64,000 bases of DNA from Marsupella aquatica. Its lineage: Eukaryota; Plantae; Marchantiophyta. Where the stretch lies: the NCBI GenBank assembly GCA_973895155.1, contig OZ316898.1:10622286-10686285 (forward strand), written 5' to 3'. The notes beneath the pieces are model-generated. The model was not told the origin of the DNA. It worked only from the letters and a program-made list of their open reading frames with translations, and did no database searches. The stretch's first letter is position 1. Each line of letters opens with the position of its first letter. Below are positions 1 to 64,000 of this stretch, one piece after another. A program made the position numbers and the translations under genes.

Positions 1-1768
1 GCCTGCCTGACCAGGAGGATGAGACATAAAGTTTCAAGTTGTATGAATGTCATATGTCAATTTTAGGGCTGGAAAAACAAAATCTGCCCACATGCAAGTT
101 GGCTCTAAGAGCTCTCTTGCATGTGGCTGGCCCTCAAAACATTGGCCCTTCAAACTCCCCTTCTGGAATAAAGTCTGGAGCGCAGGACCACAGGACCGTC
201 TTGTGTTTGTTTTGTAAAGGTCGGGACTGAAAGGGACAAACACTTGCAGACTTTGGCCTTGGTTTTCCATCTAAGGAGCTGTTGAACATATTCCATAGAG
301 TGAAGTCATAGGGTTCAAAGACCATAATTTATCTCGTAACATTAAAAAAATTAAAATTAGACTATGTTCGTGTTGTGAGTAGAGCAAACCTTTCCTGTGC
401 ACGTACTGGCTACTATTATTAAGAATTATTCATCCCAGTTGGCTGCTTTCCATATGCAGTCCATGGGAGTATAAAATTGTTTGCTCCCCCTTCCCCCTTC
501 ATTAAACAAAAAATTAGAATGGAAGGAGGGTAAAAAATTTAGTTTCCTGCCATCAATCTGGATTAGCTGGGCCAGAGTCCAGAGCTGGAATAGGGGGGTT
601 AGTTGAGATTGTTGATGAATCAGATGTTTTGAGGAGTTAGGCGTACGAAAATTTTAACATGGCACTGTTTATAACGCCTAATAAACTAATAAAATGGTGG
701 ACCAAAAGACTGAGTGATCAATGTGTCGGTGACGTGGATGCTGCCCAATTGTTGTCAAATGAGTGCGTTTTTATAGTTGATTGAAAAGCTGAAGTTCCTT
801 TCAGTATAACGCATACTTTTTGGTTGTGGTCCCCAGGGCTTCTAAATCGTTGCCTTGAGACTCGACACTTTGTGGCCTAACTCAAAAGAGAGAAGGTGCA
901 CATCTTCCCCCCCGCCCCCCCCCCCTCCCTTTGTGAAGTCAGAAAGCCATTTTATCGGAAACAGACAGATAGTTGTACAACTCTTTTGCTCAGCCTCCAA
1001 TCAAAGTCTATCCCGGAAAACTCTGGAGGAATTTTCTTTTCCCATCAATGGTGCAGATGTTTGGTGTTGGAAGCTCAATGGACTCGTGGTTTCATGTAAG
1101 TTGCATGCAAGATTGAAAAAGGAAGCATGGATGTTTAGTATTGCATCCACGAGTGGTATTTAGACGTGCACACTCTCCCATCCTTGGTATTCCTCAAAAG
1201 TGCGAGGCCCCCATACATACCATGTGGTAAAAGCAAGGTCAAGAGAAGGTGGGGCTAAGGCTTGTTGATCAAGGGAACTTTAAACCCCTCCCTCTAAAGG
1301 TTGAACAATGCTATCTGGTCGAAATTGCTCTGTTTATTTATCTCCAAATCACACAACCTCATCCTTATAAGTCTTGTGTGGGACCGTGCAATGCGCTTCC
1401 CTTGCAAAATATCTGAAAACACTTGTGTTGGATGTAATTTGGTATACCTGGATTGGTCTATTCTGGTCTCCATTCTTGTAATTAAAGGGTACCCAAATGT
1501 TATCTTCTAATGGAGTATATGCTAAAGAAGGTCGAATGCTGTTCCATCTTCTGGTCAGGAATTGTGTTCTTTTGTGTTTCAGATAATCTGTTTATATTTT
1601 AATGCAGGATAGTAGTGTGGCCTTCCCAGTTTCCTGAATGGATTTGGTCACGTTCAAGGCAGGAAAACTTTAGCAAAAAAATCATGTATGCTCTTGGAGG
1701 TCACCTTACCTTACAAAAGTATACTACTGGGGGATGCCAAACTGAACTTGGAGTAAGGTTCCATTCTA

Positions 1769-1927
1769 CATGAATTTGGACTCTTGCAACTTACATTAGA
1801 ATGACAAGATAATGTCTTCCATTCCTCATGAACTTTGATTTTTGCAAACATTAGAATGACAAGATAATCTCTTTCACTCTTCATGAATTTGGATTTTTGC
1901 AACATTAGAATGACAACATAATGTCTT
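1769..1927. repeat. Tandem repeat, 3 x ~56 bp
   Basis: catgaa.tt.ga...ttgcaa...acattagaatgacaa.ataat units start at 1769, 1827 and 1882. Confidence 0.85.
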
Positions 1928-2984
1928 CAATGGTGGGGGAAGTGCCATGACATAGACTTTCTATCTCTCTTCATAGTGAAAGGGCTCACCCTATGGCAGA
2001 CTGTTCTCAATGAAAAGCGAGGCCCCCCACGCTCATACTTCCTTTGGCAGCTGATTGTTCCTTGGCTAGAACTTGGGAGGAAGCACAACACAAATCCTCT
2101 CCAGACTAGTCTGCTCCTCCAAACTTCGGCTGCGTTGGCACAGACTGTCCAGAGTACGCCTATTGAGAATAGTTCAAGAGACGAATCTGTTTGGTTGCTG
2201 TGCATTTCCGAGTTGGTCATTGAGAAAATTGGCAAGAAGCACATTGGCCCCATGTAGAACATAGCCCATTGTGGATACTCCTGTTCTCTAGTGCATCACT
2301 GGACACATGCCAGCTATCCTCTCCCGAGGAATCCGTCCTTCGCAGTCTTCTCATTTAGAAAGAAGTATGTCCAGGAATTACACAGTATGCCCATAAAAAC
2401 GCAGTGGGCAATCGATGAATGCCTCATCCACTCAGTTTCGGGGACCGTGAAGAGTTCGTCGTAGGCTTCGTTGATGCAATAGACGGCATGTGTACCTCCA
2501 GGGCTCTGTCTATTAATGACATGTTTGTTACAGAGAAATCTAGTGCTCCATTAATGAAGATTGGGCGAAGCACGACGTGTCTACAAAAGTTGGAACTGAG
2601 CTTCTCGAGATTTAGGAGGCAGGTCGTACATGTCACAGAAGGTAAGAGACATTGGTAGATTCAGAAGAATTCAGCACCTGTGCAGTGTACTGCCTTACCC
2701 CTGTTTGCATCCTGACCGCCCATCTCAGAGGGTCTTTCTTGATTGTGCAATTAATTAAATCACCACTCAACAGAATCAGAATCGTCAACTTCTTCCAGAG
2801 GAATGCTTGACGATATTTGCCAAATACAATTCAATGGATGCATAGCCTCCAGGGCACAGACAAAAATGAAAAATGGATGGACCCAATTTCGAGGGTTTGG
2901 CCACAGCGAGAGCATCGAACTTAAAGTATTCAAGGGGAAGGTGCATCACCGTAAGGAAATTTTCCTCCAGAAGTATCAAACTTG

Positions 2985-5879
2985 TCAAAAATTGACGCCT
3001 TTTTTGGCCCTTCGTTCAGCTTCCCTTTCAATCAATTTGAGATTAAATTCACCAGATATTATGTCCTTAATATCTGTGCCTGAAGTCAAGCTCGCCTCAT
3101 ATGCATCAATGATCGAATCAGGATAAATCATAACCCCAACAGCGCCCAATGCACGCACAACATTGGCAAGTCTACATATTCTCTGCCTTATTTCTAAAGA
3201 CACTTCAAAGCTCTGGTTCTCTAATTTTTCTGCATCTAAGTCCGCAACTCTTATCTGTTCACTGGCAGCAGCATCAGGATTGGACGGAGGAAGACCAGAT
3301 ACCCAGACGTATCCATTACAGCCTATAATCATTTGTACCCCATATTGCTTTAGCTGGTGAAAATGTTGCTTTAACCTCTTGATCAGATACGGGGCAACTT
3401 TCACCAGCTGTCCATTCTCCAACTGCGGCGCAATGAGATACAAACAGAGACGAAAGCTGAGGAACTAATGACGAGCTTCAGTGATGTGTTATCGCCCACA
3501 ATAACAATAACAATGGCAACGACAAAGAACTAACAGAGGGGAAAAATGTGAAATCGTTCCTGCGATTATCACTTTGACTCTACGAATAAGCAAGATTTAA
3601 TTTTAAAAAATAAATCGGCCCAATGATTTGGTCTTTCATCACCTAGAAAAATATAAAAGAGCAACATAAATGACGGACACCAGGACAGACGGGTTGTTTG
3701 CAGCAATGGCTTCATATCCATGTAAGAAGAAAATCCTTTTCGCTTCCCTATACTAGTCGAACACCACATCTAAGGCAAGGTCAAGCGTGTGGGGTACTTC
3801 CGGATTTACCTTGCCATACTTCAGGCTTCGGGTATGTAGATGAAGAGAACCGTCATGATGAAGCGTCTGCACTTCGGCCTAAAAGAGCCACAGAAAGGGC
3901 AACATCGGCAACTATTCAGGGCCCCCACGAATCAAAACTTCTCAAAGACACTCAAAACAAAGCGACAGGTGAATCAATGACAAAGAACCGTAATATTTCA
4001 AACCACCGGTGTCGAAGGATAATGCAGGATTTCACAAAATATAAACGACGAGCATCTGAGATAACTATTGACCACATACGAAAGGTAATCTCAAATTCAA
4101 ACAAGTGCCAGAAACCGGATATCATTGCGGGAGAAATAGCTCCGCTGAGGATAAAATCCATGAAAACAATGAGAAATTTAAAGGCTCACCCTTGAAGGGA
4201 CAGATTACATTGAGGGTCAAAAGAGGTATGAGAACTTACGCTGCTAATAACTCCGAAGACTATACAAAATAGGACAGTCAACAACGAAAATTACAGAATT
4301 GTACCGACGTAAATATTCATTGAGAATCCTAGTACGAACTTCTCATCAAAGGCATCTAGGCTCCACCCTTCACTCGTCATATCTCTAGCAGTATAAACAG
4401 ACTCGTTAACGCTGAGGTCATCATGCGGGTCATATAACAAAGATATTAGAAGTAAGGCACCACAAACTCGTGTGAATGTCCAGGAAAAACTCACACTAAT
4501 CAGATCATGTTCTGTGAAAAGATCCCGCATGTTCAACTCATCGACCGAAGTCCGCCGCCTCTGCCAAGTGCCGACCAAAGTTCAGGACCAAAAAATGAAA
4601 GTCCTCTTGAAGTACCATGGTTGAAATATGATGAGCTCGACAAACTAGAAAGTAAAGAGACCAACCTGGATGCCACCTGGAAGATTGACAGAGGAAAGCA
4701 TCAATTGTGCATCTTGTCTCGAGTTCACATCCAACTTCCACCTCTTGGGTGCAACCTACAAGTAAAGACAAAGCGCAAAGCGCAATTTAGTCATTGGACT
4801 GCCTTATAGGTCATGCAAATTACTCGTGAGGCTAAGGTTTCAGATGATGCTGTAAACCCATTTTAATGTTCTACGCTGTCTGTGAACCCTGCATTCGCGA
4901 TCAAAAGCATACCTCTGTCACACGACCTACGACCACGTCTCCAGTTTCAGGAGTGTACCTACACAAGGTACGCGTACATCAACCCATCAACGACAAGAAG
5001 TGAAGCAAACATCATTCGCTCATCACGAGAGAGAACAAAAGAAGTCTATCATCCCATTCACAGAGGAGGACATGATGACTAAAAGGTGAGTCGCCACAGG
5101 AGCACTCCTCAATCTGTCAACACTCAAGTTTCAGGTGAATTTGCAGGAAGTAAATATGAAAAATGCCTGCGGCGAGATTCTTAGATTCTTAAACAGAAAG
5201 GAAAAGTTAGACCCAGCGGAGTCCAGTTCAGAGCGCCAATGATTACTTGCTGGGAGAAATCCCAGAAAAGCACGGCGACTTAGGCATACTGCCACCACCA
5301 CGGACTTAGGGTTTAATAAAACACTACACATTATGAGCATTCCATCTGTCAGGACTTAATATTCCAGGTAAACTTCAGGGGGAATAAAGTTGAGAATTGT
5401 GATCGACCTTTGTACCTCTAAAAGGATATATATACTTCGGAACCCATTAATTGATTCCATGGTAAATCTGCGATTAGGGCTCAAAGTTTAAGCAAGGGTA
5501 TAAGGTTTAAGCGAACCTGGCTCGAAGAGGGCGCACAGACACGAGCTTGTTGACCCGTTCGATCACCCCACAGACAGTTGCAACGAGCTTCCCGTCTACT
5601 AGCTGAGTCCCATGACCCCTGCACGCATCATTACCAAAATTCAAAAAACTCCTCGATGACGGCACCTTCAGCTCCCGCTCGCGAATGCAAGAAACACTCG
5701 AGAGTTTAAAGAAATCTGATTGACCTCAAAAAGCCGCTCTCGTAGTCCACAGGAATCGTGTCGCCTACATTCACCAACGCCGACGAGGGAACACTTCCCG
5801 CCAGGTCTGCAAACCGCTGCTGCGCGTCTGAGAGGCGTCGCCTCTGCGAATCGGACAGTTGGAAGCGCACTCCACGCAT
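2985..5879 (-). CDS. RRP4: Exosome complex RNA-binding subunit RRP4 (EXOSC2), ~321 aa. Exons: 5879-5725, 5618-5517, 4958-4913, 4755-4666, 4560-4495, 3878-3810, 3422-2985
   Basis: All six introns are GT-AG and the joined CDS (966 nt) stays in frame. The translation has RRP4 motifs: GFLRGHGT..LVATVCGVIERVNKLVSVRPLRARY, GDVVVGRVTEVAPKRWKLD, RRRTSVDELNMR, HDGSLHLHTRSLKYGKL and IIGCNGYVWV. An alternative in-frame ATG lies at 5891. Confidence 0.96.
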
Positions 5880-6245
5880 TGCATCCCCCATCACCTCTTA
5901 TTTCCTCCTTCTTCGTCTTCTTCTTCTTCGTTTCTTCTTGTCGGCCACCTGAGGGGCAATGCCCTGCGCCGCCTCTGAAGCTGCCGAAGCTCAATTTCCT
6001 ATGTTGCGATGTCGGTAAAGTTTGGGCCTCCTCCATGCATTGCGACGCTTGGAGGTCCGGCCTCTTGCTGATCGATCTTGTACCATTCGGTGGTCACCCT
6101 TCGCAGCTCTGATCCAGGTTTTCGCTGCGCACGAAGGGCTAGGGGAATTTTGGACATTTCACAGTTCAGGAAAGACCCTGGTCGCGATTTGGTGAACCCT
6201 TGTGTTACAATTACAGGAACACATGTTGAGAGAGCCTTTGGTGTA

Positions 6246-8510
6246 CTTCAGTAGCGATTTGCAATTTTGAGAAACCATTGGGGATGTATTATCAACACAA
6301 AATCATAGATGTCTTGTTGGCCTATTTTAAAACTAGCTGCTACTACCCCTTATTTGAACCTGAATATAGAGTACAATAAAAATGTTACTAAAATGTATGC
6401 TACTACCCCTTATTTGAACCTGAATAGTGGGGCGGTACAATAAAAATGTCACTAAAATGTATTCTTCATATTTTTTGAAGGTTAATAAAATGAAAATAAA
6501 TAAATCATAGGTGTCATCATTTTAATAATCATATATAACATACCATACTACACTTTGTCCTATACACATCCCTCTTTCTATGCACATGTGTTATGGTGAG
6601 ACCATAGAGTTCATTACGGACCCCACTAGAGGTCCCTTCCAAAATTCCTTACTCCATAGCACGCCACGTCATCATGGCGCGCTGCAAATAGGAACGGATT
6701 GGTTTCTACAATGAAATTATGCCAACATTCGTGTTTGCAACAAGATTTTGGTAAAATTGAGGACGCCATGCTGTAAACATTGATGTCAAAAGTTATCAAA
6801 AATAACTGTTTTATTTACCCTAAGTAGACTTTCAACTCAGTTTTATTTACCCCGCTTAATCAACTGCCCACCCTTTTTTTGAATTGTAGTTCAATTGTAA
6901 TTAAAGTAATGAAGCAACACTTTAATTACAATGGCAGTTAAGAATCCTGTTTCTGTAGCGCCAGAAGGTCATTTCTGTCTAGCACTCCTTCTCTAGCAAT
7001 TTGTCTTCCGGCATTGTCGTTTCCTCGTGTCGTGCTTGTGGACAGAAGAATTATATGACGAACAGATTCAGCTTGTGAAGTAGGTAATTACTGAGCAGGA
7101 AATACCAAACATTGCTCCACAACTTGATGCAGCTTAGTGAGCATTGCCCTACTTTTCTTGGAGTGGAGATCCGAATCGGTAACAAATGAAAGAACATAAC
7201 AATTTCATAAGGACGAAACGAGCACACTGATTGCACCATCGCTCTTGTGGGTTCTTACAGATCCAATCTATTACACAAGCTCGTATTTCAGGAGTTCATA
7301 AAGGAGGCAGCTTGAAATCAAAGACCAGTCTACATGTAGGACTTCAAATTGTACCTCCATATCTGGTTTTTGAAAGGGAAGAGCTCGGCTTGATTTGGCA
7401 GTAAGAAATACTATCTAGCAATTGATAGACCAAGGCTCTACAAGTTTCTACGAGCACAGTCGATGCCTTTTCATGATCAAATTGAAAATATTAGAAGTGA
7501 AGCTGATTTGAGAGATCACTTGATAAGGACGCGGATCATTATTGGAGCGAACAGAAGCAACGACTCTGTCAAACGTATCGACCCTCAAGAGGCGCGTTTG
7601 CAAGAGGCTGTGGTAGAAAGGATTGTGTTTAAAGAGACGTTCAGATATGGATACGGGATTTTGATGAAATCAACCGGGAGTTCCAGGGTGAGAGGTCAAT
7701 GTGGTTATTGTGAGGAAGAAGGAACGGAAACTAAGAGATGAGGAACTCGGGGCGGAGGAGTAGGTTTGGCTGCTGAAAGGCCAAAAAGATTGAAAGGTTC
7801 AGGTGACGATTAGAGCTGTTTGGGAGACCGTATCGGGAATGCATTTGTTGAAATTCAGGAGAGAAACGGTCGAATGTGACTTATGTGATGAGAAGAATTG
7901 GATTGAAAACTGATAGATAATGTGAATGGGTAGTAAGGGATCGGGAAGTGTAATGGAAAAGATAAGGGTCCACGAACTAATTTGATAATATAATAGAAAT
8001 CATGACAAAAAGCATGTATGATTACATACATCATAGTCATTAGTTTTTCTATCCACATGATGAGTCATGGAGTTACATTGTAGAGGCTTCACTTTCGAAG
8101 CCTAGGCCCCAACTCTAGCTTGTAGTTGACACTTTATAAGTAAGCTTTAGTAAATTGAACTTTACAATTCTTCGCCGTGGTGGCCATCTTATTAAATTGT
8201 CAGGTTCAATTTATTAAAATGGCCACCGCGGCAAAGACCAGCCAGGACACACCACAACCGACGCCGTAACGCCACCCCACAATAGTCCTCAAAGCCACCT
8301 TCAGACAGAAGGGCTAAGAGGTAGCTAAAACCAAAAACGAATCCACACAAAGTAAGGCAAAGCACCTCCCAAATGAATGGTAGGATGTTTTGTTGGCCAG
8401 TATCATATTGCAAAACATGATTTGGTGTCCTTCAGTAGCGGTTTGCAATTTTGAGAAATCCAGCAGGGATGCATTATCAACACAAAATCAAAGATGTCTT
8501 GTTGGCCTAT
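6246..8510. repeat. Dispersed ~80-bp direct repeat (6246-6325 and ~8430-8510)
   Basis: cttcagtagcg.tttgcaattttgagaaa...attatcaacacaaaatca.agatgtcttgttggcctat occurs at both positions. Confidence 0.8.
6338..6461. repeat. Tandem duplication, 2 x ~60 bp
   Basis: tgctactaccccttatttgaacctgaata...gtacaataaaaatgt.actaaaatgta occurs twice. Confidence 0.85.
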
Positions 8511-8553
8511 ATCATATTGCAAAACATGATACAGGCCAACAAGACATCTTTGA
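8488..8553. repeat. Short hairpin with perfect 21-bp arms
   Basis: tcaaagatgtcttgttggcct ... aggccaacaagacatctttga, with further inner pairing atatcat/atgatac. Confidence 0.85.
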
Positions 8554-10452
8554 GACATTGCCAGATGATTGAAATTTCAATGAGTGGCCAAGATGTCAAG
8601 GTGGCCAAAAACTGCCTTTTCAGGACTGGAGGGAATACTTGAATGCAACCCAGGTAATTTGAAGACACTGAGAGCCATTTCATGTTGAGGAACCATCTTG
8701 TGGCACATTTGTTTGGATTTAAAAGGAAAGGGACATACATTTGAATAAGTAGGCAATCAGGACTGACAAGACAATAGCAAGCAACAGTAAGAAGTAGCCA
8801 GCAAGAAGCTAATGCATTGCACAACGCCCTCCAACTTACTACTGGAACTGAGAATAAAATTAAACCCACTTGAAAAATGATTCAAGTCTTTGATTGCCAA
8901 AGGTTTCAAAATGTGAGCATGGTCTCCTCAATTAAGATTAGTCCCTATCACTTGTATCCTGATTTAGCGGATTTTATCCGGATTTAGTGAAAAGATAGCA
9001 GATTTTTGGGCCATTTGGCTTGTTTGTCGCCCTTTGATTGGGTCTTGCACCTTTGGGATTGTGTCTCATGGTTGGGAGCTTTTTGTCTTTTGGCAGTTAG
9101 AATACATATATTTATATGACCCATAATCTTCAATGAAAATGCAAAGAAATATTCATAAGGAGGATTTACAAGCCGTAACTCAGGGGCGCAGAGGCCCTTG
9201 AGTTGTGCCCTTGAGTTCATCGTCGAGAGGGAAACAGCCCCTAAAAATACGAGAAACACAAGTTTCGAACTTCTTTGATCGATCTCTGTGTTCTCAAAGC
9301 TATGGCTTGAACTCCGTGCCCGCAGAAGCCAGTAAACGGTCTTCCATGAATAAGCTTTTTGCACAGGACTTTGTACTATTCTGCTTACTTTTACATTTGT
9401 ATAATGAGTTCCATGTTAATGCTCTCAATGTACTCTACAAAAAGCACCAAGTCCCTCCTGAATGGCCTTAGGAGTGGAATTTTCTTGCACGAGTGAGGTT
9501 TCCATTCAGGACTTCCAAGTTTTCGTTCATGATTGTTAAGTTCTTTCTTGCACAACATCCGTGCTCACATTGCAACTTCAGTCGCGTAATAGGTCAATCC
9601 ATTGTTTCTTCACCATGAGCTATATCATCTTAGTGAGCAGACAAGCATGTTTTAATTTCGTCAAACTTTGTGCTTTTTGTATATTCCGTCCCCAGGGTAG
9701 TGTCACTACGAGTCTCCAACCTACTCAAGGGCACAAGCCTGCAACCCGGACTATTGCCGTCTAGTGGAGCAGCATCATAATAAGCTCATCGTAGGGGTGT
9801 AGTTGGCACTTAGCAGCCCACCACATTCTGAAGATCCGGACTGTTTCAGCTGTAACTGATGTTTTCGAGAAAACGAGTCAACAAAGGCACTGTGTGGAAC
9901 TTTAGTACGACGGCAAAGGGGACCACTCAAAGACGAGATCCATATAACGCAAACACAACACTAAGGAAAGTAACCTCAACAGTAGTCTGTGATCTCTGAC
10001 ACTGGCAGTGATATGGTCTGCCATCAATCCTCGTTGTGCTCTACCTGTTCTCATCAATCCGCCCTGCTACCCATCCTTGCCAATCATCAACCTCAACTCT
10101 GCAGTGGATCAAATTGCTGCATGCATGTCCGTTTCGTGAGATGTCCAGCTCGAAGGCGTCAGCTTACTATGTGTTACATGGACAACTCCCAACCCCTCTC
10201 CACTCCGTTGCCTGCAGCGACTGAAAGTTTCCATCTAGCAATCAGAAATTCCCTCACAGTGTTTCTAGTCAACGAAAGTTACTGTCATCAGTCGAAACTC
10301 TCCTATTGTAACTGCAGCAAAGTAAAACCCCCCAAAACAGAGCACATTGGAAATAGTGCTTAGCTACCCATCGATTACTGATGTCTCTGTGGTGAGAAGG
10401 CTAATAGTCTTCGATATCTCCAGGTTCTGTATTTTTCTTCGGACAAGTAAAC

Positions 10453-13044
10453 TTATTTTGTGATCTCCATCCCCCACCTTTCTGTTTGTGGCAACATTTT
10501 CTCTAATTTGGTACATTCTATATCCCCTTCTCGCTGTATCAAACCCTCGACCACTTGGCTTGCAGGCTGCAACATCACGCTATGTAAATAACCATCTGGC
10601 AATACCTTTGTTGCTCCGTTGGACTCCACAGCAGTGGACAAGATCCAACCCACTAACCACGATAGTTGTGTCTCATTCTCCAAGTACCCTTCAGTAAAGA
10701 GCTTGACAAACCTGTCGTGAAGGATGTCGTTAATCTCACGAAGCAGCTGAATACAGCGCATGTGCAGACTGACGTAATCGAATCGGATCATGTGCTGCTC
10801 AGCAACCAGGGCTGTCCTTAGCGCAAAGAGGAATTGCAGCGGTCCTAACTTATGTGTCTGAGCATACACCTGTTGCAGCTTTGTCTGGGGCCTATACAGT
10901 TGCAAAGAGGAAGGATCCACTCCATAATCCCCCAGGAGATCTTCCATCGTCTCCCCTGTCAACACCACTCCCCCACGCACAACGTCCTCACGGAACATTG
11001 CCGAAACTGGAGATTTCTCCTTCAAAAACGACGGCCCATTTGGTGACAGCCTCGGTTTTTCTCTCACGTACTTCTTCTTGGTGGCACGGAAGTTAGAAGC
11101 AAAATAAGAGGTTGATACCCCGGCCATCAAACAAAGGCTCTTGAACGACTCCGTCACAGTCTGAGGAATGCGGCCTCTAAACATCCGCTCTTTATCATGC
11201 ACTTTCATGACCCACTCCATATCTTTCCACGAGTCCTGCCCCAAAAACCCTGCATGTTTACAAGCCTCATACAGATGACTCACAAAGAGAATTGTCCCCC
11301 AGGCAGTGGCTAGCGTCAATCCCAAATCCTGAAAAATGAGCTGCAGGCGGAATTGCAACATGCCACAAAAGAGGGGATGGCGCGTGAGGAGGTAATAGGC
11401 TTCGGCCTTAACATGAGGCAACAAACGATTCACCACCGGCCGCTTGATATTACCAAGATAGTCTTTCAGTACCCACTCGTTGATGAAGCTGTTGAGCATC
11501 TCCACAACTCTTTCATTGGAGGCAGGCCAATTCATAAAGGGTACTTTGGGATTATGTCGAGCACGATATTTTAAGCTTGTGCCCATCAGAACTCCGGCGG
11601 AGCGAAGGTCTTCAAATCCCCGGGACACCTGTTCTCGCAGGACATGGTGGATGTCCAAATAGACTTGGACAGCAAATACGAGAAGGAGCGAGATTTCCCT
11701 GTCACACACCATTTTCTGCAGCTCCTTGGAGAGTTCATCCTGTACAGGACGATTGGCTCCGAGTCGCGCAAGCGAGACGAAGTCGGGTAACATCTCAGCC
11801 AGGATGATCCGATCTTCCAGTTCTTTTTGCGCAGTTGACAATGAGTCCCTAGACTGGCGGGGGTTGTAAATGCCAAAATGGCCAGGCTGGTACACCGGAA
11901 GGATATTCGGCTGCACCACTTGAAGCAGTGACATAAGGAACGAGTAAATTTGAATGTAAATAAAGTCCCCAACCTGCTTACGCTTCGGTATGCGGAGAAA
12001 ATCTTCATCAAAATCCACCTCAATCGAGATCTCCCCCGTGGAATGGTCAACTGTCCGGTGCATGCTTCCTGCAACGCACAGGACTATGGCAATTTTCTTG
12101 TAATTGTCGAATTCGGGGCTAAGGGCTAAGAGGTCGTCCTGCTTGCTGCGAATGATGTGGAATGCCATGTTTGTTGTGACCGACGCCGTGATGAGATCGA
12201 TTTTCCTGTCTCTGTAGTCTGACCATGTGTCACGCAGGGAGTCCCGAATTAAATGCAAGTCTGAGAAGAAACAGAACAGAGCCAGCAAGTCATCCTCGTA
12301 GGATGATTCTTCTTCCATAACGTAGTAGACCTCCACTTGACCACCTCTCGATGTGGTGCCGGTGGTCGAGATAGCGCTCGAGGGAGTGGGGACTTCTTCT
12401 GGTGGTGGTAATGCCTGGGAATGATCCTGATCCTTTGCTTCTTCTACATCCAGAAGGGAGAAGGGGTTAGCAAGGGCTTCTCCTTGGGGAACAAGGCTGG
12501 GGGTTTGAGCTGTGCTCGCAGACTTGGTAGTGGTTGCATCTCGCACACAGAAGGGGTCCAGAATCTGAACTACTTCCTCCAACACGGTGATGAAGTGCTG
12601 ATGCGATTTGCCACGGATGCCTTCTTCATCCTCAGTTGGTTGTTGATTGAACCACGCTGCGCAGCGCTTTCGAATGGCGATGGCCCTCCGGGCAAAGTTC
12701 AACACGAAGCCGGGCACCTTGATGCGGTTGGTGCTGCTGGCAATAAATTGGGCAATCTTGGTGAAGTCTTTGACGAAGACTGGTCTACGCGTCACTGAAG
12801 AAGCCGCTGGTGCTTTAGTGGCAGCCCCTTTCGTAGCTTGCTGCTTCCTTGCTTTCCCTTTAGCCCTCCCGTTCCTTGGAGGAGGTTTCGTTCGTGTTGA
12901 GTCGGCTTCAGCGGTGGGGAGTGGCTGAAAATCCAACTCATATCCCAATCCTTTGGCCGTGCCAACCAGCCATGATGTGAACTGATTCGTATCCGCCTTG
13001 TACTGCTTGTGGCTATCGTAAATAAACTCTGGGAGTTTCGGCAT
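10453..13044 (-). CDS. Intronless DUF6604-family protein (fungal-type), 863 aa from the ATG at 13044
   Basis: Uninterrupted 2.6-kb ORF. The N-terminus has the DUF6604 pattern: YDSHKQYKADTNQFTSWL, the basic GRAKGKARKQ linker, RRAIAIRKRCAAWF, HQHFITVLEEV, NPFSLLDVEE and FCFFSDLHLIRDSLRDTWSDY. Family-typical C-terminal blocks follow (HPLFCG, WGTILFVSHLYEA, WKDME). The ORF-track start at 13161 is a TTG, so the first ATG is used. Confidence 0.85.
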   Translation of the reverse strand: MPKLPEFIYDSHKQYKADTNQFTSWLVGTAKGLGYELDFQPLPTAEADSTRTKPPPRNGRAKGKARKQQATKGAATKAPAASSVTRRPVFVKDFTKIAQFIASSTNRIKVPGFVLNFARRAIAIRKRCAAWFNQQPTEDEEGIRGKSHQHFITVLEEVVQILDPFCVRDATTTKSASTAQTPSLVPQGEALANPFSLLDVEEAKDQDHSQALPPPEEVPTPSSAISTTGTTSRGGQVEVYYVMEEESSYEDDLLALFCFFSDLHLIRDSLRDTWSDYRDRKIDLITASVTTNMAFHIIRSKQDDLLALSPEFDNYKKIAIVLCVAGSMHRTVDHSTGEISIEVDFDEDFLRIPKRKQVGDFIYIQIYSFLMSLLQVVQPNILPVYQPGHFGIYNPRQSRDSLSTAQKELEDRIILAEMLPDFVSLARLGANRPVQDELSKELQKMVCDREISLLLVFAVQVYLDIHHVLREQVSRGFEDLRSAGVLMGTSLKYRARHNPKVPFMNWPASNERVVEMLNSFINEWVLKDYLGNIKRPVVNRLLPHVKAEAYYLLTRHPLFCGMLQFRLQLIFQDLGLTLATAWGTILFVSHLYEACKHAGFLGQDSWKDMEWVMKVHDKERMFRGRIPQTVTESFKSLCLMAGVSTSYFASNFRATKKKYVREKPRLSPNGPSFLKEKSPVSAMFREDVVRGGVVLTGETMEDLLGDYGVDPSSLQLYRPQTKLQQVYAQTHKLGPLQFLFALRTALVAEQHMIRFDYVSLHMRCIQLLREINDILHDRFVKLFTEGYLENETQLSWLVGWILSTAVESNGATKVLPDGYLHSVMLQPASQVVEGLIQREGDIECTKLEKMLPQTERWGMEITK

Positions 13045-13747
13045 TGCGACTGGGGTGAGATTTTCTGCTAAGGTGGTGAGGAAACTGATGAGATATTTGA
13101 ACCCGGAACAGTACGAGCCAACGGATGTTGCTGTACTTGTGAGGCAATTTCTTCGCTTCAATCAGGTCCGAGTGATCACAAGTGCTGCTCGAAAGAATTC
13201 AGGGCTTCAGAACCACATGCCATCCTCTCTCCATCATTGAAGTATGCAGAGCCTCTAATTCTACCACCGTCCCAGCGACGAAATGTGACAAAACAACCTA
13301 CTTGTTATCGCCCAAACAGCTCCGCTGCCATTCTCCTTGAAAGGTTGTGACCTGAAAGAAAGGAGATAGACAAGGGTTTTACCTCTTCAACAATCCCAGA
13401 TACACGGAAGTAATACCAAAGGGAGAAGGAAATTGTGCGAATACACATATTGATAACCAACAATTGACATCGTCAACAGCAAGTTTGCGCTTCCCAAGCA
13501 TGCAAGTAAGTAGAATCTCGAGCCGCGGTAATTGAGAATGCAGTTAAACAGTCCAGGGTTTAGGATAACCACTTGACGTACTCGTGAACATGAAGTGCAG
13601 GTTCGATGCTAGTACTGCTTCAACGCGCTTAGAAGTCAGTCCGAGAGCATCTTAGGAATCCGATCGCCGAAGTACACCTCCTTACGATGAATTTGGATAA
13701 TGGACGACGCAGTAGACACAACGCCGAACGTTTCTCTTCAGCTAGTC

Positions 13748-13955
13748 CCTAAACCCTAAACCTGTCCGGAGATTGAAGTCAAGAAATGGATCGCAATTGG
13801 TGCATATAACGATATGCTTGTGTCAACCCTAAACCTTATCCTAACTCACAGATTGAAGCTAAGAATGGATAGCACTAGGTCCATCGAATGATTGTGTAAA
13901 CTCTAAACCTCATCCTGTCTCGGAGATTGAAGTCAAGAATGGACCACAGTTGGTC
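13748..13955. repeat. Diverged tandem repeat, 3 x ~75 bp, each unit starting with a telomere-like (c)cctaaacc motif
   Basis: Units share ctaaacc...agattgaag..aagaa(a)tgga. Confidence 0.75.
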
Positions 13956-16655
13956 TCTCTGTGTACATTCAAGCAAATTGTGGGGTGTGAATGCAGTTCT
14001 CACCAACAGCGCCAAAGATCATAATTAACAAGATCCACCCAAGAACAGCGAGAGTATTCGCAATATCGGAACTGCGGCGGACGGGCGATTTCAACGTTTT
14101 GAACTTGCATTACGCTGAGAAATGATGAGAATGTTCGCACACGCTTTACTTCACTGAAAGGGAAACATGTAGTTGACAAGTAAAGAGGCTAGACAAGATA
14201 CTTGCTCTACAATCAACTCCAGAGAGATATGGCGCTCTCGCCTGGACCAAATCTTGATCATCCACTCGGAGGAGTCGAGATCAGTGGCTAATCAACACGG
14301 AATCTGAGAGACTATCGTCGTTACGATCACCCGCTTGTGAGTGTCGAGATCAGAATCAAAAGCCTATACTAATCAACTAATACCATATCACTGTCGACGT
14401 AGACAGCAAAAGAAGAAGGCAGAAGCAGACAGCAACTGACAGGTTGTGAACGCTCCACAAACCACGCTCCACTAACCATCGGGCACAGCTTCCTCGAGAT
14501 GCGGCGAGAGGGTATAGAGCCGCATCTCCGCCGATGAACCCTGACAGAAACTGGACCAGAGCTAAGTTTAGAAACTAGTTTGGCAGAATGATGGCGCCAA
14601 GAAGCGAAACGCTCAGAGTCTTTTGTACTCTTGTATTTTGTATCGTTAGACCGTATGTGGCATTCTCCTGCGAGCGGCATTCACTTCCTCACGAGCAGTC
14701 GAGCAGAGTATTTTCGTGTGGTCCCGCTCTGCAATTAATTGCAACCAGCAAATGTCCTGGCAAACGGGAATTTTCCTACACTTCCTCGGGGAGACAAATG
14801 CTGCATTTGGGGAATTGCTCTGTGCTAAATTCCCCGTCAATATGCAGGGATAGAACGCTCCCTGTGTTTCCACTTTGCACTACAGCGAATCCCGGGAAAA
14901 ATGATTCTTGCGCAGAGCTGGAAGGACCAAAGGGCCTAGCACCCCACTCAACTGCATTTGTCGTCAATTTCCGTAGCAAGTGATGCAGATAACGTCGCAA
15001 AAGGAGTTTGACACTTTGACACTTAACACATCTCCAGAGGAATTACATAGCCCATCGTCTGATCGTTCAAATTGCTGCTACTGGCTAAGATTCCAGTCAT
15101 TCCTAGTCGTTTACAGTAAGATTCCACGCTATGCTCAATGTCGGGTGAACTAACTCCTCAGCCATGGCTACGCTAGACTGCCAGCTAAGAAATTTGAGTT
15201 GATTGTGTCCCGCATCGTTAAGTCAGCCATCTTACCACATCGTCTGGAGGGGTTGTAACGTCAGGCCTGTAGGCAGAAAAGATCCCGTCCAGAGTCAGCT
15301 AATGCTTGTGGATCGAATTCTGTCTCCATCGTCGGCCACAGCTGTGTAATTGTGAAAATTCTATCTAAATTCGGGTCTGAAAGTTCCTCTTCAGCGTAAA
15401 CAAAACACCGCGCCGTAGCACTGCGCAGACAGCCTTAAATTCTACAACTCCATTCTTCGTTCAACAATCTGGTCTACTCGAATTTCTTCTAAATCATTTC
15501 AAGTCATGCCTCAACCTGTAGCCCGGCACTTTGCATCGGCATATCAATCAATCCCTGTGCTCTCCGGTCTTGCACAATTACAGATCTTTGGCTTTCATTG
15601 TTGCAAGTCTTAATCAGGATGATCTCTTGCCCAATCGAAATCCTGCAGTAATTTGTTCACTGAAAGTGTCACTGACGACATTGTAGTTTTAACGGAGGAG
15701 ATGACGAAGGCATGTAAAGTGCCACAAACTTTTACGGACAGCGTACAAATTTACTTAGATTTTCAAAAAGAATTCTCTGTTCGGCAACCGATACAGCGAG
15801 AACGATGGGCAGAAGTATGTCGGGCAACAGTCAGAAGACTGTGTGACTATTTTCACTGGCAATTTGATCTTCACAATGGCTCGTAATCGACGTCATGGCA
15901 CGTTCTGTCCCCGCGAACTCTGGGAAGGAATCGAGGCAATGTAAAGTGGAATTTCCCTCAAATTGAGAACTTCTTTGCTTTTGCTTGTTATCCGCTATGA
16001 AATTCAAGGCCATCACTAAAGTTGGCTCGAGTAATTGTCCCCAAAGGACCCAGACATGGCAATGTCAGATCTGATTCTTTCTTTGCATCCTCACACACTT
16101 GTACAGGGATACAAGCCCACACCCTGCTTGATCCTCGTGTACTTCCCGCCGGTCCCTTGAGGAGGTCATAACTTATCAAACTGGGCCCACAAGTGTAGAG
16201 CAGATCCTTCTTTTAAGATGGAAGTTTTCCTAATGTCGAAGATGATGGTACATGTGTCAATTCTGGCTTATTCTTCATTTTGGAGAACAGTTCTTTCGCC
16301 TCAAACATCGGTTCTTTGTGTTCACTGTAGTACTAGAGTCCCCATTTCACGCAAGATAAGAACTGGCACTCAAGATGCAGCACTGAAACATGCCGCTGTG
16401 ACACTGACTGTCTTTTGAATGCATGCGGCTGACAGACGCCAGCTTCTTTCGTGCCCTCTGTACTAATTGAAAATTAGAAAGCTCTGGAATCAATTGATTC
16501 GTTCATCTAGCGGCATAATTTCTTTGACCTGATTGCCCAGTCCATTGACACCAAGAACGTCAACCATCAAAATAATGACGAAAATAATTGTGACGCTGGG
16601 ACGAAGGCCGGACATTTGCAAGAGGAAAGTTCATCAAATTCCCCTTCGTCACCAT

Positions 16656-16727
16656 GTTCCACACTACATTCCGGTCATCGAAAGAATTGTGGTTCCACAC
16701 TACATTCCGGTCATCGAAAGAATTGTG
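16656..16727. repeat. Perfect tandem duplication, 2 x 36 bp
   Basis: gttccacactacattccggtcatcgaaagaattgtg occurs twice. Confidence 0.9.
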
Positions 16728-17654
16728 GGACTGTCGATGGAACTACTAAACAGATTTCCCCATTTCAAACACGATAAGGACTAGTGCACCATTGAATCAC
16801 ATCATGCACTTAAATACACATAAAACTGCCATGCAAAACCCTTACCCTGGCTTTTGAATTGCCAATTTTACTTTTGTGTCCTGCGCTAATAAAATACTGG
16901 AAAACGCTGAAATTTAATTTTTTCGTTCATCCAACTCCAAGCTCACTCATCTGATTGCCCAGTCGAATTTCATCCCCGTCGTCATCATCTTCCACACTCC
17001 ATTGCATTGTTGGAGCAAGCTCAGACAAGGTGCATCAGCTCGATGTGACTAGGCATCATCCCACCTGGCAGCCATGAAAGGGCTCAAATTCGCAGTACTG
17101 CTATACCTGCAGTAAAGACACTTTGTCAAGAAACCTTAGAGAACTTGTTAGGCTCAAGGATGGTGGACCCATCTAGACCTATGAAGCTCATGACTTCCAT
17201 AGCTCCAGTGTAGAGCAGCCAAACGATAAAACCTACAAAGTCCAAACCACGAGGCGCACCACATGACCGCCAAATGAGCAGAATGATGTCCACTAGAAGA
17301 AGGAAATCAGCCACGTCCGAGCTCATCTTCGCCAGCCGGCAAATAGAGTCACGCCTATACTACTACTATTCCACAATCTAATGTAGGGTCCTGCACATTG
17401 GTGAGCAAGAAAAAGGAGATGTTACAAACATTTATTTCCATGGAGTCCAGTCACTCGAGCGAGCATGCAAAAGTTGGGACTCAGATGCCAAAATGATGAC
17501 TCCTTCCAGCTTACTCCTCCCTTTCTAGACGCACATTGGTCATCATTAAACAATCATTCCCTCGTTCTATACTATAATTCGCGATGCAGGTCATCTATAC
17601 TAGTATTTGCAATCGAGCACATAGGCCATAATTTTCTATGCAAGTAACAAGAAA

Positions 17655-17980
17655 ACTATGTTTGTGAATAGGAACAGGTATGGAGAGTCTGGGTACACAG
17701 GGAGCCAGCTTCCATTCATGACCTACTTCAAACAAGAAGCACTGGGCAGTGATTTCTCTGATAACCCAAAAAATAAATAAAAATCTTCAGACTATGCTTG
17801 TGAATAGGCATGGGGAGTCTGGGTACGGGAGCCTCTCCTGTGCATACCCCACCAGTATTCTCCAAACAAGGAAGCAATGGGCAGTTATTTCTCTGATAAC
17901 AAAAAAAAATGATCTTGGGACTATGCTTGTGAATAGGCATGGGGAGTGTGGGTATGGGGAGCCTTTCATGTGCATACCAC
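17655..17980. repeat. Tandem repeat, ~2.5 x ~130 bp
   Basis: actatg.ttgtgaatagg...ggagt.tgggta occurs at ~17655, 17791 and 17920. Confidence 0.85.
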
Positions 17981-20260
17981 ATGAGTATTCAGGTTAGTAG
18001 GGTTAGCAGTGAGAGGTACGCATATTCCATAGTTGAGAGGTTTATTGATTACAACTTTGCCTGATCCGACTAAACCCTAAAATCTTTCCACCGGATCCCC
18101 GGGTAGTATTGCTAAATGGAAAAACAGGTAGGGCAATTAGCTGCTTGGTTAATAGCTTTTACCCTGGACAACTTCTCACTCCACACCCTTGCTGTGTCTC
18201 TTTACTCTAACATGGAAGTGTTGGAAATGAGAGGCACAGTTGTCTCCATTGCAAAAAGTTGCCAAAATTCACCTCCATAAGAATCATTTGTCTCTTTTGG
18301 CTAAAATTTTGCCACTTTTCTGAATCTCAATTGCCACTTTCCCACCAGACCATAGCCAGAGTCCGGGCCAGAGTCTGATGGTTCTCCTTAATCTAGTGAG
18401 ATCTAACTGTCGGAAATACATATAGAAAATTGACATCCTAGCATCACCTGGCTAACAGCTTGTAGTATTTGCCACAATGGCAAATTTTAGAATTCCCTAA
18501 AGATAATCCTGATGGGAAGGCTAGAGTGGTACAAAGCTACCATTATGCAGGGCAGGGACTTGATGATTTGTGTAAGTGTTATCCAGAGTATCAAAGTAGC
18601 AAGTAGTGGCTAAAGTGCTATTGGGTTAATGATGTTCAGTTGTAAAGACACAGTTTCATGAGAACCTTTCATTTACTAATGTCTAGAGTTAGTGGAAATT
18701 TTGCACTTAGATTACTGAAATTTTTAAATCTCAAGCTTATTCATTTGATAAAAATGCCCACTGCAGATTTTGTTCAAGAGTATTTATTCCTTACCTTATG
18801 CCTGAAGTGAGATTTACTACATTGACATCTTTTTGTCAGATTAAATGCTTTGCCACTCTTTCTAATTTACTTATTATATATGCCCCCATTATTGGTTAAG
18901 CATTTGAAGTAAGTTGTTACTCTGGAATTACTAAGCAATGATGGGGGAGTGCTTTCTCCTGATGGTTGAATGTTGACCATTGGATTCTTTCAAGTTAATT
19001 AGAATTACTTTACTTAACTAACAGTGAAAAAATAACAAAACAATAATTGAACTAAAGAGAGTGGCAAAATATATAATTCAACAAATACAAGTCACAACAT
19101 ATCTAACTAATAAATCGTAATCAAAAGTCACTCCGTGGGCCTAGTGTCTAGAGTGAACACTCTAGACTGTGACTCTAACTCAGGGCATAATTAGTTCAAG
19201 GACCCCTCAATTATGCACGCGTGTTTTATTAAACTATTTGGAACCATGAAGAGTTGCACATTTGAATAGATAGATGAGAGTACAAAGATTAAATGAAGAA
19301 TTCTGAATAAAGTGAATTTTAAAGGTAATTAGGACTATTTCCTTGAAGACAAATAGGAGTGCAATCATGCTAAATAGTGAGGGTAATTCTCTATGCAAAA
19401 TGTTTCCCTTAGTATTTCTATCATGCCTATGCAATACATATAACATTCCATATAGTTCTTGCAAATATTACTTTGTCCATAGTAGTTGATGGGTCATAGA
19501 GTCCTTTGGTATTCTTCTTCCCATAATAGTTAATATAGTGTTTCTTCTCTTTGCTTGTTACTCCTCTATCCATAGTAGCCAAAGAGTTTATTAAGTTATC
19601 TTGGTAGATGTTAAAGAAGTTTAAAAGTTTCTTGAGTTGGATTTCTTATGTTAACTTGGTAAATGTTAGAGTAGTTGAATAGTTTCTTTTTACTTGTCAT
19701 TATTTTCAAAAATATTTAAATTAAATAGAAAATTGAAACAAATTACCAGAAATTTAGAATCACAACTCATCCAAATATTATTTTCTTCCAACTCTATTTT
19801 TCTTACTCTTTTCTTTGTTTACTTGAAATGTTACTTTCAGTTTTCATTGTTTCTAGAGTTATAATGTCTGTTACTTTTCAGTTTCATTGTTTTTAGAGTT
19901 ATAATGTCTGACTTTTTTTCTTTGCCTTGTCTCAAACACAAATAGTTAACTTTGGTTCTACTTGCACAATGAATGATTCTTGTTTTTGACAAATCATGCT
20001 AATGTGGCTACACTTACATCCAGGAATTTTGGAATAGTCATATGGAATCCTTTTATTTGCCATTGTTTTGATCTTGATCTCTATTTATTTTGAGTAACGA
20101 GCTACTTAAATTTGATCTTATCTCAGAATGCCATCATAATCCATGGCATTTACACTAGTTGGCAACAAACAAAGGACTCCCTTTGCACATTTTCCTTGTG
20201 TTAGTAGTCTCGTCAAACTGTCAGCAATGTGAGAGGTCATGCAATTTTTTGGGGTCTGTT

Positions 20261-20801
20261 CGAAACCCCGCGGAGGCACGTATGTCGTCTGTAGGGCCCA
20301 TTAATTAAATAATATCGTAAGTCGAAGCCCTGGGGCTGCATGTATGTCCTCTGTAGGGCCCATTAATCAAATAAAATGTCTATCGAAACCCTGGGGAGGC
20401 ACGTATGTATTCTGTGGGGCCCTTAAGATAAAATAAAAATAAACAAATACAGTAGAATTTAAGCGTTTCAGTACGAGCATATTCTGGAGGATCGATAAAG
20501 GAGGATCCATTCCTAGCCTTTGGCGCAAAGGACGGGCATGTCGGTGGCAAGACAGTGACTGCATTTGTGATTGCCAATAGTACAATTAAATTTTCCAACG
20601 AGCAGAGTGGGGGTGCACATTCTCTCACATAAAGTGCCAATTTGCCCCATTTCTTTCCACCTCCCTTCTAATGGAGCTTGTGATTGCCAATAGTACAATT
20701 AATATTTCCAACAATATTCCAACGAGCAGAGTGGGGGTGCACATTTTCTCACATTAAGTGCCAATTTGCCCCATTTCTTTCCACCTCCCTTCTAATGGAG
20801 C
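20261..20801. repeat. Cluster: 3 x ~62-bp repeat (20261-20430) and 2 x ~120-bp duplication (20567-20801)
   Basis: cgaa.ccc..gg..gca.gtatgt..tctgt.gggccc units, then tgtgattgccaatagtacaattaaat...ccttctaatggagct twice. Confidence 0.85.
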
Positions 20802-21743
20802 TATAAGGCTGGATATGATGCTCATCATAAATATTTTTCTCTGATAGTATTTCTAAGCCTCAGTGGGTTCAATGAAAATTTGTATTTTAATAGGATGATG
20901 TACAGGTAAAACTACTTTACTTTCACACAGAACACAAAAACAGGATTGCAAAGTTTAGCGTTTAGTCTTTCAAGTATCTTGACCCTCTAAATGATCATCA
21001 GCTCCAGTTTTAAGAACTCTGTCTTCCCCAAACACCCCAAACACAACAACATTTGGATAGTGGATCATGTGACATCTTAGTTGAGTTTGGACTACCTGTT
21101 TTCATTTTTTGTACTCGCATGACATTGTGCTTGAAAATGTGCCTTGTGTTCAGATATTTGTGCTTTCATACAGTACATGAATTTTGTATCTTTGGTGCTC
21201 ATCGTAGAGCAGTTTAGGGTCAAAAGTTAAAACAGGCCCCAAAAATTTCCATTTTCAACGCCATGACCTGCATTTGGGGGAAGATGGGCAGTCATATCTG
21301 CCTTAGTGACAAAAAATTTGAAACTAACTTTAGCTAGGAGAAAGGCCAATGCATTTGGGGGAAGACGGGTAGTCATATCTGCCTTACTAGATTTCGAAAT
21401 TAATTTTAGCTGGGAGAAGGCCTATAGCACCTCTTGAAGTGATGACTTCAGAGAATTTCCATGTCCTTGGGCTTTGGCTTTGGGACTGGGAACTTGGGAA
21501 CATGGGGGGAGTTGGGGTACTTGAAGAAGCCTGTCGAGTAATCTCTACAGCGCTCGTTGTCAGTGAGCTCGCAGTGCCAACAAAGCTAGGCTCATGAGCC
21601 TCGCTGGATAGTCTACTATCTACTATAGATGAGCAGCTGCAGCTAAGCTCTTCGTCATTTCCTCATTGAAGGAAACCAATATAGCAGAAGAACACAGAGA
21701 AAGAACTCAGAGGAGGAGCACGTCACTCGAAGATCGAAGAACG

Positions 21744-23437
21744 ATGGCAACCATGGCTATGACGGTGTGCAGAGCTGCGTTCCTCGCTCTAGCTATTGCC
21801 ACTCTATGCTCCCTGCCTGCCTTCGCCAAGGTCTGCCTCTGCCTCTCTCGTTTCTGCTGCTACCAATTTCTTCGTGTAGTTTGTGTTTGTTTGGATCCTG
21901 TCATTCCTTTCCCGTTTCTGTCTGGATGTTTAACGAGATTCGATTATCGTTTGTCACTGACTCAGTTGCAACCGTGTTACGCATCTCTCAGAAGACTGGC
22001 GGGATGTGTTTGGGTCGCTGTTCTGTTCAGTAAAGTCGATTTGTTGTGCTCTGTCCCTGGTCTTGTTGGAACGCATGCGATTTAGGACCTTGAGATGTCG
22101 CGAGAAGTGCCTCTTCAACGTAATTGAGCACAGCGGAATGAGCCTTGTTGAGGTGTGGTGCATAGCCGATGAATACGGAAAAGTAGGCGTAAAAACTGGA
22201 ATTGCCTCCATGCTCTGCGCCGTAGCAATCAGATTTTGATGATCGATGAATCGATTTGAAGCGTCATCTACAGGCTTTGAGCTTCAGCTTCAGCTTCGGC
22301 TCCCGATGCGTTCGAGCGCTACAAGCTTCGAGCACCAGATCCCGATGTCTTAGGACCGGAAGCTTTGAGCCTAATGCATCAGGCTTTTGTTGTTTATATC
22401 CTCTTCACTTGATCTCAAGCCTCGGTAAAGTCCTTCCGCTTTCTCTGGACTGATGATCGTTACGTCTCCCGAACGGAGGGAATGCATTTCATGCACTCCT
22501 CAATGCACCGGTGATGACTGAAGAGAATGCATAACATGAGCAGCTTTCTGTTGCGGAGATCACCAACAGTGCGTCCGAGCCCGCAGTCATGCGATCGATT
22601 GGCTAAGGCGCACGTGCAGTCACAATCGTAATGTCTGCCATGTGCTTTGAGAATTTGTAATCATGATTATGTTCTTTCTACATTTCGTCAAGTGTTAATC
22701 GACAGCACGAAGCCGAAGGTCCGGATGTTTACAGTACCGGCTTTGAAATCGTTGAAGCATGCGTACTCGTCGGAACGTAGAGGGGGACTTAGAGCTCAGG
22801 TTGCGAAGTTTGTACTGGCTCCATCACTTGATCGTAACACAATTCTTTTTAGTTTGACTGCCACCGAAAAGATCGCCTTGCTGGCCAATTCAATTCACAG
22901 CCTCGAAACTGTCAGCTGGAAGTTGGGAGTCGTGTGTAACGATTGTGTGGCAATTTTCCGTTTGCGCAGACCTCAGATTGCGTGTACAATGTGTACGTGC
23001 GAACCGGCAGCATATGGGGGTCAGGAACGGATTCAACCATCACCGTGGAGTTCTATGACGCAGATTACAACGCCATCTTGATCACCAACCTGACCGGGTG
23101 GGGAGGCAACCTGCAAGGCCAGGACAGAGACTACTTCGAGGCAGGCAATACCGACATTTTCAGCGGACTGGGCGATTGTCTCGAGAACCCCATTTGCGGG
23201 ATAACTCTGACGTCGGACGGATCGGGCGATCATCATGGCTGGAACGTGGACTATGTGCAGGTGACCTTCACTGGCCCCCACTTGCCTTGCTATCAGAAGG
23301 AGTTCGATGTGAGTCGATGGATCGCAACCGACCAATATCCGTTCTCTCTGGTTTACGATAGTGATGGATGCGACGTCCAGAGCAAGAAGGGTAGCAAACA
23401 GCGTGGCAATCACCATAATCAGCTAGGTAGATTATGA
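21744..23437 (+). CDS. Secreted single PLAT/LH2-domain protein (plant PLAT1/PLAT2-like), 184 aa. Exons: 21744-21830, 22970-23437
   Basis: Exon 1 encodes a signal peptide (MATMAMTVCRAAFLALAIATLCSLPAFAK) and is followed by a GT-AG intron. Exon 2 reads DCVYNVYVRTGSIWGSGTDS...DYFEAGNTDIFSGLGDCL..PIC.ITLTSDGSGDHHGWNVDYVQVT..GPH.PC, the classic plant PLAT consensus. Confidence 0.95.
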
Positions 23438-24699
23438 GGATTTTATGGCTACCTTCAGTTTCCACCTTCTACGGTGCTGCTAGTCGAGCTGGAGAACTTA
23501 TCCACATAGCAAACTACTATAACGCGTTTTCTTCTGTACATCGGTAGTAAGCCATGACCTGAAAATTCAGCGCGCATGACGGGCATGAAGATACACTTAT
23601 GTCATATATAGAGACACTTTGAATGACAATTTGTGAAGGGGTTGGATAATCTGTTGTACTATATGGGTCATGGGACTTCGTTTTCTCTTAATAAGTATGT
23701 ATTTGGGATTTGGTATCTTTGCTTCTCAGGCATTGAGTGTCGTAATGTTGGCCTCGTTTTCAATTCATTTTGGGCTTCTACCAGACTTGCTCGGGTGAAT
23801 GTGATGTGCCCTCCACAGCTGGTTCCTTTCTCTGTGTGCCCGTCAGATCGGGTTGGTTTCGTTCTGTTCTTCATCAGTTCGGTACTGTGGTCTGCTTTGT
23901 GTCTCTGAAGTTAAATTTGAGCTCCAGTGATAACGCACAGTGAAGCACACGGCATCGACTACAGCAACACTTCGAGCGAGTTGGTCCATTTCTCTGTGCC
24001 TGCCATGCAGAGCCTCCGAGCACTGTCTAACTTGATGAACGGCTTTCCTCGAGAAAGATTCTGAAAGAGAGATGAGCTCTGTGGGGTTTGAGATAGAATC
24101 GGGAAAGCCGGTGCATCCCACCATGTGCCAGGTCCTTTTGTCAGTGATGGATAGCTGATGGGAATTACACCACCGACCAGTGGAGGCAAGGTCAATTTCC
24201 AATCCCATTCCCATCCATCTGTTCGACAGGCTTTAGCCGCAGAGGAGCTTGAATAGTTGAATGCCTTTTTTCATGAAAAGAGGAATCATGGGTGCTTACT
24301 GTCATAGTAATCATTGATTTTATCTTGTGAGTTGACAATGAATTGCACAGGTGTGACTAGATAAAGAACTTTAGATTGTGGCCTTGTCGGTTTCGGGTTT
24401 TCTAGCACGATTTCTGACACCCATCTATGAGCTTTCAATGAGCTGAGAACTGAGACGACACAATACTTGCTGCACCAGCTTGGAGTGAAATAACAGTATC
24501 ATTCTAGCATAGTGCTAATACAAACAGCGCCATCCGAAAAGGCTGCATAGAAGTTATTGCATTCTTCATTCAATCGTCAGTTCTTAGGGGAGAGCAATCA
24601 CTTATTTCTCTATACTTATAAATAACTATCTATTGCATTGTATTGTGCTACTAAGTGATACTTAGTGGGAGTGTTGTCAAGCATTAGTTAAGTAACAAG

Positions 24700-25420
24700 G
24701 CAATTGGACACTCTCCATAGTAACTAACATTGAGCTGAACATAAGTGAGGGTATCCTTTGGTCTTGGAAGGTAGTCTTTTGGCAGTACCAGCATGAGAGG
24801 TGACCCTCAGGCAATTGGTTTGTGCAAGTGGTGACTTAACCACCTACCACTTTCACAAATCCCAGTACTCTTGCCTACATACCTTGGGTGCCTGAATGTC
24901 TATGTGGAATTCCATGAGCAGGTAGTTTCGTGTTTTTATCATCGCTTTTGGGACCTCGCATGCAAAGTCGCACTTGCTCTTTAGCTTAACCATTGTTTAA
25001 TGGTCCATATGGTCTGCACAAGCACCCAAACCCATCGGTAAGTACCTCGTCATGATCTCAGATCCCAACATCATTGTGTTATCTCAATTTTAACAATCCT
25101 TAGTAAGGAGGTCAGTAGATAGAACCGTACCTCGTCATGATCTCAGATCCCAACATCATTGTGTTGTCTCAATTTTAACAATCCTTAGTAAGGAGGTCAG
25201 TAGATAGAACCTCTCAAAGCCTGCATGGTCTTGTTATAAGTTGAAGCTAAGGTTAACATCTACTCTTCGTCCCAATGAACACTCCTATAGGATAACACTT
25301 GAGTTTTCTCACTTTCTATCCACTTTCTATCCATTAGTGGTTGATCGTCTTGTCTCTTGGATATGTTCATGACCCAAATACTTAACTTGTCCTAAAGTTT
25401 GACCTGAACGTCGATATTAG
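24700..25420 (-). mobile_element. Highly decayed Ty3/Gypsy pol remnant
   Basis: Minus-strand QVKYLGH (25389-25369) followed by KVD, a VF.W.EE-like segment and VLTDG, in RT-RNaseH order. There are many stops. Confidence 0.45.
25042..25211. repeat. Tandem duplication, 2 x 85 bp
   Basis: gtacctcgtcatgatctcagatccc...gtagatagaacc occurs twice with one mismatch. Confidence 0.9.
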
Positions 25421-26081
25421 TGTGGTCTCGATTCTAGCAACCATCTTTAAGGCTCCAATTCAACTGAGAGACTAGGGGCAAAATGCACTTGGATCTTAAC
25501 ACTAATGTCTACTCTACAATGTCTTCCCAATGGAACTTCTTGTGAGAAATTGAATGCGACTTGGTTCTCATTTTTGTAAGATTTGACAAGGGGACAAGAT
25601 AGCCCCAATGAACCTAAAGAATCAAAGGCAACCCCAAACCTACCCGAGCTTAAAATGTATTCATCTCAAAGAGCTTTTGATGTACCCTAGAAATCATTTG
25701 ATAGACTTCTCATTAAAAAATTAATGTTATTTTTGTTTGATGTTTTCTTTAGTAAAGCAACCCTTGCGTTTCACAAGGTTCACCTTTGGTCCCCAAGGAG
25801 ACATCAATCTCCTCATATGTGTTTCTGGTGACCATCACCTGGACTAACTTTGGTCACTTCTATTTGGCCCTCAACTTGGACTCCAACATTATTGCATGGG
25901 CCCTCAAAACTCATCACCAGTCAAGGGTCTTGAATAGCCACACCTCAATCACGTTGTATTTTATGTGTCAAATGTTTGTTTCGCATGAATTAAATTAACT
26001 TTTTTGACCTTGGATCCAAGAGGAGCTTTCACTCAAGCCCTCAAAGTCCATTCAAGGGTCCAGATGGTCCACCTTGAGCTT

Positions 26082-26405
26082 GGCCCTTCCATTGACCCAA
26101 CCAACTCCCAACACCAATCTAAGTCATTTGTGTGCATCACCTGTTCATTGCTAATGCAATGTTTCATTGCCCACGAGTCCTCATACTTAGCTCCCATTGA
26201 ATGACCATTTTGGAGGCCTGGACCATAGAGGAGCTCAGCGGCTCAAGGCCCTTCCAGTGACCCAACCAACTCCCAACACCAATCTAAGTCCTTTGTGTGC
26301 ATCACCTGTTCATTGCTAATGCAATGTTTCATTGCCCATGTGTCCTCATACTTAGCTCCCATTGAATGACTATTTTGGAGGCCTGGACCATAGAGGAGCT
26401 CAGCG
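26082..26405. repeat. Tandem duplication, 2 x 165 bp
   Basis: ggcccttcca.tgacccaaccaactccc...gaggagctcagcg occurs twice. Confidence 0.9.
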
Positions 26406-29400
26406 TCGGAGTTAGCAATGCCGAAACTAAGTGGTAGGGTAATCCAATTCCACAACTGTGTAGGATTGATGTGTCAGTTGCTAGGAGAACAACAACACAT
26501 TGCACCCAACAACCCCAAGGTTTGCAAGTGGTGAGTCCTCATTGAGCCTCTATGACATTTTAGCCTACTACATCATGTTCTGGCTCCCATTTAATTTTTT
26601 TTCCTTGCTTGTGACAATTGTGATGGTTTGTTGAGAATGGCATTATGTGAGTGGCTTTCTATGGGGTGAAAGAATGTGTTGTAGGACTGAGGCTTACAAG
26701 GTTAAATTCATTGTTTTTACAACCATTTGTTAGAATATCACTGGGATAGTTTTCATTCATCATATATGGAGTCATCTTGGAAGTTTTGTGACATTTTGTT
26801 GTTCTATATGGTTTTGGCATTACAAATAAGACACAAATGGTACAAGTACCTCAAGTTCATTGATGTCAATAGTGGATCAATTAACAATTTCTATTTGCAG
26901 TGCTTGAAACTGTTGGTTGTGTGCGAGCTAGACAATGTTCCCTTCCACTAAAATGTTCGGCCGTTTCGCTTATCTACAATATATTCCTCGACTAACAAGA
27001 TCAGGTAATGCATACTGATTTCTTGAGGCTTGATATAGTTGGCTGCATTCTTGTTTTTTCTCACTTACAAGTTACTATACCACATAGTACAATTTTTGAA
27101 TGCAATTTGCAACTTGATATTAGAGGCAACAATGGGACATGCAAGATTCATGATTCAGAGTAGGATGGACTTGCAAGCTTAGGCTGTAGAGGGCCCGGTA
27201 GAGGGTCTACGGCGGTGGTCTTTTCTGCCAGCCCAACTTTTCTCTCCTTATGGCCAAATTGAGTTGTGGTTTCTTTAGGATCAAAACAAACAACATCAAC
27301 TCTCAAATCATCAACATCAACATCAACATATATATGGTGATTTCGTCTGGGTTACATCCACGATCGCACCAAGAGCTTCACTATAATCACAAAATATACA
27401 TATCACCATAATTCAATGTCCAAGCCGGGGTCCAAGCTCTCTCACTCACAAAGTCCTAAACTGCCAAGTGTACTCTTTCCATGGGATACAAAGAGATTAT
27501 CCCTTCACGAAGAGTCTAGTTAATTCACTTTAGTTAACGTAGCCAAGGTTGGGTCAAAAAAGGCTAGGGTATCTATTGAAGAATGTTGTTTCTTTCTACG
27601 GGCCCAAGAGTTCTCAAAATCTGCCAAGGTGATTTGAAAAACTAGGAACTCAATCTAAAGTGGGTCCAATTCCACATCTTCTCTCTCAGCTCTCTAAGCT
27701 TTTGGTTCATCCTTTTGATGTTGTGCATGGTTGCCTAAGCTTCAGTCGGTTGAAATGGTGACTACTCAGGGGAAGCAAATGTCGAGAAATTCTATCTCAA
27801 GTCAATTCAAAATGGTTGCGATCATTGTTGAGTCATGGGTCAGATGGGGTTATCCTTTTACTACATCCGGACGACATACAATTCTACAGCTTGGTCTCAC
27901 AAACTAAATAAGAGCATTGTTAGAAGCACTCTCAATTAATGCACTCACAATTTTGTAAAGGCTTTATCCCTGGTGGGGGTTGATTTGTAGAAAATTGAGG
28001 CTTCACAGTAGGTAGCTGATTGATCTTAATCATGTCATCCCCATGGTGGGCCCCATTGTCAATAGCCATAGGGCTATGAACAAAGCGCACCTCTCACCTA
28101 CCATCAGCAACTCTACTTTAATGTTAACAACAATCTATTTTGTACGGAATGACATCTTTTTACACAAGTATCTCTCTTGCCAAACAACTTCTGTTATGTA
28201 ACAACATCTTTTCCTCCATGACATTTATTTAACAATATCATTTTCACAATAATGTATGCAACAACATTTTTACACATCCACATCTTTGTATAATAACATC
28301 TTATGCATTGATGTCTTTTATGTCACATCATCTTTTGTGCAATGCACTGGTAATGAGCTAATATACATGTAATGCAATATGGATGTCAACGTCCAAAATG
28401 CTTGTCAATTTGATATATATTTCTCACACTAACAAATGTGGATATCATTTGATGACTACACAACCCTCTTTTGTGATGAACACAATGTCCAACCCTTCTT
28501 CAACCCTCAACATTGGGTTGGGTTCCTTGCTTTGCTCTCATTCCAATTTGCTTTGCCCCCTCCATGTTGGCTACCCCACTCCCCCATCCTACCTCACATC
28601 CATGAACTAAGGTGTTAACCTCAACTTAATGTTAGAATAGTGACCTTTGGATCATTGAAGACTACTCAGGTAACTCTGTCTTGTTGAAATTTTTCTTATG
28701 TGTTTTGTTTCAATTTATTTTAGACAAGGTGTATCTTTTGTATTTTTGGACTTTGAAATCATTTTTCCCCTCTCGATGTTTTTAATTTTCTTATTTTTGA
28801 CCCCCTAAATGAGGCTATACCTATTATTCAATCTTCAATCAATATTTTTGTTAGAATTTGTTGCTTTTATCCTTACATTCAAGTTATGTTATATTGGTTT
28901 TTCATAGAGTATGCATACCTACGCCCTAAGCTTTCTATTCCCAAGAGTGCAATAGAATCCGAGGCTTCTCAAAAACAATCATCTCACCCTCTCTCCTCTT
29001 AACTACAGCTAAGAGTTCTCTTTAGTAAGTTTATGGTTTTGAGTGTAAGTGAACTAAGTCATTATGAGAAAAACATGAGAAGTACAATATTTTTCAAGCT
29101 AAGAAATTATTAACCATAATGGCAAGTGGAAATAAAAGTGGGGACACTTTGCAAAAGAATAAGGGGCGACTTCATCAAAGTGCCAAAAAGCACAAACGCA
29201 CAAATCGAGAGACAGGGTCCCAAAGGCAAAGCAACCCAATAAAGGGAAAGAAACAGAACGAGCGAGGAGGAGACATTTGTAAAGGAATGCAAGTTTAGAC
29301 ACAAGTCCCAAGTCACCAAAAACTAATTTATTAATATATTAAAAACTATTTATAAAATTCCATTTAAAGACTAGAAGAATGATTAATTATTTTTATTAAC

Positions 29401-29608
29401 ATATAAATCATTTTAAAGAAACATAATGACATAAAATATTTCCTTTTATTTTTGAGTATATTCTTAGCTATCATCATTTTAAAAAGTTTAATTACCATTT
29501 GGAGAAGATTGTTTAAAAATTTGACTGCCCCTATCCACAAAAAAATTGTCAAAATTTTATATCTATGCTTTATGTATTACTTAATGTACATATTTTAAAA
29601 ATTTATAT

Positions 29609-29881
29609 ATATTTGTCTAAAATGATGCTCCCATGGCTACCAGGTACAATTGAGATAGATTAATTAATAATATTCCCTGTCATAATGTGAGTATAGGTAC
29701 ATATGAGTTATAAAAATATGTGGGAGCATTTTGACAAACCTAGAAAAGCTATATAATTTATTTTATTTTAATTTAATGATAAATATATCATAATTAGTGT
29801 ATCACATAATGAAATTATACTCTTTTTTTCATATCTACTCGCCTATCTACGGTCCATGGGAGCATCATTTTTGACAAATAT
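29609..29881. repeat. 28-bp inverted repeat pair in a very AT-rich block (MITE-like)
   Basis: atatttgtctaaaatgatgctcccatgg (29609-29636) versus ccatgggagcatcatttttgacaaatat (29854-29881), one mismatch. No clear TSD. Confidence 0.6.
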
Positions 29882-31280
29882 GTGATAATTAATATATAAT
29901 ATAATTAAATTTCACCTCATTATTCTTCCTAGGATTCTTCCTGCTAATTAAAATAATTAATTATCACTTAAATGTTAAGATATTTTGACGATTATAGATA
30001 TTATATTTCATAATGATTACAAACGTACATATGATACTTTCACATCAGACTTTAAAGTGGAGCATCTAATATTAAATTTTATAATGATATCCAAAGTACC
30101 AATACTACCTACTCATGATTGACTTTAGAATAAAATAATTAATATTATATTGATAATAATTAAAATATCAACTTTAATTAAATCAAATTTATATAATGTT
30201 TTATTTTAAAAATTATATTAAAGTTTTTCACGATAATATTTTTAATGTTTACATTTAGTAATTTATGTTTATTTTTCTAAATAATATTAAATAATAATTG
30301 TGTATGGATGATTCTCTAGTTGAGAAGGCCACTCTTTGACCCACTCACATTTTTTACAGCATTGACACATTTGCTGTAGCTATAGATGGAAAATTAAGTC
30401 ATCACCCTTGTGAAGCAATAGTTTTCTTTCCTTTTCTTTTTTCCTTGGGTTTGAGCAGTTTTGAGCTTAGCCGTTGGTTTTCGGGCTTCTAGACATATTC
30501 CCCTCCTTGACCTTGTGATGTGATTTACTCTGACACTTTACTAGGCTTCTCAGTTTTTCACCTAGTAGGGTTTTAGTTGTTAGTTTGCTTCTTAGTGGAC
30601 TCTTTGTTGTTGTGGGGGGCAAGGTCCAACAACCGTCAGACCAGAGGGAACAAAGGGCACCCTCAACACATAGAATCCACCCAAACAAACTCAATGACTA
30701 ATAGTAATGTAATAAGGGCCAAATGGTAATGTAGTCCTTATGTGTCCTGACTCATGTTCTCTGTCTCAAGTCCCTGTCTCAATGTCCTTATGACCTTTAG
30801 TGTTACTACTACTCTGATTGCTAGGGTACTGCTCCCTCTGCTGCTGCAGATGTCTACTGAGAATAGCCCCCTGGTCACAGCCAGTAGAACAAATATGAGA
30901 TTAGTAGTGTTATTGGCTCTCTGCCTCATGTGAGAATGCTAGAGTGGACTATGGTGGTCCAGATCTCACGATTGCAAGGTGCCATTGTTCCAAAGTATAC
31001 TTGAAGGTATGGAATGGTATGGGGCCCAATATTCCTTATGTGGGGCACGTTCTTGTCCGGATTTTAGACCCACCTCTCTTGGAGGTCTGCTCATTGGCAG
31101 CTTGGTCCATTCCTATTTTAAGTCTTGTTCATTAAAAGTACGTGGACTCCATGCTCCTCGTCAGATCTTCTATTCTCATGGCAAAGAAGAATACTAGCCA
31201 AAGTCAAAGAACTATGTACCTTTTAGGTGGAGTGGGTCCCCAACTTGTCTCCTAGCAAAATACTCTCTTAGCACCTTTGC

Positions 31281-31914
31281 CAGCAAAATACTTGATGGGG
31301 CCCCTCTAGCTAGAGTATTTCAGGCAATTTACACAATAGCCACCATTGTCACCTCCACAGTCCCTTCTGCAATCTGTTTGGTCCTCACAAGCCTCAGGGT
31401 GGTCTGCCTTAACCCTGCTGCAAGATTTTACGACAGTGGCTCCAAAACGACAAACATGAACATGAAACATGCACTTTGTTTTCAACTGGGCAAAAGCCTC
31501 CCATGCAGGACATTCCAAGAATGAAAGCAACGATTGAACTCATCAAAACTGTGAGAAATTTGTCCAAGAGAGTCTAATCTTTTAGTAATTGTTAGGGAAC
31601 AAGTAAAAGAGAATATCCATAATTTCTATGCAGGTGTAATTTAAAATGAGTATGAGAGTGAGAGGGGCTAAATACTTTATACATATGTTATATGCTTATT
31701 TTAAACAAGATTACACTAAAAATTGTTTCTAGACAGTATATCTGATGAACTGACGTAGATAATTGTAGAGTCATGTTACAATTAAAAAATGGAAAAAATA
31801 ATATGACAATCCTGACAAAGAGTTACAGGGAGAAGGAGCAGTTAAGTATAGTTCAAAAGTTAGGGGGTCTTCAGGAATCTTTAGCTAGAGGGGGCCCCCT
31901 CAAGTATTTTGCTG
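31281..31914. mobile_element. Non-autonomous TIR DNA transposon (MULE-like, 634 bp) with 9-bp TSD
   Basis: ~32-bp TIRs: cagcaaaatacttgatggggcccctctagcta and tagctagagggggccccctcaagtattttgctg. The direct repeat cacctttgc flanks them at 31272-31280 and 31915-31923. Confidence 0.88.
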
Positions 31915-34900
31915 CACCTTTGCTGAAGTTTGCTTTACAAGACATTGGACCACATGTTTCCAAATCCTCTTTTAGACCAAGTACCTACATTATCTTTAGC
32001 ATAATAAATGGCCCATAGATAAGCTTTGACAAAACATCCCTCAAAGCCCCAAACTCTTGTAAAGCCACCCTCAATTTAATGCTAAACAGAGCTCTAGAGT
32101 AGTCCCTGTAGTTGTTCTTTGAGACTCTTGGGCCTTTAAACTTTGGGATCCCGGTGTGGCACCTTTTGTTTGTTACAGTATTTTATACTTTCTCAAGGCA
32201 TGATAATGTATTATTTATGAATTGCAAATTCACTTTCCAAGATGTTTTGAAAGTCTGAAGTGTCTTATGAAAGGTTTCCTTTGGTCATTTCAACCATGTG
32301 GATATTGAACTTTTATGCATTTTCCAATTTATCTCCTAATTTGGATGTTGACCCCTTTATCACTCAGAGTGGGCGCTACTATGCCTCTGCAGACGCTTGC
32401 CCCCCTAAAGGACATTTGTGTCCCACATGCTGATTTAGTTGGGACACTAGATGTGGACCATTAGCTCTTGCCACATTTGCTTCTGATGTGGACACAAGTC
32501 CTTCACACTAGTGAGTGTTAGTTACTCTGCCCCTTCTCTTCTCCTCTTTTTATCTGGGGCCGGTTGCACTTGCTTTTCCTTTTCCTTGTTTGGTGTTGTC
32601 CTCTTTGGACCTCTTTTTCTTTTGTTTCATTGTACTGTTTTTTCCCAGATCTACAAATTTTGGTGGAAGTTTTACCTTATCAGTTTAATTAGTTTTAAGA
32701 TCAACTTGGATGTTGACCCGCCCTTATTTGTTTGTTTTTTTGTTGCTTTTCCCTATTTGCAAGTAGCACAAGAATACCACCCAGGTGCCCCTTGAAGGCA
32801 GGACATGAGGACCATTCACATCCTGTGATTATATTTTGGGTGGAGGCAAGTAGGTATGGTGGCTAGCTCCTTTCGGAACCAAGAAGGAGATTTTGCGAGT
32901 GGAGGTGCTCAGTAGTCAATATCATGTGGCAAACCAGTTAGCTAGCACTAGTGATTGGCTCTTGCACTTGCCAGTGGTAAGTAAGGAGGGTTTCGCAAAT
33001 TGCATGCTCCCGCCAAGTGCGGTTAAAGGTGAGTTACAGGTCCCACCAGGTAAGTTTACTGGAAAATCTGGCAAATTGAGTTAGGAATTGAGGCAATCTG
33101 GAGAATACAAGTGACTAGGGTGCATGAGTTTTGGCAAGGGTTCACTCAGATCCCTAAGGTGATCGGCCACTGGGATTGGGGTGAGGAGGACTGTTTGGCA
33201 AACGTGTATGGGCTCAACTATGAAGAGCTACTGGGTTAGGGCTGGGGCAGGTCACCTTTGGTGAAATCGTGCCATGTTTCCCTTTGTTAGATTCACCAAG
33301 GTTCTGAGCGACTAAGATGGCGGCAATAATTTGCCAAAAGTAAAAACACTGCACAGATCCCCCTCAACAAAAATGATCACACATCAAGTTTGAGCACAAC
33401 CCTTTTTACTAATCATGCGCACTCCACACTACTAGGTTTGAAACTAACTTGTGGAGCCCCTACTTATCTATGCTTTAATGCTCATGAGAAAGTTCATAAA
33501 TGTTCTCTTGTTTGGTTACTTGTTAAATTAAAAAACAAAACATACATTGGAAAGTCAGTGTTTACCTCAAAATGCTCTTAATATTCTTAAATTTACATCA
33601 CAAAATTATTTTGATGTTTCACAAGCACTGTAAAAAAGCTTTTAGTCAGATACAAAATCTAAATAATCATTTGTTATTTGCACTTGCCTGGATGATACAA
33701 ACGGTTGTTGGGAGTGATATTTTAATTGGCTAAATGCTACCAAAGTGGTACACAGAAAAATAAGGGGGACGTACATCAGGCAAATTAACCAAAATCTGCC
33801 TGTAGCTATAGTTGTATGTGCTAGATCTTTGAAGATCTGATGGTTGTCCTTAAGATCAAGCAATATCTAAGCCCTTCCATAAATTTAATGATATTTCTAA
33901 GTAAACATTAGGTGGATCCCTATTTTTCCTTGTAGACCTTTGCCACTTTGAACTACTCCCTCAAAAAATACAGAAAAAAATCAGGAACTGTTGGGATTTA
34001 GAGGAAGCCCAATCATTTTTATTTTGAGGGTTGGAAGAATGGCATGACGCTCTGACAATACCAAGAAGGTGCCCAAAGGAGTAGACTAAATATCCCTTCT
34101 AAAACTTGGTAATAGCACGATGAATGATCCCCAAGTCTGTCTTTTCTACTATTAGGTTTTTATAGGCAATTCATGCAAAAACACCATACCAAAGTGCCTG
34201 CTACTAGACTTCAATCTATTCGTGCAATGAACATTCCAAATTCAATAATGAGTGGCTAACCCTATGCTATAGCTAAACAAAAGTGCAAACTAATTAGTGC
34301 TTAATGCTCCACCGCGCTCACTAAATGGAAACTTGAAACCCCAAGTACTTGCCCACCCCAAGCTCCCACCTCGTTTTCTTTCTTTGCTTCATCCACAAAT
34401 CCTAAATCCATTTTTTCTTCTTCTTTTTTCCTCCCCCCTAAAGAACAACTAGACAGACTACTCTTCCTTTTCTAGATTGACATCGCATCAGAGTCATTAA
34501 TTTAAGGTGGGTGGCAGTTTATTACTATACAAAACTTGTTGCAGCCATTTCAGCATTGGTATGCCAAACCTCCAAGTTGGTGGGCACTGGCTATTGTCAG
34601 AATGGTGACTTGCACTCTTTTTTGTGGCCAAAGTTTAGACCACCTATTGTCTAAAATCTTCTCTGCTCAATCTCTTGGAATGCATTTAGTGCATTCCCCA
34701 CACAGGCCCCTCCTTTTGTCATAGACTAGGAAGCTCAAGTCCTGCTCAAGTATGTCTCCACTGATGTCCGAGTAAATGTCATACTGTCCGACTGAGGGAC
34801 TGCCTATCCACCACTCTTTCTTGTTTCTCCTCACACAAATGCCCACTTGAGGGGATTTTTTGCAAGAAAAGTTTTGGAAGGGAGCACAAATTGTTTTCTA

Positions 34901-36742
34901 ATTTTGGGGAGGCAAGAATTTTGAAGGGGGTCAGGAGGGAGATTTTTGGTGAGGACTAAGGAAATATTTGGTGGCCAACCTTCAAGGGGGGTGAGGATTT
35001 CCAAAAGATGGGCTGGGGCCATTTTTGGCAGGGGCAGTGAGGGGTTCCATATTGGGGAGGGTATATTTTTGGAAGGGAAAGGTAAAATACAATTTATGAA
35101 ATTTTTAATGTATTTTATTTCAACAAATTTCTCTACATTTCTTAGGTTTGAAGTGCAAACTTAAAAGATCATGCTTTGGATTGCGTACAAATGTAAGCAA
35201 TGACTAAATGTTTTTAACAATAAATATTTTAGCTGGTTTCAGACCACAGCACGGGCACCATGAGACTCCGGAAGATGAGAACATTGAAGTCTGAGCTGTC
35301 GGCATAGTCTCAACTGATCCAAAATATTCTAGCTAGGGACACATTAGACAATCTGCGAACAGAAATTGAAATCGTGATTTAGAATGTTTGACCATTTATT
35401 TCTTCATAAAAAATGGAGCAAATGATTTCAAGAAACTCTCAAACTTTTTCATGCAAAAGATTGGACATCACAAACCATACTGGAAAACTTCAGCTTAAGC
35501 TAAGATTGAAAAGTCCTACAAACTAATTGACACTTCTGCCAAATTCAAACATTGCAAACAGTTGATAACTTTTACAGCTGTATCAAGTAAGTTGTCAAGA
35601 CACGAAGTGCAGTTTGAAAAGTGCTATGTAATTGCAAAGCTTGTGATGTCTTCATGATTTTCTTGAATGACAGGCTAAAATTTGTCATGTTTGGGCTGAG
35701 ATTGGAGATTTGAGACAGAAAAACTCTGTATGTCTCCAGGCAACATTGTTGACCCATTCAGACAACATTACATTGAGCAAAGGACATTTTTAAAAGTGTG
35801 AGCTGATGCCTTGACTACTTTCTCCTTGCGTAATGGTATAAGCCTGCCTGTCCATGAAAGTTGAGTAATGTGAACAAGGAGAGATCTCATTGATAGGAGA
35901 TGGATAGACCCTTACTTTCAAAGAATTTTATCAGTACAATATGCCAATGTGATATTTAACTCCAAATTTTACTTTGGAAGTGGGCATAGTACTGACTTAG
36001 TAAATCCAGGGTGATCAAGTCATGAACTCCAATAGGTAATCCTTTCCTATTTCTAACTCAATGATCCCTTGATGCAGGCCATGGGGATGGACAGGGACAA
36101 TCTCTGCGTGCATCATAAGTTATTTATTTGTTATTTTATTTATAATATAATAAAAATGAGTAATTTATTTCTATCTACATTCAAGAGACAGAGATATATA
36201 TCACACTCCGCAAGGCAGAAAACGCCGAACCGGGAGACATGAACAAATAGATGCCAAACCTGCATTAATTATTAGTTTTATGCGAACAATAAAATCATTA
36301 AACATAAATGATTGAATTGATAGGCCGTCGCACGCTTGAACTCCCACTGACATTAATTGTACGAGGTGAATCGGAAGCAGTCCCATACGGTATTTCAGTT
36401 TTAGTGACCAGTAGAGAGTACGTACTCCGTATAGTACTGTTGGCTTTTGGCGCGAATACGGAAACGGTACAGTCCTGCGCTTACACTTTACAGTACGCGG
36501 GGTAATCGAGTAAGTGTAGTTCGTTTGGCTTGGCACCAACTCACGATCGGGGTTTTGTGCGGAGTGCGAGTTTTGGTGCTCGAGCGGGAGATCAGTTGTT
36601 CCATGTTGCTGGACAATCGGAGCCGAGGGAGGAGCAGCGTCCATGGAGGACGGACCTCGAGCTCCTCCCGTCATGCAATCCTCGGAAATGGACCGACGCA
36701 ATGCCGCCATTGAATGAGCGTGCCCGGCCTGGGACGTACCAT

Positions 36743-36940
36743 GGAGCCGTAGTGCGGGGCTGATTTTTTTAGAGGGAGAAGAACTCGTTGCACGGCACAG
36801 TGGTGGACGAATGAGTGGAAGCGACGAGAAGAATGGGAGCCGTAGGGCGGGACTGATTTTGGATGAGGGCGAAGAACTCGTTTCACGGCATGGAGATGGA
36901 TGAATGAAATGAGACCAGAACTTGAAAGCAGAATGGGAGA
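36743..36940. repeat. Diverged tandem duplication (~93 bp) in the presumed DRM 5'UTR
   Basis: ggagccgtag.gcggg.ctgatttt...gaagaactcgtt.cacggca occurs at 36743 and 36836. Confidence 0.8.
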
Positions 36941-37173
36941 CTGAAGAGGACGAGGTGAGAGAGGTACTTAGAGGAGTTGCCTGCGTTCTGTCGAGAAATG
37001 GCAATGGTTGCAATTACTTATGAAAGATTCGATTCTATGGATGGGTAGTGGCAGATACCCTGAATTCGGATTCTGTCGAATGACATAGCAACTTCGGGGG
37101 CGATAGCTCTGATTGCAATTTGCTGCTGCGAATGCTCATAGGTCGCTGATCAAGGAGATAAGGCTTTGTAACG

Positions 37174-40100
37174 ATGGGAGAAACCGCCGACCCGAGGGTC
37201 TTTCAGTTGGTGAAAGACCTCTGCGCCAGTTTCCCTACCTCGTCCAAAGAAGCGCCGGAAGATTACCGGTGTTGTCAGATGGTCAATGAGTTGGAGATGG
37301 ACTCTTCTATATCGTACGACAAAGTTTTGGCAGAGCTCTTCGACATGGGATACGAGATTGAGCTCGCAAGCAGAGCAATATTGGACTGTGGTAATTCTGC
37401 ACTCACTGCCACGCTGCGATGAATTTTGACAGCAGAATCTGAGTCGCCAATTTGCATTTGAATCGATTTCTGTATTGAACCATGTAATGTTTTGCCGACA
37501 CTTGCTGAGCTTATATTTCATTTGACAGCAGAGTATGACTTTCATTTGTTTCTTGTGGTTGTTTGGAGTACTACTCACATTTCTTGAACGTGTAGGACGG
37601 TTGGACGTGACTGCAATCATCGAGCATATGAATTCAGAAGCTCCCGCTTCTGTGGCCATCGTAAGAACATAATCGCATCTTAGTTCGGACATTCGCCATT
37701 TATAGTGCCGAACGAGATGCAAGACTTGAATGAAAGTTGTGAACTAGGCTTTCCCTGATGTCCCTGATGTTGATGTTGATATGTAAATAATTGAAGTCTG
37801 TAGGGAGAGAGTTCTCAAGCTCCTTGTGTCATAACCTTCAGACCCTCATATCTTCGCTTGTGGTTGTACTTGCAGGTTTCACCAGTCATGCCGTCGAATT
37901 ACGAAGTCAAAGCACCGTCTTCGGATACGACTGTAAAACGAGTGCAAGAAGAGCAGCAGGTTTCTAGTTTAGGGACGGGACCGACATACCGACTGCCGGC
38001 TCCATGTGAAGCCGGCACCAGCAAAATCCGTGTTGAAGATCAAGATGGCTGCGATGCAGACAGGTGGGAACATGATGACCCAACCGCGGACAAGGAGTCG
38101 CACTTGTTGACAATGGGTTTCCCTCCGCACCACGTGACTGCTGCCCTTGAAGCATGTGGTCTGTCATCTTAACCCCCTTAAGACTACGCGAGGATTTCTG
38201 TTGAGATTTCTGTTCGTCAGACTGCTTCTTCGCAAGCCTGTTTTGTGGAATGATGATATCGGTTTCTTTCCATATCACTACAAATTTTCACTTGATTTGT
38301 CCAGGAATTGATAGCAATGTCAACGACCTCGCTAACCACATTATTAACAATGTTGAGGATCTTCCGGAAAATAACTGGGTACGTAGCGAGGTGATTTGTT
38401 GCCCTCTTGATTTCTTATTTGGGACGAACTAGGTTGAGCCATAATCTCATCACGTGAATCCACGGTTTGTTGGTGCTCACAGGACGACGATGACATGGTA
38501 GATATGGTAGATCGAAAGTATGTCAAGAAGGAAGATTGCGAGGACTTGGCTGGTGAAGAATCGTTGGATCAGGTTCACTTAATTTTAAAGAAACTCCGAA
38601 GCATGGGATGCTCGTTTACAGCTAAGATGGTTGTTGAGGCTATCCAGGCTTGTGGTAGGTGCTCTTCTCCTTCCTATGCAGTTGCATGAATACACCTCGC
38701 ACGTAAAAGAAAATGAGCGAGTTACACCGATGAATATTGTATACGGCTAACCAAGGAAATTTTTTAACAGGTAAGGATGCCGAAGAGGATGCCCTCGTGG
38801 AATACCTTCTCATAACTGATGAAAGCACTCTGCGAGGTGAGAACAACGGTGAGGCACGGCATATGACCAAACTACAGCAGCTGAAGCGGTTGGGCTGTAC
38901 CTCAACCGCTGCATGTCTGCGAGCCATAGACAACAATGGTACATCCTAACCTCTTCGTTGCTAAACTATGGAACTACTCACTTCTGACGATTTTTTGAAC
39001 GTGATTCTGAAGCTGTAGATTGCATCTAACCTTGAGGGGTGATTTACGACTAACTGATTATCACATATTGCAGGTGATGCAGATATATTTGAGCTACTTG
39101 ATTACTATTGGGCCGATGAGTTCCAAGATCACGAGGTGAGGCTGACGCTCCTTTGCATGTTTTGTGTTTGAAAAAGATTTGCCACGAAATTTATGTGTTC
39201 TGTGCCCCTGATTGCTTGACCAGGGTGATGAGGATGGATACAATCGAGATGCTAAGATTACTTCGAAGAAGCGGAAAAGGAAGGAAATTGCAGTTTCCAC
39301 CAAATTGTTACTGAGGAAAGGAAAGAAGGTCGAGTGCTACGACGAAGACGAGCAGGAGGAGGAGAGCTGTCCTCGTTTCCATCGCAACATGACAGGGTTT
39401 GGACTGCCTGGAGAGCCTGTGATTCCAAGGGTGCTCAGCGAGGACATCTCCCGTCCTCCTTACTTCTACTTTGAAAATGTTGCTCTCACGCCGAAAGACG
39501 AATGGAATAATATCCAGAGACATCTGTACAACATTGCCCCCGAGTTTGTGGACTCTCTGAACTTTTCACCTTGCAGAAGGCCCAGAGGTTATGTTCATAA
39601 TCTTCCGGTGGAAGGGAGAGTGAATGTCCTTCCCAAACCGCCCATGACTGTACAGGAACTAATACCTGGTTCTGCAGGATTTTGGCCAGCCTGGGACACG
39701 AGAGTGAAGTTGAACACAATTAATACTAGAGCTGCCTCTGAATTTGTCCGAAGGCAAATACAGGACAATATCATTGCCGTGGAGAACGGAGTGCCCTCAT
39801 GTAAAGACATAAAATCCATTATGTTTTGGGCAAAGAAGTGGAATTTGGTGTGGATAAGGCCTGGAGTGTTGGCTCCTCTCTCTCCTGAAGACATAGAGAG
39901 ATGCTTAGGGTTTGATATCGATCACACCCGTGTACTTTATTCCCCTACAGATCGGGTCAGAGTTCTTGGAAACAGTTTTCAGGTTAACACAGTGGCCTAT
40001 CATCTATCAGTACTCCGGCCAATGTATACAAGTGGTATAAGGGTGTTGTCCCTCTTTTCTGGTATAGGAGGAGCTGAAGTGGCACTGCATAAGCTGGGCA

Positions 40101-40426
40101 TTTTCCTGAAATTGGTAGTAAGTGTTGAGATCGATGATAAGGCTAGGATGGTGGTAGACAGCTGGTGGAAGACCACCAATCAGAAAGGTAGACTGATCCA
40201 TAGCTTCACGGATGTGAGAGAAGTCGATTCTAGAAGAATTCAGGGTCTGGTGGATGAGTTCGGGGGTTTTGATCTTGTAATTGGTGGTAGTCCCTGTAAT
40301 AATTTGTCCGGAAACAATCGGTGCACCCGCACAGGACTAGCAGGGCCAGCATCTGTGACCTTTTTTGAGTTCCCCCGGATCCTAGCGGAAGTTAGAGATT
40401 ATATGAGACAGAAGGGAAGAGGATAG
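37174..40426 (+). CDS. DRM: Domains-rearranged DNA (cytosine-5) methyltransferase, ~747 aa. Exons: 37174-37390, 37596-37660, 37876-38158, 38305-38378, 38483-38654, 38771-38938, 39074-39135, 39224-40426
   Basis: All introns are GT-AG with consistent phases (2244 nt). Motifs appear in permuted order: VI (YFYFENV), VIII (RPRGYVHNLP), X (LGNSFQV), then I (VLSLFSGIGGAEVAL) and IV (DLVIGGSPCNNL, catalytic Cys intact). N-terminal UBA-like repeats are present. The exon 4 donor could be 38390 instead. A probable 5'UTR intron spans 36955-37141. Confidence 0.95.
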
Positions 40427-41825
40427 GTAAAGATCTACAGGATTTGACTGTATTTTTGTTACAACGTTTATACATTTTGCTCAAACTCTGATTGCAGTTC
40501 GGCATCTTGAAAAGCTTTAACCTTCCAAGGGCTTGCAAGTTTTGCAGCTTCATTTCCAAACAGAACTGTAATGGATATGCAGTCCATTCTTGTGTAGGAC
40601 TTGAGTTGCTTCTGCGGTATTATCTCTGCTTTCTCTCAAGGCGGAGGAGAAGGCGGAGGATTCCAGTTGATTGATTGAGTTTTCCTTTTATTTTAACCTA
40701 TTGGATGTTCTGTGATGGAGGATGACTATTCTAGCTATGGTATTGTTACGGTGGTGTTTCCCGATTGAGGCGACTGCCCTGCGATCATGTGCTCTGAATT
40801 ACGCGTCGGAGAGTAGAGGAGGAAAAGGAGGTCAGCTTTGCCAGTAGATTCGCAGATGTGGATTGTAAGTCTGCTGCCCGTCCTCTATGGTTTGTGGGTT
40901 TTTGGGAGAATCTCCATCGACGGATTCAGGAGACATTTTCCGACAAGGTTTGTGAATTATTCGAACAAATTTCAAATGTAAGGCCTTGAATTGTACAGTG
41001 TTAATCGCCCTGAATCGTCAAATGTAGGCTTAATCATCAGGCACAGAGTGAAAACCCTGTAATTTATTGGAATGTCGTTCAGATGTTGCTTCTGTATATT
41101 CTCATATGATCGCGAGGTTGGTATTTGGAACGTAGAATCTGTTGAGCTGCTTGCCACTTCGAGAGCATTTCAAAGTGGCTTCGAGAGCATTTCAAAGTGG
41201 CCGTGAAACGAAAGGGATCCCGATATGGGCACTTAAAGCGGCTGTTGTAGCCTTGGATGCAAGATCAATACACTCTGCACTGTAATCGACCGGAATTCAA
41301 ACGGATCCGGTGTATGGCGTTGCTATACTATGCAAAACCGCCAGCGTATGGTCTTCAGTAAAATTTGACAGTGAGACCCGAAGTTGAGCAGGGCTTGATG
41401 CAGCAAAACCAACAAGTGAGCACAGAGGTTTCGGAGTCAATGACACCGGAACAAGACCCTGATTTTTGCTTTCGTTCATCCCATTTTCTGTAAACAGAAC
41501 AGTGAGCCTTGTGTTAGATACTGAGACGTGTTGGCTGATAGGATAGGTTTTCAAGTTGGTACCAGGCTTTGCCATGTCCGTGTAGTACACACATGTTTTC
41601 CTGTTTAGGACTTGGTGGAGACATAGTTTGACCATATGGCTTTCTGCCAGTGAGGCTGCACTTGTTATCAGTTTCTAAACAGACAATTCCTCATTTTATG
41701 AAGTAGGAAGACATTTTTGCTACTTTTCTCATACACACCATGTTTGTGCCTGACAATAGTAACCCATCTTAAAAGTTTTTCTGATGAATGAGCCTTTCGG
41801 CTGTTCAGTAGCAGGTATTGTTAAT

Positions 41826-41916
41826 AGGTATTTGGCTCTTTCTTTGATACTTGGTGTAGTGCTTCTGCAAGAGGTATTTGGCTCTTTCTTTGATACTTGG
41901 TGTAGTGCTTCTGCAA
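41826..41916. repeat. Perfect tandem duplication, 2 x 46 bp
   Basis: aggtatttggctctttctttgatacttggtgtagtgcttctgcaag occurs twice. Confidence 0.9.
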
Positions 41917-43118
41917 GCCCATCGGCAAGACCCACCTAGCAATGAGACTGTACTGGGCTTTCTCGAAAAGTCTGCCTAACCTTCAGAGTCCACAATCTGA
42001 CTTGACGGGTGAGTATCTCAAGACATTGATCATGAGGATCTGCGCGGAGATACCAAATGGAGCACCAAGAGAGTCAAAGGGAGAGCAACTTTGACAATCG
42101 ATTATCCTGTCTGCTGCTGGTTGTGGTGACTACAGATCTACGAAAGTTTACTTAGTTGTTTCTTTGAGCTTCTATCATCGGTAAGTGACGGATTCTGGTC
42201 AGAATTCTTTTCTTATGTTTGTGAACTTTTGGCCTCCCTTGAAAGCTTCTGAACATTGCTGACTAGAGATTGTCTCCAGCATCTTCATTTTGTTCGCATG
42301 ACCCAGTAACTCGCGACAGAGTCTCTAGGAATTATGTAGATGATATGAAGCGGATCTTCGTTGACAGGTTATTGGTGGGGATATTTCCACAAGGGATTTA
42401 CAAAGTTAACGGAGGTATGATGGCGTCAAGTCTGCCTCTTTGGTTCTCTCAAGTTGATTATAGTGGAGTGCAAAGAGTCCTCCAGCCTTCGTTATCAAAT
42501 TTTGTCAGCAGCACAGTGCACTGGGATTGCTGGAGCAGCTGGCCTTATTGGATATAATATGGTTGGGATGTGGCCTCTAGAGTGGAAGTTCCAGTCACCT
42601 GTCAAGATGTCTCAGATTTTTCTTAATTACATTCCAACCAGATGTTGGTCCAAACCTGTGAATCATCCCGTGATAATAAAGTGTGACATTGAGAGAACAC
42701 CCGGGTGACTAAGAGTGACTGAGAGAACACCCGGGAGAAGTGTGACACTGAAAGAACACTGAAACCCTAAACCCTAAACACTGAGAGACCACCTGGGAGA
42801 AGTCACCCTATCCCCGTTTCTGATTCAAGAGTTGTTTAATCTTGTGCTCCCCTGTGCACACCATCAACATGTACCACAACATATTCAAAACCAGATGTCT
42901 GGCCCATTCGGTCTAGCGATGAGACAAGATCGTTTGACAAGATCGTTTGCCAAGATTCGGACTAGCGATGAGAGATGTACCATGTCAAACGATTCGGACT
43001 AGCGATGCGCCTTGTCAAACTTGAATTCAAGCTTCTTGAGCAAGGTGAGTACCATCTGCTGTTCCGGATACCATGAGCGAAGGGGATCCCAAGGAGCCTA
43101 GTGGCCGAATGCTCGTAA

Positions 43119-44470
43119 TCACTGGATCTCAATTGGGAGCGGCTGAGGGGAAATCAAAGCAGCTTTAGTTTTCTCCCGAACACAAAATAAGCCAGAGGCC
43201 ACGCCAATTGAGATAATCTCAATTGGGAACAGAGAGTAAATCAAGGTAGCTTTAGTTTTCTCCCAAACACAAAATAAGCCAGAGGCAGCTTTAGTTTTCT
43301 CCCAAATACAAAATAAGCCAGAGGCCACGCCAACTGGATCTCAATTGGAAGCCGGTGAGATTCTAGGGTAATCATTGGATCTCAATTGGGAGCGGGTGAA
43401 GGGAAATCAAGGCAGCTTTAGTTTTCTCCCAAACACAAAATAAGCGAGAGGCCACGTCAACTGATCTCAATTGGGAGCCGGTGAGGAAATCAAGGTAGCT
43501 GTAGTTTTCTCTCAAATACAAAATAAGTCTCAATTGGGTGATCTCAATTGGGAGCCGGTGAGGGGAAATCAAGGTAGCTGTAGTTTTCTCCCACATACAA
43601 AATAAGCCAGAGGCCACGCAAAATGAATCCAAGAAGCTTTAGTTTTCTCCCACATACAAAAGAATCCTGAGGCCATGCCAAATAAATCCAAGAGTAATTT
43701 GCACTAATTTGCACGCCTCAAATTCCATCACAGCCTGTATGACCATGGTGAGTACATCTGCTAATAGGTTCGACCCAATGTACAAACATCCACTGAATTT
43801 GAACCCCTTGCATGGTACCATGGCATGCCACTCAATTGAATCATAGGACTGAGAGCATCAATCATGGCAATCACAGAAAGTATGGGAGACAAAGCCAATT
43901 AAATCCAAGAGTAATTTGCACGCCTCAAATTCCATCACAGCCTGTATGACCAAGGTGATGAGTACATCTGCAAATAGATTGGACCCAATGTACAAACACC
44001 CACAGATTCAACCCCGTGCATGGTACCCTGGCATGCCTCTCATTGAATCATAGGACTGAGAGCATCAATTATGGCAATCAGAGAAAGTAATGGAGACAAA
44101 GGACAACCTTGTTGTGGTTATGTGGCTAAGCCATGGTACCCTGGCACCCTGGCATGCCTCCCATTGAATCAAAGGCTCAGAGCATCAAGCATGGCAATCA
44201 TAAAAAGTAATGGAGATAAAGGACAAGCTTTTTGAGGTGATGTGGCTAAGCCAAATGGTGTAACCATTTTTCCATTGAGAAGTGTTGCAGAGGAAGCAGA
44301 TCCATTCAGAAGTATTGCAGAGGAAGCAGAGAACTCTGTGACCCTCACGAATTGCATGAGGAGACCATGGAAGTCCACCTTCTCCATGAGCGAAAGCATA
44401 AAGGGCCACTCAAGCTCATCAAATGCCTTGGTGACGCCTTTTAAGTTTTTGAAATCGCTTGAAGTGACTG
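43119..44470 (-). mobile_element. LINE (L1-like) reverse transcriptase remnant with nested tandem amplifications
   Basis: Minus-strand motifs occur in RT order: KAFDELEWPFMLSLMEKVDF, (Q)GCPLSPLLF.IAM.DALS, SNL(L/F)ADV (decayed FADD) and FCVASGLFC.WEKT. Confidence 0.75.
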
Positions 44471-47400
44471 TGGGAAGCTCAAAGTTTTGCCGGACTAAGG
44501 GGCAGGCGTGAGAATTTTGTGCACATTGCTGGTCCGTTATTCGAATTTCTCTTTTAAACTGAAGATGATTGTTGCTCCTGTAGTTAAGCTTTTTAAAGTA
44601 GAATGTTCCTGTGGAGCACAGAAGATGGCCGTTCCTACCCTGACCCGATAACTGCACATCAAACACCGACATAAAAAACTGACACCCAAGGCGCATTTAA
44701 ATAACACTAAATGATTTAAACAGAATAATTTGGTTTATCATGGTATGGATTGACATCATAACAGCCTATTGTCCCATTTTATGCGCAACTAGGGTGACCC
44801 CTTCCATAACTCTAAGCTAGTGTGGGTTGATAAAAAAACAATTCCTGTGTGGGCTGGCACTGAGTAAGTGCATGCATAGCATGATGATGCTTGACTACAG
44901 TGGTCAGTTGATGCTAGTCAAGATCTGCCCAAGTATTTAGTCGGTCCAGAAAAGACAGGGAGCTGGAAGAAGATTCCCGGCGAGGAATGATGGGGAGATT
45001 ATCTCAAATCTGATATACTCATGCAATTGTCGCCTCTGTGACCAACATTTCTGCTTTTTCAGGGAGTAAAGAATTCAGTGACCCCAAGAACACTCTTAAA
45101 TGTCTGTCGTAACCGGCCACTGTGTCATTTTAGATCCGCATTTATACTTTGCATGTCAATAATGAGTAAAGATCAAGCGAAACCTTGCGCAAGATAATGT
45201 AAAGAGTCTGAGCTAGTGATATTATACTCACTGTCATTCTCTCTCTGAATCTTCTTCGAGCGTACCTGTGGACCCCTACCTCATTAAAATCACGTACAAC
45301 CCATCACTGATATATAACCTTTCGGCTGGCTGGCTTGCCTGACAGAAATCTTTAAAGTCCGAGCTCGTACGAACGTGAGATTTGTCAGTGGTTCTCGTGA
45401 GATCATTGTGTCAACCGATACTCAAGAAATTTACTTGTGGGGCGACAGAAGAACTTGAAGTAATGTGTATGCGCATTAATTCATGGGTACTTTTGTGCCG
45501 AACCGAAAAGCGAGGTTAGGGTCTCATCGTGAATCAATCCAGCAATGGAACAGATTTTTCCTGACTGAAGAGCTAGATCTGAAAGGTTTGAAGGATTCAC
45601 CAAACCTGTGAAAAGACACCTTGCTCCTTTGTTGAGGACAATCAGAGCTTGAACAAAGTAGACAAACCTGTGGAGACGCAATGAAGATCCCAAAGAGTGC
45701 TGGAATTTGTGTCTAGTCTCAGGAGCATGTACCTTTGGGCAATCTTCCTTTCAAGCGTTGACTTATGCGACTGAAGGCGTGCCGTGAATAATTTTACTTC
45801 TTTCGAACACGTAGCAGACTGCATTTTTATTTCGTCTGACTCGTAAGGCCTCTCGCTGCATGCTAGGAATGAGTGGTGTAGTACAGTCTCAGTGCAATGA
45901 AGGGAAGATGGGTCCACCCTTATTTCTGATCTAGCTAAAATCTGTTTGAGGGTGTGACACACATTAGGAAACTGTCCAGTGATTTCAACGTTTGTGGAAC
46001 TGGAAATTTGCCGTATTGAAGCTTCCAATTCTCCCCAGCTTAGAGGACGTCGAGTGTTCTCGATCAGTACGTGTTCACAGCAACTCACAGCCGGCTCCTC
46101 CTTTATGGGACATGAGTCAGTACAGTAGTTGTGGCCGACACATCTGAAATATATATATATAGCAAATTGAGCTAAGAAAATTCTGAGGACGTAGGAAGGT
46201 GTGAATGAAGCAAGCAGCTGGGATGACATGTGCTCCGAGAGCTTGATTCGTCGCTCAACATGTGACACGTACCATACCAGACTCACAAGATCCATGTGAA
46301 CTACGAGGAGGAAGTAAGTTAAGTTGAGTTATACATGCACCCCTACGCCTGCTTTCTTTCCATGCACTTTCATGCTGGCTGTTGTGCCAGTGAGAAGGTA
46401 CCGTACCAAACTTTGAGGTGAAGCAAAAACAGCCGTCCTCATCAAATCGTCGTTATGTACCACAGCTTCCGAAAGAAAACCATCAGTCAGACTACACTAC
46501 AACTGTAGTCTTCAACCAGGAGAACTCCTAGATTTAGGTGAAACACACAGAAAGATTTGACTAAGTAGGGCATCCTCTCCACCGATTCCAAGAAAATACA
46601 TGTAGAATCACATCAGTCTCTCGGTCTCATATCTATACAATTCGTGATACACAGAAGACATCAACCTTAATTATTCAAAGAAGCTGCAACATTTCACTAG
46701 GATAGCTGACTTGTCGGAGACTACTAGGTAATCATCGGTTAATGTAACAGACTGAAACCATCTTGATGAAAGGTAAGGTACTGTCAGATCTCATGCAGGA
46801 GGATGACTTTTTTCCATCAGATTAAGTCTGACATTGATGGTAGTAACGGAGAGAACCACAAGCCATAGAAATTTCCGTTCTGCTTCCGGTCCACATCAAC
46901 TCTATGTAGCGCTTCTTCTGACTACATCGACTGGACTGTCGACCCGGCCTTGAACCTCTCACAAGAAACGAGGAAAATAATTCTTTCACTTTTGCAGGGA
47001 ATGAGTAAGATCCAGACAGCTGATTAATTCAAATTCGACCATATGTACGACTGAGCACAAAGCGAGCCACATATGAGGTCTGTAACCTCTGCGAATGTGC
47101 TATTGGTCCAAATCCGCAAAACAATAAATGACCCAATGAAATCACAGATTCATGATTTGAGGTCCAACATATTGGCCAATGAAGAACCGACGGCTCCGTG
47201 AAAGACCTTCCGATTCCCGAGAGGTCGGACTGAAATCCATCCGGTTTTGCAGAGCAGAAGTGATGAAGTTCCAGGCCAGGCTGTTCAATATTCGCCCCTG
47301 TCCAAATCCTTTAGTTACAGGTACGACATCCTCTGCGTGATCGAGCGCAAAGCCACATGCAGTCCGCGAATTTGCTACTTATTGAAATTCCTACCCGGTA

Positions 47401-50400
47401 GAGAATGATGTCAGAAAGAACTTAGAGATTCATGACAATTGGAGTCCCAAAACCAGATAGGTAGTCGTCGATGCATCGGTCAAGTATTTCAATTCTTGCC
47501 AAAATTCACTCACTGCAAGATTTTCCTTAAATTCAGGATTAATGCAGTAGTGAATGTTTCAATGGCTACGAGTAATTCTACCTGTCGTTGGCTTAGCTTG
47601 ATTTTGCCCTCGATCCGGCCGACTAAGAGACGCATATAGTTTCAGTGCAACATAAAGCACAAAACGGACACGTAAAGTATAAACTCATTACAACTACTTG
47701 CAACGTGGATGACGTGCTTCCTCGACGGCATCAACCTCGTTGTTTTGGGTCGAAGGCGATGTGATTCTCTCTCATAAGTTGTCTTCCTATTAGTTCGGGA
47801 CCGTACATTGCACTATGAAATTAGGAGGCATAATTGTGTCCGTTCGCTTTGTTGCATGTTGATCTGGCGAATTTCCCTACTGTGAATTCATAGTCTACAA
47901 AGAAAAGAAATTGTGGGAAGAGCTTTAGTTAGTAGACTACTACTGGGTGTCAATTAAAGCTGTTGGGCTCTGACCGAGGAAATAAGTCTTGACTTTTTCT
48001 GGCCTCCGATCTTACCGACGTCGAGCTTTCCTCGATCATGGCATGCATGCAAAAGGACAGCCGCAAGCTCCATCCTGCCTCAATAGAAACGTGTGTAAGG
48101 CTTCCACAATTTTTTGGTCCAGTAAGAATGCTTTGCTTTAATTTGTGAATCTTGCCCACAATCTCAGCTTTCTAGAAAAAAGTCCGAAAAATTGCGGCAA
48201 GGCTACATGAATGCGCAGCAATGTCGGTTAGATTCTCGATGCAGAGCCAAACAAGAACGTGTGCAATAAATCGAACGAGGGCGGCTTGCATGCAGGGAGC
48301 CACAGTCTCTCCATAGCTTGCTCCCGTTGGATAGCTTGCATCACACTTGTCACATCGGGTGCAACAATCCGTCTGCACAAGCAGGATTCGACAGGCCATG
48401 CATATTCTTTGTACTTGGGCAGACTTTTGTAGTCTTTCTCCACTAAATCCATTAAAGCATTATTCCAAATTCCAAAATAAAATACAGACGACTCAGAGCT
48501 TTCAAGGTAGAGATCGAGATGATGAGCGACTGACAATGAGCAAGAACATGATTGTTCGCGGTACCGATGAACTAACACCCGTTCAGCATTAGACACAGTC
48601 AATCATGGCTGTCTCCATCAATTGACACCGCAAAGCGACGGGATGTTCTCCTCCAGACCTTTTTTCTTGAACTAGTTTGCACTCAATGAGAGTACGAGGG
48701 ACTCACCAATATACCAATTGGATCCAGTCTTTCTTTCCTGCTGTTAATGAGTTTCGCTCGACATGCAACTTTTTCATGCTCACAGAAACGAGGCGTTTTT
48801 GAAGATTGAGCTTCCAGGCCCAATCAGGCTTCCGGCCGTTGACTAAATATCTGGGAGACAATTTGCATCGATTTTCACAATTATGCGAAGAATCTCTCTT
48901 TGGAAACTAAAATACAATGATCCTAAAATGAACAGGGAACGCGAAAGTAACCAAAAAACAAAGAAGGGGCTTTAACTCTTCCCCTTTTCTCCATGGACTT
49001 ACATTGTGGATACATATTGTCTCAATTACGTAAGAGGGTTTTGATTACATAAAATTCTATGTTGTCATACCCCATGTTCTAAGTTGGCGCTTGGTTCAAG
49101 TATTCTCACTTTTGTCCTAGGTTATGTTGAGGAAAGACTACATCTACAAGGGCATCCATGAACATCCAAATATACAAGGGCAACATCCAAATAACAAGTA
49201 GTGGACTTAGAGATGTGTGGTCCACCTCAGATGAGGCTATATCTAAGATTTTCATGCCAGGTGGAATCTAGCCAGATTTTGCCACTAGTTATTTTCTTGT
49301 CATCAGCTTCATGCAAACAATGTGCTAATAATGCGATACCATCCTTTTTCCTCATATCAGTGTAAAAAATCCATATATTCAGCATGGCTGTCAAACTTAG
49401 TCACTCATTGATTTTTGTGTCATCGTTATGGAAACCACAATTTTTAGACTGATTTCAATATTTTAATGTAAAACACTGATTGTAAAAATATTGAAATGAG
49501 TCTAAAAGTTTATACTATTTTTACACTGATTTCAATATTTCCAATTTTGTGTTATTTCTTTCACAAAACCCAATATATGAACCTCCCTCTTAGCCTAAAA
49601 AACCATTTGACAATCTAGATGTCTTAAGAATGCACTAGAAATCCAAGGTACCCCACTGACTAAGGGAGGCCTGAGAGACTATGCATAACGGGATGGCTGT
49701 GATTTGCCAGCAATGCGATTTGCCAAGCTAGCAAATACTCTACCAACCTGGCTGAGTAAGGGGGGCCTGAGCCATGAATTCATAATGAATTTTGAGATGG
49801 CTGTGCTTTGCTAGGAGTGGGATTGCTAGCAAATTTTCTATCTCGCTGGCAACTATTCTGTTTACTAGCATCTTACAAACCCTTATTCCAGCCTGGCAGG
49901 AGCTAACAATCTCATTTCATAATCCATACAAAAATTGAGTGTTTCCTTTCCGTCCATGGTAGAACTGTAGCTTTTTTGCACGTACCCAAATCGATTAAAA
50001 ACTGTCACTTGTTTTCATCAAAATTAAATGACTAGGGTCCACTTTTCACCAATGGTTCTCTTGTGCCCTTTTCTGTCACGTAGTTGCAGTGGAAGTGAGT
50101 TGTAGAAGAGTAGTACTACTGTGCCTTCACTTTTGTCACGTAGTGGCAATCATAGCAAATTGCAGTAGAGTAGTAGGCTGTAGGACTGTCCTTTTGTTTG
50201 CTCTGGAAAGCAATTTAGATTGAGTAGTACAGTACTACCTTTATGGTCTTAGGGTCAGTTGGATGCCTGGCTCTCTGCATCAATGCATGCAAGCTGGTCA
50301 CTTGGGACCTATAGGGGAGGTGTTCTTCAACTGCTAATTAATAGGGGTTGTCCGGTAAGACTTACTAAGGGACACTCTAAAGTACACTAAGGGTGACTTT

Positions 50401-51644
50401 ACAAGATGTTTGGGGGCACTTGTGAGTTATTTTAACCCAAGTAAATTGGAGGGCCATTTCACACATTAAATATAGTGTCTATGGCTAAAAGCATTTTTGG
50501 AATCCTTTTATGGCCCCAAGGTCTTGTAAAGCTAAGTGTATCACAGACTGAGGACCCACTCCACCTAAATGTCACTGTATTCTTGGCTAAGTCTTTCCAA
50601 CTCTAACAAGAGAAGATCTTAGCTGGCTTTACAAGAACTCAAACGTGGGAACTGACCACACTTCACTTCACGTGAACTTGGGTCCACAATTCAAACACAA
50701 ACATGAAGTGTTGTAGGGATGAAAACCTTTGAGCATGGATCTTCGGGCTTTTTATTAGTCAAGCCTTTAGTGCATCAGTGATCTGAATCACATTGTGAGT
50801 TAGGACAGCTCTTATCTAAACCTTGAACGCTTGGTATCGGTAAGCAACAGGTGTCTTGAATCTATGAGTAATCACTTGAGTTGAGTTGGCCTAGCTTTGT
50901 TGGCTTAGTTCGCAAGCTTTCACATGTAACACCAAGAAACACTATGAGTTGTTAATGCATTTTTCTTGATTGATTAAGTCAGAAGGAGTGGAAGTAGTGA
51001 GCAGAGTGTAAGTTGCATCGGCTTGATTGGAGACTGCCACACCAAACTCAGAGAGAATGTGAGGCATTGAGAATGTTTTATTCAAGTGTGGGTTGTGTAG
51101 TCTGATAAAGACCGTCAACAGAACTAAGAAATAATGCCAATGGGTACATTCCCAGGGTGGAATACAAACATACCCAATTAAAATCAAAGAGAAGGGTGAA
51201 GTGTCGGCAGAATAGCTGTTCACAAGTCCAGTTTGCTGATGTGTACATGTTTTTTTGTCAACATGTTTTCTTGAGGTGGTCTAAAAAAATGTACAACAAA
51301 TTAGACCTCCTCTTGAGGTGGTCTAAAAGAATGGAGCAAGCGGCCACTTTGCTTTGCTTCTTGTCAAAGAATTGCATCTATTACTTCCAAACTTGACGTA
51401 TTTTGGCTCAGGTATTCTAACTTTAGTGTATGGAAGTGGCCATCAGCTTTGCTTTGGATAGAGAGAGACTAAAATGGCCCCAATTGTCTTGTAAATCCCC
51501 CCTTACAAAGGACTCGTGGGTTCACTTTTAATGCAAATGACTTAAAAGTAAGAATGGGCCAAGGGGGTCCAAAATCTGGAACACAAATGTGCTCCACATA
51601 AGCAAAAATTGGGCACCACCGCATTCCATGTGACAGGTTAGGTT

Positions 51645-51972
51645 CTCGGGGGGGTCACTATATGGAGGGTCATACATCGCGTGCGACGTTTTAGGGTTTG
51701 ACCCCCCTAACTTTAAAGTGAAAAATATTTTTTTGCAAAGCCCTTTATTTCTTAAAATTTTGTCATTTTTTATTAAAAAACCCCTAAAAACTTTATAGAA
51801 AGTATTTTTTGCAATTAAATAGGCCTATGTGTTCTTTAAAGTCGACCAATCAATAAAACATGCCCTATGTGTTCTTCCACCAAACTTTGGAAGTCTTCCG
51901 CCACACCCATTTAAATGGGCCTATACTTCGTCGCACGTGATGTGTCACTTCCGTGGAAGTGACCCCCCCGAG
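51645..51972. mobile_element. MITE (328 bp) with 8-bp TSD
   Basis: Perfect 15-bp TIR ctcgggggggtcact / agtgacccccccgag, extending imperfectly to ~44 bp (..catcgcgtgcgacg / cgtcgcacgtgatg..). The flanking direct repeat gttaggtt lies at 51637-51644 and 51973-51980. The interior is AT-rich. Confidence 0.88.
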
Positions 51973-54900
51973 GTTAGGTTGAAAGTACTCCCAAGTTTTG
52001 TAAAAGTGAACAATAACAGTTTCTCCCCAATAGATGGCCCCGATCAGATCTTGGAGACAAACAAAAAGTGGAAACTGCCACCAAGGTCTTGTAAAGTCAC
52101 CCTAAGTACACAACTAAAGGGCGGGTGGGGGTGGCATTACTGTGGCCTGACCCTTCACTATGAGGGTGAAAGAACAAGTTTAGTACACCTAACAATGTTA
52201 TGACCCTGTCTGTTTTACAACTGAGACTAGCAGGCTGGAGAGAAATCCCCACAGACCACTATAGCATGATAGGGCTGGGTTGTCCCCCAAACTTTCCTCC
52301 CACATCCTGTCCAAATGTACTATGGACATCTGATGTCAGGGCTGCCATTCTTATGCAAAGAAAGGTACTGTAGTGGAGGAATGGATCTTGCATATGAGTG
52401 TAAGCAAACAAGCTCCTATAGTACTAGTGTAATAAGACTGGAGTAAACAATACTATGGGAGTTGTGTAATTATAACAAATAATAGGTACGTAGTGTTGGG
52501 ATAAAATCTAGACGGAACAAGATAGTGTCAACAGCTGTGAAAAAACAACTATTGACAACAATAATGAAATTATGTGGTTCACCTGTCTGGGCTACGTCCA
52601 TGCCCACAAACCAATTACACCCGCCATAATCGGGGCCATAGTCAACATGCTGGAGCTCCTCCTCTAGGCATCTCACTCCTTCTCCCAAAGATTAAACCTT
52701 CAAGTGTGAGCACTAGTTTGCATTCCCCTTAGGTATACCACCTCCTATGGTATGGGAACCTGGGCGCAAACAAGTGCTATCATAGTCTGTTAAAGCCTAA
52801 CTAGTACTATGAAAGTAAATAGGTTATACAAGAAGCATGACCTAACACATAAGAGGACCAAGTGATTCATTTGACTCTAAACCTGTGCGCTTTGTGAGTT
52901 TTGAAAAATTATTTGTGAAAGAGTTTTCAGAATCACCTACGCTCCCTTGCAGATGTGAGTATTAACATATAATTGGTGCGAGTGGGAATTTGGTGTTACT
53001 CACAGTAAGAGGGGAATCAGGCTTTTAAACACTAGTTCAATTATGCTTGGCCCAGGGATTTCCTGTACGTGTAACCTAGGGCACCCACCTTCTTTCCATT
53101 GGGCAAAACAATTGTTTCAAATGCATAAAATTAAATTGTAATAGCACTAACTCAGGAGTGTAGCCGACAATTTGCTTAGCCAAAATTAGTTCAAGTGACA
53201 GTAATTGCACTGAATAGTGTGAATACCCGCAAGGTTTGAAGCAATAGGGGGTCTCAAACCTCAAAACGTTTATGTACCCTAAGTACTACGTTATGGTTGT
53301 GGACAGAAAGTCTAGGACTTCCTAATTCATAATCCAATACTTTTGGACATTAAAAATGATCATATGCCATGACTGTAAGTCAGTGTAGAGGATCATGCAA
53401 AAAACTAAAAAGTTACTGCCATATCTTTTTTGGCCAAAAAACATCATTCATCCTGAACAACGAAGGTTTGAGGGGCCCTAATCTCTTTTCTATTTAGTGT
53501 AAATTCTTTATTGCCAAAAGCCATCCTCTAGTTACTGCAATCTCTCTGGCAAATTTCATTGTCACAAATAGACACATCATGTTTGACAAAGCATAGAGTC
53601 TTTTAATTCATTCCAAGAGAAAACTTAAGAAATTTTGAGACTTGTAAGAAGGTACAGTCTTCTTTTGTCATCAATTTTTAGAATATTCTAACCTATCAGG
53701 GGTACTTAAAAAAATTCTTACATTTTAGGAGATCCAAGGCGCAAAAATGTTGCAGGTGATGGAGAGGCCTCCATCATTCTAATGATGCCCCTAATCCATT
53801 TTTTTATTGCCAAAAGCTATCACCCGTAATAGTGAAGCTTTGAGATGCCCTAGTGTCTAGTCTAGGCAAAGTGTACTCTATTTCTCATTGCAATGGTAGC
53901 TACTCCGATCATAACCTAAAGTGGACTCTTCTCGCAACAGCAGTGGCTGATCATAACTTCAAGTCTTGGGGGTTTCACTTCTGCATACATGGCACATCAC
54001 GTGCAATGAAGAATATAGTCATTTTATTAGTTTTTGAAGGGAAGAATTTAAAATTTACATGGAAAAACTTTCACGCCGTTTCAATCAAATTGTAGGACTT
54101 GTAAGAAAAGACAGGGTTTAAAAAACCAATGTCTCCTAGAATATTCCAGATAATTAACAGGGGTAAAAATTCCCCAAAAATCTTTTTTCTTGAGTTGTAG
54201 GGTGTATGAGGCCTAAAAATGTCGTAGATGATGGGGTCACCATATAGTGAGAACCCCAAGCCTGAACTGAATTGTAGCAAGTGACAGAAGTGCACATTGC
54301 ATAGCAACCAAATGATGGTTTATTTGTTCAAAGCTAGAGTCCCCTTTAAAAAGATGAATTGCATTCAATCAAAGATGAGATTGCTGCCATAAGGAACACT
54401 TGCACCTGCATTTGCATTTCAGAGATTTAAGAGGGGTTATTTAGTGTCATCTCAAATGTTAGGGATAGTTGGTGAATTTTTGGTAACTTGTGGAGGTAGT
54501 ATGCTTATTTTCTTGCAAAAAAATCACTGAGCCTCTCTTTGGTTCTTATAGTTGTTGTGGCTGCTGGCCTTGATTCAGTCCTCTCCTGTACTGTGGTGGG
54601 CTTGAGGCATAATAATACTGTAATGGAAGAGAATCTGAAGATATTTAGCAGCAAAAAACATTGTCACTGCGGGTGAACTATAAGCATTCTTATGATATCC
54701 ATCCCCAACATTTGCTCAGATAGGATTCATAAGCTTGGATGGGATGTATGAAAACTTTAAGCTTGAATGACCTGATATATTTTATAAAAGCCAAAATATT
54801 CTATGTTTTGTGTTATTAAACACTTTTTTAAATATAAATTTGTAAAATTTAATTAAAATAGTATCAAAATACCTATTTGGAAAGCCACTCTGAGTATTCA

Positions 54901-56324
54901 TCCCAACAATGGTAGCACAACCAGTGATTTGGGTAAGCTAGAGCCAGCCTTGACCTGAATTACTAAGTAGTTAGGTGAGTAGACAGGGTAGTTGTGTTGC
55001 TTTGCCTGCCCACGGGCAATTTGACAGGAGTGCTCAGTGTACTGGACTACTCATGTCACTAGCACTAGTATGCCGCCTATCAGGGAGGATGGGAATGTTT
55101 GCCCCTTCTACTGGATCAGGTTTTGGTTTCATTTCATTTCATGTTAGTGTTTTGGTGTTTGACCTCGATCCACTCTTGGCTTAGGTTGTTTTTTGGTGAT
55201 CTTGGACTCCCTGAGGTATTTGGTGTTGTGGCACTTGGTTGACATGTGCCTCAGCCCATTTAGGTTTGTTTTCTCTTTTCTTGGCTGGTCTTTACCTAGC
55301 CACAATTATAAAAAGTAAACAAAACATACCTGGTTTGGATCATAGGCGGGCAGGATCCCCACAGCCTTAAACCACAAATCGTACTACAAGTACTCCGGGT
55401 GACCCGGAGTAGACATAACAAAAATGCGACATTCGCATTTGCGGACGGGCACCCATCGCCAGCCCTTCGATCAAAGCTTGCAGAAATCTTATCCGTCCAC
55501 CAAATGACCCGATCCACGGTTCAAATTCAAGATCTACGTATACAAAAAAACCAGGATTAAAAATGATAAAAAATAAGAAAGAAAATTGTGAAACACAAAT
55601 GCAGTGTTCTGATTGGCAGAGCCACAAATTCAAATTTGAAAATTTTGGGGCAGGTCGGGCAGGGGACATCTGGCCTGCGGAAAATGCCTGTCGCAGGGCT
55701 CCTTTGCGGGTGCGGCCAGGCGCCCATTTGGTCGGGCAGCACAGGCCTTTGTTGTGTGGGACATGCGGCCAAAGAGGGCCCCGGCCCTGCCCTTGTGGGC
55801 CTGAGCGGCCTTCATTAGTTTAGATATAGTTTTCGTTTTGTTCTTTTCGAAGATTTCCCCTAGCGTGTAGGTTCAAACTCCTGCCTGTGTACTTGAGGTC
55901 TCAGGTTCAAAACTTGCAAGTGTCCTGTGTGTGACTTAGACCTTTTTGGCAGCTGCAGTGTGCGCTGCCCTATGTGGGTAGCGGAAAAAATTCTGCAACG
56001 TGAGTTAGTGCGGCGGCTGGTTAGGGAACGTGTTAGGGTTACTAAAAAAAATGCTTTGGACGACCAGGATCTAAGGGGATGTAGCCAATGGGGAAGAGGG
56101 GTAGAGGGCTGGCAGGGGGCAAAGAGCCTGTGTGCTTGCATTCAGTCCTCGTTGTCCTCCCCAATTTTTTATTCTCTCCTCTTACTACCTTTCTACTTGT
56201 GTTCAACTTGAGGTTTTTTGGTGCAACTTTGTAGTCGCTTGCCGGGTTGGACTTGGCATCCGGTCTCCGTTCTCCGTTTAGAGCTTATAGGTTTTTTTTA
56301 GTGTAGGTTTTAGGATAGGCTAGT

Positions 56325-59300
56325 ATGAGTATGCCGGGTCACCCCCCCCTCTTCCGGATGGGAGGCGGAAACGCCCCCCACAGGGTGGTGGTCCACCAAG
56401 GCAGCGATATCAGAGTGATGACATCGATTACAAGAAGAGGCAGAGACCGGATGCCAAGCCCGAAATCCGGGTCCCACTTGACCGGTGGGATGAGTGGGAG
56501 GACCTTAGAGCTCTACTTGGACAGGATACGACCCACTCTACTGTGGTCACATAGTTACTTGATCGTGCATGGCCTATAGTTCAGGAGCTTCGGGTATGGC
56601 GAGCAGCTGAGGCCGCTCCAATTCCACCCGAGGCTATGCCTTCGCCCACAAGTGGTCAGCACATGGGTCAGGCTTCACAGTCATCACTTCAGGTGGGAAC
56701 CTCCTTTCATTTACTCAATATTTGCCCATTTTAGCAATTCATTTTGGCCCTTTGTATAAACCCATTGATTTAGGCTTATCCTGTACTATGCTTCTTATTT
56801 GAAACATAAATAATAAATCACATTTGAAGGAAAATGAAAGTCTCCCATTGTACCAAGAAGCATAATTATTTATATTTGAATATATAAACCCTTCATTGAA
56901 GCTCGTGCTGTATTGTAATTTCCATTTGAAACAACTATGTAGTAAACCTGATTAGGTCAGATATTAGGGTACTCAAGGGTCATAATAAACAAGCACATGT
57001 ATTTATATTTGAATATATAAACCCTTCATTGAAGCTCGTGCTGTATTGTAATTTCCATTTGAAACAACTATGTAGTAAACCTGATTAGGTCAGGTATCCT
57101 ACTCGGTATCCTAGTACTCAAGGGTCATAATAAACAAGTACATCTATTTATATTTGAATATATAAACCCTTCATTGAAGCTCGTGAATTTGTAATTTCCA
57201 TTTGAAACAAATATGTAGTAACCCTGATTAGGTCAGCTATTAGGGTACTCAAGGGTCATAATAAACAAGCACATTATTTATATTTGTATGTTCCTTGGGT
57301 TCAAGCTTATGCATATACTGTGATTTCCATTTGGGTCATGCCTTGGGGGTCAGGTTTGTGTTTATTGAAGAAAATTGGCATCAATAACCCTCCACCAATA
57401 TGGTCAATAATTATTGGTCAAACTCTACCTTAGGATTTGTTGTAACCATATTTGGGGAGTATTTATTTTTGTGTAATCCCAACATTGTCTTCCAGGATGC
57501 ACTACTCGAAGAGGATGTTGTCTTAGATGAGAATATTGCAGAGCAATATGGATCAGATGCAAAAGATGAAGCCATGTATCGGGATGATGATCCAGATGTT
57601 GTTGCAGCTTTAGGAGCTGACCACATTGGGGATGGGGATACCTTCCAGGTTTGAGCTCTTTCACATTATCCAAGGCTTCCCATTACAATTTTGCAATTGT
57701 TGAGACACAATCTCTAATTCATATCCGTGACATTTTTTACAGGAATTGTTCATCGTCCCTGACTCCCAGACGTCTCGACCTTCTCCAGATGTAGACCCTC
57801 AGCCATCTCCAGAGGCCAATGATCAGCCATCCCGGAATGCAGACTCTCAGGCATCTCGCGCACCTGACTCTCAGCCGTTATGACCTCCCGACGCACTCCC
57901 AACTCGTAGAACGAGCCCTCGTGTACCAGCCAAGGTAGCATTTTTTGATCGCAACTTGTTGGGTACTTTTGTTGACAGGCTACTACCCCGGTGTCATATA
58001 CATGCATGTCCTCGGATCCCAAGAGTTGAGCGAGTGTTTGAGTTGCATCAGTTGTGGTCTATTCATATTTTTCGTGACATATAGTATCGTAGCCATAGTG
58101 TATCGAAAACATACAAGTCACCGGCAAGGCATATGTGCAAGCTGCTAGCAACCAACATGCATAGAAAAAGTCCAATCACATTCACAAGTGCCAAGAAAAA
58201 GTAAATGAAGTGGTATGTATGTAGTGGAGGTGTAAACCTCTGTATATATAAAAGGCGTAAGAGAAACAATTGTACTGAAATCAAATCAAAAACCGGCAGG
58301 ATGCCAATATCGGCCGGGAGCATCTAATGAATCACTGTGTGAATCCCGTGTACGGAACCGACGAGCACTGTCTGAGCTCTGTCAACAGTGATTCAAGAAG
58401 AACTGAAAAACCCACAAACAAATACATGCCCTAAGTAAACAAAGTCCTGGCGTCACACTAACAAGCGCGTTTGCTTCAAGAACGCCTGGCATTTGCTATA
58501 AGAACATGTCGCTAACTCAAGTCATACACTAGCCCTAACTACATACCTAGCGGGCATGCGAGGGACATGCCGATGTGCATAAGAGGCACTGTCCCTTGGC
58601 ATGACATATTGGTTGTGGAGAGGATGGACATGGCTGGACTTTTGTTACGGGTGACAATGAGCCTGGGAGGAGTTCGCCTATGATTACCCTTCAGTTGTAT
58701 CATTCCACCCTTTGTGCTGGCCTCACCTATACCTCCTTGGCTGCTGTTGCCGCGCATCTTGGATTACATGTCCCCACTGCAGTTCATTGGCATGACTTTC
58801 AGAGTGGTCGTGGTCGTCCTCGGGGTGGATGGATAGCAACTGTGAGACAGTAATGGGAAAAAAACAAAAAGGCATATGTGGCAGCAATTGAGGGATACTA
58901 TTCAGCAGAGGCGAGCGACTGAGACTAGTAAGTAATTTATTTTACCCTCTTTCACTTTTTCTAGTTACTCAAGGGTCAAAGCCTTATTGGGTCATGATGA
59001 CTTTTGATTCTAATAGTTTGTATATGCATTGGTTATGATAGACCCTGGGTTAGTAGTGTATTTGGATACTCGATGGGATTCTTCTCGGAGCGGTTATCAT
59101 GGTACCACCTCTATTTTGAGCATGGAAGATAATAGGGTAATTGAGATGGTCACAATTACTAGAAGAGAGGAGAGAAATGCTTGGCACATAGAGGACAAGG
59201 GTACTCAGAGGGCATCGGATAATCTGATAGAGGCTGGCACTTCTATCATAGAGGTTATCCATGATGACAAAGCCACTATTGATAATATTGTGGAGGACAT

Positions 59301-60390
59301 GGAAATTAGGAACCAGAAGGACTTGTGACACAAGGCCAAAAACCTTGTCAAGAAGTTTGTGGAAAAGATGGTGAGCGCCACATATACTGTGACTATTGAC
59401 ATTGATACTGTCGATCTTGTTCTGAGTTGCAAGCAGTAACCGCTAAGAGATTACAGGATTGGCTCAAGGCATGGGGAGTGAGAGGGTATTCAACCCTTAG
59501 GAAGGAAGCACTTGTTCACAAAGTTGGCGACATGCATGGATTGCCTCTAGGTGAACTAGTACATATTCCGACACGTGGTCTCAAGTACCCAGAGTTGTCT
59601 CAGCACAACATTGCCACAAAGTTCAAGACCTGGTTTTATGTATGTTGTCGATGATGTAAGAGCAGGTATTTATAGTGTTCATGTTTGGTGAATTTTCAAT
59701 TTGATATAATGTGTAAATACTAATGTTGGTTTGGTTTGGGTTTATTTTATCCTAATTGACTATAGAATGTTCAATATGCAGTGGGGGGGACACTACATCT
59801 CTGGCCTTCGAGTTGAGCAACTGTGGTGATCATTGGGCCGGGGATCATAGCTTATGTGCAAGATTATATGACAGACCTTGTCAGCATCTTGAGGAACCAG
59901 GAGCTATCCAGCTTGACCATTACTATGCAAGAGGTAAGTAATTTTGTGACCTCCTTTTGTGACTTATGTCACATGTTAGCATGATTGAACTTCCATGCAT
60001 GACTTTTTTATTGAATTTTTGTACTTTGTGCATGTAGGTGGGGAGACTCACAAGGCTATGCAAAAGTTCATGAAAAAATACATTACTCCCGCGAAGATGA
60101 GGTTTTATACCATGGCCCGGGAGAATTTCATGTCAGAGACCTACCATTCCGTCATGGGCAAGTATGCCATCAAGCGTATTCATTTTTCGGCAAGCCATGA
60201 GGCCCGTTTGTGTTGTGCTGCCATGGATTGGAACGAGAATATAAGAAGACATGTTTGGAAGGTATATGATCGCACACCTGTGAATACAACTGTCAGAGAG
60301 CGTCCTCCTCGAACACGAGTATTGGTGGACCGCACCACTAGTTGGAAGGACACAACAAGTGAACGCATTTATGGTGTGACAAGTCCATGA
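56325..60390 (+). pseudogene. Decayed, intron-containing Kolobok-type (Mutator-like superclade) DDE transposase
   Basis: Spliced translation gives N-terminal IRVPLDRWDEWEDLRALLG and a Cys/His block GCGEDGHGW..LYHSTLCAGLTYTSL...LGL. Candidate catalytic motifs are LVVYLDTRWDSSRSGYHGT (D1), IEVIHDD (D2), KDL*HKAKN, DHWAGDHSLC and NFMSETYHSVMGKYAIKR...ARLCCAAMDWNEN (E). It carries several in-frame stops and frameshifts. Confidence 0.8.
56867..57290. repeat. Tandem repeat, 3+ x ~135 bp, inside intron 1 of the transposase pseudogene
   Basis: atttatatttgaatatataaacccttcattgaagctcgtg... occurs at ~56867, 57001 and 57146, with a partial copy at ~57277. Confidence 0.9.
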
Positions 60391-60904
60391 GGTAAGACAC
60401 TCCTCCATAAATATGATTGCAATCATAAAATGTAATGATAGGGTATGTTTGAGGTAATTCTAATTACAAATTGTTTTTTTGCATGATGATTTCATGTCAT
60501 CCTAGATGCTCAGCATTACCACCCAAGTACTGTCTCTCTATAAGGTCAGCCTACATATGGAGTAACACCTCCATATATGACCTCAGCTAACATACCTCAT
60601 GTGAGTGAAAATTGTGACTTGTTCTTTTTGGAAACAATTCATTGTAGTGTGAAAATTTGTCATTTTGTGTACCTCAATGCTAATTTTATTGTTTACCATT
60701 GCAGGGATGATTTCCTTGAGGAGGGCTGATACCTGGCACCACTTGTATTTCAGCCTTTTTGCATGGATAGTGTTAGCAATCCGGACTTGGGGGGTACCCT
60801 ATTACTATCAACTTGGAATGCTATGCCAAAATTTCAAACTTTTATAAATTATGTTTTTTGTCAATTTTTTTCATACCATGCCCAAACAGTCCAAGTTATA
60901 AGAC

Positions 60905-61286
60905 TGAGAAAAGTTTAGAAGTGGAGCACCAAGCGAGGGAATGAGTAAAGTTTGTGGTTATTGAATGACATATGGCATTTCTGGGCAGCTTTGAGAGGTA
61001 GTAATCATCTGGGTCCCTTTGCCAACCTAGTGATGGAATGAGAAAAGTTTAGAAGTGGAGCACCAAAGTGAGGGAATGAGTAAAGTTTGTGGTTGACATA
61101 TGGCATTTCTGGGCAGATTTGAGAGGTAGTAATCATTTGGGTCCCTTTGCCAACCTTGTGATGGAATGAGAAAAGTTTAGAAGTGGAGCACCAAAGTGAG
61201 GGAATGAGTAAAGTTTGTGGTTGACATATGGCATTTCTGGGCCGCTTTGAGAGGTAGTGATCATTTGGGTCCCTTTGCCAACCTTG
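60905..61286. repeat. Tandem repeat, 3 x ~128 bp, downstream of the transposase
   Basis: gagaaaagtttagaagtggagcacc... occurs at 60906, 61040 and 61168. Confidence 0.9.
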
Positions 61287-63838
61287 TCTCATTTTGGTTT
61301 TCATTGAATATGTTAACATCTGAAGGGAATTGATCTTTTCATGCTGCCAAACAAAAGCAAGAGTTGTCTCCCTGTAACAGGTGCAATTGTGATGCACAAT
61401 ATTTCAAACAAGAGTTCTCCTCTTGGAAAAATTGCAATTGTGGTACTCTAACCCATGTCTAACCCATGGCCATGTCACTAGAAGAATCCGAGGTGAACTG
61501 AGACCGCAATATGTGACTCATTTTGGCTCATGTGACTTCATTGTGACTCAACGTGACGTGACCCACGCTGTGACCCTTGGAGTTGGAAAAGTTGAGACCA
61601 AAAAATGGAAGTCACTATTGATACTAGGCTTTGCAACTTGCTTGATACCCATTTGTGACTGATCTGTGACTTTATTGTGGAGTCTAGCCTTGTTTCTAAG
61701 TGACTGCAATATGACTTTAACGAGTCACATGGTAACTCATATACATGACTTGCTCGCATTCAACAACGACTAGCGTGTGACCATTTAGTGTCACAGGAGA
61801 GACCAATGGAGACCCTGGCCCGGGTCACACAACAGAACCATTTGGGACTCTATATACTCATGTTTATAACTAATAAGGTTCACATGCAAGTTGTAACCAT
61901 GACTAATGAACACAGAGGGACAGTTCATAAGGAGAGAGAGCACTCCACATTACAATACATGTACTCCCAAGGGGAATTGAACCCCTTTTGCTGCCAACCA
62001 GCAGGTGTAATGCAGTAGATTAGTTGGAAATGATGGAAAATTTATAAATTTTGAACTTTTTGTAACTCAAAGGTGTAATATAGCTACCTTTTGTAGCAAT
62101 TTAGATCAACTGAACACTTTACCTGATGTTATGCTTCATCGGAGGCTATTGCCTCTATTGGACAAGGATCGCCATATAAATCCTTGCTCTTTGCATGCTA
62201 CCAAGAAAGAAGACTGGACATCATTGGAGAAGCAATGCAGACTAGAAGATTCAAGAACCGGACTCCAAAGCACTTCATCAAAAATGAGCTCTGTGTGCAA
62301 TTACCACGATCAGCCGATCTCTGATATTTTAGTTAAATAGTTCTCATGGTCAGAAAAGTTTCATACTTTTTCAGGAGGTAGTCATTACGCAGTAGAATCA
62401 TCCCTGAAAGTTTCAGCTCAAGCCGACTTATAGCTAGGAAGTTAAAAATGTTTGAATCTGCTAAGTTTTTGCTGCACCGCGATTACGTCTTTACGAGTTT
62501 ACGCTTTTACGTGTATACGCGTTTATGCCTTCAACACTTAGAATTTTTTTTCCGATTTTCTGTAGTTCTTTATTTCCGGTACTTTTTGGTATTTTATTGA
62601 AGTACCTAAACACCTCAGAAAAGTCTGAGATTTTACCAGCATGAAGACTATACCTAAGAGAATACTCTGGGAACCTTTCATCTCAAACTGATATTTGATT
62701 TAGAAACTAAAATGAGGACAAAGCCACTATTCATTAGTTTTACCGTAATGTCACTTTTACATTAGTTCACATTTGCAATACCTTTTGGTTAGTTTTATAT
62801 ACTAGGAACCCTCATGTGACCCTTAGGTACTACTGTAGCACACCTTTGTTATTTTTACTTTAGTTTAAGAACCCTTGAGGCATGAAAGGGCATGTCCTTT
62901 CATTTTCTCTCTCCTTGGGTTTCTACCAGCCTATATAAAGTAGAATTTATGTCATTTGAAATGTGAAAGAATTATGTAAGCACTATGTTGCAAATTTGTA
63001 GCATGACAAGGCTTCACTTTGTAGAGAGAAACTCTATATTTGCATGAGTGATTAATACAAAGGAATTCTTCCCCCTTCCTTGTGTTTGAATGTTGGAGAT
63101 CAAACCAGAGAAGTAAAACCTTGTGAAATGGTGAAATCTTTTGAATGTATGGAGATAGATTCCTTAATTGGTGAAGGCTATACATTTCTAAGTTCTTGAT
63201 GCATAAGTTTTTGGCATGACATTGCTTTTGCACGGGGTGCAAAGAATGTTATTGACCAATTACCTATGACTTTAGTTTGACGATGATGGTGTTCATTATT
63301 CGTGACTCGGAGTACCGACTGGATGCTGAAGTGATTGGTTATTAATCCTAACTGAGTACCTTGGAAGGAAAGGTTAAGATATGTTGACGGTATTTTAATA
63401 ATCATCCTAGTAAAGTATTTCATTCCAGAAATGTTCTTGCGAATTTTTCACCTTAAATCATCACAAATTAAGTGTTGTTGAGGAGTTACCTTGGTCTATT
63501 CCAGACTCCCTCATCATACCTCAAGATTTTCTTGTGTTTTGTTAATTTATTCCATTTTGTTAATCGTATTTATAATGTTAAGCAAACATTTAAATCTATG
63601 CCTTGCTGAGCATCCATAGTAAAAGGCTCACCTTTGTGTTTTCGACACCTTAGTCATTCATAAGTGTTAATTGATAGAAAACCATTCCCAACATGTTCTT
63701 CCATGGGAACGAATACCGAGTTTTGGGCATTAAATGCTAATTTATGTCCTTAATGCAATACTACAGCAGGAGTTATACTCTGCAAACAGTTTATTAGAAG
63801 ATCTTGGCGGAAATTTCAAACAAATGTGAAACATATAT

Positions 63839-64000
63839 CACTACTACACTATTGGCCCCTTTTGCGAACCCATACACATCGCAATCAACAAAGGCCCGAT
63901 AAATAGAATTCCGACGCTTGCGAACTAACACGCATCGCTACACCATCCCAAATTGCGAAGTTAAAACCTTCGCACGTAGACCATCGCAACACCATGAAAA
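63839..64000 (+). mobile_element. Probable terminus of a CACTA (EnSpm) element, truncated by the window edge
   Basis: Begins CACTACTACA and is followed by clustered short subterminal motifs (catcgc, ttgcga) in both orientations. The partner TIR is not visible. Confidence 0.6.

What the first reader, a model, noticed from the sequence alone, without database searches (positions are those of the whole stretch)
39685..39745. DRM methyltransferase naturally carries Arg at the Arabidopsis DRM2 C397 specificity position, in a DNMT3-like TINTR loop
Seen: the target-recognition region reads WPAWDTRVKLNTINTRAAS, with the Arg codon AGA at 39728-39730. Recalled knowledge: Arabidopsis DRM2 reads WPEWDKRTKLNCILTCTGS, and a gapless alignment puts this Arg on C397. 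The engineered C397R substitution was reported to add a contact to the +2 guanine and shift DRM2 from CHH toward CHG. The loop also resembles the DNMT3A TRD loop KVRTITTRSNS, whose Arg reads guanine. The catalytic PC and the arginine finger (SPCNNLSGNNR) are intact. Inference: this may be a natural CHG- or CG-biased de novo DRM, or an ancestral DNMT3-like recognition loop kept in a permuted enzyme.
Basis: partly seen in the sequence, partly recalled or inferred. Interest (0 to 1): 0.8.

Follow-up and report, generated by a model that had tools for sequence, protein, structure and literature searches.

The report
Liverwort DRM methyltransferase with natural guanine-reading arginine
An intact liverwort gene for a DRM-type de novo DNA methyltransferase naturally carries arginine at the position where an engineered arginine redirects the Arabidopsis enzyme from CHH to CHG sites, and a basic residue there proves common in algae and non-seed plants, against a published claim that the residue is always small.

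Summary
Window 39683-39739 (+) encodes the stated loop, and the Arg codon AGA lies at 39728-39730. An ungapped alignment puts this Arg on residue 397 of the solved Arabidopsis DRM2 C397R mutant (PDB 7L4N).

The gene looks like an intact eight-exon DRM of about 747 codons. It has four UBA-like modules and a complete permuted methyltransferase domain on one exon. The catalytic Cys and the intercalating Arg finger are present.

The Arg is not peculiar to this gene. R or K occupies the site in Chara, Klebsormidium, all four Riccia co-orthologues, Sphagnum, Diphasiastrum, one Selaginella paralogue, Psilotum and one Adiantum paralogue. Seed-plant DRM1/2 enzymes almost always carry C, A, S, V or G, with rare Papaver and Daucus exceptions. 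The basic, DNMT3-like state (DNMT3A R836, DNMT3B K777) therefore looks old, and the small residue looks derived. This contradicts the published statement that DRM2 proteins "universally" carry a small residue.

A shift in specificity toward a guanine at +2 (CHG) is plausible but untested. It would fit the reported strand-asymmetric, RdDM-like CHG methylation in Marchantia. In the papers I could search, nobody had noted the natural Arg.

This is a known enzyme family with a new, testable natural variant class. Interest is moderate to high.

The parts
37174..40426 (+). Predicted DRM gene: eight exons, about 747 codons. There are four UBA-like modules, then a linker, then the permuted C5-MTase domain.
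   Evidence: I read the exon model from the sequence. Every intron has GT-AG ends and the phases are consistent. No transcript evidence was available. The joined model was not built or searched.
37174..37390 (+). Exon 1: start codon and first UBA-like module, ending after the conserved Cys-Gly at a phase-1 intron.
   Evidence: Pfam UBA_7 E 6.8e-4, below the curated cut-off. Donor GT at 37391.
37596..37660 (+). Exon 2: third helix of UBA-like module 1.
   Evidence: Splice sites and phase read. Inference.
37876..38158 (+). Exon 3: linker plus UBA-like module 2.
   Evidence: Pfam UBA E 1.5e-3, below the cut-off. Splice sites.
38305..38378 (+). Exon 4: third helix of UBA-like module 2.
   Evidence: Splice sites and phase. 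Inference.
38483..38654 (+). Exon 5: acidic linker plus UBA-like module 3.
   Evidence: Splice sites and phase. No Pfam hit for this piece alone.
38771..38938 (+). Exon 6: third helix of module 3 plus UBA-like module 4.
   Evidence: Splice sites and phase. No Pfam hit for this piece alone.
39074..39135 (+). Exon 7: third helix of module 4.
   Evidence: Splice sites and phase. Inference.
39224..40426 (+). Exon 8: basic linker plus the whole permuted DRM methyltransferase domain (400 codons and the stop).
   Evidence: Pfam DNA_methylase E 1.5e-13 on residues 272-389 only, matching profile positions 1-100. The AF2 model matches DRM2 and NtDRM with TM 0.89-0.95.
39473..39481 (+). Motif VI (Glu-Asn-Val). 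It lies upstream of motif I, which is the mark of the domain rearrangement.
39683..39739 (+). Target-recognition loop at the start of the LHH motif. It is equivalent to AtDRM2 residues 382-400.
   Evidence: Ungapped alignment to 7L4N and 4ONJ.
39728..39730 (+). Arg codon AGA at the AtDRM2 C397 / DNMT3A R836 position. It is residue 169 of exon 8, about residue 516 of the gene model.
40055..40072 (+). Motif I (SAM-binding Phe-Ser-Gly-Ile-Gly-Gly).
   Evidence: Invariant in alignment A1.
40295..40297 (+). Catalytic Cys codon (motif IV Pro-Cys), equivalent to AtDRM2 C587.
40319..40321 (+). Arg-finger codon, equivalent to AtDRM2 R595, which intercalates into the non-target strand.

Best explanation
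The locus is an intact liverwort DRM-type de novo cytosine-5 DNA methyltransferase. It belongs to the clade sister to the MpDRMb type. Like other DRMs it presumably acts in RNA-directed DNA methylation, flipping out the target cytosine and deforming the DNA with its conserved Arg finger. It differs from characterised seed-plant DRM2 enzymes in its target-recognition loop, which keeps a basic residue (Arg) where they carry a small one. This is a retained old state that is shared with streptophyte algae, many non-seed plants and animal DNMT3A/B. It is not a local novelty. By analogy with AtDRM2 C397R and DNMT3B K777, the guanidinium group most likely reaches into the major groove and hydrogen-bonds N7/O6 of a guanine two bases 3' of the target cytosine on the same strand. 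That would raise CHG (CNG) methylation relative to CHH, one strand at a time. Shown here: gene integrity, alignment register, fold, phylogenetic spread. Inferred: the guanine contact and the shift in specificity.
For: Register and fold:
- The alignment to 7L4N, 7L4F and 4ONJ has no gaps across the loop. The C397R mutant scores slightly above wild type (356.8 versus 353.3 bits).
- The AF2 model superposes on DRM2-DNA complexes at TM 0.89 and rmsd 2.6 A over 345 columns.

DNA-contact residues named in PMC8172135, mapped by hand from the alignment:
- Conserved: N392, T396, S400, K433, K434, W435, S470, T472, G479-S481, C587, R595.
- Changed: C393T, A401E, Q402F, R406Q.

Published function:
- C397R lowers CHH and raises CHG activity in vitro and in vivo. 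R397 bonds N7 of the +2 guanine.
- DNMT3B K777, the equivalent of DNMT3A R836, bonds N7 of the G in a CAG complex and sets the preference for G there.

Spread of R or K at the site (named):
- Algae: Chara, Klebsormidium.
- Liverworts: the window and 4 Riccia genes.
- Mosses: two Sphagnum paralogues.
- Lycophytes: two Diphasiastrum genes, Selaginella XP_024531159.
- Ferns: Psilotum, Adiantum 029241.

Tree and constraint:
- The window groups with Riccia at 100/99 support, and the seed-plant clade has 99/99.
- Arg codons are AGA in the window and AGG in Riccia, with saturated dS and dN of 0.27-0.30.

Circumstantial support: in Marchantia, CHG methylation is largely one-stranded, with CAG above CTG, and the authors attributed it to an RdDM-like pathway (10.1101/363937).
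Against: - No biochemical or methylome data exist for any Arg- or Lys-bearing DRM in the literature I could search.
- The residues flanking the Arg differ from the engineered Arabidopsis mutant (T for C393, N for L395, A-A for T398-G399). Three helix contacts have also changed, so the side chain may point elsewhere.
- Fang et al. found that larger side chains at 397 lower CHH activity, so natural enzymes may carry compensating changes that also alter read-out.
- The Marchantia CHG asymmetry could equally come from the CMT-like enzymes. I could not show that the window is from Marchantia.
- The gene model has no transcript support.
- A model-based ancestral-state inference was not possible. 'Ancestral' therefore rests on the distribution across the tree. 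The four named algae are not uniform (K, K, Q, D).
Confidence: 0.55

Rival explanations
1. The Arg is an inherited but functionally quiet residue. In its native loop it contacts the phosphate backbone or adds general DNA affinity. The enzyme methylates all contexts with the usual DRM preference for CHH, so the change to small residues in seed plants only tuned the catalytic rate.
For: - Fang et al. describe the DRM2 TRD as working by shape complementarity, with single TRD mutations having modest effects.
- The site is variable outside seed plants and in DRM3: Q, N, D, E, V and C all occur.
- The next residue is often also basic (R-K or R-R in Sphagnum, Psilotum and Adiantum; V-R or G-R in ferns, Ceratodon and gymnosperms). 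That pattern fits a general electrostatic role.
- P. patens drm mutants lose CHH at RdDM targets.
Against: - In AtDRM2 the single change to Arg was enough to shift specificity in vitro and genome-wide. His and Ala at the same position did not.
- The equivalent Lys or Arg in DNMT3B and DNMT3A is a proven base reader.
Confidence: 0.3
2. The Arg reads the guanine directly 3' of the target cytosine, as DNMT3A R836 does. The enzyme would then be a CG-leaning de novo methylase that overlaps in function with plant DNMT3.
For: - C397 and T396 are structurally equivalent to DNMT3A R836 and T835. R836 bonds O6 of the CpG guanine.
- The Thr-Arg pair is kept in the window.
Against: - The intercalating Arg finger (R595 equivalent) is conserved. 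Fang et al. report that the resulting DNA deformation limits CG methylation.
- In the C397R-CCG structure the Arg contacted the +2 guanine, not the +1 position.
- Liverworts keep separate DNMT3 genes according to the literature.
Confidence: 0.12
3. The feature is an artefact: a misaligned loop, a pseudogene, or a catalytically dead DRM3-like regulatory paralogue in which the residue has no bearing on specificity.
For: The deposited Riccia protein models lack motif IV. At first sight this suggested an inactive clade.
Against: - The Riccia genomic DNA encodes the full catalytic motif in one open frame, so the gaps are annotation errors.
- The window ORF is open for 400 codons with motifs I, IV and VI and the Arg finger intact.
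- The loop lies 15 ungapped residues after an invariant Trp-Pro-x-Trp-Asp anchor.
- The DRM3 clade is separate on the tree.
Confidence: 0.03

Closest known systems
Arabidopsis DRM2 and tobacco NtDRM (PDB 7L4C, 7L4F, 7L4H, 4ONJ)
   Same: Same permuted MTase fold (TM 0.89-0.95, about 50% identity). Same catalytic Cys, Arg finger and LHH motif length. N-terminal UBA-type modules are also present.
   Different: Residue 397 is Arg instead of Cys or Ala. There are four UBA-like modules. The whole MTase domain lies on one exon. Changes among the DNA-contact residues are C393T, A401E, Q402F and R406Q.
Engineered AtDRM2 C397R (PDB 7L4N; Fang et al. 2021, PMC8172135)
   Same: Arg at the identical alignment column, preceded by the same Thr. 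The mutant chain scores slightly above wild type against the window protein.
   Different: The mutant is a laboratory construct in an angiosperm background. The window carries a natural residue in a loop with different neighbours. Its effect on specificity has not been measured.
Mammalian DNMT3A (R836) and DNMT3B (K777) TRD loop
   Same: The Thr-Arg/Lys pair sits at the structurally equivalent place. The basic side chain reads a guanine in the major groove. The R/K alternation seen in DNMT3A/B recurs among non-seed DRMs.
   Different: DNMT3 is not permuted. It uses Val716 rather than an intercalating Arg, forms tetramers with DNMT3L, and has PWWP/ADD domains instead of UBA. Sequence similarity is detectable only over motifs I-IV (E about 1e-15).
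Marchantia MpDRMb and Calypogeia DRM (the other liverwort DRM clade)
   Same: Same family and similar length (MpDRMb is 758-765 aa). This clade is sister to the window-plus-Riccia clade at 94/87 support.
   Different: These enzymes carry Asn or Gln at the site instead of Arg. Liverworts therefore hold two DRM types that differ at the specificity position.
Angiosperm DRM3 (catalytically inactive paralogue)
   Same: Permuted fold. Some members keep the older Ile-Asn-Thr-Arg/Lys loop, for example Cucurbita DRM3.
   Different: DRM3 has lost the Pro-Cys motif and the Arg finger. The window gene has both.

Membership tests
DRM (domains rearranged methyltransferase) | Circular permutation: motifs VI-X precede motifs I-V | tested here: met
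   Glu-Asn-Val is at exon-8 residues 84-86. Motif I is at 278-283 and Pro-Cys at 357-358. The Pfam DNA_methylase hit covers only residues 272-389, matching profile positions 1-100.
DRM (domains rearranged methyltransferase) | Intact catalytic apparatus: motif I SAM site, motif IV Cys, motif VI Glu | tested here: met
   All three align to AtDRM2 and NtDRM. Motif I is invariant in alignment A1.
DRM (domains rearranged methyltransferase) | Intercalating Arg finger in the catalytic loop (AtDRM2 R595) | tested here: met
   The CGG codon at 40319-40321 aligns to chain index 326, which is R595.
DRM (domains rearranged methyltransferase) | N-terminal UBA domains | tested here: inconclusive
   Two exon pieces hit UBA or UBA_7 at E 7e-4 and 1.5e-3, below Pfam's cut-offs. 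Two further modules are recognised only by their pattern. Each module is split by an intron, and the joined model was not searched.
DRM (domains rearranged methyltransferase) | Three-dimensional fold of the DRM MTase domain | tested here: met
   The top eight Foldseek hits are DRM2 and NtDRM chains, with E 1e-35 to 2e-40 and TM by target 0.89-0.95.
DRM (domains rearranged methyltransferase) | Placement inside the streptophyte DRM clade | tested here: met
   Careful IQ-TREE run: the gene nests with the Riccia DRMs (100/99) inside the liverwort and land-plant DRMs.
DRM (domains rearranged methyltransferase) | siRNA-guided de novo methylation activity | not testable with these tools
   This needs enzyme assays or mutants with bisulfite sequencing.
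Guanine-reading (C397R-like) DRM variant | Arg at the AtDRM2 397 column | tested here: met
   Ungapped alignment to 7L4N. The offset was checked on three residues.
Guanine-reading (C397R-like) DRM variant | Hydrogen bond from the Arg to the +2 guanine, with a CHG-shifted preference | not testable with these tools
   No DNA-bound model or assay was possible. This rests on analogy.
DNMT3 proper | Canonical motif order I-X, with PWWP/ADD domains (animals) or DUF3444 (plants) | tested here: not met
   The motif order is permuted and the modules are UBA-like. PDB DNMT3 chains align only to motifs I-IV.
DRM3 (inactive paralogue) | Loss of the catalytic Pro-Cys motif and the Arg finger | tested here: not met
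   Both are present. The DRM3 clade is separate on the tree.

The most novel reading that the evidence does not exclude
The first DRMs read guanine, like DNMT3, and favoured CNG or CG sites. The strong CHH preference that now defines RNA-directed DNA methylation arose later, when the basic TRD residue was replaced by a small one on the seed-plant stem, and independently in Bryopsida-type mosses, one fern clade and one Selaginella paralogue. On this reading, liverwort DRMa-type enzymes such as this one still work in the old way and produce the strand-asymmetric CHG methylation reported in Marchantia. Lineages that keep one basic and one non-basic paralogue would have divided sequence contexts between them.
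Probability: 0.3. Interest if true: 0.78.

Novelty: new variant of a known kind. Interest (0 to 1): 0.62.

Why it matters
The only structural study of DRM substrate choice concluded that plants "universally" keep a small residue at C397. It treated this as an adaptation for CHH methylation, and treated Arg as an engineered curiosity.

The results here show that Arg or Lys is the common natural state in streptophyte algae and many non-seed plants. A one-residue laboratory trick becomes an evolutionary hypothesis: when and why RdDM became a CHH system. It also supplies ready-made natural test enzymes from liverworts, Sphagnum, lycophytes and ferns, some paired with non-basic paralogues in the same genome.

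The finding offers a concrete molecular candidate for the unexplained one-stranded CHG methylation of Marchantia. It also suggests natural scaffolds for context-selective methylation tools. If the Arg proves functionally silent, that is still informative, because it would show strong epistasis in the TRD.

Tried and rejected
- Translating the finding's exact coordinates gave an out-of-frame result with stops. The frame starts at 39683.
- A full-length MAFFT run on 121 proteins timed out. I replaced it with motif matching and pairwise mapping.
I did not try the same thing by any other route, so 'ancestral' rests on distribution and the offered change count: 12 changes between basic and non-basic over 68 tips.
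- The Sci Adv supplement with the authors' alignment is not held. Only the preprint's figure legend was readable.
- No self-hit appeared. The predicted protein (about 747 aa) exceeds 1.75 times the 400-aa query, so that blank means nothing.
- The idea that the Riccia clade is catalytically dead came from gaps in the deposited models. I rejected it after reading the genomic loci.
- dN/dS between window and Riccia could not be computed because dS is saturated.
- Searches of earlier scan notes for DRM or DNMT3 words gave nothing.
- I could not name the species. Earlier notes say probably liverwort, and the closest relatives are Riccia genes at 65-68% identity.
- I could not align plant or animal DNMT3 loops residue by residue myself. 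DRM chains fill the five alignments the PDB tool prints, and I did not type sequences from memory. The equivalence C397 = R836 = K777 is therefore taken from PMC8172135 and PMC7335073.
- The spliced gene model was not joined or searched as one protein. Exons were searched by reference only.
Full report
**1. Observation**

The + strand of window 39683-39739 encodes the quoted loop, and the Arg codon AGA is at 39728-39730. The finding's start coordinate lies two bases inside the Trp codon, so a literal translation of 39685-39745 is out of frame. The open frame 39224-40426 runs for 400 codons. It holds Glu-Asn-Val (motif VI) at residues 84-86, motif I at 278-283, the Pro-Cys catalytic pair at 357-358 and a conserved Arg at 366.

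**2. Register**

phmmer against all PDB chains gives:
- NtDRM 4ONJ at E 1.3e-108.
- The AtDRM2 C397R mutant 7L4N at 1.2e-105 (356.8 bits).
- Wild-type AtDRM2 chains at about 1e-104 (353.3 bits).

The alignment has no gap for the whole stretch from the invariant Trp-Pro-x-Trp-Asp anchor through the loop. Chain index 128 of 7L4N pairs with the window Arg. With an offset of 269 this is residue 397. The same offset correctly places C587 and R595. NtDRM shows Ala in that column, which matches what Fang et al. state (PMC8172135). An AlphaFold2 model built on a 25-sequence alignment (pLDDT 77.6, with only the first 59 linker residues disordered) superposes on DRM2-DNA complexes at TM 0.89 and rmsd 2.6 A, and on NtDRM at TM 0.92-0.95.

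**3. What the literature says**

Fang et al. report the following:
- It is structurally aligned with DNMT3A R836, and T396 with T835.
- C397R lowers CHH and raises CHG activity in vitro.
- R397 hydrogen-bonds N7 of the +2 guanine.
- In plants the mutant raises G at +2 from 18% to 52% of methylated sites.

[quoted passage not shown] Their figure legend says mosses, ferns, gymnosperms and angiosperms were sampled. Gao et al. (PMC7335073) show that DNMT3B K777, the counterpart of R836, bonds N7 of the G in a CAG complex and sets the preference for G at that place. Only three papers in the searchable library mention C397 with DRM2, and none of the passages I read notes a natural Arg.

**4. The gene**

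I read the exons from GT-AG boundaries and phase continuity. The model has eight exons:
- 37174-37390
- 37596-37660
- 37876-38158
- 38305-38378
- 38483-38654
- 38771-38938
- 39074-39135
- 39224-40426

That makes about 747 codons. There are four UBA-like modules. Each is interrupted by a phase-1 intron right after its conserved Cys-Gly. Two of the pieces give sub-threshold Pfam UBA hits. The whole methyltransferase domain sits on the last exon. The same is true of three Riccia sorocarpa genes.

I mapped the DNA-contact residues listed by Fang et al. by hand from the alignment. Conserved residues are N392, T396, S400, K433, K434, W435, S470, T472, G479-S481, C587 and R595. Changed residues are C393T, C397R, A401E, Q402F and R406Q, with two Arg residues just before the last of these.

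**5. Relatives and spread of the residue**

The word-based search found 1016 DRMs. A profile search of 1.84 billion cluster representatives added diverse lineages. I ran that second search because the novelty claim depends on who else has the residue. The site was read by motif and pairwise mapping and checked in alignment A1.

| Group | Residue at the C397 site |
|---|---|
| Streptophyte algae | Chara K, Klebsormidium K, Closterium Q, Chlorokybus D |
| Liverworts | window R; Riccia sorocarpa R, R, K; Riccia fluitans R; Marchantia MpDRMb N; Calypogeia Q |
| Mosses | Sphagnum R in two paralogues; Ceratodon V |
| Lycophytes | Diphasiastrum R and K; Selaginella R and C |
| Ferns | Psilotum R; Adiantum 029241 R; Adiantum 006276 V; Ceratopteris V |
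| Gymnosperms | V, G, S, E |
| Angiosperm DRM1/2 | C (most), A, S, V; isolated exceptions in divergent paralogues: Papaver K and R, Daucus N |
| Angiosperm DRM3 | variable, including R and K |

Many non-angiosperm enzymes without R or K at 397 have Arg at 398 instead (V-R, G-R, S-R, Q-R). Several with R have a second basic residue after it.

**6. Tree**

I ran a careful IQ-TREE analysis (LG+C20+F+G4) on 68 domains with the loop columns removed. It follows the species tree. The algae branch first. The window groups with the four Riccia genes at 100/99 support. This clade is sister to MpDRMb plus Calypogeia at 94/87, and seed plants form a clade at 99/99. Basic against non-basic needs at least 12 changes on this tree, so the site is labile. 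Small residues (C, A, S, V, G) are absent from the seven alga-grade sequences. Outside seed plants they are confined to Ceratodon, one fern clade and one Selaginella paralogue. The statement that a long polar, usually basic residue is the older state is an inference from this distribution.

**7. Constraint**

Synonymous sites between the window and Riccia are saturated, and dN is 0.27-0.30. Even so, the residue is Arg (AGA in the window, AGG in two Riccia genes) or Lys (AAG). The Riccia paralogues evolve at dN/dS 0.32-0.43.

**8. Mechanism**

- Shown: this is an intact DRM with every catalytic element, and it has an Arg on the DNA-facing TRD loop at the position proven to control the +2 read-out in AtDRM2 and DNMT3B.
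- Inferred: the Arg contacts a guanine at +2 on the target strand and raises CNG methylation relative to CHH.

Ikeda et al. (10.1101/363937) found that CHG methylation in Marchantia is largely confined to one strand, with CAG above CTG. They proposed a replication-independent RdDM-like pathway with DRM-like or CMT-like effectors. An Arg-bearing DRM would fit that, but the link is circumstantial, and I could not show that the window is from Marchantia.

Two alternatives remain open. The Arg may be functionally quiet in its native context, acting through electrostatics or masked by epistasis. Or it may read the +1 guanine as DNMT3A R836 does. The conserved Arg finger argues against the second, because Fang et al. 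tie it to poor CG methylation.

**9. Verdict**

The loop is best read as a retained DNMT3-like state, and it is widespread rather than unique. The specificity shift is plausible but untested. The gene family is known, and liverwort DRMs are annotated, for example MpDRMa and MpDRMb. What appears new is the recognition that a natural class of basic-residue DRMs exists, contrary to the published generalisation.

Noticed in passing
L001:8686-9735 (+); L002:11020-12069 (+); L002:3777-4925 (+): Three deposited Riccia sorocarpa DRM protein models (R1sor_002518, _014541, _014542) lack the catalytic motif IV region. The genomic DNA nevertheless encodes the full domain, including the Pro-Cys motif and the Arg finger, in one open frame. 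The models seem to contain spurious introns. Anyone using them would wrongly call these enzymes inactive.
   Followed up: yes
window 37174-39135: All four UBA-like modules of the DRM gene are split at the same place, by a phase-1 intron directly after the conserved Cys-Gly. This suggests tandem duplication of a two-exon UBA unit. Four modules is more than the three I recall for AtDRM2, which I did not check here.
   Followed up: partly
window 10453-13161 (-): An uninterrupted 902-codon ORF gives a full-length Pfam DUF6604 match (E 9e-68). From memory that family is mainly fungal, so this may be a horizontal transfer or a transposon-borne gene. An earlier first-reader note on this window says the same.
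   Followed up: partly
alignment A1, columns around the loop: Non-angiosperm DRMs that lack R or K at the C397 column very often carry Arg one residue later: V-R in ferns and Ceratodon, G-R or S-R in gymnosperms, Q-R in Calypogeia. Angiosperm DRM1/2 enzymes have a hydrophobic residue there. The basic character of the loop may have shifted by one position before it was lost.
   Followed up: partly
proteins P0179 and P0049 (Papaver), P0159 (Daucus): A few divergent angiosperm DRM2-like paralogues carry R, K or N at the site. At least one (P0179) lacks an alignable catalytic loop in the deposited model. These could be pseudogenes, mis-annotations or secondary reversions.
   Followed up: no
window 22943-23437 (+) and 2985-3443 (-): Exon-sized ORFs with PLAT/ATS3 and KH_6 domains, which look like ordinary plant genes flanking the region.
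   Followed up: no
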